Shown here: piece by piece, positions 1 through 64,000 of the stretch
Position numbering within the stretch: position 1 is the first letter of the stretch
Layout of the letters: every line of letters starts with the position of its first letter
Assembly (NCBI GenBank): GCA_964016885.1
Contig: OZ024746.1
Span: 33,418,001-33,482,000 of the forward strand
DNA from: Eledone cirrhosa
Taxonomy: Eukaryota
Reading direction: 5' to 3'
Length of the DNA stretch: 64,000 nucleotides
Made by a program: the position numbers and the translations under genes
The notes under the pieces: generated by a model
Told to the model about the DNA's origin: nothing
The model's input: the letters and a program-made list of their open reading frames with translations, nothing else
Databases searched by the model: none

Positions 1-7
1 ATGGGAA

Positions 8-320
8 ACTTCGGCGTATGGAAGCTGTTAGAAAAGCAAATTACCGTCGAATCGGCGTTGGGTAAAATATTACCTCGAAAGACAGAGATCAGCGGCTTGA
101 TGTGAGTAGATTCGAAGGAAGGAAGAGAAGACAGGATGGAGGAAAAAAGAATGGATGAAAGAGAACAGGTCACAAACAATCTTTTTCCCTTCATCCTATC
201 TTCTCTTCCTTCGAATCTACTCACATCGAGCCGCTGAAGTTTGTCCTTCGAGGTAATATTTCACCCAACGCCGGTTCGACGGTAATTTGCTGTTCTAACA
301 GCTTACATACGCCGGGTTTT
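8..320. repeat. Imperfect foldback (arms ~8-152 and ~179-320) abutting a (TA)n tract
   Basis: agcaaattaccgtcgaatcggcgttgggtaaaatattacctcgaa is mirrored by ttcgaggtaatatttcacccaacgccggttcgacggtaatttgct; the left arm may continue beyond the window edge. Confidence 0.85.
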
Positions 321-322
321 TA

Positions 323-370
<48 letters not shown>

Positions 371-406
371 ATGAATATATATATATGTATATGTATATAT
401 ATATAA

Positions 407-823
407 CGGCGATGAATTAGTTTTGCGAGGTTTTTTATATGAAATCGTGTGTCGAAACAAATATTGTTATGGTTGGGGAGGGTCATATTTGTGTAATATT
501 GCCAGAATTAATAACAGAACACACTCACTAAAGATGGCGTAGACATACAATGTAACGGGAGGAAACAATAGCACCACTGACGATGTTGCAGATGTGCAAC
601 GAAAGAGCTTTGATAAACTATATATATGTGTTTGTGTCTATATTGTATCTGTATTATTTTTGACCTTTGGTCAGTCAATGGCAACATTGAGGACCGAATA
701 AATTAGATTACCGATATAAAAGACACAGAAGCGAAAAGCGAAAATCAACCAAACAGTGAGTGTGTTCTGTTATTAATTCTGGCAATATTACACAAATATG
801 ACCCTCCCTAAGTATAACAATAT
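407..823. mobile_element. Family A (TA)n-inserted Penelope-like pLTR foldback
   Basis: Arms 461-529 and 755-823 are reverse complements; (TA)n on both sides; homologous to 3933-4047, 22598-23183, 35487-35800 and 39652-39850; carries an HHR motif. Confidence 0.75.
573..614 (+). ncRNA. Minimal type-I hammerhead ribozyme motif (family A)
   Basis: CTGACGA(577-583)-t-gttgca/gatg/tgcaac-GAAA(601-604)-gagc-T-T-tga; helix I partly decayed. Confidence 0.6.
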
Positions 824-835
824 ATATATATATAA

Positions 836-1064
836 CGAAGGAAATGTGGTAAGGAACCCTCTTTCTCCTACTGGCAGGTTTAGCCACCATCTCCCCTACT
901 AATTTGCAACCACAGAATTACTACTGATTTTTGAAAATCACTTTGACCATATATGGAATTACCCCTTGAGAAGATCGGCTATTTAAATACCAGGATAAAT
1001 TTTCATTTAGTCCAGAATTAGCCGTCGAAACGGCTTGAGCTCAGCTGTCGGGGTCTTACTGGTT

Positions 1065-1067
<3 letters not shown>
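836..1067 (+). mobile_element. Family B (TA)n-inserted pLTR-like element (short inverted 3' end followed by a sense copy)
   Basis: 836-858 gaaggaaatgtggtaaggaacc is the inverted terminus seen at 30762 and 53223; the remainder is homologous to 31200-31341. Confidence 0.75.
961..1054 (+). ncRNA. Type-I hammerhead ribozyme with U3-A8 core (family B)
   Basis: acccc-TTGAGAA(966-972)-ga(t)cggcta...tagccgtc-GAAA(1027-1030)-cggc/ttgagctca/gctg-T-C(1049)-ggggt; helices I, II and III can all form; GUC cleavage triplet. Confidence 0.85.
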
Positions 1068-1103
<36 letters not shown>

Positions 1104-1355
1104 TTTAAAGTACTAGGTCTCAGGGAGAATTTCTCCCAGACAGCCGAGAGCTGGCATTGTTAGTTTGAGGTTAGATCAGTAGATACAAAAGTACCGTCAG
1201 CTTTGCCTGTACCCACTTTAATAGCGGTAGGCTACTTCTGACTAATGGCCAAGTGGGAAGAACATTTGAGGTTGATGTGAAAAAGGTAATTGCTTCTCTC
1301 TCGCCCGTTTACTGAAATATGGACATGAGTGGCAAGCATAGTCAAATATAAAGAA

Positions 1356-1489
1356 CCTACTCTGATGACACGCTTGTAGATTAAGAGACGAGAGCTGGAG
1401 TAGGGGTCATTTTCTCGAGCACTCATGCCTGCCGTGGCTTTGGAGGGATTTCTCTGCGTGTCTACAGCGTAAATCTCGCTCATTGTAGA
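1356..1489 (+). ncRNA. Decayed hammerhead-like motif with ~100-nt helix II domain
   Basis: cctact-CTGATGA(1362-1368)-cacgcttgtaga...tctacagcgt-AAA (G12 missing)...gtag. Confidence 0.35.
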
Positions 1490-1604
1490 ATATTCTTTGT
1501 TTTAATTTATGGTTTTATTTATTTACATTTTTACATAAACCCATACTGCTTCAACCATAATTTCCTCGTCTTGTGAAATCATTGTGGTGAATAAAGAAAT
1601 AATA

Positions 1605-2237
1605 ATTGTTTCTAATTCAGGCGCAAGAGCAGAAAATTGAAAGGGATGGACAATTCGATACCCATGACCGTTACTGGTGCATTAGTTTATCAACCCCTTA
1701 TGGATGAAAGGCAAAATTAACCTCGGCAGGATTTGAACTCAGAACATAAAGGGCCATAACTCTATTCTGCAAAGCATGGTGTCTGACGCTCTACCGATAC
1801 TGCCAGAAGTAATAATTGCTGCCCCTTTAGGCACATGGTCAACAATTTGGTGGCGAAATGTAAGTCGATTAAATCGACCCCAGCGCGTGACTGGTGCGTT
1901 ATTTTATCGAACCCGTAAGTATGAAAGGCAAAGTTAACCTCGGCCGGATTTGAACTCAGAACGTAAAGGGACATAACTCTCTGGCACAAAGCATAGTATC
2001 TGACGCTCTACCGTCGCTGCCAGAAATAAGGGTTTCCTATATAGGCACAAGGCCAACAATTTTGGGGGAGGGGAAAGTTTTTTAATCCACCCCAGTGCAT
2101 GTCTAGTACTTTATTTTATCGACCCCATAAGGAGGAAAGACAATGTTAACCTCGGTGGGATTTGAACTCAGAATGTAAAGGCACATAACTCTCTGCCACG
2201 AAGAATTGTGTCTGACGCGCTACCGACACTGCCAGAA
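1605..2237 (-). mobile_element. Three head-to-tail copies of a tRNA-derived SINE (octopus-like)
   Basis: Units ~1605-1806, ~1828-2025, ~2041-2237; the minus strand has A-box-like tggcagtatcggtagagcgtc, B-box gagttcaaatcc and body gcctttcatcc...tcgataaaataa. Confidence 0.85.
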
Positions 2238-2760
2238 ATAATAATAATAATTCTTTCTTTATTGGACAGTAGGCCCGACATGTAAAGTCAAATACAAAAG
2301 AAAAGGGACACTGAAAATATACACATATATATACAAAAGGAAAGCCGGTAGCAATTAACAATAATTGATTAATAAAAGTATTTCAGAGATATTTTAGAAA
2401 GCCTAAAATTCCGAAACCATCCTAATCACCAAGATTACCCTAGTAATATGCCTCGTCATATCTGAATACTCCAGCCTCAGCTGCATGTGCAGAGTAGAGC
2501 CATTCATGCTGCCGATGTTCGCTGCATTCAGTCACCTTTTGACAAATATATTGGAGAGCAGCACTTCTATCTCCGCCCTCACCATCCTCTCTCAGTGCAA
2601 ATTTGATGGGGGCATTGCTTTCAATCTTTTTATCCGAGTCCACCACAAAAACATCATCTACTACAGCCACCAGGCAGAGGAAAATTGTCTGCGGTTCCTG
2701 GTCAAAATAAGGCGGCGAGGTTATCTTCATGATGGGCCCGGTTGATAGCCGGATCCATCA
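2238..2760 (-). mobile_element. 3' fragment of a Tx1/L1-like LINE related to the 24.5-30 kb element
   Basis: KITSPPYFDQEPQTIFLCLVAV resembles RIAPPSYFSREGHAVFICLVAM of ORF2 (29.5 kb); ends in aataaagaaag+(TTA)n like 30030-30082. Confidence 0.7.
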
Positions 2761-3140
2761 TACACGCGCTAATAAGTGTTGGAGAAAAATCCACAAGACA
2801 GTAATGCATTCGTGCCTGTTGAGTTCATGTTCAAGCTACCTCACAACAGTATATTTAATATAGGTGGGCGAATGGGCCTACTCTAACCATGCGCCTGTAG
2901 GGTGGAACATTTGAAGAAGTGAGGGATGACCTCCTAGGGCTCTCATGGCCAGTAGCGTTGTTTACAATTGGTGGGGTTCAAGAGTCACCCCTGACTGATA
3001 CTCCCTCTATTGGAGAATTTCATTGTTATAATTGTATTGCAATTTATCTATGTTCTTTTTACTTCATTTTTTGAAAAGCCACATTGTCCTGTATATACTG
3101 CCCCGTCTGGCCAATAATGAAATTATTATTATTATTATTA
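2761..3140 (+). mobile_element. Probable 3' UTR of a second Tx1-like LINE
   Basis: ggtggaa...tactccctctattggagaattt...ttgtcctgta...(ATT)n parallels 29806-30082. Confidence 0.5.
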
Positions 3141-3169
3141 TCTTTATGTTGTTATATATACATACAGTG

Positions 3170-3400
3170 GTACAATACGGTAGGTTGGTAGTATCGGTAG
3201 TTTCTCGGACACTACTCTTTGTGACACAGAGTTATGACCGTTTAAATTCTGAGTTCAAATCTTTCCGGTGTAAGCTTTGCCTTTTATCCTTACGGTTTCA
3301 CTAAAGTAAAGTACGATTAAAGCACTAGGAATGGTTTAAAAAGAACTGTCCCTTCTCTCTGAAGAACTGGCTTTGTGCTACATGAAGAAACAATTATTAT
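3170..3400 (+). mobile_element. tRNA-derived SINE (same family, diverged)
   Basis: tggtagtatcggtag...ctgagttcaaatc...ctttgccttttatcc...ggctttgtgc. Confidence 0.75.
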
Positions 3401-3769
3401 TACCAGACATATTTCTTTTCTTGTAACATAGTTTTTACTAAATAGCTTTTGCTGCGTATCTTCCTGTTTATTAGTATTTTCTTTTTTGCTTCTCACTGAT
3501 TAATCAGATATTGATGAAATAATTATTAAAAGTAAACAAAAATAAAAAAAAACCCAAAGCAAATGCATATAAGAACGTTGTATTTAACACCGAACGTATA
3601 GGTTTTGATGAAGCATGATGTAATGATAGATTCTATTCGGGTATGAAATAATGGTGTAATCAATTCTTTTGTTTAACATATGTCTACGACTCTGTCTGAA
3701 CTGCTAGTCTTGCTTCTATTTCATTATTCGCAATCTCTCGACTTTTTTCATCCGCATATATATTTATAA

Positions 3770-3795
3770 CTCTCTCCCTCTCTGTCATATTCCTT

Positions 3796-3847
<52 letters not shown>

Positions 3848-3868
3848 CCCACTGTCTCTCTCTCCCTC

Positions 3869-3928
<60 letters not shown>

Positions 3929-4047
3929 AATATATTTGTTTTGCAAAGATACAGAAGCGAAAACTAATCCAAACCAAACAGTGATTGTTTTCTGTTATTA
4001 TTTCTGGCAACATTATAACAATATGACCCTCCACAAGTATAACAATA

Positions 4048-4114
<67 letters not shown>

Positions 4115-4179
4115 TATTCACACACTCACACATATATATATATATACATACACATATATATATTTATATGTATATATGC

Positions 4180-4224
<45 letters not shown>

Positions 4225-4293
4225 TATATATTCACACACACACACACATATATATATACATACACATATATATATATATATATGTATATATGC

Positions 4294-4376
<83 letters not shown>
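3770..4376. repeat. Compound (CT)n/(TA)n/(CA)n microsatellite containing a family A fragment (3933-4047)
   Basis: Read directly; 3944-4047 matches 718-823. Confidence 0.9.
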
Positions 4377-4903
4377 AGTTTGCAGTTTTCAACAGTTGAA
4401 AATTGCAAACTTGACTGTCACCACATATTATGAACCCAAAGATTGCGAAAGCATGAAAGTACTTGTTCAATTAACACTTAAAATTTAATATTCTATCATA
4501 CTATTTCATTATAATACCATTATAAATTTTAAAGGATTGTAAATAAGACGAGTAAATCAGACAAAGTTGGAATTCCTCTTATTAATATAATCTTCTATAC
4601 ACAATCATACACACCCGTAGGTGTCACAGAAACTCTACATCGGATTTTAACAGCAATTCCGGGAGTCCATGTCTGGTTGTCATTTATTTTTTATCATTTA
4701 TTTTGTTTTGACCTGTTTAGCTTGATTTGGTTTTTGGCTTGGGTGGTTAATGCCTTCTTGACCACCTTTTCAGTTTTGTATGGCTTCTTAACACATTGTT
4801 TAGCTCTGGTTTTTAACTATTGAGCACTTTGCCAGTATCATTTCTGATATTTGCGTTTCGATTCGCTTTTCCTGCCCGCCGAAAATGTGATTCTCGCTGA
4901 ATC

Positions 4904-4940
<37 letters not shown>

Positions 4941-4946
<6 letters not shown>

Positions 4947-5100
4947 GATATTAATAAATGGAAACTATATTTATAAAACCATATTTATATAGTTTCCATT
5001 TATTAATATCGTATATCTACTCCAAATACTTGTCGAGTGCTTTATATCAGTTATACAAATATTTACTTGTTGTATCCCAACAATTTTAAATAGAACTTTA
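4941..5100. mobile_element. Family H (TA)n insert with terminal hairpin
   Basis: atatacgatattaataaatggaaactata pairs with tatagtttccatttattaatatcgtatat; homologous to 30384-30445 and 30603-30645. Confidence 0.7.
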
Positions 5101-5158
<58 letters not shown>

Positions 5159-5427
5159 GAATATACACGCATAATATATATGCATCTGCTCTTTCCGTCT
5201 GGTCATATTAAAATGTGATTGTGGCACGTAGTAAACATACTGGCTCTGGTGGACTTAACATAATACTTGCAGGCTGTTCGTAGTTGTGTTAGCAGAGTGA
5301 TGGATGATATTTTATTTCTCTGTTCTTGCTATTTATTGACAGAGTATATAATATTGTGAGATTATTTTAATTAACTTATCAATCGAACCTCTAAATACAG
5401 CTGCGAAAATGTAGACAAATGTGAAAA

Positions 5428-5476
5428 TACCCTGATCATTTGTGAACTTAGACAAACAAACATATTATGTAGCTAT
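5428..5476 (+). ncRNA. Decayed minimal hammerhead motif
   Basis: tacc-CTGATCA-tttgt/gaacttag/acaaa-CAAA-catattatg-T-A-gctat; three substitutions from a canonical HHR. Confidence 0.4.
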
Positions 5477-6676
5477 GTACCAGGTTGAAGGCATTTAATC
5501 AGCAGGTTACTCACTAATCATTCTGTCCATACACACACACATATATATAAACGTATGGCTACACACACAAATATATATATATTTTTGTGTGTAGCCATGC
5601 GTTTATTATACCAGAGAAAGGCTAGTATTATCTTTACACGACCATTCTGTTTAGCAGAGTTAGCACTCTGTGGCGTTATAATATAATTAAATATGTATAC
5701 TTATGATAACATATATTCGAAAAAGCGGTATTTCTTACGTTTATTTTTTGTTTTCATTACGAATATTATTTTAGATACAATGGTCTGTGGCTGTATTCTA
5801 TATACCTTAAAACTTTACATGAAATCTTCGATTGAAGTTCAATACAGCCAATTGAATTATTGTATTCCACTTTAGAATGTGTTATTTTTAAATACTTTGT
5901 TTCAGCGTTACTGTTTACTTTTAGGTTATATGAGAGAAGTCGACTCTGAGGGGACAGAGAAGGGTACCAACTACAGATCATCAATCCGAGTATTCAAAAT
6001 AACATAGTATCTCGAAAAATAAATATTAGACTATCCTATTTCATGCCGTGAACAATTATTACTCATGACGTATTGAGAAGATGCACTTGAAACAACCGCT
6101 CACAATGCACACTTTTCTCGTCCAGGATACACGACCTCTGATTTTCAGCGACGTACCAAGCTGTTTTTCATGAATGCTGTTACCTCTCCTTTTCTGCTAA
6201 ATGAATGTGAAAAAATAAAACAAAAACAGATACAAACATTGTAGAAGTAGACAATTCAAATATACCATATGCACCTTGCAGATTTCCAATCGCGCATCCT
6301 GCGATGTCGACGTTTACATAGAAGTAGGGTTAAAATAAAATGGATATCTACGAGTATACGTATCTACCGCTATTCTCTGGTTCTATTCATTAATTTTACA
6401 GTATTAAATGGATCGGTATCAAACATTTGCTACGCATAACACAAAGGAACATATTTTATTGAAGATGACAAGAAAAAAACTAAAACGTTATCTAACGTGA
6501 CTACTTTTCAGTTTATGGATTTTGAATAAGATTTTGGCGAACTATTTCCTGCTGTTTCTGCCAGGCCACTTACCCATATTCTCACAGTCTAATATATATA
6601 TATATAGTTAGAGAAGCAAAAAATTGCTTATTGTAATCCAGTTTTTGGTTATATATATATATATATATATATATAT

Positions 6677-7100
6677 TATGAAGAGAGAAGAAACATTTAG
6701 ATATAATTAGTAATAAAATGTATCATACCTAAATTGCTCCTAAATTCCTCGACTACGTAGTTTCGTGGCATAAACAAAAACAATATATCAAAGATATAGA
6801 GTCCTTGCGAGGTCTGCCGACTTATCAAGAGGATACCTCATTTTACTAGTCTCAAGAACGCGTCTACACGACGTGAGAAAGAATCCCAAAAGGCGGAGGG
6901 GGAGATAGTCACGCGATATAACGGTCGAGAAACAGAGCTAAGCCTCTTATAACCACGAAGAAAATACCACGGAGGCGGAGGGGGTATTCATATCGAGGCC
7001 GTAGAAGAGGTAGTGAAGAAGGCGAGAAGTATGAGTAATGGAAGCTTTCCAGTTGTCCCCACACTTCAAAGATTGCTCGACCAGAGGGAGTTATTAATAT
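6677..7100 (-). mobile_element. Family C (TA)n-adjacent pLTR-like insert
   Basis: Starts at a (TA)n tract, has a purine-rich plus strand like other pLTR arms, and carries an HHR. Confidence 0.55.
6746..6833 (-). ncRNA. Type-I hammerhead ribozyme with U3-A8 core and palindromic helix III (family C)
   Basis: Minus strand: tcctc-TTGATAA-gt(c)ggca...tgccac-GAAA-ctacgtag-T-C-gagga; ACTACGTAGT is a perfect palindrome; GUC triplet. Confidence 0.85.
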
Positions 7101-7569
7101 ATTTAGAAACACACAGATACATGCGGACACACACATATATACATGAATGCATCCGCACCCAACTGTGATTTAAGGGTGCCAACTTCACCGATGTTGCTCA
7201 ATGAATGACTGGGACAGACCAATTCAGTTGAACTAGACTGAACCATATATATATATATGTAGATAGGTAGATAGCTACGTGTATGCATAGTTCCATTATT
7301 ATATACCTATAGGTATACACGATTCCATACAAACATATAACAACATATAACAGCAATTTATGCTTACGCACATACAAAATTATATAATGATTATGAAAAA
7401 GAAAACCAGACGAAAAAACAAATAGACATACATAAATGCGTACACGCATACATGCGCAGTTAATGACTTACATACACAGTATCTCTTTTTCTCTCTCTTT
7501 CTCCCCTCTCTTTCTCTCTCTCTCTCTTTCTCCCCATCTCTCTCTCATCCTCTCTCTCTGTCTCTGTCT

Positions 7570-7674
<105 letters not shown>

Positions 7675-8176
7675 CATACTTATAAAAATGCATACGTATC
7701 TACATAATTGAAATCGTAGGCACATGCGTCTGTCTACAAATATCATTACAAATATCTGTTTCACCCATCCCTTACCTTTCCACATAATTTTACTGTTTAC
7801 TCAGCTTTTTATTGATTTGAATTAAATTAATTAAATTAAGATACGATTTGTTTACTGAAAGTAGCAACAACAACTACGACAACAAATATACCTTCGCAAC
7901 GCCCAGCCGCCTTCGATGTTATATTGGTTCTTTATTTCCGGTTCTTTCTATTGTTGGCAGAAATCAAGACTACTGGGCAGTATGTCGGTGTTTGAATACA
8001 TTACCATTTTGAAAATCAATATACCACCCAAATATCTGTTCTTCAAGTGTTAGGCAAACGAAAACAATCTGAAAATATCATTGGTTGGTGTCGGTGGTTC
8101 GGTGTGGACATATTTGATTATAATAAGCTGTGAGGAAAATGTTCATGTGACTACTACTATTATTATTATCATTAAT

Positions 8177-8223
<47 letters not shown>

Positions 8224-8994
8224 TAGTATTAATAGTAGAAGAACAATTCACTCTTTGTGTTTCTCTATGGCCATCTCCTCTCATAACGCACTCCTCCTTA
8301 TCACACTCACATTTTCTTCCACACTATATTTGTCGTATATAGCTGTCGCCTAAAGCCAATTGTTGTAATTCCCTGCGTATTACTGCTTTTCAAGATCAAA
8401 TTTTGTGGTTGAAATCAAATAAAATGAACATCTCTGGGCCTGCAGTTAAGCGAACATATACCACCAAGTCAGAGACAAAGAGAAAATGCAGGTGGGAGAC
8501 TCAAGAAGCTATTATTGTTGTAGGTTGATGTGAGAGAATGAAAGAAAGAGGAGAGGTGAGAATCTGACAGAGAAGTGGTTGTAGAAAAGACAGTAACAGC
8601 GAAGCCAGGAAATAAAGAAATAAAAAGACTTGACAAGACAGTTTGAAGAAAAAATATTAAGATTAGGAAGGAAATCAAAATTTAAATAAATGTAGGAACT
8701 TGAAGAGAAAATGAAGCGAAGGGAATAGTGTATGTCGATTTCAAAGGGGTAAATGGGACAATAGGTGCAGATATACACAATGACGGACTAGGAAGAAAAT
8801 TATATGGTCAGAATTGTAAGCTAGTCAGATGAAAAATGAGTGGAAGATGATCGAATCTGAATGAATAGAAATTGAACAGATAGAGAAGGGGGAAGAAAAA
8901 GAATATAAAGCGAGGGAGATTAAAGGAGAGAAGATTAAAGGGAAGGAATGTACGAGACGATCAAATCTGCCTCATTATGCTGCTTACTACCACT

Positions 8995-9180
8995 AGAACC
9001 GTCTCATATCGGTAGAGCGTCGGACATGCTTTCCAGCATAGTCACGTCCATTTATGATCTGAGTTCAAATCCCGCCGAGATTAACTTTGCCTTTCATCCA
9101 TACGAGGTCGATAAAATAATGTACCAGTAATGTACTGGATAATTGCTGGCCTTGTGCCAAAAGTAGAAACAATTATTATA
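8995..9180 (+). mobile_element. tRNA-derived SINE
   Basis: atcggtagagcgtcggac...gagttcaaatcccgccgag...gcctttcatcc...gtcgataaaataa...ttgctggccttgtgccaaaagtagaaac. Confidence 0.85.
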
Positions 9181-9247
9181 TTATTAAAATACAGTAATGC
9201 GAGGCACCGCAGTGCACTTATTGGACGTCTATTACAATCCTCACCAA

Positions 9248-9303
<56 letters not shown>

Positions 9304-9539
9304 GCGCGCACATACGCGCACACTCACACACACATACACAGACACACAAACACACATACACACACACACACTCACAGACACACACAACTACTTACACACA
9401 CATTCACATATATATATTTCATCAGCTCTGACATCCCTTCTCTTGCTTGTCCTTATATATATATATATATGTTTCCTGAGCGCTCATGAAATTCACCCAG
9501 CCTATGCTTATCGGATAACCATGTTGCTTGTTTTTCTTC

Positions 9540-9670
9540 CCATCTTCGGTTAGCTTTTCCTCCTATGTTGTTTACTTGTCTCACTCTCTTTACGCGTTTC
9601 CCTTGTCCCAATAGCTTATTTTAGTTATTGCTCGCACCAACCTGAGGTATATGATTTTTAATGCGATGAA
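9540..9670 (+). repeat. Interspersed repeat fragment (family F), homologous to the reverse complement of ~19550-19680
   Basis: aatagcttattttagttattgctcgcaccaacctgaggtat vs aataacttattttagttattgttcgcgctaacctgaggtat. Confidence 0.65.
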
Positions 9671-9761
9671 ATACCAATGATCGTTGGCAAATCACTGATG
9701 AGGGACTAATTTTATAATATGTAATCCATGTGCAACCATGCAGTATTCTTCTCCCCATGTT

Positions 9762-9820
<59 letters not shown>

Positions 9821-10179
9821 ATGCGCGTGTGCGTATGTCTGTGTGTCTGTATGTGTGTGTGTGTATGTGTATGCGTGTCTGTGTATATATATATTTAGAG
9901 ATATGAATATATGCTGTGGTGTATTTTGTAATACCCGTTAGGAAAATACAAAACACCAGCACAAATGTAATTTTGAAAAACTATATTTTAAAAAGATAAC
10001 GATAGCAGAAACCGAACAGTACACAAAATTAATTAATTTTCCGTTTAAATTATCCCAGAATTTTGGAAATTATATATATAGATAAATATATATATATGTT
10101 ATTCCGGGTTGAATCGGAGGTAACCACAGTAAATAACGTACTCAATACATAGCAGAGTATAACAGTTTTAATATAGAAG

Positions 10180-10230
10180 AGCATCTACAGGACTAGAACT
10201 GTTTCATTCCTGAGAAATCATCAGGAGGCT
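10180..10230 (-). ncRNA. Type-I hammerhead ribozyme (family E)
   Basis: agcctc-CTGATGA-tttc/tcag/gaat-GAAA-cag/ttctagtc/ctg-T-A-gatgct. Confidence 0.7.
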
Positions 10231-10689
10231 CAATGTCCAAGTAAATATGGTGGTATTTATATCTTTTCTGGTGGTAGGGGAGGGTGGGGACTGGATGGGG
10301 GGAGGTCATTGGTTGAAAGAAAAGGGAATTCTTTAAAAGCTAATTCTTTAAAGCTATAATTTATATTTAGAGTGACAAAGGCAGAAATAATTCTATAAAC
10401 AAGTTCAAATTGGGGTGCCACTCCTTATTTTTAAGTGTCTCTTAAGCTAACAATGCCTATATTTTAGGTGTCTATAAGATGGTTGGAGGTCAGTCATCGT
10501 TGATGGGTTTAAAGAAAGGGGAATTCTTTAAAAGCTAAATTTGTCACTCTAAATATAAATTATAGCTTTAAAGAATTAGCTTTTAAAGAATTCCCCTTTC
10601 TTTCAACCAAAGACCTCCACCCATCCCACTCCCCACCTTCCCCTACCACCAGAAAAAATATAAATACCACCATATTTACTTGGACATTC

Positions 10690-10740
10690 AGCTTCCTGAT
10701 GATTTCTCACGAATGAAACAGTTCTAGTCCTCTAGAAGCT
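10690..10740 (+). ncRNA. Type-I hammerhead ribozyme (family E)
   Basis: agcttc-CTGATGA(10696-10702)-tttc/tcac/gaat-GAAA-cag...ctc-T-A-gaagct; perfect 6-bp helix I and one helix III mismatch. Confidence 0.7.
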
Positions 10741-10848
10741 CTTCTATTTTAAAAAAAAATATATATATATATAGAGAGAGAGATAGATAGAAAAATATAT
10801 ATCAGCGAATATGAATAAACGGAGTTAATTCTAACCTGTATAATTCTT

Positions 10849-10954
<106 letters not shown>

Positions 10955-11709
10955 GTCTCTCCATCTACCTATCTATCTATATACCTATCCACCTGTCTGT
11001 TGAATGCAAAATTCTCTTTAGTAAACTAATTCTTCATGTTTATCCAACATGTTTCTATTTACTCGTTGCACGACATTTTCTTCCATATATATATATATAT
11101 AGCTTTTATTGTTTTCCTTAATTGGTTTAGCTTACGTTATTTTGTTTCATTTTATTCAGATGATAACCTGATGTCGTATATCATTTATTTTTTTTTGTTA
11201 TCTATTTGTTTCTTTATATGGCTCCTTAATTTCATTTCATTTCTCTTCAGTTCGAGACATACACTGAAATAAAGAAAAGTAAAAACACTTCTTTAAATGT
11301 AAAACAAAAAAACGTACATCTCCAAAATATATAACAATATACATCAATGATTGATAGAGTCGCTTCAAATTTAGTAGCAAATTCTGTCTGAAGTTCACCT
11401 CAAATTAACGAAAAATAAAAACAAAACATTTAGTAATAAAGAAGAAATAATATATAAAAGACACACAGAATATAAAATTAACAGAAAATAATAAATTAAG
11501 ATACAGCTAAATAGAAATAATGAACTCTAATTAAAATTCAGTTGTCTTCATTACACAACAGAATATATGCGTTTAGATGTTCGTATCTTCAGGATTGGTT
11601 ATCTGCTTCTGATTTCATTTCGTTTCAATTTAAAATCGCATACACATATACACACATGCACACAGACAGAGAAACAGAGAGACAGAGACACACACATGTA
11701 TACATATTC

Positions 11710-11872
<163 letters not shown>

Positions 11873-11972
11873 AAATTGAGGTTGGTAATGGCACATGGAA
11901 TATATAAGAGACAGAATACTTTTTTGTGAAAAAACATAATTTTATAAGGTAAGGAAATAATAAAGGGTATAA

Positions 11973-12020
11973 AAAATGACCGGTTTCGATGGGTCTGCAA
12001 AAGCCATCTTTTCAAATGTT
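11973..12020 (-). ncRNA. Minimal hammerhead with U3-A8 core (family D)
   Basis: aacat-TTGAAAA-gatgg/cttttgcagac/ccatc-GAAA-ccgg-T-C-atttt; ACCGGT palindrome; GUC triplet. Confidence 0.7.
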
Positions 12021-12368
12021 GATTAATATTAAGAAAAATTAATAATACGAAGAGTTAAAATTTGAGACTTGAAAATTCAAGTATAAAATTCATTGTGGGA
12101 TTTCATAGCAGTTTTCATCTAGGTAGCAACAACAGGTTGACTGCTGTGTCCCTTTCTGGTAGTGAATGAGAAGTTATTTGGGGTGTGGGTTATTTTATAA
12201 AGGTCAGATTTAGCAATCGCCAGCTGCTGGTCAGTGAGGGGGAGGAAGCAATATACACACACATATCTTCCTGTGATGGGTAGGAGAGTGGAGCGTGATA
12301 GAAAAGGATTTAGTGCACTTACACCTATATATACACACATACCTTCATCCACACATTCATACATATAC

Positions 12369-12409
<41 letters not shown>

Positions 12410-12470
12410 CACACATACATACACACACACATACATATACATACACACATACACACACACACATATATAT

Positions 12471-12525
<55 letters not shown>

Positions 12526-12557
12526 TATATATATATACATACACATACATCCAGATA

Positions 12558-12644
<87 letters not shown>

Positions 12645-12790
12645 GTATGTGTATATATATATATATATGCGTGTGTGTGTGTGTATATATATGTGTGTGT
12701 ATGTGTGTATATATATGTGTGTGTGTGTGTGTGTGTATGTTTGTATGTGTGTATGTATATATATATGTGTGTGTGTATGTATGTGTGGGG

Positions 12791-12872
<82 letters not shown>

Positions 12873-12913
12873 ATGTATGTGTGTATCTGGATGTATGTGT
12901 ATGTATATATATA

Positions 12914-12970
<57 letters not shown>

Positions 12971-13031
12971 ATATATGTGTGTGTGTGTGTATGTGTGTAT
13001 GTATATGTATGTGTGTGTGTATGTATGTGTG

Positions 13032-13072
<41 letters not shown>

Positions 13073-13420
13073 GTATATGTATGTATGTGTGGATGAAGGT
13101 ATGTGTGTATATATAGGTGTAAGTGCACTAAATCCTTTTCTATCACGCTCCACTCTCCTACCCATCACAGGAAGATATGTGTGTGTATATTGCTTCCTCT
13201 CCCTCACTGACCAGCAGCTGGCGATTGCTAAATCTGACCTTTATAAAATAACCCACACCCCAAATAACTTCTCATTCACTACCAGAAAGGGACACAGCAG
13301 TCAACCTGTTGTTGCTACCTAGATGAAAACTGCTATGAAATCCCACAATAAATTTTATACTTGAATTTTCAAGTCTCAAATTTTAACTCTTCGTATTATT
13401 AATTTTTCTTAATATTAATC

Positions 13421-13468
13421 AACATTTGAAAATATGGCTTTTGCAGACCCATCGAAACCGGTCATTTT
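13421..13468 (+). ncRNA. Mirror copy of the family D hammerhead (G10.1>T)
   Basis: aacatttgaaaatatggcttttgcagacccatcgaaaccggtcatttt. Confidence 0.6.
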
Positions 13469-13604
13469 TTATACCCTTTATTATTTCCTTACCTTATAAA
13501 ATTATGTTTTTTCACAAAAAAGTATTCTGTCTCTTATATATTCCATGTGCCATTACCAACCTCAATTTTCTCTATAACCTTCGTTTTGTGTAGAAAATTA
13601 CACT

Positions 13605-13724
<120 letters not shown>

Positions 13725-14229
13725 TATTTTTTTCTAGAATTTTCTGCCTTTATTAACGTATTTAATCTTAGAGATAGTTATAGCACTTTGAAGCCAAAAG
13801 TTTAATTACTCCGTAGTTCATTTCTCTTGGCTAAGATTGTTTGTGCAAGAAATATGCGAAATGCGTATATGTCAGACCTCCTCTGACAGAAGTTCAGACA
13901 TGCTTTTCCATCTAACTTTGGGATTCAATTGCGACCAACACTATATTGATGAAATACGACATGCGGCGGATATTAACACATGATGTGTTGATGCTTATCT
14001 TTGAAATATAGTCTGTTACATAATAAGACCAGTATATTTATATATGTGCACATTTAATACTGTTGGGAAAATGATGGGCATATAATATATCCCAAATTTA
14101 TGATGTCATCGTATATAGTCCAACTGCCGTCTAATATTTTCTTTATTAAAGGTGGGTAGAAGCGGCGAGATTAACGAGTTTGACCGGGCCAAATCTGACT
14201 TTGCGTTTTTGAGCCGGAAAAAAGAAGCT

Positions 14230-14945
14230 GGTTAATGAATGGGAACCTTAAGAGCAACCCTTAAATCGAAGTGGATGAATTCCCATATTGACAGGCAGGA
14301 CTCTAGTAAGCTCTATAGAATCTGTGTAAGCACCTAGACCAGGCTCACTATGAATGATGGAGTTATGGTATCATACGAAAATGTATTCCCTGGTATTTAT
14401 GCAAACTGAACAAATTACGTATTCTGAGAAATTGTGTGAGCATAGGCCAGAGTCAGTGATAGAAAGCAATCGGTTGAAGGTGCTGTGGGATATCAGGATA
14501 CACATTGACAAAGAATTAGGACACAATAGGGCTGACCTGGTGGTTTTTGACACAGAAAAACAATCTTGCTTGGTTTATAGATGCAGTTTGCCACGTTGAC
14601 TTAAGAGTGCACGAAAAGGAGAAAATTAATCGGTACAAGGATCTAAAGGGGGAAATGAAAAGGATTTGTGACTCTTATGAGATCAGGATCATCCTCGCCA
14701 TTATCGGAGCATCAGGTACTATATTGAAGAGCTTCCACGGCTGTTTAAAGAACATAAACCCACCCTCCGTTTTTAGATCACTCCAGAATCTGTGCCTACT
14801 GGGAACAGTAAGGATCCTCCGATATGTCCTGAATATCAGAGGCTGCAGTTAGCGGCTTAATGTTAATGACGGCAAATCTTTCGGTTAAAAAACATTAATG
14901 TTCGAGATATCAAAGTAATAATAAGAACAATAATGATGATGATGA
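14230..14945 (+). mobile_element. R4/Dong-type RLE non-LTR retrotransposon, degraded 3' fragment
   Basis: EHRPESVIESNRLKVLWDIRIHIDKELGHNRADLVV...EKEKINRYKDL...IIGASG...LLGTVRILRYVLN; frameshifted; TAA-rich tail. Confidence 0.85.
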
Positions 14946-16282
14946 TTTTTTTACGTTGCCCTAATCTTAGTTGGATTTAGCGACTGTACCGAGATGAAAG
15001 CTATGTTGAGTAGGTGTTAGGGTTTGAAATCGATGGAGTATTGCATGTTTTGAAATGCCTACATTATTCCTCTAATCTAACACCCTAGTAATTGTATTAA
15101 TTTCATTAGTAATACACATAGCAGATTTATCAAGTCAACATTATGATTTAAAACATTTGAAGGGCGTATAATTCAGGACTTCTGAAAATGTCTGCTAAAT
15201 AAATTCAGGAGCATAAATATCAATGCATCGGTGAGTGTAAATGCTTTTGAATTAAGAATAATAGTTTAAGACATTCAAAAAAAGATGGAGGAAAATCACT
15301 GCCGTATAGCCTAACTTTTACAACTGGACCACAATAAAACAGCAGCACGGAGATGAATAAATAATTGTTTCTACTTTAGGCATAAGGCCAGATACGGAGA
15401 TGAATAAATAATAAACTGTTTTCATTTGTGAGGTTTGCCTGTAAATCTACGTAAAAGAGAAACATTATCATTGTTTTAAGTAATACTTTTTAAAAGTATC
15501 ATATTTTTCTAAAAGGATTAAGAAGAGATAATAACTTCTCATATGTTCTGAAGTCTAGAAGTTTTGGTAGACGTGTTAGTTGATTATATCTACAGCAATA
15601 CATGTCTGGTAATTTAAAGACAATGAAAGAATAAAAGAAAAAAAAATGAACACGGTAGCATTTGAAAACAGTACGTTCTCAACTGAAACAAAATCTACTA
15701 AAGCCAAATAAGTAAATTAGTGAAGTTATATGAACAATGACAATGGTAATAAGAATCATGGCACAGTCATCATCACAGTCATGATACCAAACACAGAATC
15801 GTAACTATAATCATTATAAAGAAGGAAATTACCACAATCATGTGAAACAGCAAATATCAGTAGAACCAGCAGCAGTACATGAGAGCCATATTGAGTCAGG
15901 TTTAATTAGTTACTCTCTGCTTCAGGATATTGTTGTTGCACTTCTCACGTTATATATTTTTCTTTTAGCTTATATTTTGTTCCGATTACATGTCTTGCAA
16001 GGCGTGAAATCTGATTTCTGAGTCGAGTTGGTGATAATGGTCAATATCACGCATCCTGTAAGTCACCCACTTATATATATATGTGTGTGTGTGTGTGTGA
16101 GCGTGTGCGTGTGCGTGTGTGTGCGTCTGTGTGTGTGTGTGTGTGCGTTTGTGAGTGTAAAGGTAGTAGTAGTGGATGGGAATACACATATACATAGATA
16201 CGTACGTACAAACTTGTATAACATTAGCACCAGTCCATACAGGGACGGTAAAGCTACCAGTGATAAATGTATAAAAAGTATT

Positions 16283-16834
16283 TGTAGTGACCTACATTCC
16301 GCGGGCTCACATACATTCTCTGTGCGTGATTTGGCTCAGTTCAGCCAATCAGCGCCAGTAGAAGAGGATGTATCCCTACGCGCCCTGAGGAAGAAATTCC
16401 CCGCGAAGATTTGAAGAATCTCTAGCTTGTACCAGAAACTTCGAGCCAGCAACACGCATAATGTAACAGTGAGATATTGCACCACTAGCCTCGCCGGCTT
16501 AACGGCGCAATGGCACATTCCATTTTGTAACCTCTTTGTATCTGTAACTTCAACCATATAAATAAACATACATTCCATCTCTAATTACTGCTGTTGGGGT
16601 CGTTGTTATGTTACTCGTGTCTCAATAACATCTTTAATCCATGCTGCTGGAATTGGCGACCTGACGAAAGGAATATTGTAAATAGATGGTAAATAGATCG
16701 AGGGACCTTCCCTCACGTCTATGTCAACAAGATAATCCAACGAGGATACTATCACTTACCACACTGGCAACTAACGACCACTGATTCTACCACGCCGCTA
16801 AAGTGACGATAACATCAACAACTCCACTGCTAAA
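16283..16834 (+). repeat. 5' LTR
   Basis: tgtagtgacc...ctgctaaa; about 6 differences from the 3' LTR counted by eye. Confidence 0.92.
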
Positions 16835-16835
16835 G

Positions 16836-16848
16836 TGGTGACCGACGT
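16836..16848 (+). promoter_or_regulatory. Primer-binding site, tRNA-Trp-like
   Basis: tggtgaccgacgt directly after the 5' LTR; matches TGGTGACCCCGACGT with 2 C missing. Confidence 0.7.
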
Positions 16849-18414
16849 AAGAATATCACGCAGCCCTTCTTATTCATTCAGTTTAACTTTTATTGCCACG
16901 TCGCAACTTGCGAAAATCCTTTTAAGATTTTTGAAAAATTAGCAGTATTTCAAAAACTTTTTCGCCATGAAAAAATTTCAAGATGGCTACCGACATGTCA
17001 TGGCTACGCTTGACAACAACAATGACAGCAGCAGCGACAGCGTTGTTTAACCACTGACCAATACAGGGAACAGTGAGTGGCAGCTTCATAACCTTACCGA
17101 CGCCAACCACCACACATCGGAAATTTCAAAACGGCTTGTAACTTTACCGACGCAACCACCATACCTTCTGTCTCGTTACCACAGGGACGCGAGAAATTGA
17201 GACAGTAGTTTTCTCACCATTATGGCGTCAGACGTGACTGCCATATTTGGTGACTCCTACTCTACAGAAGATTCTTTGACTTTGCTTTAACAATAAGCAA
17301 CACTACCGTGTGGTGGGACGGTAAGATGGTCACGAAATCTCACAAAAACACCATACATCTAACCCCTAACGGCATTAACAAACTTCTTTTTCAGTTTTCA
17401 GATAGAACTAGTGTCTGTACACTGGTGATGTGTGAACTATTTGACTTTGAAAAACTTTGAACTTATTGAGCAATTTCTCTGCTCCCCTAGATTGACTTTG
17501 AATTATCAGTTTGTTACATTCACATATTTCTTTGTAGAATGCATTTACTTGTTTTGTGCTCTTTTGCTATTTGCTTGCTCATGGTTTTTGTTCATTCACA
17601 TTCTTTGCTGTTTTACATGCCTGCATATGCACACATTTTTTTTATCACACAGCAACATGTTGTTCTTGGTATATGTTCTTCAAACGTAATATTCTGCGAG
17701 TCCCTTTTCACCTGGTTGAGATGCTGTCACATGCTAGCAGCTCACAGAGCTTAATCCACTGGATTCAAACAGGCACCGCAACATGAGAATTCTAATTGCA
17801 GCTGAACTCAAACAGCTTCGCATCTCGTTGCACACTGATCGTCCATGACGGCCATCCGTATTGTTGTTTTTGCCCGACTCGCTGGGAAAGCAACAAATTG
17901 AACTGGACTTGTCAACATTTAGGCCACGTCTGTGGATTCGCCCGAATTATGGAATTTACACTGCAAAGCACCTACAGATTAAACTTGCCTTTTGTTCTTT
18001 ACAAAGCAACCAGCCATTTTTTCCTGGCTCCACAGCACATTCGACAATACATCTGGGGGGCCATCATTTTCTCGCCAGCACTGGTAAACTACCATAATAG
18101 CTTCGGTCACAGCTACTGGTACAACGCTTACCATTAACATTTAATGCAAGAACGGCAACTTCGCCCATGTCAGACTTTATCCGTTTTTTGTTAGACCTTT
18201 GGCGGTCACGTATAAACAACAAAACAACTGGTCATTTGACACAGCGGCTCAACACGGCCCGTAGCGCCTCATTTTTTGTTCTTGCATGCAACCTTCTGCT
18301 CAATTATTTTTTCACTGATGTGCTCTTTCAGCATTTGTTCTTGCTGATTTAATAATATGTGGGTCCTTGATTTCTTCGTTATTGATTTTCGGCTGAAAAT
18401 CTGGTTGGAGGTGA

Positions 18415-18966
18415 TGTAGTGACCTACATTCCGAGGGCTCACATACATTCTCTGTGCGTGATTTGGCTCAGTTCAGCCAATCAGCGCCAGTAGAAGAAGA
18501 TGTATCCCTACGCGCCCTGAGGAAGAAATTCCCCGCGAAGATTTGAAGAATCTCTAGCTTGTACCAGAAACTTCGAGCCAGCAACACGCATAATGTAACA
18601 GTGAGCTATTGCACCACTAGCCTCGCCGGCTTAACGGCGCAATGGCACATTCCATTTTGTAACCTCTTTGTATCTGTAACTTCAACCATATAAATAAACA
18701 TACATTCCATCTCTAATTACTGCTGTTGGGGTCGTTGTTATGTTACTCGTGTCTCAATAACATCTTTAATCCATGCTGCTGGAATTGGCGACCTGACGAA
18801 AGGAATATTGTAAATAAATGGTAAATAGATCGAGGGACCTTCCCTCACGTCTATGTCAACAAGATAATCCAACGAGGATACTATCACTTACCACACTGGC
18901 AACTAACGACCACTGATTCTACCACCCCGCTAAAGTGACGATAACATCAACAACTCAACTGCTAAA
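18415..18966 (+). repeat. 3' LTR
   Basis: tgtagtgacc...ctgctaaa followed by TSD tatt. Confidence 0.92.
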
Positions 18967-20000
18967 TATTCATCTTGAAGGGATAATATAGTTAAACAGT
19001 TAGACATTGAAAGTAGAATATATAGGTTTTAAACCTGACAATAAGGCGATATCGTTGGACACACTAATCACCACACCTTAATCAGATATAGGGAAAATCA
19101 GTAAAAAAAGAAATGATATTAGAAAAAAATTATGCCCAAACTTAGAAACCTTGATTAATTATAAGGCAAAACACTGAGGGGTTGATCAGGTAGTTTAACA
19201 AATACACTAAATATATAATTAGATATCTTGGATTAAAATTTCAGTGTTAACCCCCAACTTCTTAATACAGTTTTAAATTGTGACATGAGAAATACAGAAT
19301 TAAAAAAAAAAAAAGTATGTTGAAAGTGTACTAACAGCGAGGAAAATGATTATACTATTTCATAAATACTGGACGAGAAATTGAGAAGGAGTGTTTGTGT
19401 TCAAACCCTTCATCTCAAATTTATCCTTGAATATCATAAGAACTGTGAAACCGATAAAGTATATAAATATTCTTAAAAGATTCCAATTGCATTTTCAATT
19501 TCTTTTCCTTATAATGTTACCTGTATGAGACAATTATAGAAACCTTACTTTCTTCGCATTGAAGACCAGATACCTCAGGTTAGCGCGAACAATAACTAAA
19601 ATAAGTTATTTGGATAAAAAGAATTGGGTGGAGAAAAAGAGACAGGTTAACAAACACGAAGGGTGAGGCAACTTAAAGATAGGAAAAAATGAGAAAATCA
19701 GGTCAATGATTCATTTTAACATACGATTTTGTGAACATGAAGAGAAGACGAAAGACACATCTTAACCGTGCGAAAAGTAAGCAAGGAAAGAATTTCGCAC
19801 GCTGTGGGACGATGGAGGAAGTGAGAGAGAGGGTGAGTAGCAGAGAGTGAGTGAAAGTGTGAGGAAGAGGATAGCCGAGAGAGGGTGACTAGCAGAGGAG
19901 GTGAATGAAAGTAAAAGGGAGAAGGGGAGAGGAGGGAGAGAAAGAAAGAGGATAGCAGTAAGGGAAGAGAAAAAGACAGGTCACAACGAAGGGGAAAGCA

Positions 20001-20183
20001 GATAGGAATGAAAAAGGGCGTGCTGTGTTGTTGTAAATGTGATATACAAATTAAAAAGAAGAATTAGAAATAGAAGCCAGGACTATCCATCATCAGATGA
20101 CGATTAATCCTGGCCTCTATTTCTAATTCTTCCTTTTAATTTGTATATCACATTTGCAACAGCATGCCATTTTTCATTCCTAT
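20001..20183. repeat. Small foldback (arms ~20002-20082 and ~20108-20183) ending at (TA)n
   Basis: ataggaatgaaaaa...tagaaatagaagccagga pairs with tcctggcctctatttcta...tttttcattcctat. Confidence 0.8.
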
Positions 20184-20360
20184 ATATATATATATAAATA
20201 TAATTAGTAAATTTGTATTCCAATGTTACTAAGTAGTTGCATTGGATGGAGTCAACCGACGTCGGAGATTGCTCAACGTATAATAAAGTGTGTTTTAAAA
20301 TCCGGAGAAAATATGGAGAAGAAGTTTATGAAACGGAAATGCGGGTATAAAGAATTTATT

Positions 20361-20477
20361 AGGTAACAATTGTTTCTATAGTGTATGGGTTACCTATACC
20401 TCGCTATTTGAATAATATAAAGATATTATCATAAACCGAAGGTACACTGCAAACAAACACACCATGTCGTCAGACCT
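20361..20477 (-). ncRNA. Hammerhead ribozyme with extended helix II (Naiad pLTR, left arm)
   Basis: Reverse complement of 22095-22211. Confidence 0.8.
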
Positions 20478-20887
20478 TTGTATTGGAATGATATGAAAAT
20501 ATTTTATACACTCGATAAAAGAGAAAGAAGGAGGTAGGAAGAGAAGGGGAAGAGGGAAGTGAGTAAGGGGGAGGGAGTCCAAGGATTTAAGACTGTCAGA
20601 CTAGTAGAGATTGTAAGGAGAGAATGTTTTGGCAGCAGTTAGCTTAATGAGGCGTGTTAGGGTTGGCGGGGGAAGTAAATTCTTCTAGTGGTGTTGTTTG
20701 GACAAAATTTAGTTAAAGGGGTCTAGGTGGTACAGAGTTACAGACAAGTTATTGGGGCTATTATAGTAGCAGGTTATTTCTAAAGGGGTCCAGAAAACAG
20801 TGTTTAGTACTATTATTTTAGAAAGCCATATCTTGTGTATAAACATATAAAACAGAAATTTGCAAACGGTGGTGTAAAAAGGTAACA

Positions 20888-21562
20888 TTACATGCATTTA
20901 AAAAAAGAAAAAGTCGTTTTCAAACGATGGTTACAGTACAGTGAACGTTCAATTTTGCTGTTCAAAAGTTTGTTTAGCGACGTTAAAATGTAGTATATCT
21001 CCATATAGCATAATTTACAGAATCGATGATTTTGCTGATATGCAGGCGCAGCTGGGATAATTTGCCAATCAAGGGAGAATGCTTGATTGTTCCTCCAGAG
21101 CTGCCAGGCTTCATCGGCGAGGGTTGTTACGGAGCGCATTTTCTCGTGCCTGATCGAAAATCGATGTTGGTATAGGCGAGCTTTGAAAGAAGTTGCGGTA
21201 CATCCGACGTAATACCATTTGTTGGTTCCGGAATTTATTGTACATCGGTAGACAATATTGCGTGCTAGGCACTGGTTATTCAGTGGGCACGTACCTGGTT
21301 TGGTGCAGTTACAATTATTTTTATGTTTTGCAGTAGTATCCTGGATAGTTTGGTGGGGTTGTAGTTGCGTGTTAGTGCGTTGTATGTTGCTATGCTGCTG
21401 CGCTGAGTCATTAGGGATGTACTTATTTAGTATTGCTGAGTTGAGTTTTTTAATTAGTTGTTCTATGTTAGGTGCAGTGGAGTATGAGAGTCTAATGGTG
21501 CGCTAGTTAAATATTTTATAGTATTTAGGTGAAGTTGTAAAGTGTTTATTGATTAGTGTATA
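20888..21562 (-). pseudogene. Penelope-like (Naiad) RT-thumb/linker + GIY-YIG endonuclease C-terminus
   Basis: Hand translation: KIFN*RTIRLSYSTAPN...CNCTKPGTCPLNNQCLARNIVYRC...YYVGCTATSFKARLYQHRFS...CKLCYMEIYYI...LLNSKIE...CNH; CxCx5C linker motif; one TAG at 21503-21505. Confidence 0.9.
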
Positions 21563-22094
21563 GAGATATGGAGATATACTGCATTTTAACGTCGGTAAAC
21601 AAACTTTTGAACAGCAAAATTGAACGTTCACTGTACTGTAACCATCGTTTGAAAACGACTTTTTCTTTTTTTAAATGCATGTAATGTTACCTTTTTACAC
21701 CACCGTTTGCAAATTTCTGTTTTATATGTTTATACACAAGATATGGCTTTCTATAATAATAGTACTAAACACTGTTTTCTGGACCCCTTTAGAAATAACC
21801 TGCTACTATAATAGCCCCAATAACTTGTCTGTAACTCTGTACCACCTAGACCCCTTTAACTAAATTTTGTCCAAACAACACCACTAGAAGAATTTACTTC
21901 CCCCGCCAACCCTAACACGCCTCATTAAGCTAACTGCTGCCAAAACATTCTCTCCTTACAATCTCTACTAGTCTGACAGTCTTAAATCCTTGGACTCCCT
22001 CCCCCTTACTCACTTCCCTCTTCCCCTTCTCTTCTTACCTCCTTCTTTCTCTTTTATCGAGTGCATAAAATATTTTCATATCATTCCAATACAA

Positions 22095-22211
22095 AGGTCT
22101 GACGACATGGTGTGTTTGTTTGCAGTGTACCTTCGGTTTATGATAATATCTTTATATTATTCAAATAGCGAGGTATAGGTAACCCATACACTATAGAAAC
22201 AATTGTTACCT
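22095..22211 (+). ncRNA. Hammerhead ribozyme with 90-nt helix II domain (Naiad pLTR, right arm)
   Basis: aggt-CTGACGA(22099-22105)-c atggtgtgt...atacactat a-GAAA(22196-22199)-caattg-T-T-acct; ACAATTGT palindrome. Confidence 0.8.
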
Positions 22212-22308
22212 AATAAATTCTTTATACCCGCATTTCCGTTTCATAAACTTCTTCTCTATATATAAATATATATATATATATAATATATATATATATACAT
22301 GCATTCTT

Positions 22309-22359
<51 letters not shown>

Positions 22360-22360
22360 T

Positions 22361-22474
<114 letters not shown>

Positions 22475-22536
22475 ACATATATCATATATATATATATATA
22501 TATATGTATGTATAAATATAAGAAAGTAAGGTTTTA

Positions 22537-22584
<48 letters not shown>

Positions 22585-22597
22585 TACACATATATAT

Positions 22598-23183
22598 ATA
22601 TTGTTTTACTTTGTTTGGGAGGGTCATGCTGCCTATAAAATCACACGCACCTGTTGATTTTCACTTGAACTTATTATAAATTTCCGTTTCCTTGTTTGGT
22701 TCGATAATCGGCTGGTTCTTTATATATTGTCAAAGCTCTTTCGACACATTATGTGACCTTCTGAGTGATTGGGTTTATATTTTGTGTCCCTCCTATTTTC
22801 TGTCCTACACCATCTTGTTTTTCTATAACACAAGTCACCTCCTCCGTGACTATGTTTTTATTCGTTGTCTCTCCTGGGTTATGTCCTACACCATCTTATT
22901 GTGTATAAAACAAGATGGTGTAGGACAGAACAAAGGAGAAACACAAAATAAAAACCCGCTCACTGAGGAGGTTACATGATGTGTAACGAAAGAGTTTTGC
23001 CAATATATATAGATCTATCCATTTATAGAGCTAACCAGGCAACTAAGCGGAAATTTAAAATAAATTGAAATGAAATAGGTGCGTGAGTTTTTATTGGCAG
23101 CATGACAATATCTTATACAACAATATCCGTTTCAACACACGTTTTCAGATAAGAAATCTTGCAAAACAAATTGAAGAATGAAG
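22598..23183. mobile_element. Family A foldback with diverged arms
   Basis: 22598-~22830 vs ~22900-23125 are inverted; HHR on plus at 22959-23000 and a decayed mirror at ~22729-22768. Confidence 0.75.
22959..23000 (+). ncRNA. Minimal hammerhead motif (family A)
   Basis: CTGAGGA(22963-22969)-g-gttaca/tgatg/tgtaac-GAAA-gagt-T-T-tg. Confidence 0.6.
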
Positions 23184-23253
<70 letters not shown>

Positions 23254-23397
23254 CATACACATTTACGTACGATAGAGACGCATATGCATTTATATAGATA
23301 CCTATATGTAGGTTCACACATAAACGCACTTGTACACTACACGCACACACATATAGATAGCCCCGCATTCAAATTTACTGGTCCTTAGGCATATCCT

Positions 23398-23534
<137 letters not shown>

Positions 23535-23545
23535 CTATCTATCTA

Positions 23546-23581
<36 letters not shown>

Positions 23582-23723
23582 TAACAGATTAAAGTTTAAG
23601 CAAAAAATCGCTGCTTTCACCCTTACCGGGATCTTCTGAAACTCTACGGTTCTTATATATCTGATATATATATTTATCCTTATCGAGCGTTCTTTGGATT
23701 TTAGTCTTCAAATTTATTATTAA

Positions 23724-23752
<29 letters not shown>

Positions 23753-23756
<4 letters not shown>

Positions 23757-24510
23757 TCTTTGTGTCTCAGTCATTGATGTTATTTAACTGGAAAGTTTGT
23801 TGAAATGAATATCAAGCCACTACCTGCAGCCTCAGATATTCAGGACGTATCGGAGGGTTCTTGCTGTTCCCAGCAAGCATGCCTTTTGAAGTGTTCCAAA
23901 AAGCGGGGCGGGACCAATTTTCTTTACCTATCCTTGGAAACTCTTTGAGATAGTACCTAGTGCGCCTATGACAATCGGGACCACTTTGACTTCATGGCAG
24001 TTCCAAATCCTTTTTACCTCACACTTTAAGTCCTTGTATCGGTTAATTTTCTCCCTCTCCTTTTCTTGCACTCTCGTGTCGAATGTCAGGCTACATACAC
24101 TATCAGGCACGATCTTTTTTCCTTGTCCAAAACCACCAGGTCAGGTCTATTGTGTTCCAATTTGTTGTCCTTCTGTATCCTAAAATCCCACAGCACCTTC
24201 ACCTGATCGTTTTCTATCACCGACTCTGGCTTATGCTCATACCACTTCTCAGAATGGTTGTTTACTTTGCATAGGTGCCTGTGGATCACCCTGCCCATCA
24301 CATCATGTCTCCAGCCTTTATAGTGAGTCTGGGCTAGGTGTTTATACTCGGATACAATGTGAGCCACAGTCTCCCCTCTCTCCCCACAGATCCTGCACAG
24401 TGGGCTAGCCTGTTCCTTGTAAATATGGTGTTTCACCCACTTCGATTTGAGGGCCTGCTCTTGCGCAGCCATTAGCATTCCTTCTGTAGCCTTTTTAAGG
24501 TTTCCTCTTT
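23753..24510 (-). mobile_element. R4/Dong-type RLE LINE 3' fragment inserted in (TAA)n
   Basis: AAQEQAL...CRICGERGETVAHIVS...RHD...EHKPESVIENDQVKVLWDFRIQKDNKLEHNRPDL...EKINRYKDL...VVPIVIGALG; (TTA)n on both sides. Confidence 0.9.
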
Positions 24511-24761
24511 TTATTATTATTGTTATTATTATTATTATTATTATTAGCGACCTACGTAGTAAATCGTATCATCATGATATCCGCAAATGTTTGTTATTTT
24601 CAGTTGTTTAAAATTGCCATTTATGGAAACATTTTATTGTTAACTGTATATAAGTGCACATACATTGATTTCTGAAAAGGAAACTCAAAAAGATTGGGAC
24701 CTTCAGCCCAACATTTAAACTTTTTATAATTATCAAACAAAAAAAATTTCTTTGAAAAAGC

Positions 24762-26410
24762 ATGGCCGATTCGGAGTCACACCTCACTCACAAACTAACA
24801 CCTCACACCGACACCACCATTGTAAGTATTACTACGTTTTCCAATACTAAAAATATAAGAAGTAGCAATATTTTAAATGAAATTAAGAAAATTAAGAAAA
24901 CTACCCTGTCTTTTGCGAGAGTAGCCAACACGTGCGAAGAGATCCAGGCAACTCAGGAGGAATTAGAAGAAGCCAAAAGAATGGTAAAGAAAGATGGGTA
25001 CAGGGCCAGCCTCACCCACCCCCACCTAATAAAATGGAGCATTGTCGCCTATGCACCCTGTCTTATCGGACAATTAACATAACATCGCGCCGAGTGGAAC
25101 GGGCATCCGAGTCGCAAATCCAAAAAGCTTTGGGACATGTGTGGGTAAAAATATGGAACCGTGGACGTGTTCTTTGAAACACCACAGGAGGCTAGAGAAC
25201 ACTCCATGGCCCCATTAAGAAGTGACGACTTCACACTCGTCCCAAGCTATTGTGGCCAGAGACTCGTAAAGATCAGGGTGACCCACGTTCCACCGGCCAT
25301 CGAAATTCCCTGGCTAATAGCTGCCGTCCTCGCCGACATCGAAGCCAACACCAAGATAATCGAAATAGCGAAAGAAAAGCAGGAGAACTGGTCCGGATCA
25401 GGGATGGAGCTTCTGATCCAAGCGGACCAAAAAAGCATTGAGGAGATCCTAGAGGTAATAGACCTCACTGACGGCAGCCACCTCACCGTAATCGTCGAGG
25501 GCAGAAGACCTAGGTGTGTCGTTTGAGGTGAAGGAACCCACCCAAGGGCTTTCTGCTTTCAGGTTAAAAGGTTGAGGCCACCTCTCTTACCCACCCCAGT
25601 GACTCAACCATCAACACCACCAACGGCAGAGATGGGAGCAACAACTGTAGCAGCAACAACAGAAACCACTGTAACAGCAACAACCCCAGCAACAGTAGCA
25701 AAACCAACACGACCACCACCCAACGCGCCAGAACAAGCACCAGCGCCTATACCATCCACGACGCCACAACCAAAAACCAACGTCTGTGGAGGATTTTCCA
25801 ATCCCCGGCCTATCACAATTGGAGAGAGATTGTGACGACGAGGAGTGGGAAATGGTATCAGGAAAAAAGAAAAAAAAGAAACTCTAAAAGAAAAAAATCT
25901 CTTCTTTCTCCGTCCAAAAACAAAATACAGAGGGAAACAAATAAACTATCAAACGAAAAAGTTAGGACAGATATGCCACCATCCATACCAGCATCACCAA
26001 CCCCATCACCACACACACCAACACCATCATTAACCCCAACACCACCATCACCAACACCACAAAAGTCACCCAAAAGCGAAACCGAAACAAACCCACAACA
26101 AACGCAAACAAAACAAAACAACCAAAACGATACACACTACACAGCATTAAATTTGAGCAACAACCAATTATTACACTACATCCAACACAACACCAGCATC
26201 ACCGAAAAAGACTGCACAACAATCCAAAATTCACACAACATCCACACATAGAAATCAGTCGCATCACACAGAAAACGTACACGACACAAAACAAAATTCC
26301 CCAAAGACATCGGAGACTTCGGACAAGCACTCTCCAGGAGGATTTATAAGGACATCCTTCCGGAAGAGGCCACAAGCAGTGAAAAGGATGGACAAACCAT
26401 CCTTCCTCTA
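24762..26410 (+). pseudogene. LINE ORF1 (gag-like), frameshifted
   Basis: ATG at 24762; LTVIVEGRRPRCVV*GEGTHPRAFC is a CX2CX4HX4C knuckle with one Cys turned to stop; Pro/Thr-rich tail. Confidence 0.75.
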
Positions 26411-26429
26411 CGAGAAGTAAGGTAAGTGG

Positions 26430-29400
26430 CCTTTCCCATCTTTTCCACTCCATTTCAACAGGACCTCACTCAGAATAGGCAGCATAAATTCGCGTGGCTT
26501 GGGGTCGTCATGGAAGCAGGGCCACCTGCTCAACGACCCAAGGTCACTAAACATAGATGTAGTGGCCATCAGCGAGACCAGAATCTCCGAAGCACGGGAC
26601 GTCGCAGCGATCTTCGGCGGCTACGATGTGTACGCATCTCCCAGCCGTCCGGGATCGGGGTAGGAGTTGCTGTGCTTTTTCGGAGAGGTTTGGATCTCGC
26701 CACACGGGCCATCTTCCTGGACCCAGAAGGTAAGTTGGTGGTGCTGGACGTGACCAGCAGAGACGGGCAAGCTTTCAGGCTAGTGGCCGTCTATGGGCAC
26801 AGGAGCAGGGCGGCCTGATTTCTTCCGGCGTCTGGAGACCTTTCTTGGAACGTCCCGCTCCTTAGTGTTAGTGGGCGACTGGAACGGGATCTTAGATGCA
26901 CGCTGGAACTGTGTGGGATCAGCGGATAGGAGAGGAGGGTGCAAGAGCCTCACCAACCTGCTCAGGCGTTTTGAACTGTCTGACAGGTACCGATTGAGGT
27001 TCCCGAATGTGCCAATGTGGACTTGGACAAATCGTATAGGGTCATCCAGATCATATCTAGATAGAGCATTTTGTAGGGAAATAGATAGGTCTAGCATAGG
27101 CTGTCCACAATTCAAGATAGTCAGCTACACGGACCACAAATTCGTGATCTGTGTGCTTGACATAGATAGGCTTCATAGACGAGGACCCGGCTACTAGAAG
27201 GTAAACGCGTCCTTACCAGCGCGCAACGCCTACAGAGACTGGATTAGCGAACTAGTTAAGCGGGCGTTGACGGGGGCCATCGTCAACAACAAGTGGTGGT
27301 TTGCTCTGAAATGAGCGATTAGAATAGAGTCTATTAGGTTTAGTAAGAATTTAGCAATATAGAAAAATAGAGCAGAGGGAGAATTAGTTAGAAAATTAGA
27401 CGAGGCGCTTAGCAAAGGCATCGCGACCGACGTACTTGCGGCAAAATTGGCCCTTGACCAATTCTTCAATGCAAAGCACGAAGGCTGCATTGTCAGATCT
27501 AGGGTGCGTGCTCTCAGACGCGAGGGGACGAAAGGCATTCAATGGGCCCGAGTGGCAGAGGCGCGTCGTGGCAACAAAGCCACGATCCGGTCTTTGGTGG
27601 AACACGAGGAGCGCATGCTACTCGATCCCGGGCAAATGTGTGAAGCTTTCCAGCGACACTTCGCCCAGCTGCTCGGGGGCAGCGGTGGGCCGACTCGAGG
27701 GATGGACATTAGTGTCTACCTCGACGGACTACCGCGGCTCTCGGCCACTGAGGATAGTGTTGCGAAAAGCCGATAACAGCCGCTGAAGTACGGGAGGCAA
27801 TGACTGGCTGCACAAGTGGTAAATTGCCTTGTTTAGATGGTCCGCCCTATGAACTTTACGTACAGATGCCAGACTTGTTTGAGGCCTCTTGGCGGATGTC
27901 TACCGCAGCTGGCAACATAACGGGAGAATTCCCAGTTCTGTGAGCCGAGGAGCTGTGGTGATGCTGAGAAAGGATCCGAATAAGGGCGATTACATAGATA
28001 ATTTCAGACCCATAACTCTGCTAAACACAGAGTTCAAGATTTTGGCCAATGTGCTAGAAAAGAGGTTGGTGCTTGTCGTTGGTGGTCTGGTGGGAGAGAC
28101 GCAGACATGCGCCATTCCTGACAGATCCATCCACGACAACCTCCACCTCATGCGATACATCGTAGAGAGGGAACCTGGCACGGGTGGGTGCTTGATCAAT
28201 TTTGATCAGTCGAAAGCTTTCGATAGCATCGACCATCGTTACCTAGCGGCAGTCCTGAGGGCGGCTGGCTTTGGGCCCGTCTTCAGAGTCTGGATCGCTG
28301 CCATGCACAGCGACATCTGCTCTGTGGTGAGAGTGAACGGTCACCTTTCGGAACCTCAACATCATGCGCTCGGTCCGCCAAGGATGTCCCCTCTCGTCCC
28401 TCTTGTACGTATTGAATCTCGAGCCATTACTGCACAAACTGGAGATGTTGACGGGGGTCCCGCGCGAACTAGGATGCGGAAGATCCCTGTCAGCATATGC
28501 GGACGATGTCACCGTAGTGGTGTCTAACGCCAAACACATCGAGGCAATCGGCACTACACTAAGAGAATACGAAGCGGTGACAGGAGCAATGATCAACCAG
28601 GAAAAGTCAGTGGGCTTGCAGCTCGGCACCTGGACGGACGGACCGGCTAAATTGCTATGGGTCTGGTTCGGCCCGGACCTCCAGACGGACAAAAACTGGG
28701 ACGAGGTGACGAGAAGAGTGGCTTCTCTCACCCAGAAATGGGCGGAGAGGAAGCTATCTCTGAAAGGACGAGCGGAGGTGGCTAACGCGTACATCGCGTC
28801 CGTCATCTACTAACAGCCTGACCGTCGTACCTTGTCCTAAACCCCGCCTGACTGCGCTGGAGCGTTTGCTCTTTCGCTTTTTGTGGAAGGGACGCGCTCC
28901 GATGGTCAGGCGGTCCATCTGCTGTCAACACCCGCTACGTGGAGGGCTGTGCATGCCGTGGCTGATGATGCGCAGACACGCGCTCAGGCTACGATATCTC
29001 CACCTCTTCCTCGACGGTGATCAGGTGTGGTCGCCGTTTGCTAGACATGTCTTTCCCCAGATCGTCTCCTTGACGGAGCTGCAGTCCTGGGTCAAGCGAA
29101 GACCGAGAGGGAGCGCTTGGAGACTGGAATGTCTTCAGGCGCTCACAGCCCTCGACCAATCGGGCAATGTGATCGGTGGAAACTCCACCTTGGCGTTCTA
29201 TAGATGATTAGTGGAGGGGAAGAGCGACGACGTACGTGGAGAAACTCTAGGCGTCGACGAAAATTAACTAGCCAATCTCTTCGGTAGGACTTTCGAGCCG
29301 GGGTCTATGGACAACTTTCAGAAATCCCTGGCCTGGCAGTGCTACCGGGGAGCTTTGCCAGTTCGGGATAAACTCTACAGGCATGGAGGTGCCGTCAGCC

Positions 29401-29798
29401 GGGCATGTCCGAGATGCGCGCAGGGCGACGAAACCGTCCTGCACGCACTCGTCCAGTGTCTGAGCATTGCTGACTTGTGGGTTTATGTCGAACACCTGCT
29501 ATCAGCTGAGTCCATCGTGAGGATTGCCCCGCCCTCTTACTTTAGCCGGGAAGGGCATGCAGTTTTTATCTGTCTGGTGGCCATGGCGAAAGAGATAGTT
29601 TGGTGGACACGTTTCAAAGGGCTGAAGACGAGCACTTACCTCTTCGGTGATGCTCTGATTAACATTTTCAAATTTCATTTGAAAAGGAAAATCAGGGTAG
29701 AGAGGGAAGTGCTCTCTTCCCAGCATTTTGTTGAAAGATGGGTGAGAGAAGCAAGTATGGCCCGAATGAATGGGCCTTCTCTGAGTATGTGTCTGTAA
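26430..29798 (+). pseudogene. LINE ORF2: AP endonuclease + reverse transcriptase + C-terminal zinc motif, multiple stops/frameshifts
   Basis: IGSINSRGL, DVVAISET, GDWN, SYLDR, TDHK; NFRPITLLN, DQSKAFD, VRQGCPLS, YADD (28496-28507); CPRCAQGDETVLHALVQC. Confidence 0.93.
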
Positions 29799-30040
29799 AT
29801 TAAAGGTGGAAAACTGGGAGAGGGCACTTGCCCTGGTGGTCAGGGTCACTGTGGTTTTTTAATGGGCTTTCTCCACAAATGTCCCTTAGCAGTATCCCCC
29901 CTATTGGGGAATTTTTCTTTGTTATTTTATTACATCCTCTGTTTTTTTACACGCAGAAATGCCCATTTGTACCGTCCTGTATTGTCCTGTACTGTCCTTA
30001 ATGTCTACTTTATGTAAACCCTTGTGGTTAATAAAGAAAA

Positions 30041-30085
<45 letters not shown>

Positions 30086-30369
30086 TACCACTACTATATA
30101 TCTATCTATATATATATACAAAAATATACCCGCATACACATAAGCAATCATTTATATAATTTTACAGAGAAACATAAACATTTGCAGAAAAGGACTTAAT
30201 ATTTTATTGATCTCTTAGAAAGCCGCTTGAAATATTTTATAACACACAATTATATGTGAATTCCCATGGGCATGCGCACCTGCTTCCCCCCTCTCTCTCT
30301 CTTTCTCTCTCTCTCTATATATATACATACACACACATATATATATATACATATATTAATATATATATG

Positions 30370-30759
<390 letters not shown>

Positions 30760-30851
30760 ACAAAGGAATTGTGGTAAGGAACCAGATGGACCATAACGCA
30801 CCAGAGTACTCAATACTTAGGGTAGTAGAGTGGGAAATAGGAAACAGTATG

Positions 30852-30948
30852 ACCCCGACGGCAGAGCTCAAGCCGTTTCGACCGCTATTTCTGGACTAAA
30901 TTAGAATGTTTAGCCTTGTGAATAACTAGCCGAAATTTTCAAGGCGGT
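30852..30948 (-). ncRNA. Family B hammerhead, U3-A8 core
   Basis: Minus: accgcc-TTGAAAA-tttcggcta...tagcggtc-GAAA-cggc/ttgagctct/gccg-T-C-ggggt. Confidence 0.7.
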
Positions 30949-31231
30949 ACTTCCTTATATGAGAAGATTGTAGTTGTCAAGAGGTTTGGTTAAACTTTGT
31001 TGTAAACACAAATAAGTCTATTATGGCATTTGGTGGGAGGTAGGGGTGACTGTACCTGCCTGTAGAACAATAGGGGAGTGGAGCGGTCAAGCGTTGAAAG
31101 TGATATGTATACAGCAGATTCTAAGGATAGTGTATGTACCTCCCACCAAATGCCATGATAGACTTATTTGTTTTTACAACAGAGTTTAACCAATCCGTTT
31201 GACAACTACAATCTTCCCATACAAGGAAGTA

Positions 31232-31327
31232 CCCCCTTGAAAAGTTCGGCTATTTATTCACCAGGCTAAACATTCTAATTTAGTCCAGAAATAGCCGTCG
31301 AAACAGCTTCAGCTCTGCCGTCGGCGT
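31232..31327 (+). ncRNA. Family B hammerhead, U3-A8 core
   Basis: cccc-TTGAAAA(31237-31243)-gttcggctattt...aaatagccgtc-GAAA-cagc..gccg-T-C-ggcgt. Confidence 0.7.
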
Positions 31328-31337
31328 CATACTTTTT

Positions 31338-31427
<90 letters not shown>

Positions 31428-31440
31428 TATACATATATAT

Positions 31441-31480
<40 letters not shown>

Positions 31481-31726
31481 TCAAATAATTGAAAAAATAT
31501 TTTAATGGAAAATACCAAAGATTTACAACCATAACTTATTACCCAAATTTCTCCAAATATTGGCTTTTCACTGTCTTTCTTATTAGATTTTTCAAGTGTG
31601 AACTGTGTTTACAAATGGGTCGTTTACCTGAGGATTTACGTATTTTAGCTTCCTAAGCGAAAATCTATAATCCAACCGTATACAATGAAACATCTGCTAT
31701 CCATCTTCCAGTGTGATCGTAGTTTA

Positions 31727-32300
31727 ATATCAGTTTGTTCAGAAATTAATGCACGTTTTAAACATTAATTTTAAAACGTCATATCTCAGTCCACAATAAA
31801 CTTTATTGATCGTAATAATATCCATTAGAAACTTCACATTCTTGCCAACTGGTTAAAAGCTCTTTCATTCCGTAAACATATAATTTTGACATTCTGGAAC
31901 TGAGGAATGCTTCGAAAGCATTTTTTGCGGCTGATTAGTTATTGAAGACTATCCTTTGCAAGAGTTGTGGAAAAACTTTTAAAAGTGTTAGTCGGCTGGT
32001 CAAAGAAGCAGTGAGTATGCAGTATGAGGCAAGGTTTCGTAGTCCAATTTGTTTAACTACGGAACTTTGCTTCCGCAATATGTAGCCACGTCATATCGTA
32101 CAAAAGGACCGTACCTTTTCTATTGACCGATGCAGCCGTATCCTCTACATTTTAATGTATCATCGATTTAGTGAGATTACAAGAATGCTGTGATAGTTCT
32201 GTCCGGATTTATAAAGTTGTAATAAATTCATCGTACTGCAAACTACAAACAAGCTATCATAAAATCTGTTTGGTGCAACTTAAGCTTTGGGAAGTATTTA
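31727..32300 (-). mobile_element. Degraded mariner transposon (3' part)
   Basis: Minus-strand translation KGTVLLYD...LPHTAYS...AKNAFEAFLSSR..LY..GMKELLTSWQECEVSNGYYYDQ* matches a mariner transposase C-terminus; TIR-like tatcagtttgttcagaaattaatgcacg. Confidence 0.75.
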
Positions 32301-33977
32301 GGAGATTCATTTTGGTCCAATCACTATAAACGTCTTCAGCTGTTGTATTATATCTACTTACCATTGAACACATACAAATGTGATCATAAAAAGGCTCATA
32401 TTCTTTAATCAAAAAGCGAGTAAGTGACGTTCTATTAGTAACTTTTCTCATTTTTCGTCAATTCATGTGAAACCTTCTTTGAAAGGATTGGCTTTCTAGA
32501 ACGAGGTTCGTCTTTAACATTTTCTTGGCTCCTTTTGAAATGTTTGTGTCACTTACAAACGTTATTTCATGATGGAGTGGCATCTCCATAAACAGCAATA
32601 TTTCAGGATTGACCCAATCGATAATGTTGAAACAAGTATGTACGTGTAGCCAAGGTCATACTCAATAGGTTCATATACATTAGCGAGGCGAGGTCTAGCC
32701 CTACCATGTTGTATATAGGAAAATCAGCACCCGTGGCAAACCCCATATATATTAAAGAAACGATAAGATCCCAGACCTCGATCTCTTTCCCATTGTGGAG
32801 GAATTCGTCGAATTGATAAGGCAAAATCTATTCCATTAGTCTTTCCATTGCTGATACTATCTACCGGTCGCAACAATGTATACGTACATACATATATGAT
32901 ATAAATTTCAAGTATATTCTAATTTAATTTCATTTGCTGGATTTAATATTAATTAGTTTTATTCACACGCAATCGACAAAGTAAACGCACAATCAACCAA
33001 CGCACGTATAAACAGGCACACACAGAAATACAAACACGCAGACACAGATACACTGATATCAACCCTATTTAAGGTCAACTTGAAACAGTTATTAGTTATA
33101 TAAGGAAAGAAAACGGGTGAAAGGAAGAAAGGGAGAAAGAGAGAAGAAACAAAACGGAGGAAAAGAAAGGGATAAGGGACAGGTAAATAAGCAAATATAT
33201 ATGAAGCTTTTAAAAAGGTCCCTGAACTTATGATAATAGCAGCAATATCTTATATATATGCATGGCTGGAGTGTCTTTCAACAGAGTCATTCTGCCTATA
33301 TCTACGCGATCGTTTGAAGGGTATATCTATGATTTCATTATTAAGTGTTTTTAAGATCGTAAATTGTGGTTTAGTCGCTGTTTCTAACCGGTTCAGAGAT
33401 CATGTGCAGGCTCCGTCTTCAAATAAAAAGAACATGTATTAAAACGAAAGAGTTCTAAGCCTTTCTCACTCCTGATGTTAGAACAAGATACGTCATACAA
33501 CAGAACGCGAAAATAAAGACGAGAAAGAGACAGGCATATGCAAATTTCGTTGTTACATCTGTTTTAAACATACTGAATAACTTAATCGAATCAATCTTTA
33601 AGCCTCAGTCGATTTCCGATTTAAAAACTAAAAGGCGAAATTAAAATATTCTCTACATGAGAAACGTTCCACCAGCCGAAGAGTTGCAATATCGAACTAT
33701 TTCTTCTTTAAACTGTTTACAGTTTCGAGATCTTTACTATATATTTTTAGTCTGATAGTCTATATATCTATCAATACTGGACAATAATCATCCACTCTAA
33801 TGCATTCGTAAATTTCTATAGGAGAATATTTCGGACTACTACAAACAGTTTGTGTTATATTTTGTAACTAAATGTCCTATCTTTTTCAGAGATATATATT
33901 CACACAATAAAGCTGCGTATATGCACACAATGCACACAAGTACGCAGTCACGCACAACCATACAGACATACCCCGCC

Positions 33978-34028
<51 letters not shown>

Positions 34029-35312
34029 TATGTATATGTGTGTATCTATGTGTATGTGTGTATCTACACGTTTATATAAAATATATTTCATCTCAAAAAG
34101 TTGCAGTTACTTGTAATATACATTTCTCCTCTTGTCGCACGAAACTTGTGCTATTTTTCAATGTGTTTGCGCATCTATACAAGGCTTGCTTCACTACAGT
34201 TTCCGTCAAACAATTTCTTTCCAGAATTTATTGTTTAATACCAAGATATTATAGAATATTCTACTCATAGGTCCATGCAATGGGATAGATCTTTGAAACA
34301 CTCAATAACGAAGGAAATTTGTCGAATCGTACTTACATTAAGGTTTCTCTACAAATAATAAAAAAAAAACAATAATGGTTTACCTTCATGTGTATTCATA
34401 AGCAATTGATCAGACTTGATTTAAAAGATATTTATTTATCCTACGTATTAATGTCCTGGAGTCAAATGCTAGAGCTTTCTGGATCAAAGGGGTTTATAAA
34501 TGTGGGATCAGATTTGTATATTTTATGCCTCATAACACATCTATTTGTACGTGCCCATTATGCATTATAATATATGCCTTGGCGATATAAAACCTATGGT
34601 GTGATCGGACATAATTAGGATTATCCTTCAAAGGTAAGGAAACATTAAAATTCGCTGGATCTATGAGTGTTATGTTTGATCTGGATTGTAATAAGTGCGG
34701 GCAAATGCATTTTAGTGGAAATGAAACCTTGCCATAGAACCGGTTCTCAGTTTCAATAATTTGAACGATACGCTGATTTAGTTTGTTCTTGTAGATGATC
34801 TCCAATCATATGTCACAATTTTATAAGATAAAAGGAAAAGAACGAAATGAAAATCTATTCAAAACTTTGATTGCTGGTTTATGGATTTTATACAGAATCG
34901 TGCAATTTCCGTTTTCAGTGTTCCGATTATAGGTGCTGTTAGGGTAGATAGAAATGGAGTGTATATAATTGATATTTATGGCTTCCTAAAATGAATTTTG
35001 AGAACCCTTACCAATTCTATATATCTTCATAAGCAAATTATTGTTAACAAATAAACAAGAACGAATGACAACTGCAAGGAAGTAATAAGACCAACATACT
35101 AGAATTATATACATGGTTTATTATAGTCGCGTTTGAATGTGTTTTTTTAAATGTTTTTGCTATAGGGGTATGTATATGCCATAATATATAATATTACATG
35201 TAAGAAGGTATGAGAAAAATTTATCACGTTCAAAATCTTGATATAAATACATACAAACACAAACACAAACACAAACACACAGACATATACATATGTGTAT
35301 ATATCTCTCTCG

Positions 35313-35361
<49 letters not shown>

Positions 35362-35452
35362 CATACATATATATACATATATATATATATATATTGTATA
35401 TATTTATATATTATATATATGCATATCTGTCTCTCCCTCTCTCTCTCTATAT

Positions 35453-35486
<34 letters not shown>

Positions 35487-35798
35487 TTCGTTTCTGAATT
35501 TGTTTAGCAAGATTCTTTATCTTAAAACGTGTGTTGAGACCGATATTGTTATACTTTGGGACGGTCATGTTGCCAATAAGAAACACACGCACCAGTTGCT
35601 ATCACTTCAATTTATAATAAATTTATAAATTTAGGAATTTATAAATTTCCGGTTGATTGGTTGGTTCCACAACCAGATGGTTGTTTATATATTGTCAAAA
35701 TTCTTTCGTCACACATTCTGTGACCTCTTCAGTGACTGGGGATTCTTTTCTTTGTTTGTTGTGCCTCTCCTTTGTTCTGTCCTACTCCATCTTGTTTT

Positions 35799-35800
<2 letters not shown>
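35487..35800 (-). mobile_element. Family A copy between (TA)n tracts
   Basis: Homologous to 22598-22820 and to the reverse complement of 22900-23183. Confidence 0.75.
35694..35736 (-). ncRNA. Minimal hammerhead motif (family A, best preserved)
   Basis: gtca-CTGAAGA-g-gtcaca/gaatg/tgtgac-GAAA-gaat-T-T-tgac. Confidence 0.72.
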
Positions 35801-35865
<65 letters not shown>

Positions 35866-36824
35866 TGGCTGCCAACTCGTTTTCGAGTACGGCCACTACT
35901 TTATATCCATGTAGGAGAACCCCTACCGATGCACTATACGAGTGTGACTTTTTAGTCCAGCCAGCGACTTGAAAACTCTGGTACACTTGTGACAATTATT
36001 GAACCATAATGCTGGGCCCATGGTACCGTGTGACGACAAATGCAGAGAGATCTCCAGATATAAAGCAATGTCTGTGCCGTGAAGCTTTTATAGTGAGCAA
36101 AGGCACTGCACAAAGCCAGTCCCACTCTCTTAACCAAGATGATATTTACCAAAAAGAAGAACAAGTCAACATCATTGGATACAATCAGAGTTGCAGGTGT
36201 TATATCAGAGTTTTCCTTCTCCTAGAATTCTGCCTTGACAAAGGCTAAGGAGTCATCTCTCCCGGTGATTTTGGATGGCCATTGACTCTAAAGAGCTCCT
36301 TTGCCCTTCGACAGGTTTTATTTTTAGTCCTGCGGGAAATCCAAAGTCACACTCCTCACCAAGAAACCTTGGTGGGGGTGCAAGTTTAGTCGCCAACGAC
36401 CCGACCATGGGACAGGTTGTACTGGGATACATGTTACTAGTAGCACCAACTGGTGACCTGACATATATATATATATACATGCATATATACATACACACCC
36501 TTATATTAGTGTGATTATAAATGTATATGTTAGTTAGTCTATGACAGTTTGAATGCGTGGGTATATTTATTTTACAGGGATAGAAGTATGTATTTCCTGA
36601 TTCAATACCAATACCGAATAATTGAATATCCCATTTACGTATATATTTATTGAAGTTAATAACAAAACTAGAAACGCATAAAACTTCGAATAATTTACAC
36701 GCAAGAATACATACATGCTTATACATACATGCACACACAAACACACACCCACACATCACAGACACTCACACATACATACATACATACATACATACATACA
36801 CACATGCATACACACACGCACACA

Positions 36825-36871
<47 letters not shown>

Positions 36872-36885
36872 ACACACACACACAG

Positions 36886-36917
<32 letters not shown>

Positions 36918-36987
36918 ATATTCAAACAAAGATGCATGCATACATTTCATACAAATACCCTTACACATATACATACGCCGGTCTACT

Positions 36988-37052
<65 letters not shown>

Positions 37053-37053
<1 letters not shown>

Positions 37054-37215
37054 CATCATCATCATCGTTTAACGTCCTTTTTCAACGCTAGCATGGGTTA
37101 GACGGGTTTGTCCCACTTGAGGCAAGATTGATCGCGTGAACGTGTCTCGCTCGTATAGAACTATACCTGGATGATTTTCTACGGATGAATGCACTTCCTA
37201 GCTCCAACCACACAC
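37053..37215 (-). mobile_element. 3' part of a second SINE family with (GAT)n tail
   Basis: atcatcatcatcgtttaacgtcc...gctagcatgggttagacgg...ttctacggatgaatgcacttccta resembles abundant octopus SINE tails (from memory, not a database search). Confidence 0.6.
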
Positions 37216-37235
37216 TCACCCCCCCCCCCCCGCCC

Positions 37236-37303
<68 letters not shown>

Positions 37304-37305
<2 letters not shown>

Positions 37306-37535
37306 TCGGGTAAAATTCCCGAGATCTAAGGACGAGTTCTCTCCAGTGATCTCTGTCCCTCATCATCGCTGCCATGTCCTGCGTCGCCAAGAGACCAGTG
37401 TCTGTCCTTAGGACATCAACATATGTCAACCTCGGTTTCCCTCTTCTTGTGCGTCCTTGCAGCGGCTCCCTCAGGAGCACTGTGTGCAGTGTCAACTCTA
37501 GATGTCGGTGAGCATGTCCAGCTAACTTCAGTCTT
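37304..37535 (-). mobile_element. RTE-clade LINE 3' end
   Basis: LKLAGHAHRH...VLLREPLQGRTRRGKPRLTYVDVLRTDTGL...MMRDRDHWR. Confidence 0.75.
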
Positions 37536-37936
37536 ATATATATATAATTTTGAAAATGACGAACACAGATGCAAAAATAAATAGTAAAATTGGTCTTATT
37601 AATTTCACGCTTTAGATGATAAAATAAAAAAAAATGTTCGAAGTTTAGGACTTTAGTACAAGAGTACAGCGATCAGAACATAAAGAAAGGGAGACATATG
37701 AAAGTGTGTGGTGAGTCTGGGTGTATTAAATATATAAGAATTTCTTATGAACAAATAACTACCTGACCGTTATATCTGTACATGAAAAAAAACCGGAAAT
37801 CATCTTCAAAAGGTGGAATAGATGAATTTGAAATGAACAAAAAATCGGTAAATTGTCATAGCAATCACTCTATACAACGCTAAATGAGAAATGTGTGAGT
37901 GTATGCGCTGCTTTGTCTGTGTATATGTGTGTGTAC

Positions 37937-37968
<32 letters not shown>

Positions 37969-38009
37969 ACGTCTTTATACGTTTGTTAAAGAGCTGTGAT
38001 CAATCTATG

Positions 38010-38515
38010 TGTGCGTGACCATTTTCCCTGCGGTGCTGCAATGTTGTATCCGTGTTGGAGTTATCGTGGATGAAGTAAGGGTACTACATGCGGTAGGGAA
38101 CGCAGATTAGAGAAAGTGGGGCTGTGCATTGAGGTCATGGTGACTAGATTTATTTAGAAAGAAATAAGCTGATGTTCCCTCGGATGTCGCGTGCCTGGAG
38201 CTCCAGTGCAAGAGACGAGACCGAACAGTCAGCTGACGTGAGGCCTGAATGCAAGTACGGAAATGCAAGGGCCACCATGTCAGGGAGAGGTTTAGGGAAT
38301 CTCTTGGCCATTATGCCCTATGAAGCTTGTACTAAGTGTAATGAATGCGCATGGGTGTTAGGAAGGTCGGAAGCATGGATGGGATCCCGGGTAGGAGCCG
38401 AAAGGAGAGTGGGAACTCCGGACGGGGAGTTTCCTAATGTTAAATGCGCGTTTAAAAGATAGGAGGGTAGAATGTGATGCTAGAGATGTGGTGGAGGTGA
38501 TGCTGGCGGGCGAAT
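38010..38515 (-). mobile_element. Possible CR1/L2-like LINE 3' end
   Basis: PASITSTTSLAS...SFKRA resembles a CR1-type ORF2 terminus followed by a UTR. Confidence 0.35.
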
Positions 38516-38519
38516 GACT

Positions 38520-39250
38520 TTTATGAATGTTTTGTACCCTTGTCCACAAGGGTACAAAACAGTCATAAACATTTTTTCGAAATATTTTTCTTCAAATGTC
38601 TCCAAAATCTTCATGAATATTTTCTTTCAAGCAGCTTTAAACTTTCATCCAAAACATTCCTAAACGATATCTCAAATGCTTTAGTCCAAATTGTCAAGAA
38701 TATACTACTGAAAATTTCTTCAAACCTCTTCCATAACTTATTTTATAATAGTTTCTAAAATTAAAAAAATTTCCTGAAATATATTCCCCAAAGTGTGTAA
38801 AAAAAAACCTTCACTCTCTGTTTTTGAAAAGTTTGCGTAGATATTAAAAAATAAGACGAGCGCGGCAGAGCCCAACAAATCAAAAGGACGCCGGAACCGA
38901 ACGGTTGGCGCACTGGCGTGTATTACAGACCCCAGTGGAGCCACAGGATGTCAAGAACGAACGGCCGGGGCCAAGGTTGATGAAGATTTTGATAGAATTT
39001 CTCGTGAATCTTTTTTCGAAAGCATTTTTATACAATTCGAGGAAAATATTTGAGATTCATTCTAAATCCTTTTTATGAAGTTTTTTCGAAAGAATAACTT
39101 GAAAAAGTTTGAGAAAATGTTTGAAGAAACATTGGATGAAATTTTTAAAAGATTATTTGAGGAAAAGTTGTTAAAGCAAATATTAGAAAATCTTTTGAAG
39201 AAAAGGTGGGGAAAATGTGGGGAAAATGTTGGGTAATTTAACGTATTCAA
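38520..39250. repeat. 50-bp hairpin plus degenerate inverted arms of ~12-bp subrepeats around a GC-rich core
   Basis: ttttgtacccttgt-cc-acaagggtacaaaa; 38575-38690 resembles the reverse complement of 39090-39205; core 38856-38975. Confidence 0.55.
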
Positions 39251-39651
39251 AATTAAATTATATAAAATTTATTCTACCCCAAATTTCGCCAGAATATTAT
39301 CAAACGTTTTTATACCACATCTTTCAAAACTCCTTATCATAATCTTTCGGAAAAATCTTGCGAAGATTTTTCTGAAAACATCTCAAAGATTATTTCAAAA
39401 TTATTTGGTCCCTCAAAAATCTTTTGAGAAAGTTGTTAAAATTAATAAAAACTGTTTAAAGAAAAGTTTTTAAAAGATCACAAACCATTGAAAACATTTT
39501 GTCAATAATTTTGATGGAATATTTGTTGATTTTTTATAAATTCAATGCTCTGTTACTATCTATTACTAAATTAATTTTATTCTTTCGGGCCTAGTGGAGA
39601 GAATGATATATGAGATAATGGGGAGGTGGTGAGCTTGCTGTATATACATAT

Positions 39652-39850
39652 ATATATTGTTATACTTGGGGAGAGTCATATTGTTGTAATAATATTGCCA
39701 GAAGTAAGAACAGAATACATTCACTGTTTGGTTGGTTTCCGCTTCTGCATCTTTTATATCTCAATAGTTTATTTATTTGGCAGTCAATGATAAACATTGA
39801 CTGATCATCGGTTAAAAGTATCACATAACGGAGGACATCAGAAGAGGAAA
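39652..39850 (-). mobile_element. Family A fragment
   Basis: Matches the reverse complement of 660-823. Confidence 0.7.
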
Positions 39851-40009
39851 AACAATAAATGATTGAATCCAATTAAATACAAGCAGTATCTAGGCAAATA
39901 TAACATCAATTGTTTTGTTAGGAGTTATTGACCACTCATCTATGACCTTAGCTGGTGTATAAATTGGTGCTAAGTATTCTACAACAAACTATATAGAATA
40001 GGACCACCG

Positions 40010-40350
40010 ATCCTCTAGTATCCGAATCTTCTATCATTACGTCAAAGACAAGTGCAAACCTTAAACGATTAAGGAGAGACAATGCCACAGACAGAGACAA
40101 CATACTAGGTATACTCCATTGTCATGGTAGTCATCAAGCTTTTAAACATGTGTCTAGAAGTATGCTGTAATAGTCCTAATCAACAAGAAATGTGATAAAT
40201 CAGAAATAAGGTCTCTTACCAACCTACTTGATACATTAAAACTGCACCAACATAGAAGGCAGGCCTGATTGAGGTCAGGATTTTCGAAAATAGACCAAAT
40301 CCAGGCAGTTAGTCAACTTCAAAAGAACGCAAACGAATACAGCCATATTT
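40010..40350 (+). pseudogene. Degraded RTE-like reverse transcriptase fragment
   Basis: QA*LRSGFSKIDQIQAVSQLQKNANEY resembles the QAGFRSGFSTIDHI...EY motif. Confidence 0.55.
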
Positions 40351-41584
40351 ACTATACCTATCCCACTCATCTACCTTATTTGAGAAGTATAATACATTTC
40401 AAGGCCTTAATCAATTCCTTATTTTTCTGCTACTCTGCGTACATCCCCTTGAATTCAATTTATTATTTCATTTTTGTGCCATCATTTTGTCTCTTCGTAT
40501 TAAACAATTCTTACTTTCTATCTATTTTTCTTCCATCCTTAATATAATTGTCGCAACCAATCCTTCAGCCTGTTATGTTATATTGGATAATACGTCTATT
40601 ATTAGTGGTTTACATGGTGAGTGGTATGAGATGGTAGGCTTAACAATGCATTTTAAAGAACGTATAATCTAATTTCAATCTCACCGAGATCTCACTAGCT
40701 CTTTGTCTAGATAGCTATGGACGGCACCGAACAATGTTTTTACCATGTGAGAACGACGGCAAAATATTGATATTACATTAAGTTCTGACATGTAGAGTAC
40801 TTTTCCTTTTACCTTTTGCAGAGAAGATTTATCAAATCATTAGTGATTTACGTACGCCTATCTAGCATAACTTAATAACTCAATAAGGCAGCATGCAATG
40901 AATTCACTATATTCAATGAGAGCATTTAAATAAAAATGTTTGACCATTTTCTCTTTATATATCGCCTTCTGTTTATCCTGAGGTTTTCCCTGATCTGTGA
41001 AACGCTTGATCAAAAGTATTGCAGCTGGAATTATAGCAGACAGTATATTCAAGACTCAATTATTGAATGTAAATTTCGACGTATAGGTTTATCGGCATTA
41101 TCGGCATGATAGATATTCCTATGTTGCTACTCTTATCAGCTGGAACATCCACGTAGATAGTCAATAAAACGTCAGCAATGTTGTAGTATCATTTTAACTC
41201 CGCCACCTTTGTTTGTTCTTTTCGTTTCTACGTTTGTGTTATCGAATGAAACAGACTTATGCTTTCAAATATGACGCATCTAAGTGTATAAATTTACTGG
41301 TGGCATCAACTACACATTGTTTAATTTGTTTGAAGTCATATGATTATGTGTTTGTTTTGAAAATCCAAACATTATTAATTGAGTGTACTGCAAAAATTAT
41401 ACTATTGATAAAATAACAGGTAGAAGTGGTGTTTTAACTATAAACATACATTCAGAGTTTGAGTTTAAAACATGTATTAGCAATAGATCGAATTCCATAT
41501 AATTTACTATATTCTTGTGCATATAACGGATATATAGGACAGAATCAAACAAAATACTGCTAATATCTAGTTGCGACTATCCAT

Positions 41585-41720
41585 AGAATTGACAGAGTTG
41601 TCAGAAGGTCAGATAGAATGATCCGCGAGATTAGTTTCGGCTCTTTGGTCTATGAGTTCAAATCCCACCGATGTCAACTTGCCTTTCATCTATTCGAAGT
41701 TGATACAAAAAGTACAAGCC
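41585..41720 (+). mobile_element. tRNA-derived SINE, diverged
   Basis: gagttcaaatcccaccgatgtcaacttgcctttcatc...ttgatacaaaaagtac. Confidence 0.7.
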
Positions 41721-43639
41721 TTCTTTCATTCACCGCAAAAAAAATAGTTACTAAATTCACCGTTCAACATCATTATTCAACGTTTAGCATTGGCTCAACA
41801 AATCTATAAATTATCTAATAAATTAATTAGATTTGTCTTCAGTCATTCATTTTTATATTCATCTTTTCTTAACAGATTTATCGTACATCATTAACCCTTA
41901 AAGTATTTAATTTCGTCAGTCACTATTTTCTCACATATGTATTTAGCACTGATGTATTTATGTTAATATATGCTTTGTCATATATATTTTTTCACATATA
42001 CATTCAATATTTCCTTCCTACTTTCAAAACTTATTTCTCTGTTTATTCCAACCCTTGCTTACAACCTTCTATCCTTCACTGCCCTTCCATTCATTACATT
42101 CTTACTTTCTTTATATATATAATTAACTTTCCTTATGCTTGCTTGACACTTTATATTAATTGCATTATTTTCCTCATTTCTTTGTGTTCATAATTTTATT
42201 TCCTTCTTTCTTCTGTCTCTTGAAAGATCTTTCTTACCTTTACTCTTTGGTGAGCTTTTTTACTTGCACAGTCTTTCATTTCCATCTTTTAACCTTGCTG
42301 TATTTTACACGTAATATTTCATACGTTATTTTTTTTAAATGGCTATGTTGCCGTTTTTTAAATTTATTCCTATCCCTATTCATCCATTGCACTTAGCTCT
42401 TTCTTCCAATACTAATATCACTTCCGCAATTATTTATTCATATTTCATTATATTTCATCTTTCCTGTTTAGAATATTTATGTATATATCACATTTTCGAT
42501 ATACATTTTCTCATTTTCCTTTCTTTCTATTTCTTACTATTCATATCTTGATTAAATGTTCACAATTCATTCAATTTATTTCTTAATTCCAGCCATCATT
42601 TTTGTTTTTAGTATTTTCCTCTTTGGAATATGTAAAACAGTAAAATGCCTTTCTATATTATTCCGTTCCTTTATATATTTTTTTCAAACATTCAATACAT
42701 ATATCACTTCTTCCTTTCTTTTCGCTTCTCTCCATATATTGTAGCATATTTCCGATACTCATCAGATTGTATTACTTGGAGTGAGTGTGTGTGTGGGGGG
42801 TGGGGTGGGGGTGTCATTTAAAACATTTCTGTCTTTTATGAATTATCTCTCTTATTTATTATTTCCCTATTTGTAATTACTCCCAGGTTTGATTTACGTA
42901 ATCATTCTTCTATGTGTCTTTGTATTCCTCTTATTTTCTTGGTCTTCCTTTGGATTGTCCTTCCAATTTTATTATTTTTCTCTGAAACTTTTTGACTATT
43001 TTCTTCTGTATATTTCCGTTAATTTCTAAAGTTTCTCTTTCATTATAACTCCTATTCTTCGACAGAATTAGTCACATTAATTATTAAGCCGAATACAGGT
43101 GTTGTAATATTAATTAATGTTTTCCTGTGTATATTACTTACCTAGGGCAGAAGTAGTATTTTAGATACTATCTCTTATCCATTATGTTAACTTATCACAT
43201 CTACTCGAGTACATGTCTTGTACATCTCTACAGTGTGTATCTCTAGTGATCACACGAGAAGCCCATCCTGTAAGTTTCCACCCGACTTGCTAGATATAAG
43301 TTTAAGTTAATAACAATAGGTAACAGATTGTTCCTGGAAGGATGTTTCGCTTCCATTCATATTCGTGTTTTTCTATTCAGTTTGTCTTGCTAAACACGAA
43401 AATCATTTTGGATCTTATAGATAAGGACAACAATTTGTATTGTAATCCTGACAACACAATGTATATTGTATTACACTTTACTGCAATTTCAAATATATCA
43501 TATAACATAATATATAACTTGTATTATATAACATAACAAGTAATATAAATATTTCAACACCATTTTAATAGCTATATGATACAATGGATCCAAAACATTG
43601 CACCATCGTTATCTCTTGTCACCTCTAATATTTTATTGA

Positions 43640-44300
43640 CCAATGTTTCAAATTGATCCATGTTTCAAATCATCCATCATTGCTCCATTCCACGTACCAT
43701 GATACATATTGTCAATCAAATGTATGCCCTGATAAACCAGTTCCCACTGATCTTTTGTCACATTGGCAAGATCCATTAGAAGGTATTTCAAATAAGGGTG
43801 CATATAGTTCAGCTTTAGTTACATTATAAATCAAATACATCTGTCACTATTAAGCAATTTTTAAATAAAACATTATCAAGTAAGCATCTACCTACATTAC
43901 CATCGCAACATACACCTCGTTTTTAGCCATTGTATTGGATACCTTCGAGAAAGTCTTTCATGTGTTTGTAATCTTCGTATTGACCCACAGAGACAGATGG
44001 ATATAATTTGACGTTGAGGAGCCTCATTGCTTTCAAAAGTCTCGTAGAACTGCGGAAGAGTAGATGCAATACATTGGATTGATGTCTAAAACCAATCCCT
44101 TTAAACGGGGCTCTTACAACTGAACAAAAGCACAGATATTCAGTCACTATATAGTTAAAAGCCAGATTCCGAGATCGGGATATCATAATTGTCATCTTTA
44201 TACCCAGAGGGCCCATTCTGTCAATATAGACGCTAGCAACTCAGCATTACATTTCATTTCATGACTTTCAAGACTTTTGGAAGGTTACTAAACTCATACT
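43640..44300 (-). mobile_element. Highly degraded Chapaev-like (CMC) DNA transposase relic
   Basis: AELLASILTEW...LLFRSSTRLLKAMRLLNVKLYPSVSVG..EDYKHMKDFLEGIQY...VCCD...YHGTWNGAMM parallels Chapaev3 motifs AELLASRL / LFIDSS.SLKAVLLHNGN.YPS.PVG / YQGRWN. Confidence 0.6.
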
Positions 44301-44492
44301 GAATTGCAAAGTAGGCTCTTTCACATGTTCATCATGTTCATAAATGTTGACGTCTATTTCATGTGTTGTTTCATAAAAGGGAAGTTGTCAAATCGGAAGC
44401 TGTTCACTATGGGTCATAGGTACAATTCAAAATATGATGTTTGTTTAAACCAGTCTCTTCCTATCATGATATCCTTTATAATAGTTTCTGAT

Positions 44493-44685
44493 TCGTGCAG
44501 AAGGTCAACAACGTTAGGGGCGGGACGTTTCGATAATATCAGTTTGTTATTGGTTCTTTATTTTGTAGACCGCGAAATGATAAAAGGTGAAGCTAACCTC
44601 GGCTGCTTTTGAACTCAAAACGTAAAGCATGTAATGTAAATCTATGCCATACAGCATGTTATCCGACTAATACTGTCAATCCATT
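44493..44685 (-). mobile_element. tRNA-derived SINE, diverged
   Basis: ttattttgtagacc...aaaggtgaagctaacctcggc...tttgaactcaaaacgtaaag. Confidence 0.7.
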
Positions 44686-47600
44686 TATTTACGTCCACAA
44701 TTCAGAAATAACAGTCGTATAGGGGGTCGAATGGCTCTCACCAGATTTTCAGAACAGCCGGAAACAAGTATTTCCTGCCGTTGCGAATTAATCCGCGTGG
44801 TGTAGATTTGCAACCTCCTCAGATTACAATGAAGGTATATGGCTTGTCCCAGTTATCAGTGATAATGCCGACGCAATTGTCGTATGTGACGGAATATTTT
44901 CGAACCATGTTAACTACCGCATTTTACTTACTTTCAGACAGCAGACACAGCAAAAGCAATGAGTTCATCTCTCGAAGTGTTTAGAGGATATTCCTATATA
45001 ACACTACAGCTATCAAAAAAGTTAAAAGTTAGTAAAATGTTGTCGAGTGAATGAAACGTGACAGGAGCAGAATATTGAAAAACTGTGTGTTTCAGTTTTG
45101 AAAGTTTCCTCTTGTACAATGTTCATAGCTTTTCAAAATACAGCGTATTCGCATACCTTTAAAACACTCCTCTTGTATTCTATTTACAATAGTCTTTTCC
45201 AGGACAATAAGAAATACACCATGAAATATTCCATATATACTTACACGTATTTTCTTGGGATTGGATCATAGTCTATCGGTTAATACTGCATTGATAATAT
45301 CTCATTGTTATATATCTCATTGTATGTATGAATGATGCAATGAATCAGTATAAGTAAAGTCTGCAATTTCTGATTCAGGAAAGTTATGCATAGAAGCAGA
45401 AGTTTGGAACAATTGTAATTTCAATAGAGGCACAGTTACACACGAGAGAAAATATATTTTTTTATATAACTGGAAATATATTGACGCTATTATGAAACGA
45501 ATTTTAGACCCCTGAGGAACATGCTAGGAATATCTACAAAAAGACATAGAAAATATGATGAAATGAATTTTTGTTGTGTAGTGTAATAGTTCTCAAGGTA
45601 ATACGCTAATCTATTCACTGCTTGCACAATTCTAATTTTTATTAATTAAAGTTTTGGAGATGCTGGTCAACTTCCTTGGCCATAATGCGATTACCATTAG
45701 TCATTGAGCCTGGGATATCTTTTCTTCATTCCAATTGTAATCTAAATTAATTAAATCGTTTCATTCACTACACAAAATAATGAAAAACAAATTTGCATAT
45801 TACATTACACTCACGCCATAATAAACAATACAAGAGAGAAAGATAGAAAGATGCCAAACAGTTGGGGTAAACTCGTCATGAAGAAGAACAACAGTTGACG
45901 AAGAAAATACTGACTAGAGCAACTCGCCGTTGTTGGTCTACGAGATGTGGGTCCTTCAACGAAAACCCGATCCTAGCGCAGGTTGAACAACATTTTAGGT
46001 CGGTATTCTGCATGCAGAGGGAAATTGAAGTCATGCATAAATAAACGGCTACAAATGACATGAGTTCCGCTTCCACATTGGGTTCTAACAGGTAGTAGAG
46101 AACCACGTTAATGAGGATGCGGCTGTGGATCATAAATGGTATAAAGGTAGACTCTTCCAGATCCGGTGTTGAACGGAAGGAAAAACCTTGGTACTTTAGG
46201 TGTGTTATCATCCACTGTTGTCAACATATACATTTGAAGTATGTTCGACACAGCCACAGATGGTGCAGCTACGTTCGTGGAAGCGTTCTGCGTGAGTGTA
46301 TTCAAGCATACTGCGGATAGGGCGAATCATTTCTTCAGGAGTATCATCTTGAGATACTTACCAAAGCTTGTTTGAACTCCATGCACTCTCGTATGGCTTT
46401 CAAAACTTAATTCAGCCAGAACCGATCGAGTGATCAACATTTATCAACTCCTGCGTGGACATGTTATCTTATCTTATCCAGCAATGGCAACTTCAAGCTA
46501 ACAATATCTGTTTCCCATCAAGGTTGACAGTCTAGGATTTGAGCTTTCTGACAGAGGGGATATCCGAAACCCTCTCACCTTTTTGCGCGTAAGCAGGGAC
46601 CAGCGAATCTTGGATGACATTCAAACAGTGGTCCACTTACTTTGTTTTTTTTCCCGTATATCTGATTATGCGAGTTAATCTTTAGCTCGAGGTTTAACGG
46701 CGTTGGGATGATGTACTAAAAGACGTCCCCTACAGACTCAAGAGACCCAAATGTGTGGGGCCGGCTAGATAACAGATTTAGATTGATATGAAAATCTTGA
46801 CAACAGCTAAGGCGAAGAGAATGGGATTGAGTGGTTCAACTTACTGAACACCTGCGGCGAGTGTGATAAAATTGCCAGCAGCTATGTGCCGGCATGTGTT
46901 AAAGAAGTCAGATCACCTATATATTAATTTCGACTGCTTTTGTGGTACATAGACCACAACCACTTGCGAGTGTGTAATTCTATGTGTAGATCACAAAAAT
47001 GACAGCGCGTGTGGGTTGCGTGTCTGTTTGCTTGTGTGCGCACCTGGAGGAATGATAGTTCACAATTACATGCAAGTATGTAGATATCGGGCTCCTCTAT
47101 GATAATGTGCACATTTGCGCGTATAGAATGAGGCAAACACCTTCTATCGAGATTTAGCTTGGGCCCACGCTCACAGACATATTCACACTCAATCACTCCA
47201 ACTCCCCCTGTGCACCACAACTAAAATAAATAATCATTCACTAAAGACATATGGACGCCATAGTGATAATATTAGTGATAATATTAATAATATGAATCGT
47301 GTTTAATCGCCAAGAATAAACTATTGCCCGTATTATGAAAACAATAAAAGATAAATAAATGTGTATGAAATATTTGTTTTAGAGCCTTTTTAAGGGGGGG
47401 GGGGTCACGATCCGTAAACTGACCTTCTGTCAGCTGCCACTTCTCTATTTATAGCTAACCAGCGCCAACATAATATAGATTTACCTGCTGCAATCGGAAT
47501 AAAAAATACCCATTTGACAGAGGGCATACATTAAAAGAAAAACCCAAAGGAAAATAAAACCCTGTGTCAACATTACATTTTCAGCATTGCATTTTTAGCA

Positions 47601-47740
47601 CCTCTTTCACGACAGCGCATTAAATAACTATTACAAAAGGGCATTATAATTGTCCGATATGCGTGTGATCTATTTAATTTTGTTTACTGAACTAAAAGGT
47701 TCCATCGTGGCCTTCGTACAAGCACATGCATACAGACACG

Positions 47741-47793
<53 letters not shown>

Positions 47794-47899
47794 AGGGGGT
47801 GAGTTTTATTGTAGTAGAATAAAGCAATGCAGATATCGGATATGTTGATTTAAAACTGCACTATCCACAAGTGTTTTTAACCTTCATATCATGTCTTCC

Positions 47900-47970
47900 T
47901 ATTTTATCTGATGAAAACACAAATGTTATTGCATGATGATATTTGTTTTTGAAATGCGCATAATAAAATA
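47900..47970 (+). ncRNA. Canonical, apparently intact type-I hammerhead ribozyme
   Basis: tattttat-CTGATGA(47908-47914)-~15-bp helix II-GAAA(47951-47954)-tgcgca-T-A-ataaaata; perfect 8-bp helix I; ATGCGCAT palindrome; lies in a ~210-bp insert between (TA)n tracts. Confidence 0.88.
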
Positions 47971-48032
47971 CATGGAACTCTTTTAACCATCTTTTTGATC
48001 TTATATATCTATATATATATCTATATCTATCC

Positions 48033-48078
<46 letters not shown>

Positions 48079-48087
48079 ATATATATA

Positions 48088-48419
48088 TGCGGTGGTTTGG
48101 CGGTCCCGGTTATTCGCAGAATTTTCCTTAGAACCTAACTAATGATTGTTCGTGGAAACCACCGCATATTCACGGAATCGTGAATATCTTCCGCGATCCT
48201 TTTTAAGGCCTTTTTTGTCGTGGCAATATATATTTTTAAATGCTAAATTATCAATAACAATATAAGGTATTTGGACGCCCCTTTTCTCTCTATTATATTT
48301 TACGTACTATTTTGACGTTTATAAGCCTTTTTATGGACCACATACAATATCCGCGGTATTTCACTCTTCGCTGGCGATCTAGGAGCGTAACCCCCCACGA
48401 ATACTGGGGGACTACTTTA
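48088..48419. mobile_element. Tigger/pogo-like MITE relic
   Basis: Degenerate TIRs ggcggtcccggttattcgc and cgaatactgggggactact, TA-flanked. Confidence 0.6.
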
Positions 48420-49767
48420 TATAACCATAAATACTATATATAACCATGTCTGTATTCATGTATATATATAATCGTGTCTGTATGCAAGTGTGTGTATTAT
48501 TGTACCAAGAACACAGTGGAATCTTTTAGTTCAGTATTTAAAAAAAAATAAAACACAGCCATATCGGACAATTCTAATAAACATCGTTATTTTTAAATAC
48601 ATTTTTCGGGGCAAGCTTATTTGATTTTTATACTATTTAATATTATTGTATTTTCCTGCTATTCGAAAAAACAATTCGACTCAAATGAAAATCTTCTAAC
48701 GTTTTACTCGATTAGATTTAATTAATATTTAGATTGAAATAAATATATAGAAAAAAAACAAAAAAAAACATTCACCAACAAATGCAACATCCGTGATGCA
48801 CTACCCTTACATCCTGGAGAAAGACAGGTACAAATTAATTAAAAAGATATTAAAAAGTTGAAATACTAAAAAAGTATGCATACATTGAAAAATAATTACA
48901 ATTGAATGAGTTAAAATTGATTTGCTCTATTCAATTTTGATTTATTATATTTTAATTAGTTACATTCAGTAAAAAAAAATACTTTAATATTCACCGGGAA
49001 TTATCTTGGCAGCCAAGTGAGCTACTGAAATGTCGTAAACGCTCCTGTTTTTACAAGAGAGTCCGTGTGCTATTACTAATGAGGAGATAAGAAAATTTCT
49101 AGAATTGATTGGTCGCAGGCCTATGTGATACTATATCACAACTAAAAAACCTCCACTTCTTTGTTGTTCACAGTATTTCTGAATTTGCAATTGGTTTTAA
49201 AAACACCGTGGTGCAAAATACACCAATGAATAGAATAGTATCCTAAACAAATGTATGCGACGTACATGCCAATGATTGGCCTTAAATAGTCAAGTAGCAT
49301 ATTAAAGTAGCTTTATACAGAATTGCCTGGGCCTTAAAAGACCTGCCTTAGAGGGATATTGATGCTCACTGAAAATGTATCGAAAATTACACTTCACAGA
49401 AGACTTGGCGAATTGGCGACTGCGACGTTGAGCACCGTGCTATGCAAGTGTTTGCATGAAGGTACAATTTGCCTGTACTCAACAGACATACATACACGTT
49501 AACTCATACACACACATACACACAGAATCACGGAGACACACTTGTGCATATATACGTATATGACATTTTTTATACATAGCCTTACGGCGAATATATGCAT
49601 CCATAAACACACACAGAAACTCGGATATTTACGAACGGGAAAAAAAGCGGAATACATAAATTCATATGCAACGATAAATGCAGCGGGAATAATCATATTG
49701 AGGAACGTAGTTAACTGTTGTCGATAGATATTTGTTAAAGTAAGTACACTTGAGAATATATGCATGC

Positions 49768-49886
49768 ATTTTCCGAGGGGAAAACACTTTTTGTCGGAGA
49801 GGGACAACACGTGGCTTCTGTCGTTTTCCGGGTGTGTAAAACTGTTGTTATCCTTCTCCGACAAATGGTTTTTTCCCCTCAGAAAA
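49768..49886. repeat. Isolated ~120-bp hairpin
   Basis: ttttccgaggggaaaa...tttgtcggagagggacaaca pairs with tgttatccttctccgacaaa...ttttcccctcagaaaa. Confidence 0.75.
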
Positions 49887-50129
49887 CCCCCATTTGCTGG
49901 ATGCGAAATCCGAAATATAGGGACAATTAAATCACGTCCAAAGCAACTCTATCTCGTGTTATTATTTTTACACCTTTCCTACGTTCCTCTACACCCTCTA
50001 CATCTCATTCTACATTTCCTCTTACATCATCTCTCTCTCATCACCACCTGATTCTGTTACCCGGAAATTTTCACATCTGCATTGCCAAAACGTCAAATTA
50101 TATATATATATATGTGCGTGTGTGTGTGT

Positions 50130-50184
50130 CTTTTGAGTACTCTGGTGCGTTATGGTCCATCTGTTTCCTTACCACACTTCCTTC

Positions 50185-50190
<6 letters not shown>
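50130..50190 (+). mobile_element. Family B 3' terminal fragment
   Basis: ttgagtactctggtgcgttatggtccatctgtttccttaccacacttccttcg+(TA)n. Confidence 0.7.
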
Positions 50191-50248
<58 letters not shown>

Positions 50249-50252
50249 TATA

Positions 50253-51448
50253 TACTATCAATAATAATGAGTTCAAAACTCAGGCAGTCTTTTACAATGA
50301 AATAGATAAAAGAAAGAAGTATTTCTGAGCCGTGTAATACAAGATAATATAAATTAATATATTTGATAAACACAAATACCAACATATTCATGTTTGTATT
50401 GTAAATGACCAAGTTAGCTAGATTGAAATATACTAATAATAATAATACATTTTGCCTGTCTCGATTTAAGATAATAAATCAATAAACACAAATCATATTG
50501 GCAATGGCCGTAGTGCTTGGACAAATTTAAATTTCAAAATCAAACCTGCTCTGTAGACAGGTTTAAACGTTAAAATCCAAATATCTTTCGAATAATGAAA
50601 AAGTGAAAGAATACCGCATTTTGATCTCCTTAGCAAGCACTATAAAAATTGGTATGTTTCACTTCAAAATATTTAGAAAGACTGATTAACGCACATGGTA
50701 TTTCACGCGGTTATCCAGTGTCTAGCTGTCACATACTCGTGCTGCTAGAAATAACAACCGTTTGGATGGGGCTAAATTCAGCTCAACAAAGGAGCAGTGA
50801 TACTATCAATAATAATGAGTTCAAAACTCAGGCAGTCTTTTACAATGAAATAGCTCAAAGAAAGAAGTATATATATCAAATATATTAATTTATATTATCT
50901 TGTATTACACGGCTCAGAAATACTTCTTTCTTTGAGCTATTTCATTGTACAAGACTGCCTGAGTTTTGAACTCATTATTATTGATAGTATCACTGCTCCT
51001 TTGTTGAGTTGAATTTAGCCCCATACAAACGGCTGTTATTTCTAGCAGCACGAGTATGTGACAGCTAGACACTGGATAACCGCGTGAAATACCATGTGCG
51101 TTAATCAGTCTTTCTAAATATTTTGAAGTGAAACATACCAATTTTTATAGTGCTTGCTGAGGAGATCAAAATGCGGTATTCTTTCACTTTTTCATTATTC
51201 GAAACATATTTGGATTTTAACGTTTAAACCTGTCTACAGAGCAGGTTTGATTTTGAAATTTAAATTTGTCCAAGCACTACGGCCATTGCCAATATGATTT
51301 GTTTTTATTGATTTATTATCTTAAATCGAGACAGGCAAAATGTATTATTATTATTAGTATATTTCAATCTAGCTAACTTGGCCATTTACAATACAAACAT
51401 GAATATGTTGGTATTTGTGTTTATCTAATATATTAATTTATATTATCT

Positions 51449-51452
<4 letters not shown>
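50253..51452. mobile_element. Foldback of two terminally redundant 548-bp monomers in (TA)n
   Basis: Left arm 50253-50870 (50253-50322 repeated at 50801-50870); right arm 50874-51452 (50874-50904 repeated at 51422-51452); both offsets are exactly 548. Confidence 0.88.
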
Positions 51453-51486
<34 letters not shown>

Positions 51487-51678
51487 CACATGCATTATAC
51501 AGAATTTTTTAGCTTCCCGTCCCCACGTAAAATTTGTAAATCAGTGGCTAGTTGAGAGATGGGGTCCTATCGGTTGCCAGTTGCTAATCGCTTTACCGTG
51601 TCGGTTGTCACAAACAGTCATGACCGGCATGAGCCGGTGTTTGGATTCTGTCGATCGATAGGTTATTGATTAGGCGAT

Positions 51679-51790
51679 ACTCGCTGATGAAGCCGCATAA
51701 GCCGATTGTGCATTGTTGCATAATATATGCAGACAGATGGTGCAGTGCACCTTACTGCTGCATTAGTGCGGCAGAATCTCGATTCCGTGA
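51679..51790 (+). ncRNA. Decayed hammerhead-like motif with branched helix II
   Basis: actcg-CTGATGA(51684-51690)-a gccgca...tgcggc a-GAAT-ctcga-ttc-cgtg, inside a (TA)n-flanked insert. Confidence 0.4.
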
Positions 51791-52171
51791 ACCTTATAAG
51801 CACCCGTTTTACGTGTGTTGTGTTGAGGCAAATAACTATGTGTATACTCTGGTAATGTATCTTACATTGCCCGTTGAGTGCGCTGAGATACAACCGGTAC
51901 TGGCTTTGTTAAATATGCTGGGTCCGTCAACCCTTATTATTATATATATATATATAGGTGTGTGTGTGGGGGGGGGGTGAGTATGTGTGGGTATGTGTGT
52001 GTGTGTGTGTGTTCAGTAAACGTTGTTTTGGTAAAATAGGAGTAAGCAAGAGAAAGCTCTCAACATTTCTATCGTGTAGTTGCGGTGGAAATTCAGTCTA
52101 ACGATTTAACATCAGCATCCTTCTTAATTTTCTTCTTATATATATATATGTATATAAACACACACACTGCA

Positions 52172-52265
<94 letters not shown>

Positions 52266-53166
52266 CATGTATGTCTGCATCTTGATCTGCTGAACAATGT
52301 CAAATATATCTGCTTGGAGAAGGAGGAGGCTGAAATATTTAAGCAGTAAATGTAGAAATAAGAGATTTACAGCATAGAATAACAAACGTGAGATAACAGT
52401 TTGAAAATGAACCACAGAGAAAACAAATCAAAAGCAAAATAAAATGGGTCCAATATATAATCAACACCATGTAATGTTCAACCAAGGTTTACCATCCGAT
52501 TCCTACACTTGCAACACAGGAAATAAGAATTTTCTGCAACATGCCAAGTTTGATTTACCTGCCTCATTGGCTTATCAGAACTGACATTCGCGCAAAAAAA
52601 GAATGATGCAAATCTTTGTTAGATTTGTTTCACTACCACTTGCTTCATGTTCTCACACCATATGCATGGAAATGTTCGTCTTTGAACTTCTATTTTAAAC
52701 TTGTGTGTATGTTTAGGGATGGAATTTATACAAACATATAAAATATGAGGTGAGCGTGACGTGTTAAGTGAAATGTTTACTTACAATTTAGCCCATCGAT
52801 ATATAATGAATTATTTTTTTTACTTCAAAATCTGTTACTATTAATGCAGACCACCACGAGTGAAAATCGCAGCTTGTACATGATATGGAAATAAAACTGC
52901 TTAAGAATTGTAACTGTATGATGCCAAATTCTTCTAACGAGGAAATCACTACCATTTCACACATATTACAAACATGATTATAAAAGATGTTTCGAGTAAA
53001 CTACATCCTATTTTCACTACGCCTGAACCAGGTCTAGTTTGGAACTACTAATGTATTGTTCCAAATATCAGATCGTGCCGAAGTCGACTACCAACAAGAA
53101 CTGATAGTTTTACCCTGAATAATCCCCAACTAGTGAGGAGGGGTACGTTTGACGTGTATACATATG

Positions 53167-53220
<54 letters not shown>

Positions 53221-53221
<1 letters not shown>

Positions 53222-53400
53222 CGAAGGAATTGTGGTAAGGAACCAGATGGACCATAACGCACCAACGTACTCAATACTTAGGGTAGTAGAGTGGGTAATA
53301 GGAACAAGTATGACCCCGACGGCAGAGCTCAAGCCGTTTCGTCCAGAAATAGCCGTCGAAACGGCTTGAGCTCTGCCGTCGGGCTCATACTTGATCCTAT
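53221..53400. mobile_element. Short family B foldback (junction inside HHR helix II)
   Basis: gaccccgacggcagagctcaagccgtttcg pairs with cgaaacggcttgagctctgccgtcgggctc. Confidence 0.8.
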
Positions 53401-53459
53401 ATATATATATATATGTCACTACTTAATATGGAAATGCTTTCTACAGGGTTAAAACTTTA

Positions 53460-53556
<97 letters not shown>

Positions 53557-54404
53557 TGTGCATGGGCGTGTCACCCATTCTGCGGTACAACAAAAAGAAA
53601 GAGAGAAATCTATATAGCGATTACCAGGCATTAAAAGGTAAATACTAGGGTGAATAACACATTGCAATGACTGGCTTTTCTAAGTGAATGACATAACAAA
53701 AGAGTACATTTTGCTTAATTCCGGAGATTTATCATCCTAAGTATAAAATCCCAGACTTTCACAATCACGCATCTTTATGCAAGCAATCACATTGACTTCT
53801 ATATGCATTTTCATCAAACTCTATATCCAGTTATATAGTATATATATGTGTCTCATGAAATAATCATACACAAACCACAAAGCCACAGGCTCACAGACGC
53901 ACACATAAACATATATGTACGTGTGTCTATGTGTATTTATACATGCATATGCACACATGGATGTACATGTAAGTTTTAAAAGCAATATAGATAATTAGAT
54001 AGGCAGATACAAAAAAGATAGAAACGGGCGGACAGTTATCATATTACGATGTAATTAGAATTCATGTACGCATAATTAATTAGTTAGTATCACGAAACAA
54101 GAAGAATGACTCTGGTCGGGATATTTCCTACACATCTCTTCATATATATTCTGAACCAGATCCAAACATTCAATTCCAAATCGTGGAATACAGACGATAT
54201 GTTACAAATGTAAACTGCAATTTATAGTTTCAACAAAACTGAAAATAGAAAGATTTGAAACAAGCTAAAATTATACAAGTCTCTGTAGCAACTGGATGAA
54301 TAAAATTATATCACATATAGATAATGCAATCCATTCTCATTATTTTGCGTATCATATACAAGCATACATTCTTATATACAGACATATATAAAATTGTATT
54401 ATTA

Positions 54405-54600
54405 AATAACTGTTTCTACTTTTGGCACAAGGCCAGCAAATACCCAGTGCATTACTGGTACTTTATTTTATCGACCCCGTAAGGATGAAAGGCAAAGTTG
54501 ACCTCGGCGGGATTTGAACTCAGAATGGCAAGGACCGTAACTATATGCGTCAAAGCATGGCGTCCAACCCTCTACCGATACTGCCAACAGTCCACCACCC
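54405..54600 (-). mobile_element. tRNA-derived SINE
   Basis: ggcacaaggccagcaa...ttttatcgacccc...gatgaaaggcaaagttgacctcggcgggatttgaactcag...ctctaccgatactgcca. Confidence 0.88.
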
Positions 54601-54685
54601 AAATATTATAAGATAAGCAGTAGTTTATTTACTTGTCTCAATACCACTACTCCTTTTCTCTTTAATTATATAACATTAGCTTACT

Positions 54686-54744
<59 letters not shown>

Positions 54745-54766
54745 CCCCTCTCTTTCTCTCTCTCTC

Positions 54767-54815
<49 letters not shown>

Positions 54816-55217
54816 AAGGACGATTTGTTAAGCCTTCGTTACGTTTATTGATTGGTGACTCCCTGGATATATATATATATATATATACATGTATATATGC
54901 GTGTGAGTGTGTGAGTGTGTGTGAGTTTGTGTGTAGTTGTGTGTGTGTGTGTATGTGTGTGTGTGTGTGTGTGTGTGTTTATATAATTCTGCTGCTTAGT
55001 GCAAAAAGTAATCTATATCATAATTAATTGCTAAAACGTGTGCCATTAACAGTATGTTTGGAAACTTTTTTTGATTTCTATTGATTATAAGGTATCTGAT
55101 ACGAATTGATTAAAAAAATAGGATGTAATGAAGGATAACATAAACCGTAATTAAACCTCTATCTCCAAGTGTACATTTCAAGACCTCATCCGCCATATAT
55201 ATTTGTATGGGTGGGTA

Positions 55218-55286
<69 letters not shown>

Positions 55287-56529
55287 TCTCTCACACACAT
55301 ATGCACATGTATATATATATACATGAATATTCTTCTGCGCGACAATGAAGTAGAAAGCACGACTCAGCAGGTTAACCGACCTACCAACAATACAGAATAA
55401 ATCCTATCCTGTGTAGCTGTGTGATACACAGGTTATACACCTTAGAAGGGGAACGCCTTATTAAATATATCGTTCCCGAATTTAAAGGAAACACGACGAA
55501 AAGGAAATACATACCAAGTTTAAGGAAAAGTGGTTCAACTCCTGTTACACATTTAGATGATAAGATAAGAGAAATAGGCCGGCTCTACCGGAACTGGTGT
55601 GGAGACTTCACCTTAATAACACGAAATATTCCCTTTCGAGGTTTAAAATGTTAAAGGGGACGCTCCGACGCATGTTGTTTGTGTAATTTGGAGGTCACGG
55701 TGATTATAACTCTATGGTTATCAATTGAAGGACGGACCTATTCAACTCTTGCCCTCATAGCCCAGTCAAAACTTCAGTAGTTATAGGAAACGTGTGAAAT
55801 ACATTTTCTACACAATAACTACACACGAATTTCACACATATTGCCTCATGTACTAACCACACATGCATACTAATTTTCCTTATATTTTGATTACCTATAT
55901 CTGTAGGGCATTTTATATTTAAAAAAAAATATTGTACAGTAATTTTTATTACCTCTATCTTAAATATTCGTAATGTGTATTTATATTCTTATATTCTTAG
56001 CGTTTATACATATATTATCTATGATGTATTCTTCAGATCCTATAAAATGTGTGTGAGGTGCTATTCCCACCACATGCAATACGCTTCATTACCTTTGACC
56101 TTTTATTTTTATTAAATTTCTATTTCTTATTTTTTTCTCCTCATTTCTTTAGTTTGTAATTTTGAATTTATTATCATTATATATAATTATATTTTTCCCA
56201 TCTTATCTTTCATTATTTTATTAGTTCAATTGCTGGCCTTGTACCAAAAGTAGAAACAATTATTTTATTAGTTCCTAATTTAAAATTTAATATTTAATTA
56301 TATTTTTCATATCTTATGTTTTTTCTTCCCTTTCCTATATTTCTAATTATTTTTTACTTTCATTCTACTTGTGTTCTACTTTTTCCCTTCTTTTCATTTC
56401 CTTATTTTACTCCTCATCGATATTTTTCCTGACAAAGGACTATGTAACCGTATTATAAGTGTTATTATATTTTAGCACTTTATTTTCATATTTACTTTTT
56501 ATTTTATTTACAATTTATCGCAACTGAAT

Positions 56530-58140
56530 AATGTCAAGGTTACAGGAGGACAACAGGGATCATATTTGCAACGTAAAAAAGGTTGGCTAATGCAAGCTGA
56601 AGCCAAAAATATATAATGCAATGGAGTTCTGAAATACATAAGAAAGATAGCACAATAGAAACAATTACCTGATAAAGTCAGCAAGTATTGTTGTAGCAGA
56701 AAATATGAGGGTCGATGTCAAGGCAAGCAACAAAATGTGAGACGAAAGAAAAGAGCCATGATGAAAAAGGTGAATACAGGCCAGTATAGATACTCACTTG
56801 AAGGACATTTCTGTCTTTGTCCGATAAGAGAACAGGGAGCTTAGAAATGAGAAATGATACAGAGTACTGGAAAGAAAGTATGGCATTGAAAGAAAATGCC
56901 TAAAGTTAGTAATGGAGCCTCGTAAGTAATGTCTCATAACAGCCAAAGCAAGGATGGCTCGATACGAACAGAGAATAAAGCAATATTATCAAGATAGACT
57001 ATTCAGAGAAGACCAAAATAGATTTCTCCGAGGCATAAATGGAGAGTTTACAGAGGAAGTTATTATACCAGATAACATTGAAAGGCAAAAACTTTCGACT
57101 GACATTTGGAGTAAAGAGAAAGAGCAAAAAGGAAGACGCTTAATGGTTAGAAGATCTTAAATAAAAAACAGTTTGCCCACAGCAGAGAGCAGTTTAACCT
57201 AGGGACATGAAGGATGCCAGAAAAAACAAGGAGCAACTGGAAGTCTCCGGAACTAGATGGAGTTCAAGGCTACTGGGTATGTTTAGTCAATGCCATGAAC
57301 GAATTTTTAAAGAACTCAACACATTGTTAAATGCTGACCAAGTGATATCGAAGTGCTTGAAAAGGGCAGGACGGTTTTGAGCTTAAAACATCGCTAAAGG
57401 AAATGCGGTAGACAACTACAGACGGATAACAAGCCTACTACATATGTGGAAACTATTGACAGGAATGATCGCATAATCAATGTACGTGCGTCTTGAAGAA
57501 AATGGAATTCTACCAGATGAACAGAAATAGTGCAAGCTTAAGAGCAGAGGTAGCAAGTACCAGCGTTTGATATCAAGAAGAGGATAACCAACTTGACCAT
57601 GCCGTAGTTCGATTAGCGCAAAACCTATGGCACGATTCTTCACACTTGGATTATTGTATGTCTTGAATTATTTGGTATTGCATCAAATGTTGAACGACTG
57701 TTAAGGGAAATTATGAAAAAGTGGAAGACTGCACTTACAGCATATGGAAGAAATTTAGGAACAATAGAAATCAAGAAAGGTATATTCGAAGGGAACAGTC
57801 TGTCACTACTGATGTTTCTAATGTGCATGATATAACTGACAATGATCTTTAGAAAGGCTAAGGCTGGGTAACATTTCAAAAGTCGCCAGAAAAAAAAATC
57901 AACCACTAATTATTTATGACAACCTGAAACTTCACGATAAAAAGGAATCCCAGCTTGGTTCCATCGATTATACAGTATATACATTTAGTACTAACATCAG
58001 ATTGGAGTTCGGATTATCAAAGAGTGGTGTGTTAATCCTGAACACAGGCAAAATAAAAGCATTGAGGGGTTGGTGTTGTTATTAGGGAAGTGTATGAAGC
58101 AAATAGAAGCGGATGGTTATAATTACTTAGGGATATATGG
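56530..58140 (+). pseudogene. Degraded R4/Dong-type LINE reverse transcriptase region
   Basis: RYEQRIKQYYQDRLFREDQ..F, NWKSPELDGVQGYW, GRTVL, NYRRITSL..MWKLLTG, IKKGIFEGNSLSLLMF, LEFGLSK; many stops. Confidence 0.85.
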
Positions 58141-61100
58141 ATATGCAAATGAGGCCAAGTCAATCTACATAGGCACAAACACGATATGGTTTCGCTTGCT
58201 TCAAGGTCCAGCAGAAAGCAGTGCGGGAAGCACTGTCCTGATGACAGCCTGAGTCAGAAACGCGTTGGCAGTTGTCCCCCGCTACTTTTACTGGAATCCG
58301 GTAGATGGTGCTCGCCGTCATTTTTACAATATTCATAGCTAAACAGATTTCCAAATGTTATTAGTAAACACAACGTATATCATTAGATATACACAATTTA
58401 CACACACACACACATAAATATATATATGTGTGTGTGTGTGTATATGTTTGTGTGTAATTTGTTATTTATAGACGAAAGAATGGAAATAAATATAATAGTA
58501 ATAGTAGTCTTTGTTAACTGAGAGAATAATCGAAGCCGCTATCCGAAGACATAATATATTTAAACAGGTTTGCATGTTGTATAGAAGAGACGTAAGATGA
58601 TATGGAATTGAAAGTGAAGTATTTGAAATATCACTTTCAAAAATCGTTTAAAATATTAGGAACTGTTTCTGAGGTTGAATGATAAAATTACCGGTTATAT
58701 AACTTTAATTCAAAACAGCACAGAGTGCAAAGGGCTGAATTCCCAAATGGGAAGAAGATGCAAATCAGTTCTGGGAGATCAGACTTATAAAAGATGGTAT
58801 AACTGTAATAGGAGCCTCATGAAGTAACATTTCATCGAATATTTCCTATTTCTGTTTCTATAGGTTTCTCAAGTGTGAATTGATATGTATTTAATAGTTA
58901 CCTTTAGTATTATGAGGTCCCCACAAAACTCCTTCTTAACTATTGCGGTTGGAGTATTTTACCATTATATAATTTTCATTTTATTTGGTTGCGCCAACGA
59001 TGCACTCTAAAATGTCGAAATTGCGTATATGTTATGTTATTCGTTGAATAATTTCAAACATGTTTTTTAAAAATTACCAATGTGAGACCTTGATTGTTGT
59101 TTTTGTAAATCTGAACTCTATTACATCTAGTGGGTTAAGTGTTATACATTATATCTGTAGCCTTTGCTTATTTGGTCATATAAAAAATATCATACGAAAC
59201 ATAAAAGGAATTCACGATATCACTGCATTCAAATGTAGAGGAATGAAGATTTGTTATTCAAGTAGAGGAATGAAGATTTGTTGTATGATGTATGCAAAAC
59301 TCAGAACGAATTGTATTTCACATCTTATGAAGAGAAAAATATAAACGTTAATTGTTAGCGACTCTCAAGTTGAATTAGTGATAATGTTAAGAAATTAAGA
59401 CTTTTAATTTCAAAAAAAATATTGTATTTTCGATCATTTTAGTATTCAGCATGTCACATTAAGAGATGTGTCGCTTTCATTTAACCTCATTAATGTATTC
59501 TTTCATCGAGCACAAATACGATGACTTTCCTTGGATAGCTAAAAATATTTATACAATTATATTTCAATTGACAAATTTTACTAATTATGAATAGCATTAT
59601 ATAAAAATACAATAATATCTATAGCTACCATGATATTATAGTGATGCCATTAGGTTTTCATAGTTGCCCTTGTTCTCTAGATATAGCAAATAAATGATCA
59701 AAGCTTTTTCTCTCATCATGTTTTTTCCTTTTTGTTTTTCCCCAAAAAGCGTGTCTATTTTTGAATTCGTTCTCCTATTTGTATATTTCATGGTATTTCT
59801 GACTGCTAATTTTCTAAAATTCTGGAAATCCTCATTGTTTTATTACTTTTTATAGGGAGAGTTGGAGTGAAAGGGTTTAATTTTTGGTTGCTATTGTCAT
59901 TGTTTATTCTCGGCTCAACAGTGAGTTATCAGTCCGGTAGTCAAACATAATGATCTTAATATCTTCATTTTTCAACACTACAATTCGTAAGCTTTCGATT
60001 GCCGTTTTAATTCAAATCTAAAATAAAAGCAATAGAAATTAAAGATTCTGAGAACGGAAATGTATTATTTTTATGGGTTGTGTAATATGCTGAAATATAA
60101 AATGGGATGGTTTTTCTTTTCTTTAAAACATTAAAAGGAAAATCATAAACGAGTGTATGATGTTAAATTGATTGTATGAATTCGAAATTTATTATAAGGA
60201 TTCGGTTTATTCGCATTTCTAATATTAACGCCTGATATTTCCCTATTTTGTTGCCCAGAATATTCAGGTTAAAATACTATAAAACCATGTTTCTATAATT
60301 TCAGCAACGCAAATATTATGCATTAGAAATGTTAAATGTTTCAATGGAACATTAAATGTCACTAAATTAATAAATGATGAATTATAGCAATGTAACTGTA
60401 TTAGAGCTGAATATCTGGTCACTAAAATTCAATTTGTTATTGATATCCATAAAGAATTCCGGCATCGTCTTATGTCTATGCGTGTCTAATAAAATTGTGT
60501 GAACGATTTCAACAGTCCCATAGAAATTAATGGATTTATGCATATTTTTTTGTGGATTTGATGTGCATCCATTCCCGCAAGGCGACGCACATCGGTACAC
60601 ACCTCACACAGCAATTTACTCTGAAGTGCTTAGGGCATCGAAAATAATCACCGACAATCGTCCAAGCTGGAGCAATATAGAATTGCAATCCAAACACTGA
60701 GATGTATTAACAGATGCAGACACTGGGGAATAAAGATCAAAATGATATATTGACCAACATATATATTGGTATACATGATATATTGACCAAAACACAATCC
60801 ATTGCAATCCGTAGAAAGCATAGCGCTGAGAATAAACATATAAAACGTTACAAGTGATGTGGAGGAGATATACATATATATAATATGAAACAACTGGTAG
60901 AATGTTACAGTCAAGACCACAATAAAATTCAAACATAACAACCCAGACATAATAATATGGGACGGCAAGCATTGTAATTGAAATCAGCTTCCCAGCAGAT
61001 GTCAATAGTATACTAACAATTTGTGAAAATGAAAACATTTATACTTAACTAATGAGGAATCTTCAAATATTCCACTCTGTCTGTACGTTTCGATTTGTAC

Positions 61101-62923
61101 CTGTGATCGATGGGCCTGTGGAATATATTTAGAACTGCCCCAGTACAAAACATGAGAATCTAGGGTTACATGGAACCAAACAGAAGACGGCTAGTTAGGA
61201 AGTTGGAAGTACCATGGAATTGTAAAAATATGTAAAGCATTTCAGAAATCCATCTTGTAATAACAGCATATACACATGTTTAGACAGAAAAATAGGGAAT
61301 TGTACACATATAACTCTCGACATACAGATCTACACATGCAATAACACCAATACCTGCACTCACACAGAAACACAAGCAGATTTACATACGTGTTTACCTA
61401 TTTGATGTTGTCAAAATTACAATAAAAGTGTATTGTTTCTATGTTGGAAGCCGACTCTATCTCTCTCGCACTCTCTATCTCTCTGTCTTTGGTGAAAATG
61501 TATAAAATGATAAAACAGTAGAACATACATCCATATATATAACTACATACACACACCAACATACATATTATTTAGCGCCAATATGTCAGAACTAATCTGA
61601 AAAACATTTGTATGCAGCCACCGTTAAAACGGGTGACGGATTAAGTGTAAATCCCAAGTAGCGTAATTAAAATTCAGAGAGCAATGGGCAAAACGAAAAC
61701 CACAAGCCATCCCGTTCAATGATTTGTTTATCTCTACTATCTATGACACAGAGGGAGGACTTTATTTTATGGACCATCGAATAATGAACGGCCAATTTGA
61801 CCTCGGTCATCTAGACTACAGATAGCACTAGAATAAGGAGAGAGAGAGGGGGAGAAAGCGATAGTAATTAATGTAAGGCATAATGACATTTCAATACGCT
61901 ACTTACATCTGAAATTTAAATATAGTGGAATGCAGAGATGAAGGTATGTATACACACAAGATAATAAATCTGACCAGCGCCAACACACCTTTTAAATTTG
62001 GGAAATCTGTTGGCAATATTCACAAAATAGAATTTAGCATCAACCCTCTACTGCTAATGTGACAATACATATGGTGATTGTTAGGTAAACTAATGAATAA
62101 AGAAATGATGTAATAAAGTTCCCCCAAATTAATGGTGCTCCTGAGATGATACACCAGGATAAAATGTATAAGTACAATAAATACATCCAATTAAGCCATA
62201 ACATCTAACGGTATGAAAACAACACATCAATTTAGAGAGAAAAAATATTAAACATAAAATTAAAGATGCTATCAGTAAAGCAACTGTAAATACATTATAT
62301 AAAGTATTCCTTATAATTTATTGTCTTTTGATTTTATATGTATTTGAAAACAACATCAACATCGATCTTTTTAACAATAGTTATCATTTAGATAATGATG
62401 TTGATTCCTGTCTTGGAATTTGAAGCAATTAAAAAAGTGGTTTCACTCCATATGTTCGGTTCACCTAAATGGCACTTATTTACATTGAAATATCCCAACA
62501 AGTATGTATCATATTATTAGATTAAATTGCCTAATCAGTCATTTCCTCTTATTCACACAGAGAGACAATACATTCTGCCAGTCAGTTATGTTCCAGATAC
62601 GTATAAGTTAAAAAAACAGTTTCCAAGTGTAAGCCAGTAAAGCTGAAGTCATCTTAGTGTTCTCCAGTGCATAACGTTTAATCAGTTTTGATATTTTAAT
62701 CATAACACATTGTTTGCTTCATAATTATTATGAACAGTAATTTCGATAAATACTGAAATGCTTAAGCATTTGATTTTTCGTTCTATCTTATATATCTCAG
62801 CCCCCAAGTGATTACATATTTGTGATATGTTTATTGTATATATGTGTGACATTTTATATATGTTCCCTTGTGAAAACCTAAATATGAATTCACAAAGCGT
62901 ATCTTACCCCAATATGCATTCGG

Positions 62924-63087
62924 GGGTAACCACAGTAAGTAAGGTACTCAATACATAGCAGAGTATAAATGTTTAATATAGAAAAGCTTCTATAGGACTA
63001 GAACTGTTTCATTCGTGAGAAATCATCAGTGCTTTCTGATGATCTCACGAATGAAACAGTTCTAGTCCTGTAGAAGCTTTTCTATAT

Positions 63088-63091
<4 letters not shown>
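62924..63091. mobile_element. Short family E foldback with two back-to-back HHR cores
   Basis: Arms ~62973-63029 and 63036-63091; homologous to 10098-10230. Confidence 0.82.
63031..63077 (+). ncRNA. Family E hammerhead (helix II shortened by 2 nt)
   Basis: gcttt-CTGATGA-tctcacgaat-GAAA-cag/ttctagtc/ctg-T-A-gaagc. Confidence 0.62.
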
Positions 63092-63136
<45 letters not shown>

Positions 63137-63139
<3 letters not shown>

Positions 63140-63324
63140 AACGAGTAGGACCCCGACGGCTGAGCTCAAGCCGTTTCGACGGCTAATTCTGGACAGAATT
63201 AGCCGTCGAAACGGCTTGAGCTCATCCGTCGGGGTCCTACTCTTCCTATTACCCACTCTACTACCCTAAGTATTGAGTACTTTGGTGCGGTATGGTCCAC
63301 TTGGTTCCTTACCACATTTCCTTC

Positions 63325-63328
<4 letters not shown>
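63137..63328. mobile_element. Short family B foldback between (TA)n tracts
   Basis: gtaggaccccgacggctgagctcaagccgtttcgacggctaattct pairs with agaattagccgtcgaaacggcttgagctcatccgtcggggtcctac. Confidence 0.82.
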
Positions 63329-63390
<62 letters not shown>

Positions 63391-63931
63391 TTTATATGTG
63401 TTATATGTCATTGCCACCCTTAATCATGGAAGTGCATTTCCGACCGCTACGTACCCAAAGCAACACGTCTCATTTCTATGTTCAGCTAAAACGACATTTA
63501 CATCACATTCGGTATTATGATCACGCCATTGAGTGAGCTTCTGCATGGACACTTATCATCTTTCAAATGCTACTCATCTCAGATATGTTCAATCGAAGAT
63601 GACTTGAGGCTAAATAACAACAGAAACTCTCCCTACTTAAATGTAGTTTTCTGGGTTGTTTTATTTGTTATTGTTTGGGATGGTTTCAAATATATTGTAT
63701 TCTGAAATAGCTAGTCCAACGCAATATGCTGTTTGTGTTTTTTTCTTTAGTGTTTAGATTATGCGCACAAAGTTCCAATTGGTGATTGTAACTGCTGTTT
63801 CATTTGCTCGAGGCTGTTGCTGTGTGATAAGTGGTGTTTCCTGGATAGGAATTAGAGAGGAACAGGTGAAAATTATAAATTGAACAGTTTCCGCTATTCT
63901 TCATTATTTTCATCATTCTTTCTGTTAAAGA

Positions 63932-63985
63932 ATATCCTATTATACTGTACATTTCATATAATATCCTATTATACTGTACATTTCA
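63932..63985 (+). repeat. Tandem duplication, 29-bp period
   Basis: atatcctattatactgtacatttca occurs twice. Confidence 0.85.
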
Positions 63986-64000
63986 GAATTATTGTTTTTG

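What the first reader, a model, noticed from the sequence alone, without database searches (positions are those of the whole stretch)
50253..51452. Foldback made of circularly permuted 548-bp monomers, a possible circular RNA template
Seen in the sequence: each arm is one 548-bp unit plus terminal redundancy (70 bp left, 31 bp right), and the two arms start and stop at different phases of the same circle. There is no recognisable coding capacity. A weak HHR-like motif (CTGAGGA 51157-51163 ... GAAA 51201-51204) has a poor helix I. Inference: the insert came from rolling reverse transcription of a circular or multimeric RNA, as for retrozymes. The alternative is a small pLTR-interior-pLTR element truncated in different places.
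Basis: partly seen in the sequence, partly recalled or inferred. Interest (0 to 1): 0.75.

Follow-up and report, generated by a model that had tools for sequence, protein, structure and literature searches.

The report
Two-site-primed hammerhead retrozyme foldback
This is one copy of a large family of 548-base non-coding repeats that carry a predicted self-cutting hammerhead RNA and sit in TA microsatellites; its two head-to-head arms start at two different fixed points, likely because a Penelope-type jumping-gene enzyme copied one RNA, probably a circle, from both broken DNA ends, which makes it a new example of a known kind of element (a retrozyme).

Summary
In detail: two inverted arms of 619 and 580 bp, each one 548-bp unit plus 71 or 32 bp, inside (TA)n. 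Two corrections. (1) The hammerhead is complete, not weak: helix I has 9 bp (51148-56 with 51271-79), closed beyond a ~26-bp helix III, and 5 of its 9 pairs change on both sides across subfamilies. (2) The outer ends are fixed: 249 of 271 arms in 169 insertions start at one of two sites about 70-88 nt apart. Foldbacks use one of each in 80 of 84 resolved cases; only the inner ends vary. Both arms carry the same haplotype and run through the ribozyme cut site. An intact 775-aa Penelope-like element in this genome shows the same (TA)n target and the same pairing (9 of 9), and one copy is fused to its ORF. Verdict: a non-autonomous type I hammerhead (non-LTR) retrozyme, a known kind. The two sites match the published Penelope 'tail'. 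A circular template is likely but not shown; an uncut multimer fits too, and no RNA data were available. The scan reported this kind of element in this genome before (e1-10322590, e1-10322432).

The parts
50189..50251 (.). (TA)n target tract, left part
50252..50870 (-). Left arm, 619 bp, 1.13 units; sense on the - strand; its outer (3') end is family site B (U88)
50252..50322 (-). Terminal redundancy of the left arm (71 bp, repeated at 50800-50870)
   Evidence: D14
50511..50642 (-). Hammerhead copy in the left arm, with substitutions at core G5 (50631) and C15.2 (50585); likely inactive (that G5 is essential is established knowledge, recalled)
50871..50873 (.). 3-nt filler at the head-to-head junction
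50874..51453 (+). Right arm, 580 bp, 1.06 units; its outer (3') end is family site A (U548, plus TAT shared with the tract); 32-bp redundancy 50874-50905 / 51422-51453
50903..51450 (+). One full 548-nt unit (U1-548); folded as a circle it gives -131 kcal/mol, z about -5 against 25 approximate dinucleotide shuffles
50903..50990 (+). 'Tail': the 83-88 nt between priming sites A and B
51148..51279 (+). Type I hammerhead with intact core: helix I 51148-56 / 51271-79, CUGAGGA 51157-63, weak helix II with a long loop, GAAA 51201-04, ~26-bp helix III 51204-51269, predicted cut after GUC at 51270
51451..51483 (.). (TA)n target tract, right part

Best explanation
The insert is a head-to-head copy of a 548-base, non-coding, hammerhead-bearing repeat whose two arms begin at two different fixed sites next to TA microsatellite, and it was likely written into the genome by a Penelope-like reverse transcriptase copying one probably circular RNA from both cut DNA strands. 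Steps: (1) Source loci with two hammerheads in one arm are transcribed, cut to a monomer and ligated to a circle. Such loci are shown (11 of 79 motif-chosen insertions, counting this family and its sisters together); cutting and ligation are inferred from other animal retrozymes. (2) A Penelope-like endonuclease nicks (TA)n on both strands. The target is shown; the enzyme is inferred. (3) One 3' end primes at site A and the other at site B, 83-88 nt downstream. The A+B rule is shown; the priming is inferred. (4) Both polymerases run through the cut site, often for more than one unit, on the same haplotype. This is shown at DNA level; on one molecule it would need strand displacement. (5) The two cDNA ends are joined head to head at variable phases, here with a 3-nt filler. 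The window copy has one ribozyme per arm, so it is likely a dead end that cannot release a monomer. Odds: retrozyme moved by a PLE about 0.9; two-strand, two-site priming about 0.8; circular rather than uncut linear template about 0.65.
For: Family: 2,398 first-look candidates; 173 exact hits to a 25-mer; 1,324 exact hits to a 28-mer shared with sister families. Ribozyme: 94% of cells paired, 45 cells with two-sided change against 14.7 in shuffles (0/500); 5 of 9 helix I pairs change on both sides; core intact in 107 of 129 copies. Ends: 249 of 271 arms start at A or B. Of 102 foldbacks, 80 are A+B, 3 A+A, 1 B+B and 18 unresolved; in the two motif-chosen sets 33 of 34 resolved ones are A+B. 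Inner ends are spread, 0 of 153 within 5 nt of the cut. The cut site is crossed without an indel in 76 of 76 sister passes and without a deletion in 149 of 155 family passes. Opposite arms differ at 47 of 1,459 diagnostic sites (sister family 1 of 128), against 35-37% between insertions. In 76 of 80 A+B foldbacks the B arm runs past site A; 18 of 80, including this one, cannot be fold-back copies of one arm. A 775-aa PLE ends at two sites next to (TA)n, and 9 of 9 resolved foldbacks are A+B. L247 joins about 250 nt of its ORF to a unit between (TA)n tracts. PMC11167929 shows a PLE protein cleaving and extending both strands and starting at two internal RNA sites.
Against: No RNA evidence either way. 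Covariation counts sequences, not events: the count of pairs with two-sided change is not beyond the shuffles (64/500), and all such pairs are in helix I. Helix II is weak in this subfamily: its third pair is unpaired in 12 of 30 rows, and the minimum-energy fold does not form the core. No Rfam hammerhead model matches. No significant DNA similarity links the unit to either PLE tested, and the chimera is a single case. Arm lengths show no clear excess at whole units (11, against 5 and 7 in neighbouring bins). Inner ends are not significantly tied to each other (8 of 80, p=0.09) or to the other arm's start (14 of 80, p=0.07). The long sister arrays L203 and L204 carry block-wise variants that point to DNA-level expansion after insertion. 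The 4.2-kb PLE also makes arms longer than one unit, and in PMC11167929 unprocessed RNA was the dominant substrate in vitro.
Confidence: 0.62

Rival explanations
1. Same element, enzyme and two-site priming, but the template is an uncut linear multimer transcribed through a tandem source locus (or two transcripts of one locus), not a circle.
For: PMC11167929: ribozyme cleavage was not needed in vitro and uncut RNA was the main substrate. Loci with two ribozymes in one arm exist (11 of 79). Successive rounds differ at 41 of 1,879 diagnostic sites (11 of 579 in the sister family). The autonomous PLE shows the same geometry.
Against: Without a monomer-to-multimer step, arrays would shrink each generation, yet the family has persisted through subfamilies down to about 70% identity while keeping helix I paired. 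Thirteen variants private to one locus are fixed in all passes of that locus. This copy alone would need about 1,200 nt of tandem template if the two cDNAs did not overlap (arithmetic).
Confidence: 0.25
2. One arm is made by target priming and the second by fold-back self-priming or DNA copying of the first, with the endonuclease cutting at the other fixed site (compare the self-priming idea in PMC3846280 and 'EN-mediated resolution' in PMC8557442).
For: In 62 of 80 A+B foldbacks one arm is nested within the other's span, and 8 have mirror-image junctions.
Against: 18 of 80, including this copy (580 and 619 nt), are not nested. Mirror junctions are not significantly enriched (p=0.09). Single-arm insertions also end at either site.
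Confidence: 0.08
3. A small element with a fixed terminal repeat around an interior, truncated at different places.
For: The outer ends are fixed, and the A-B tail looks like a short optional repeat.
Against: Redundancy varies from none to several whole units, inner ends cover the whole unit, and units follow head to tail with no separate interior.
Confidence: 0.03
4. Assembly or long-read foldback artefact.
For: It is an inverted repeat in a repeat-rich assembly.
Against: The arms differ at 11 of 548 positions and start at different phases. 102 loci share the architecture, with different junctions.
Confidence: 0.01

Closest known systems
Metazoan non-LTR retrozymes (Cervera and de la Pena 2020, PMC7229834: passages and parts 3-4 of 6 read; Li, Clavereau and Pollet 2026, bioRxiv 10.64898/2026.07.22.740005: parts 1-3 of 5 read)
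   Same: Non-coding, low-GC, head-to-tail units with one type I hammerhead each; dispersed; no LTR; PLEs in the same genome; proposed to spread as circles reverse-transcribed into tandem cDNA.
   Different: The unit is 548 nt (150-450 bp in PMC7229834, but within the 51-972 bp of the preprint). Helix III is ~26 bp and loop II is long. No homology to a PLE pLTR was found here, whereas the preprint finds it for 24 of 57 Xenopus families. The parts read do not describe two fixed ends or head-to-head foldbacks.
Penelope-like element integration signature (Craig et al. 2021, PMC8557442: 12 of 25 passages; Arkhipova et al. 2013, PMC3846280: 6 passages; Frangieh et al. 2024, PMC11167929: parts 1-2 of 4)
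   Same: Partial tandems, an inverted 5'-truncated copy, a tail often on only one end, microsatellite or AT-rich targets, two internal RT start sites, both strands extended.
   Different: No ORF. The tail is 83-88 nt (sister family about 69) rather than 30-40. The near-strict one-A, one-B pairing with shared haplotype is counted here; I did not find it stated in the passages read.
L1 twin priming (recalled, not read)
   Same: Both target strands prime on one RNA and give an inversion.
   Different: In L1 the two pieces share out the template without overlap and the second site varies; here both sites are fixed and the arms overlap (76 of 80).

Membership tests
Non-LTR retrozyme | Type I hammerhead in each unit | tested here: met
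   Core and three helices; helix I covariation; core intact in 107 of 129. No Rfam hammerhead hit; helix II weak.
Non-LTR retrozyme | Head-to-tail repeats with at least two complete ribozymes in some loci | tested here: met
   11 of 79 motif-chosen insertions of this family and its sisters, 11 of 55 best-hit insertions; up to 4.03 units. Not met by the window copy itself.
Non-LTR retrozyme | Non-coding, low GC, no LTR organisation | tested here: met
   No frame of 120 aa or more; 30-37% GC in the two 1-kb bins; no fixed terminal repeat. PBS and PPT were not searched for.
Non-LTR retrozyme | RNA self-cleaves | not testable with these tools
   Needs an in vitro transcription assay.
Non-LTR retrozyme | Expressed as circular RNA | not testable with these tools
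   No run on record as RNA was available.
Non-LTR retrozyme | Derived from the pLTR of a PLE (Li et al. 2026) | tested here: inconclusive
   No significant similarity to two PLE families; other PLE families of the genome were not surveyed.
PLE-mobilised insertion | Two internal start sites (tail), inverted 5' copy, AT-rich target | tested here: met
   249 of 271 arms; 80 of 84 foldbacks; same pattern in an autonomous PLE.
PLE-mobilised insertion | Identified enzyme acts on this RNA | tested here: inconclusive
   One chimera with the 775-aa PLE ORF (L247).
Autonomous PLE | ORF for RT and GIY-YIG endonuclease | tested here: not met
   No ORF in the unit; units are directly adjacent.
Plant LTR retrozyme | Type III hammerhead inside LTRs, 4-bp target duplication | tested here: not met
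   Type I topology, no LTRs, (TA)n on both sides.

The most novel reading that the evidence does not exclude
The foldbacks record a paired Penelope-type polymerase that assigns one fixed start site to each target strand and rolls both cDNAs round the same covalently closed 548-nt RNA, with strand displacement. This would be a genomic footprint of double rolling-circle integration, and a general explanation of PLE inverted, tailed insertions.
Probability: 0.35. Interest if true: 0.7.

Novelty: new member of a known kind. Interest (0 to 1): 0.42.

Why it matters
How Penelope-like elements form their tandem, inverted and tailed insertions is called an open question in PMC8557442, and how animal retrozyme circles integrate is only proposed in PMC7229834. 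This family supplies a short defined template, two mapped start sites, a pairing rule (80 of 84) and a young intact candidate enzyme in one genome, so the question can be tested in the published in vitro assay. The kind of element itself is known.

Tried and rejected
Rfam scan: only microRNA-like and other sub-threshold matches, no hammerhead. The first phase comparison had an indexing error (its long mismatch list is meaningless) and was redone. The repeated-unit comparison by private variants did not separate circle from multimer: 2.6% within insertions, 1.6-1.8% to the nearest other locus, about 7% to the median. Excess of arm lengths at whole units, mirror junctions and classic twin-priming adjacency: none significant. 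Long arrays rejected as proof of rolling. The 778-aa PLE seen in the window and the 775-aa PLE: no significant DNA similarity to the unit. Pfam found no family for the window's endonuclease frame and only a weak unrelated hit for the 778-aa ORF; the 775-aa ORF was not scanned. Sequencing runs: no RNA holder listed. The three contig sets from one sample only show the repeat family and say nothing on RNA or circles. A search of earlier findings by sequence found nothing. Rows dropped: L045 and L080 as duplicated loci, 2 complex loci, 18 foldbacks with an unresolved end. In complex locus L077 one arm starts at U370, next to the cut, and the script counted another segment of that locus instead.

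Full report
Observation. The repeat finder gives a 71-bp and a 32-bp direct repeat, each at 548 spacing, and 98% complementary inverted arms, between two (TA)n tracts. Taking U = 50903-51450 (+) as the unit, the left arm runs U88 back to U18 (619 bp) and the right arm U520 to U3 (580 bp), joined by a 3-nt filler. The arms differ at 11 of 548 positions, so this is not a read artefact. No frame of 120 aa or more lies inside.

A dispersed family. The window lies in a 3.0-Gb genome; no call names the organism. The left arm gives 2,398 candidates, of which 40 were scored. A 25-mer of the ribozyme has 173 exact hits. A 28-mer of helix III has 1,324, spread over subfamilies from 98% down to about 70% identity, including a young 518-nt sister family found at L134. 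I examined 171 insertions in four sets: 56 best hits, 40 and 40 taken in genome order from the two motif lists, and 35 best hits of the sister family. Two complex loci were dropped. Best-hit sets favour long copies, and motif sets require the ribozyme region.

The ribozyme. After CUGAGGA (51157-63) and GAAA (51201-04) comes a ~26-bp helix III, then GUC (cut predicted after 51270) and 51271-79, which pairs with 51148-56. The 151-nt region folds with helices I and III (z -3.4), though the minimum-energy fold does not form the core. Across 30 hand-picked complete copies, 94% of cells pair and 45 cells change on both sides (shuffles 14.7, 0/500). Five of 9 helix I pairs show such changes; helices II and III show none. 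The count of such pairs alone is not beyond the shuffles (64/500), and related sequences inflate these controls. The core is intact in 107 of 129 family copies. Rfam finds no hammerhead, plausibly because of the long helix III and loop II (inference). The left-arm copy has substitutions at G5 and C15.2.

Two fixed starts. Of 271 arms, 249 start at site A (U548, window 51450) or site B (U83-88; about 69 in the sister family), typically directly against (TA)n; the two class windows cover about 9% of the unit. Of 102 foldbacks, 80 are A+B, 3 A+A, 1 B+B and 18 unresolved; p=2e-19 against an even choice, and 33 of 34 in the motif sets. Inner ends are spread over the unit, 0 of 153 within 5 nt of the cut (one arm of complex locus L077 at U370 was not counted). 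127 of 168 segments cross the cut, 24 of them twice. So the template was not a cut linear monomer.

One template. Opposite arms disagree at 47 of 1,459 diagnostic sites (sister family 1 of 128; youngest subfamily 4 of 30), against 29-37% between insertions. In 76 of 80 A+B foldbacks the B arm runs beyond site A, and in 10 both arms exceed one unit. Eighteen, including this one, are not nested and so cannot be fold-back copies. The cut site is crossed without an indel in 76 of 76 sister passes and without a deletion in 149 of 155 family passes; insertions were not scored for the latter. That fits a ligated circle or uncut RNA better than template jumps between cut monomers (inference).

Circle or multimer. 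For the circle: most copies are under two units yet multimers keep arising; 13 locus-private variants are fixed in all passes; the unit folds strongly as a circle; and circles are shown for mussel, coral and axolotl retrozymes (PMC7229834). Against, or neutral: no whole-unit excess in arm length; long arrays show DNA-level expansion; successive rounds differ at 2% of diagnostic sites; and uncut RNA was the main PLE substrate in vitro (PMC11167929). I put the circle at about 0.65.

The enzyme. A PLE-type family seen in the window at 20888-21502 has 63,861 candidates and ~780-aa frames, carries its own hammerhead motif and ends at two sites next to (TA)n or (TC)n, but shows no DNA similarity to the unit. 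L247 joins about 250 nt of a second PLE's ORF, in the same sense, to U295-548 between (TA)n tracts, most simply a template switch. That family is young, with many 775-aa frames. It has a C-X4-C-X2-C linker before a C-terminal GIY-YIG-like region, the Neptune linker named in PMC8557442; the clade was not tested by a tree. It ends at two sites about 60 nt apart next to (TA)n, and 9 of 9 resolved foldbacks among 20 loci, chosen partly for having opposed copies, are A+B. It is the best candidate driver, on one chimera and shared behaviour only.

Comparison. The element meets every testable feature of non-LTR retrozymes except descent from a PLE pLTR, which is inconclusive. The insertion geometry is the known PLE signature: partial tandems, an inverted 5' copy, and a tail on one end. 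PMC11167929 explains the tail by two internal starts, with both strands extended. Five literature searches and the parts of five papers listed under Closest known systems showed no statement of the one-A, one-B pairing with shared haplotype; supplements were not read. Earlier notes of this scan report the same pattern elsewhere in this genome; I saw them after my own counts and do not treat them as support.

Verdict. Real, well explained, a new member of a known kind, and useful as a compact test case for PLE integration. Interest 0.42.

Noticed in passing
L134:461-1039 (-); L179-L222: Young sister family with a 518-nt unit, about 70% identical, with compensatory helix I, the same two-site foldbacks (17 of 17 resolved are A+B) and arrays up to 9.15 units; intermediate subfamilies among L223-L262.
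   Followed up: yes
L247:1971-2477: Chimera of about 250 nt of a PLE ORF and part of a retrozyme unit between (TA)n tracts; likely a template switch.
   Followed up: yes
L273-L292: Very young PLE family with 775-aa frames, a 4.2-kb tandem period, a minimal hammerhead motif, upstream coding-like sequence and A+B foldbacks.
   Followed up: partly
window 20888-21502 (-): Endonuclease end of an abundant PLE-type family (63,861 candidates, ~780-aa frames elsewhere) with its own hammerhead motif and two ends about 108 nt apart.
   Followed up: partly
window 25149-29798 (+): GC-rich fragmented LINE-like element; RVT_1 hit at 27883-28524 (E 8.8e-12).
   Followed up: partly
window 1682-2241; L013, L017, L137: 212-bp tandem of a SINE-like repeat (label recalled); similar sequence interrupts the retrozyme tail near U72-86 in several loci, with a 15-nt duplication in L013, suggesting a preferred target.
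   Followed up: no
window 50133-50188 and 53221-53400: Another dispersed repeat (1,619 candidates) with an internal inverted repeat, abutting (TA)n; a fragment lies just left of the finding's target tract.
   Followed up: partly
window 12119-13322: A 1.2-kb inverted repeat made largely of microsatellite, with near-identical frames on both strands.
   Followed up: no
window 24086-24568 (-): Frame resembling the C-terminal zinc-knuckle and nuclease end of a non-LTR element (motif recalled).
   Followed up: no
L203, L204: Long sister arrays with variants shared by blocks of neighbouring units, pointing to DNA-level duplication or conversion after insertion.
   Followed up: partly
L044/L045 and L007/L080: Pairs of insertions with the same junctions 3-6 kb apart: local duplications or assembly redundancy.
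   Followed up: no
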